Source of the DNA: Naegleria gruberi
Lineage: Eukaryota
Assembly (NCBI GenBank): GCA_000004985.1
Contig: GG739301.1
Reading direction: 5' to 3' (one strand)
Length of the DNA stretch: 1,951 nt
Shown here: positions 1-1,951 of the stretch, one piece after another
Layout of the letters: every line of letters starts with the position of its first letter
Position numbering within the stretch: the stretch's first letter is position 1
The notes under the pieces: generated by a model
Told to the model about the DNA's origin: nothing
What the model saw: the letters and a program-made list of their open reading frames with translations, nothing else
The model's database searches: none
Made by a program: the position numbers and the translations under genes

Positions 1-633
1 TGAATTGTCTAATATTAACATGTCGTCTATGTAAATAAATATGATTGTGCCTCTCTGCCTCCATTTCTTGATAACTTCCTTCATTATTATGATGAATAAC
101 TGAGGGGCTGTACTTAAACCGAACGGAAGGCATTGAAAGTGGTAAGTTTTGCCTTCGAAGATGAATCCTAATAGGACTTTGTGTTGTTTCCTTACTGGAA
201 CTTGAAAATAACCTTTCTTTAAATCCAGCTTGCATGCCCACATTCCTTTTCTTATGAATTTCATAACTTTTTGAATGGATTCCATCTTGAATGTGTCTGT
301 GCTTATGCCACCGTTTATCTTTCTTAGGTCCAAGATAAACCTGTATTGGTCTGAACCTTTCTTTGGGACAACGTTGATAGGATTTAGAACTGGATTTAAA
401 GAATAGGCTATAATATGGTTTTGTAACATGGAGTCTATCTCTCTCCTTATCCATGCTTTCTCTTTCTGAGAGAACTTCCTCTGGTGGTAGCTTTTCCATT
501 GGCTGGAATCTGTATCGATTGGAATTCCGTTTTTTATCCAATCTACGATTGTTTCTGAGACGCCGAATTCTTTCCAACGTTGATGGAAATGAGAGAGTCT
601 GCCACCTAGAGGAACCTGCTTGTCACTTATTGA
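1..633 (-). CDS. Retroelement pol ORF, N-terminal half of the reverse transcriptase domain. Probably DIRS-like (tyrosine-recombinase retrotransposon); Ty3/gypsy-like is the alternative. Partial: the C-terminal remainder lies beyond the window start.
   Basis: I translated the minus strand by hand in the frame ending at position 1. There are 211 sense codons between the stop TAG (plus 634-636) and the window edge. The translation reads SISDKQVPLGGRLSHFHQRWKEFGVSETIVDWIKNGIPIDTDSSQWKSYHQRKFSQKEKAWIRREIDSMLQNHIIAYSLNPVLNPINVVPKKGSDQYRFILDLRKINGGISTDTFKMESIQKVMKFIRKGMWACKLDLKKGYFQVPVRKQHKVLLGFIFEGKTYHFQCLPFGLSTAPQLFIIIMKEVIKKWRQRGTIIFIYIDDMLILDNS. Canonical RT blocks and their plus-strand coordinates: GGRLSHF..W (586-606), VVPKKGSDQYRFILDLRKIN (313-372), KLDLKKGYFQVPV (193-231), LPFGLSTAP (103-129), YIDDM (19-33). 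The spellings R-x-I-L-D-L-R-K-I-N (rather than CVDYRxLN) and LPFGLSTAP (rather than MPFGLxNAP), together with the GGRL..F...W....D..V..WI..G N-terminal motif, are what I recall as diagnostic of DIRS/Ngaro-type RTs. Confidence 0.85.
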
Positions 634-636
634 CTA
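1..636 (-). mobile_element. Retrotransposon fragment (minimal extent; the pol ORF runs off the left edge). The 5' boundary, any ITR/LTR, and gag are not identifiable in the window.
   Basis: The RT ORF above supports this. No long ORF or terminal-repeat structure is recognisable in 637-1340, so only the coding part can be delimited. Confidence 0.75.
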
Positions 637-1260
637 AGATTGATTGAGGAGGAGGAATTGGAGTTGTTAGAACCGTATCCATGGTTATTAAATTGTCTTC
701 TTCCAATATAAGTGGTTGGTGTTTGCTCTTGGCTATTGGAATGGTATGAGTGATATGGGACGAAGTGGTTGGACTTTTGATTAAATCTTCTCTTTTGAAA
801 GTTTATTATATTGAGAGACAGGGTTAATAATAATAAATGTTGAATAAGAGAACAATAAGACCATTACAAAAAAAGGAAGAAGACCCTCTTCTTCCTAATC
901 AAAAAAGTAAGGAATCTGTTGGGTTCCTAAACTGGTTAAGAGAATTAATCTGTTCATGGTCTATACTGTTGAGTTTCTCAATGATTGTAGCTCTTGTTGT
1001 TGTTTGCTTAATTGGACTTGCATGGAATTTGTGAATCAGGATACCACAGATAATAGAAACTTGTATCCTAAGAAAGGAATGCAAGAATTTGTTAATCAAA
1101 TGGTGTGGTTGTGGTGAGCATTTAACCATGTTGATTAATAAAAGGAAAGTGTTGTTGATACTTGGAGAAGCAAGTCTTCCTCTTTTAAATTCAACTTTTG
1201 CTTCATATTCAGCAGAAATGAAACTTGCAATCAAAATATACTATCAGTAACATGCAAAAC

Positions 1261-1268
1261 TATAAAAC
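1261..1268 (+). promoter_or_regulatory. TATA-like element (TATAAAAC). It lies about 80 bp upstream of ATG-1342 and about 165 bp upstream of ATG-1426.
   Basis: The sequence tataaaac is present at 1261-1268, with A-rich flanks. The call rests on position and consensus only, and AT-rich DNA produces many such matches. Confidence 0.2.
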
Positions 1269-1341
1269 TAAAAACGATAATTGAACAATATCTTAATTTT
1301 CATTTAGAAACTGAGTCTTTATTAGCTCGTGCTCATAAACC

Positions 1342-1951
1342 ATGTTAAAAATTTTCACTTTTTCAAAAACTTCCTCTTTTCAAAAACGGACCAAATTTGT
1401 CGAATTAGATGACCTCAAAGAAAAAATGAAGAGAAGGTATTGTCCTGTTGTTTTACGCTCTCTCCTTGGAGTATCATCATCATCTCGTAGTGGAAAAGGC
1501 TTGAATTCAATCAATTTTTCCTCAACTTTGCAAGCCAATCTAACAAAAAACATTTCGAATGGAATGTTATGTTCCGAGAATTTTCATCATCATCATCATC
1601 ACGGAAGAAGTATTGGCTTGGATTATATTAAAACAGCTTTTAAAGCTTTTTCAAAGAGTGAAACTGTAAATTCGGAACCAAAGACTGCTAGTAGTGAAAA
1701 ACAAATTCAAAACGAGTCATCTACAAGTACAACAATAATTGATTCCGAATTTTCCAAGGATAAAGAATACAAGAAATTGGAATCCATGGAAAAGAAGAGA
1801 AGATTTGAGAATATTATTAATTATTACGTGTTAAATTGCAAGAAAAAGCCACTTGCTAATCCAGATAGAGATTTTGCTCTCTACAAATTCTTTTTGAATG
1901 CCTTTTCAATGATTAGACAGGCTCACAGTGCTTTGGATTGTTTAAACGAGT
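1342..1951 (+). CDS. 5' part of a protein-coding gene of unknown function. It is open to the window end with no stop. The alternative, and perhaps better, start is ATG 1426. The N-terminus from Met-1426 is presequence-like (possibly mitochondrial targeting), and the protein carries a natural His6 run.
   Basis: The frame is defined by a stop TAA at 1336-1338. The first ATG is at 1342-1344 (context aaaccATGt) and the second at 1426-1428 (context aaagaaaaaATGaag, A-rich and yeast-like). From 1426 the translation is MKRRYCPVVLRSLLGVSSSSRSGKGLNSINFSSTLQANLTKNISNGMLCSENFHHHHHHGRSIGLDYIKTAFKAFSKSETVNSEPKTASSEKQIQNESSTSTTIIDSEFSKDKEYKKLESMEKKRRFENIINYYVLNCKKKPLANPDRDFALYKFFLNAFSMIRQAHSALDCLNE... That is 175 codons without a stop in roughly 35% GC DNA, which is very unlikely by chance. 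The 28-codon N-terminal extension from 1342 reads MLKIFTFSKTSSFQKRTKFVELDDLKEK. Confidence 0.6.
   Translation, partial: MLKIFTFSKTSSFQKRTKFVELDDLKEKMKRRYCPVVLRSLLGVSSSSRSGKGLNSINFSSTLQANLTKNISNGMLCSENFHHHHHHGRSIGLDYIKTAFKAFSKSETVNSEPKTASSEKQIQNESSTSTTIIDSEFSKDKEYKKLESMEKKRRFENIINYYVLNCKKKPLANPDRDFALYKFFLNAFSMIRQAHSALDCLNE
1358..1387 (+). repeat. Near-tandem duplicated motif CTTTTTCAAAAAC / TCTTTTCAAAAAC, with a 17-bp offset.
   Basis: TTTTCAAAAAC occurs at 1360-1370 and again at 1377-1387. The motif lies 40-65 bp upstream of ATG-1426 and is in frame if ATG-1342 is used. Confidence 0.5.
1585..1602 (+). repeat. (CAT)5CAC trinucleotide microsatellite in the coding frame, giving HHHHHH.
   Basis: catcatcatcatcatcac is read directly at 1585-1602. 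Position 1585 is in frame with ATG-1426/1342. Confidence 0.9.

Follow-up and report, generated by a model that had tools for sequence, protein, structure and literature searches.

The 1,951-nt stretch of Naegleria gruberi DNA analysed here (contig GG739301.1; hereafter the window) carries at positions 1–803, on the minus strand, what is very probably the 5′ part of a defective DIRS1-type tyrosine recombinase (YR) retrotransposon, belonging to a lineage with named members in Naegleria (Heterolobosea). The RNase H, methyltransferase (MT), and YR parts of the element would lie to the left of the window, the direction given in the first-pass annotation, and we infer its overall architecture from relatives that are 47–73% identical to it and from a second reading frame that overlaps pol within the window. 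The finding is an ordinary one: a recently inactivated, 5′-truncated DIRS1-type fragment of a kind already reported in Naegleria. For annotation, we recommend masking positions 1–803 as a DIRS-type retrotransposon fragment instead of calling a gene there.

Reverse transcriptase frame and layout of intact relatives

The reverse transcriptase (RT) is encoded by 211 codons without a stop, read on the minus strand from position 633 to position 1 and still open past the left edge of the window, as the first-pass annotation had claimed. The frame starts right behind a TAG (634–636), and all five RT motifs listed in that annotation are present in it, in the order given there:

1–633, minus strand: pol ORF fragment, comprising the N-terminal region and the RT fingers and palm to the YIDD box
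574–606, minus strand: GGRLSHFHQRW, residues 10–20 of the 211-codon frame
313–336, minus strand: ILDLRKIN, residues 100–107 of the same frame
193–231, minus strand: KLDLKKGYFQVPV, residues 135–147 of the same frame
103–129, minus strand: LPFGLSTAP, residues 169–177 of the same frame
16–33, minus strand: YIDDML, residues 201–206 of the same frame

Residues 89–208 match Pfam RVT_1 (E = 4.4e-18; 66.2 bits, cutoff 29.6), and the proteins nearest to the 211-residue translation combine RT, RNase H, and a Dam-like MT. Together, the 211 codons cover the first third of pol: the GGRL region, the RT fingers and palm, and the YIDD box. The GC content of the RT region is 0.36–0.40, in agreement with the AT-rich context described earlier. 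When the window was shuffled 2000 times, the longest open run among the six frames averaged 81 codons and peaked at 190; a run of 211 codons was never reached (0/2000), which excludes a chance origin of the frame.

The window RT is 82% identical at the amino-acid level to P0002 (locus L001), 73% to P0161 (locus L008), and 70% to P0003 (locus L002), and the highest identity of any database protein to it is no more than 83%. At the DNA level, L001 can be aligned with the window from the left edge to position 803, with 82.7% similarity. The named relatives are an N. fowleri protein (XP_044565474, 56% identical) and an N. lovaniensis protein (XP_044555891, 52–53% identical), both annotated as hypothetical; these relatives and the base composition point to a Naegleria-like heterolobosean source. 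The window falls in a separate subclade, the 66–83% identical members of which (P0001, P0002, P0003, and P0161) are known only from unannotated metagenome and SRA assemblies, and the fragment is a further member of this environmental DIRS subclade. A scan of JGI metagenomes with alignment A2 returned 182 pattern matches and no relatives; the contig of a further relative, L007, was found through a degenerate DNA pattern for NPINVVPKKG.

The closest full-length relative is L008 (Logan SRR26782601; pol protein P0161), which is organized as follows:

L008, 44–958: gag
L008, 810–2816: pol, with RVT_1 and a weak Dam-like match
L008, 1004–3721: YR ORF of 905 codons that spans all of pol, with a Phage_integrase match of 28.6 bits (cutoff 27.1)

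The same order is found in L009 (56% identical to the window RT) and L010 (47%), in which the YR matches score 39.9 and 44 bits, above the cutoff of 27.1. In the N. fowleri locus, L004 (KAF0980761, VFQX01000017.1), gag is followed by pol, which carries a frameshift and matches Dam with 43.1 bits, and then by a YR ORF; this downstream ORF contains the sequence HSMRIGSAT, matches Phage_integrase with E = 1.9e-5 and 24.9 bits (cutoff 27.1), and has no sequence match in the PDB. The Dam family (PF05869) scores above its cutoff of 28.1 bits in N. fowleri (43.1), P0008 (31.2), and N. lovaniensis (29.3), and below it in the closest relatives, L001, P0161, and P0003 (18.8–23.1). The compared loci show that gag in intact relatives is followed by pol, which encodes RT, RNase H, and MT and is shifted to the +1 frame, and by a YR ORF that shares the frame of gag and extends across the whole of pol.

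A second coding frame overlapping pol

Within the window, the frame that corresponds to the YR ORF of the relatives, which the first-pass annotation did not report, is also open:

2–622, minus strand: pol-1 frame (equivalent to +2), 207 open codons, equivalent to the 5′ part of the long YR ORF in DIRS1-type elements

Dual coding was assessed by permuting synonymous codons among positions 5000 times, with the RT protein and its codon usage held fixed. The pol-1 frame of the window has one stop, a TGA at its very start, compared with 9.3 ± 2.3 expected, and none of the 5000 permutations gave a count as low; the +1 frame of the window has 24 stops, slightly above expectation. Four relatives have no stop at all in the pol-1 frame: L002 (29 expected, 596 codons tested), L008 (37 expected, 618 codons tested), L009 (33 expected, 620 codons tested), and L010 (24 expected, 622 codons tested). 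In L008, the collinear pol-1 frame is the 905-codon ORF, with the Phage_integrase domain at its end. In the distant relative L006, the equivalent overlapping ORF is 1090 codons long; a Pfam scan of its C-terminal 266 residues was negative, and its end aligns to the Pfam-positive YR of P0053 (BLASTP, E = 1e-17). These results show that the window DNA is dual coding, with a pol-1 frame that has been kept open and that equals the 5′ part of the YR-ending ORF of intact relatives. The overlap of pol and YR is direct evidence for a DIRS1-type layout, and the best such evidence inside the window; overlap of the pol and YR ORFs has been described for DIRS-1-type elements (PMC3266345; PMC5633606).

In intact relatives, the overlapping frame is continuous with gag except for one codon. 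The gag stop is a TGA in seven of seven relatives, is followed by C in six of the seven, and shares its frame with the YR ORF; past this TGA, the gag frame is open for 920–936 codons to the end of YR in intact relatives. The window keeps the TGA-C at 623–625 and the open frame downstream, and is itself broken upstream. This TGA is in part imposed on gag by an Asp/Glu codon that is conserved in pol, which overlaps it in another frame.

One reading of this arrangement is that gag and the YR ORF of about 920 codons constitute a single frame split by one conserved TGA, from which a Gag-YR fusion would be made by programmed UGA readthrough. We consider this reading speculative and rather unlikely. 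If it held, translation of pol could begin at an internal start or follow from a +1 shift, and the recombinase would be packaged with Gag; a readthrough expression strategy was not found to have been proposed for DIRS elements in the literature searched. In L008 and L009, an ATG overlaps the pol stop (ATGA), and a start at this site could permit expression of the YR domain alone. The gag-TGA-YR frame with pol embedded in +1 is a compact form of dual coding that could be used to study DIRS protein expression, and is a property of the family, not of the broken copy in the window.

By published definitions (PMC3266345), the combination of RT, RNase H, MT, and YR with overlapping ORFs assigns the lineage to the DIRS1-like/PAT-like group and excludes Ngaro and VIPER, both of which have no MT and usually no ORF overlaps; the relatives of the window have a Dam-like MT and a YR ORF that overlaps pol. 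The split between DIRS1-like and PAT-like elements rests on the termini, and the window includes no terminus of the element. Since PAT-like elements also have RT, RNase H, MT, and YR and differ chiefly in having split direct repeats at their termini (PMC3266345), an element of the DIRS order that is PAT-like (or Ngaro/VIPER), and not DIRS1-like proper, has to be weighed. The N. fowleri element L004 is bracketed by an imperfect inverted pair of 28–29 nt at 6440–6467 and 10642–10669, which at 75–86% identity is weak and no more than suggestive of inverted terminal repeats. On the other hand, no direct repeats of at least 18 nt were found across this element and its flanks, in a copy that is degenerate and 56% identical to the window, and Piednoel et al. 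placed the N. gruberi elements among DIRS1-like elements by TBLASTX with re-annotated references (PMC3266345). Placement outside the DIRS1-like elements proper is, on this evidence, quite improbable, and we retain the DIRS1-type assignment.

State and age of the copy

The part of the DIRS1-type element that lies upstream of the RT frame is short and disrupted:

623–625, minus strand: homologue of the gag stop, TGA in the context TGA-C, which opens the frame 2–622 (alignment with L001)
626–802, minus strand: remnant of the pol N-terminal extension, out of frame with RT, with an ATG at 680–682 (ending ...ITMDTVLTTPIPPPQSILVNK and a stop)
627–803, minus strand: gag tail, the last ~57 codons, N/S-rich (NFQKRRFNQKSNHFVPYHSYHSNSQ...INLSQ and a stop), with the rest of gag absent
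~633–645, minus strand: net +1 frame-breaking indel, 10 extra nt relative to L001 in low-complexity sequence (BLASTN gaps)
803–804, no strand: breakpoint, at which homology to related elements ends

The remnant of the pol N-terminal extension is collinear with the pol frame of L001 (HHFIQTIPITTNNHINPIVEEEHSTAKDPIQTTPIILDPTIDDEQIPLGGRL). In the window, the homologue of this extension (...HITHTIPIAKSKHQPLILEEDNLITMDTVLTTPIPPPQSILVNK and a stop) is in a different frame from RT; the open pol frame of L001, L002, L007, and the N. fowleri copy extends far to the 5′ side of PLGGRL. A three-frame comparison places pol at +1 relative to gag in L001, L002, L007, and L004 (N. fowleri), and at −1 in the window. 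Because all relatives have pol at +1, the arrangement in the window is attributed to mutation. Programmed −1 frameshifting at the gag/pol junction of the window was considered and rejected: the two frames overlap by only 7 nt, from the last stop in the pol frame to the stop in the gag frame. The first Met of the RT frame is residue 69, and five in-frame stops lie within about 60 upstream codons.

The gag proteins of L002, L007, L008, L009, and L010 match only the gag tail in the window by TBLASTN, and the 1.15 kb upstream in the window lacks the gag block ITSKQQEKAIKK, which L001, L002, and L008 have in common. Positions 804–1951 have no similarity to any related-element locus compared, and no minus-strand ORF longer than 113 codons is present upstream of the breakpoint. 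The copy is 5′-truncated (or interrupted) and frame-broken, and its RT frame is left with no usable start codon and no connection to gag. This damage on the 5′ side is not noted in the first-pass annotation. The copy is not autonomous, because gag is missing except for its tail and because the indel uncouples the RT frame from the N-terminal extension and its ATG, and we infer that it is unable to transpose on its own. The indel at ~633–645 could be an assembly or sequencing error, given the low-complexity sequence, and the foreign DNA past 803 could have been inserted within gag, in which case the copy would not be truncated there.

In the flanking DNA, a plus-strand ORF at 1426–1950 points away from the element; it has no Pfam match, no homologue among 5.8 billion proteins, and none in the loci of the relatives. 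Searches of the window for Rfam families, tRNAs, meaningful repeats, and inverted terminal repeats found none.

Divergence and coding constraint bear on the age of the copy. The dN/dS of the RT is 0.18 relative to L001 and 0.14 relative to L002, the two relatives to which the calculation is limited; dS is saturated relative to L007 and L004. Both values are conservative because dual coding depresses dS. The low dN/dS reflects purifying selection on the active lineage. Of all possible single substitutions in the 633 nt, about 11% would introduce a stop into one of the two frames. Since neither contains one, the copy has accumulated fewer than ~26 neutral substitutions (~4%; 95% level) from the time selection was lost. 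As both overlapping frames are intact, inactivation was probably recent, and the earlier description of the copy as "young or under purifying selection" is a reasonable one. Two clean frames also imply that active or recently active copies are probably present elsewhere in the same genome, which is relevant to genome stability and to the repeat libraries of these amoebae.

The same observations could be read as those of an intact and active copy, in which 804–1951 would be part of the element, either as a divergent gag/5′ region or through the opposite-strand ORF at 1426–1950, and in which the frameshift would be programmed recoding or an assembly error. The two overlapping frames are fully open across 620 nt, dN/dS is low, the indel falls in low-complexity DNA, which is prone to misassembly, and the plus-strand ORF is long. 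Against this, the conserved gag body that includes the ITSKQQEKAIKK block is missing from the 1.15 kb upstream, the minus strand there holds no ORF above 113 codons, the frame relation of gag to pol is unlike that in all four compared relatives, and the plus-strand ORF faces away from the element and has no homologue. We regard an intact copy as very unlikely and prefer a defective one. Domestication of a DIRS-derived RT by the host, with selection for a cellular function keeping the frame open, is extremely improbable: the RT frame is open despite the loss of gag, and dN/dS relative to other copies is low, but there is no ATG or promoter-proximal start (stops stand immediately upstream, and the first Met comes only at residue 69), the YR-ORF frame is preserved too, as expected of a recent transposon copy and not of a domesticated RT, and low dN/dS among transposon copies is what selection on an active lineage produces.

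Comparison with Ty3/gypsy and with known DIRS elements

An exhaustive protein search with the RT fragment against 1.84 billion representatives gave 35,779 matches, and 58 of the best were re-scored per domain and submitted to a Pfam census. Among these 58, MT/YR-linked proteins score 105–286 bits per domain against the window RT. Matches with a single RT domain score in this range, align mostly from query residue ~2–11, with the GGRL region included, and many carry a Dam-like MT or a YR. Three proteins that contain rve or a retroviral protease according to Pfam (P0034, P0043, and P0067) score 58–70 bits per domain, align only from residue 41–61, and have no N-terminal GGRL region; each has two copies of RT, and their high rank is due to this duplication and to nothing else. 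The census of the best 58 matches counted RVT_1 in 58, Dam in 17, Phage_integrase in two, and rve in one. Neither rve nor protease was detected by Pfam in any relative at least 39% identical to the window RT or in the contigs of close relatives, and no protease is encoded upstream of RT within the window.

The per-domain scores, together with relatives in which RT is adjacent to YR, support the view that the window RT groups with the RTs of YR-encoding elements (DIRS order). The first-pass annotation had likewise assigned it to a DIRS/tyrosine recombinase element and not to Ty3/gypsy, BEL, or copia; this assignment is borne out by the difference between 105–286 and 58–70 bits and by the YR ORFs downstream in relatives, and the protease and DDE integrase that it had named as grounds for withdrawal are both absent among near relatives. 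An RT from Ty3/gypsy or another LTR/DDE-integrase element, with DIRS-like motifs that merely echo the known closeness of DIRS and gypsy RTs, is barely credible. The RT and RNase H of DIRS are indeed known relatives of those of Ty3/gypsy (PMC3266345), a few gypsy-type proteins occur within the top 150 matches, and the best match among solved structures is Ty3 RT (4ol8, E = 1.6e-16, 63.8 bits; also 7q5b). However, the PDB ranking cannot separate DIRS from gypsy, because its top matches come exclusively from LTR retrotransposons and retroviruses, with no RT of a YR element among them; the gypsy-type proteins leave the first 40–60 residues of the query unaligned; and a YR ORF lies directly downstream of pol in L008, L009, L010, and L004. 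With Ty3/gypsy, the window RT shares the fold family and motif order; it differs in its much weaker similarity to Ty3/gypsy RTs than to MT/YR-linked RTs, in its N-terminal GGRL region, which they do not have, and in that the protease and DDE integrase of Ty3/gypsy are absent from all its close relatives.

With PAT-like elements and with Ngaro and VIPER, the element would share a YR and related RT and RNase H domains, and with PAT-like elements an MT as well. Ngaro and VIPER differ in that they lack MT and usually lack overlapping ORFs, whereas the relatives of the window have an MT and extensive overlap; PAT-like elements differ in their split direct repeats, none of which was found flanking the N. 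fowleri relative.

The founding element of the group, DIRS-1 of Dictyostelium discoideum, was compared by its published description, according to which its three ORFs overlap in part and pol, with RT, RNase H, and MT, overlaps the YR ORF (PMC3266345; PMC5633606). The window has the same pol/YR double coding. A YR ORF that spans all of pol, in the gag frame behind a single TGA, was not found described for DIRS-1 in the literature searched. From work on DIRS-1, an intact element would be transcribed and its RT would copy the RNA into single-stranded cDNA, the ends of which would be restored on an internal complementary region, and the circular double-stranded form would then be inserted by the YR, without a target-site duplication and often into older DIRS copies. 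Insertion of this kind leaves many fragments that resemble the window copy (PMC3266345; PMC7192593); numerous genomic copies of DIRS-1 itself are fragmentary, and older copies are frequent targets of new ones (PMC7192593).

The closest known systems are the DIRS1-like elements of Naegleria. For N. gruberi, Piednoel et al. (2011; PMC3266345) reported seven copies in six families, DIRS1-like by TBLASTX, with "too many frameshifts or indels"; for N. lovaniensis, 89 DIRS fragments making up 0.32% of the genome have been reported (PMC6125883). The window copy differs from the elements of N. fowleri and N. lovaniensis in its separate subclade and in having no gag beyond the tail. It agrees with them in an RT that is 52–56% identical over the shared region; in an order, as judged from its relatives, of gag, then +1 pol with a Dam-like MT, then YR; in an N-rich gag tail, a TGA gag stop, and an open pol-1 frame over RT; and in the frequent occurrence of frameshifted and fragmentary copies, as reported for N. 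gruberi.

DNA between the element fragment and the right edge

Four features lie to the right of the DIRS1-type fragment:
899–1234, minus strand: ORF, 111 aa
1256–1280: tandem repeat, 8-nt unit, 3.2 copies
1347–1387: tandem repeat, 17-nt unit, 2.4 copies
1426–1950, plus strand: ORF, 175 codons, with an ATG start, continuing past the right edge

The plus-strand ORF points away from the DIRS element and belongs to a stop-free frame already open from position 1339; an open run of this length occurred in 1 of 2000 shuffles. Its product has a basic, Ser-rich N-terminus, a His6 run, and a C-terminal part that is helical in appearance, and its coding sequence contains a TCA repeat (six copies, 1584–1601). 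Searches with this product found neither a Pfam match nor any homologue among the database proteins. The ORF may be a fast-evolving host gene. Both tandem repeats are located between the element fragment and this ORF, within the most AT-rich part of the window (GC 0.27–0.30), which is probably intergenic or promoter DNA. The minus-strand ORF lies inside a stretch of strongly positive plus-strand GC skew (600–1200, 0.2–0.33); its product gave no Pfam match, and no relationship was found between its region and the DIRS loci retrieved for comparison.

Inverted repeats and circular permutations in relatives

In the N. fowleri locus (L004), the gag-to-YR unit (~4.2 kb) is flanked on both sides by an imperfect inverted pair (6440–6467 and 10642–10669; 28–29 nt, 75–86%), comprising TGTAAAAAACTATTTTAGTAATAATATT and its reverse complement; these two sequences are candidate short inverted terminal repeats. 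In the N. lovaniensis locus (L005), the pol/MT region has an inverted copy of its 3′ end (9603–9734 versus 10668–10787) ~930 nt downstream of that end, with matches of 64 nt at 95%, 30 nt at 90%, and 18 nt at 94%. A DIRS copy that was rearranged or nested could account for this, as could a structure related to inverted terminal repeats or the internal complementary region.

The complete relative L010 (1–4127, 47% identity) and two further loci, L011 and L012, are circular permutations of one ~4.1-kb sequence, from three separate Logan runs (ERR2815209, ERR2815274, and ERR2815266, respectively). The ends of L010 overlap each other by exactly 30 nt. The permutations could derive from tandem or circular copies, i.e. 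DIRS circular intermediates; alternatively, they could derive from an assembly graph closed by the terminal and internal complementary repeats.

Gag stop codon and the pol frame

In the relatives, gag and YR share one frame, with the gag stop codon as the sole stop separating them; nested within this arrangement, in the +1 frame, lies pol. The gag stop is TGA in all seven relatives, followed by C in six:
L008: 956–958
L002: 1106–1108
L009: 1198–1200
L010: 1037–1039
L004: 7799–7801
L001: 653–655
L007 (reverse complement): 1240–1242
Window, corresponding TGA: 623–625

L002, intact otherwise, carries an in-frame pol stop at ~1150 in place of the conserved Trp of GGRLxxFxxxW (FHSK*KKF), and its called pol protein (P0003) therefore begins at MSETILDWI. 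Thus, several environmental copies of the window's subclade are defective too.

At the other end of pol, the stop codon is overlapped by a YR-frame ATG (A-ATG-A) in L008 (2813–2816) and L009 (3061–3064), and this overlap is absent from L010. Such a stop/ATG overlap is an arrangement typical of termination-reinitiation coupling.

Follow-up and report, generated by a model that had tools for sequence, protein, structure and literature searches.

The window, by which we mean the whole 1,951-nucleotide stretch of Naegleria gruberi DNA analysed here, most likely holds a dead copy of a DIRS-order retroelement. On the strength of sequence comparisons we give this reading a probability of roughly 0.8, and the copy would on this account be truncated at its 5' end and damaged at the junction ahead of its reverse transcriptase (RT), with the RT part itself left intact. 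Two lesions are proposed. The larger would have replaced everything upstream of ~803–815 with unrelated DNA, at the cost of the start and ~330 codons of the gag-like ORF1, while the smaller, a 10-nt insertion at 634–643, would put a TAG into the RT frame and shift what is left of the ORF1 tail to a TAA. The missing RT start is thus ascribed to truncation and insertion together, and both are an ordinary kind of decay. The element lies on the minus strand, so that upstream of it means towards higher positions; all positions in the window are those of the plus strand. As a decayed transposon copy the finding is of little weight in itself, and its wider value is a by-product of comparing the relatives.

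Relatives and class of element

A word-based protein search with the RT returned only two close proteins, and a full HMMER scan returned 35,779 relatives at E ≤ 0.001, the best-scoring of which supply the features described here. Their ORFs are 600–700 aa long. An N-terminal motif, GRL..F...W, occurs in dozens of them, many of which start just 4–25 residues ahead of it, and towards the C-terminus there is a DxFA...PP...VP.WP region with weak matches to Dam (PF05869). The viral-contig and genome-contig collections searched gave no match. The DNA of the relatives is available as short metagenomic and Logan contigs, the nearest from ERZ4903137, SRR26782601 and SRR3989338. Amino acid identity to the window over the RT is 82–85% for L001, 73% for L003, 69% for L013 and 47–61% for L002 and L004–L008, and these lineages (L001, L002, L003, L004, L005, L006–8 and L013, at 47–85% RT identity) are referred to below as the close clade.

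Three ORFs follow one another on the same strand in L003–L008 and L013: ORF1 (345–399 aa where intact, with an Asn-rich tail and no Pfam match), an RT/RNase H/Dam-like ORF of 626–668 aa, and a Phage_integrase, or tyrosine recombinase (YR), ORF. The Phage_integrase family scores 28.6–43.9 bits against a cutoff of 27.1 in L003, L005, L006, L007 and L009. Dam (PF05869) stays under the 28.1-bit cutoff in both P0151 (E = 6e-4) and L001 (E = 1.4e-3), and precomputed Dam matches exist for P0154–P0156. Two contigs are shorter: L001 holds an ORF1 remnant and the RT/RNase H/Dam-like ORF before it ends, and L002 an ORF1 of 391 aa, intact, followed by the beginning of the RT. A 1-nt deletion interrupts the RT of L001, and its ORF1 is cut elsewhere than that of the window. 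L013, which derives from the same ENA sample as L001 (ERZ4903137), has at ~1020–1030 an ORF1 body in the RT frame and a frameshift before the Asn-rich tail, with its ATA AAT GAC junction kept. L001 and L013 are thus slightly decayed, which makes relics common in this family of elements.

The first and last 30 nt of the L006 contig (1–30 and 4098–4127) are identical, and the contigs of L007 and L008 repeat its sequence in circularly permuted form. Three sequencing runs have thus yielded this element, whose RT is 47% identical to that of the window, as a circle or tandem array of 4097 bp in which just 137 nt lie between the recombinase stop and the ORF1 start. The circular assembly could reflect tandem copies, or else the circular intermediate that has been proposed for DIRS replication.

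Judged by this gene content, the window element belongs to the DIRS order of tyrosine-recombinase retroelements (PMC3266345, PMC3783388, PMC6681497) and not to the retroviral gag-pol or LTR elements. The recombinase is seen in the relatives, the window itself ending inside the RT at position 1, and the assignment is one at the level of the order, DIRS1-like and PAT-like elements being told apart by their termini (ITRs with internal complementary regions as against split direct repeats). Neither ITRs nor internal complementary regions were found in the window, L003, L005, L006 or L007, the relatives' contigs ending at or inside the element. With DIRS1-like and PAT-like elements (PMC3266345) the relatives share a gag-like ORF1, a pol that joins RT and RNase H to a putative Dam-like methyltransferase, a tyrosine recombinase instead of a protease and a DDE integrase, overlapping ORFs, and GRL..F...W at the RT N-terminus. 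Relics with indels and frameshifts are common to both and are reported for Naegleria gruberi, the DIRS-like copies of Naegleria being heavily decayed (PMC3266345). Points of difference are the Dam match, which in the relatives falls below the Pfam threshold, and the arrangement of the ORFs, for classical Dictyostelium DIRS-1 has a long pol/YR overlap whereas the order here is ORF1–pol–YR with a 4-nt ATGA overlap. Ngaro and VIPER elements likewise have three ORFs (gag-like ORF1, RT/RH and YR), usually without extensive overlap, but they are without the methyltransferase domain (PMC3266345), while the relatives here keep the DxFA...PP...VP.WP region and the weak PF05869 match. Among proteins that carry an organism name, the closest is Naegleria fowleri FDP41_013244 (KAF0980761.1), itself a decayed RT ORF and only a moderately close relative, with 49% identity to relative P0003 over half its length.

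Retroviral and Ty3-gypsy gag-pol elements resemble the clade in having a gag-like ORF ahead of the RT, and the RT fold is related to that of Ty3/gypsy (PMC3266345). They differ in that the RT of the clade lies +1, rather than −1, to ORF1, with no slippery heptamer, and in that a YR ORF follows downstream. The relatives have no Pfam matches to protease or DDE integrase, and there are no long direct repeats (LTRs) in the window, L003, L005, L006 or L007. In an element of the DIRS order, the absence of a protease, an integrase and a −1 frameshift is to be expected. The premise of the original prediction that pol should be reached from gag by a frameshift of the retroviral type therefore fits the wrong class of element, and for purposes of annotation the RT is one of the DIRS order and not that of a gag-pol LTR element.

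The RT frame, the ORF1 remnant and the two lesions

Positions 1–633 of the minus strand encode the N-terminal 211 codons of an RT/RNase H/methyltransferase-like ORF, which is open from plus 633 down to plus 1 and there runs, intact, off the edge of the window. The frame matches Pfam RVT_1 (E = 4e-18), with GGRL at plus 595–606 and a YIDD motif near plus 20–30, and was fully open in 0 of 5,000 shuffles. Compared with L001, 53 of 83 substitutions in the RT fall at codon position 3, a pattern by which the RT part appears to have diverged under purifying selection. The window copy would descend from an active element and its decay would be recent. The absence of any lesion across the 211 codons indicates that the copy is young, or conceivably still used, and in the latter respect it counts against reading the copy as dead.

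What had first been read from the letters of this region holds on re-examination. A TAG at plus 634–636 shuts the RT frame exactly nine codons (SISDKQVPL) before GGRL. The two remaining minus-strand frames meet a TAA (plus 627–629) and a TGA (plus 623–625), so that the three stops, predicted to lie within ~35 nt, in fact lie within 14 nt. The earliest ATG of the RT frame, at plus 427–429, is the 69th codon of the open stretch, 59 codons past GG (some 60 had been predicted) and beyond the conserved motif. Stops make up ~5.5% of codons in this AT-rich stretch, and by chance alone ~35 nt would contain a stop in each of the three frames with a probability of ~0.1. A three-frame stop cluster is thus unremarkable in such DNA and becomes meaningful only through its position. 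The three stops, moreover, differ in origin: the TGA is the normal ORF1 stop of the family, the TAG was brought by the insertion, and the TAA is reached via the frame shift that resulted from it. A ciliate-type genetic code, with TAA and TAG as Gln, would reopen the RT frame upstream but was ruled out. The window RT spells each of its 13 Gln residues with CAA or CAG, no in-frame TAA or TAG interrupts the 600-codon RT ORFs in the relatives, and recombinase ORFs end in TAA or TAG, from which it follows that the code is standard.

Upstream of the RT, in a frame other than its own, the minus strand at 627–803 retains an Asn/Ser/His-rich C-terminal tail of ORF1 some 55 codons long, recognizable by homology to the relatives. 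The remnant is without a start codon and ends at the TAA of plus 627–629 instead of the family TGA. Its identity rests on several comparisons. By blastn, the minus strand of the window aligns to L001 482–1276 with 83% DNA identity, from plus 803 down to 1; the ORF1 tail of L001 aligns in turn to residues 224–282 of the L003 ORF1 (E = 7e-6); and the ORF1 of L002 gives a weak tblastn match to the frame of the window remnant. Side by side, the tail reads NFQKRRFNQKSNHF... in the window and NFQKKRFNNQRFNHF... in L001.

Between this remnant and the RT lies the smaller lesion. In a junction alignment of six lineages, ten extra bases, TCAATCTTAG, are present in the window alone (634–643, minus strand), and the last three of them are the TAG that closes the RT frame. 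They may be an imperfect tandem duplication of the TCAATAAGTG that follows. The distance from ACTCCAAT to TGAC is 31 nt in the window and shorter in L001 (21 nt) and L003 (18 nt). Ten not being a multiple of three, the ORF1 tail now runs into the TAA at 627–629. The family's own signal, an ORF1 stop with the next base (TGA-C, 622–625 on the minus strand), is still there, as it is throughout the close clade, with the RT frame reading xxT GAC (Asp). Two codons before GAC, in the RT frame, an ATA (628–630, minus strand) aligns with an ATG of L002 and is a possible near-cognate restart codon.

The larger lesion is a breakpoint at 803–815, where homology to the element family ends: the blastn alignment stops at plus 803, or L001 482. 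The L001 sequence carries on as ORF1 for another ~87 nt past the equivalent of plus 803, to L001 ~395, and on this comparison the breakpoint therefore belongs to the window copy. Missing from the window are ~330 codons of ORF1, including its start. ORF1 proteins of five relatives, used as tblastn queries (E ≤ 0.1), found no match to the ORF1 body anywhere in the window, and 804–1951 has no significant blastn match to any relative. There is no long minus-strand ORF in 637–1341, each frame having 10–16 stops.

These results bear out most of what had been claimed for the region upstream of the RT and complete it. The claims that no gag-sized minus-strand ORF exists in 637–1340 and that the only candidate, at 899–1234, lacks an ATG and gag character both stand, the latter ORF beginning with TTG and having neither a Pfam match nor similarity to the relatives' ORF1. 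That there is no upstream gag is right for the body of ORF1 and wrong for its last ~55 codons, which remain. Besides this tail, the earlier reading had overlooked the family TGAC stop and the 10-nt insertion that makes the TAG. That the 5' part was lost through a deletion or a recombination event, one of the two possibilities put forward, is supported, as is the forecast that the junction would fall between 637 and 900. The comparison with intact copies that had been called for (here with relatives from metagenomes) finds ORF1 present upstream of the RT; an ORF1 of 345–399 aa directly precedes and overlaps it in intact relatives, and the window aligns to them only from ~803 down. The absence of ORF1 reflects the truncation of this copy and not the nature of the element family.

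DNA beyond the breakpoint and competing explanations

From 804 to 1341 the window consists of AT-rich DNA without ORFs or homologues in any of the searches made. It is unrelated to the element and represents flanking or inserted DNA. Beyond it, at 1342–1951 on the plus strand, a divergent frame of at least 203 codons opens with an ATG and runs off the window. It includes a run of six His residues as well as Ser-rich stretches, and was fully open in 0 of 5,000 shuffles. Neither Pfam nor a search of 5.8 billion proteins matched this frame, which is probably a host or other orphan gene that lies outside the element and is transcribed divergently. Its interpretation as an inverted ORF1 was rejected, one weak tblastn alignment (E = 0.43, uncorrected) having failed confirmation by BLASTP. 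The cut of L001 at ~395 also adjoins a divergent ORF (L001 3–344, minus strand) with a Ser/Thr/Lys-rich N-terminus, MARSKSKTSAPS...; it has no similarity to the plus-strand ORF of the window and was dismissed as its homologue. On the minus strand at 868–896 there is a perfect 10-bp hairpin (AGGAAGAAGA GGG TCTTCTTCCT) followed by T7. No other site between 600 and 1400 resembles a terminator (0.2 such sites expected), and the hairpin falls in the unrelated DNA just upstream of the ORF1 tail. Scans of the window for tRNAs, Rfam families and tandem repeats found nothing.

The copy might have been interrupted instead of truncated, by a segment that includes the plus-strand ORF of 1342–1951 and was inserted in ORF1 at ~803–815. 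A real-looking ORF on the opposite strand, without homologues, does lie upstream of 803, the rest of ORF1 could lie past the edge at 1951, where the window stops, and DIRS elements nest and cluster, as is established for Dictyostelium DIRS-1. We nevertheless think such an insertion unlikely: the ~803 junction has, within the window, no terminal repeats or target-site signs, and L001 is also cut in its ORF1, in another place and beside an unrelated divergent ORF, so that simple loss fits equally. Truncated or interrupted, the copy is non-functional, and the practical conclusion is the same. It is harder still to believe that the join at ~803 is chimeric and that the 10-nt insertion is a mistake introduced in low-complexity sequence. 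The relatives do all come from short metagenomic or Logan contigs, in which repeats are easily mis-joined, and the insertion adjoins short repeats (TCC and TCAAT, three times each); however, ten inserted bases are atypical of a sequencing error, and the composition profile has no abrupt change at 803. Of the explanations considered, this one strikes us as the least credible.

Very improbable, too, is a gag-less subfamily for which the window would represent the normal organization, its RT being made by initiation at Met-427, by way of a spliced transcript, or from the ATG of an ACCATGG (plus 680–682) by a +1 shift at AAG-UGA-C. Such a subfamily would agree with an RT part that is fully open and conserved, with the persistence of the conserved TGAC and ATA in the window, with an ATG of good context whose frame meets the TGA of TGAC 19 codons further on, and with the closest relative, L001, which is likewise without most of ORF1. 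Yet the cuts in L001 and in the window fall in different places, beside flanks unrelated to each other, the next-closest L003 and L013 have long ORF1s, and the insertion that carries the TAG occurs, among the six lineages aligned, in the window only. A start at Met-427 would in addition forfeit 59 conserved residues, including GGRL..F...W, that are present in all relatives. Neither internal initiation there nor splicing, both put forward in the original prediction, finds support. What survives of the broader idea that the family expresses pol differently is that the RT is a separate cistron in +1 overlap with ORF1, in an element of the DIRS order. The ACCATGG itself (minus strand, 679–685) has a strong Kozak context, and its frame ends at TGAC 19 codons on; the equivalent in L001 reads CAAGG, which makes this ATG specific to the window copy and probably fortuitous.

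Stop and start codons at the junctions of the clade

The comparison that identifies the damage in the truncated copy also brings out how the intact junctions are built. In every member of the close clade ORF1 ends in TGA followed by C (L001 653–656, L002 1240–1243, L003 956–959, L004 1062–1065, L005 1198–1201, L006 1037–1040 and L013 1174–1177), and in all eight close relatives the RT frame is +1 to ORF1. Across the clade the TGA ends 7–28 nt ahead of the GG codons (CG in L013, which has CGRL); in the window, L001, L002 and L003 this spacing is 16 nt. Upstream, the seven relatives measured, a set without L013, keep the RT frame open for 73–95 codons, against nine in the window. Read in the RT frame, the T and the C of TGAC are both at synonymous positions, and GAC and codons ending in T are each used only about half of the time in these ORFs. 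Two codons before GAC, the RT-frame codon begins with AT in six aligned sequences and in L013, being ATG in L002 (ATGGCTGAC) and ATA or ATC in the other relatives that have it; in L006–8 it is GAA. Further RT-frame ATGs are found at variable distances (−13 to −69 codons), and the codon before the UGA varies as well (AAA, AAG, AGA, CAA or GGC). Between RT and recombinase, stop and start overlap as a 4-nt ATGA, a classic arrangement of coupled translation, in five of five lineages (L003 2813–2816, L004 2913–2916, L005 3061–3064, L006 2906–2909 and L013 3034–3037). No TURBS-like UGGGA motif is conserved upstream of these stop and start sites.

This layout, with UGA-C in a +1 overlap at one junction and AUGA at the other, suggests coupled translation or +1 frameshifting. 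Tentatively, and with the expectation that it will sooner fail than hold, we propose that the three cistrons of this Naegleria-related DIRS clade might be translated from one RNA by termination-coupled events. Ribosomes could terminate near the UGA-C and reinitiate, with the RT restarting at a mostly non-AUG codon (AUG or AUA). The AU- codon near the stop (in the six aligned sequences and L013), the ATG found there in L002 and the ATGA shared by RT and recombinase speak for a restart of this kind, and the lack of a conserved TURBS-like motif against it. Alternatively, UGA-C being a weak context for a stop, a programmed +1 frameshift could take place there; a C that invariably follows the stop and an RT that lies consistently +1 to ORF1 would agree with this, while the variable codon before the UGA and the want of a shared slippery site would not.

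Both routes have precedents. Frameshifting by +1 at a stop codon occurs in antizyme, at UCC-UGA-U, and in bacterial RF2, at CUU-UGA-C, and the position of the clade's RT in the +1 frame at UGA-C is alike. Stop-start coupling is described for the UAAUG of SART1 and the AUGA/UAAUG sites of caliciviruses and influenza B, where near-cognate codons can work with reduced efficiency (PMC10275272); the clade compares with these in its ATGA at the RT/YR junction and in having an AUG (L002) or AUA/AUC of the RT frame only a few codons away from the UGA-C. It departs from the known coupled and frameshifting systems in being without a TURBS-like UGGGA and a common slippery site. The translation of DIRS pol is not addressed in the literature found, and the conserved stop/start architecture offers a testable hypothesis for the expression of DIRS pol and recombinase. 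The window copy, with no translation of ORF1 to couple to, would be unable to make RT by the family's route, and if coupling is true it would constitute a natural knock-out of the junction signal.

A T/I-rich extension of the RT frame upstream of TGAC was considered as a case of dual coding and rejected, since neither open frame exceeds the other in mean amino acid identity (~0.2 each). That the +1 frame is open is attributed to the hydrophilic, Asn-rich composition of the ORF1 tail.

More distant relatives (L009–L012, 32–39% identity) have junctions of other kinds, among them a −1 overlap and gaps of 5 and 260 nt, so that the TGAC/+1 layout is specific to the close clade and not DIRS-wide. 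The RT of L009 is −1 to ORF1, its frame being open ~190 nt upstream of the ORF1 stop, a TAG. In L012 the called RT start follows a TAA by 5 nt and the RT frame is open ~115 nt upstream of that start, and in L011 the RT has an ATG of its own ~95 nt after a TAG.
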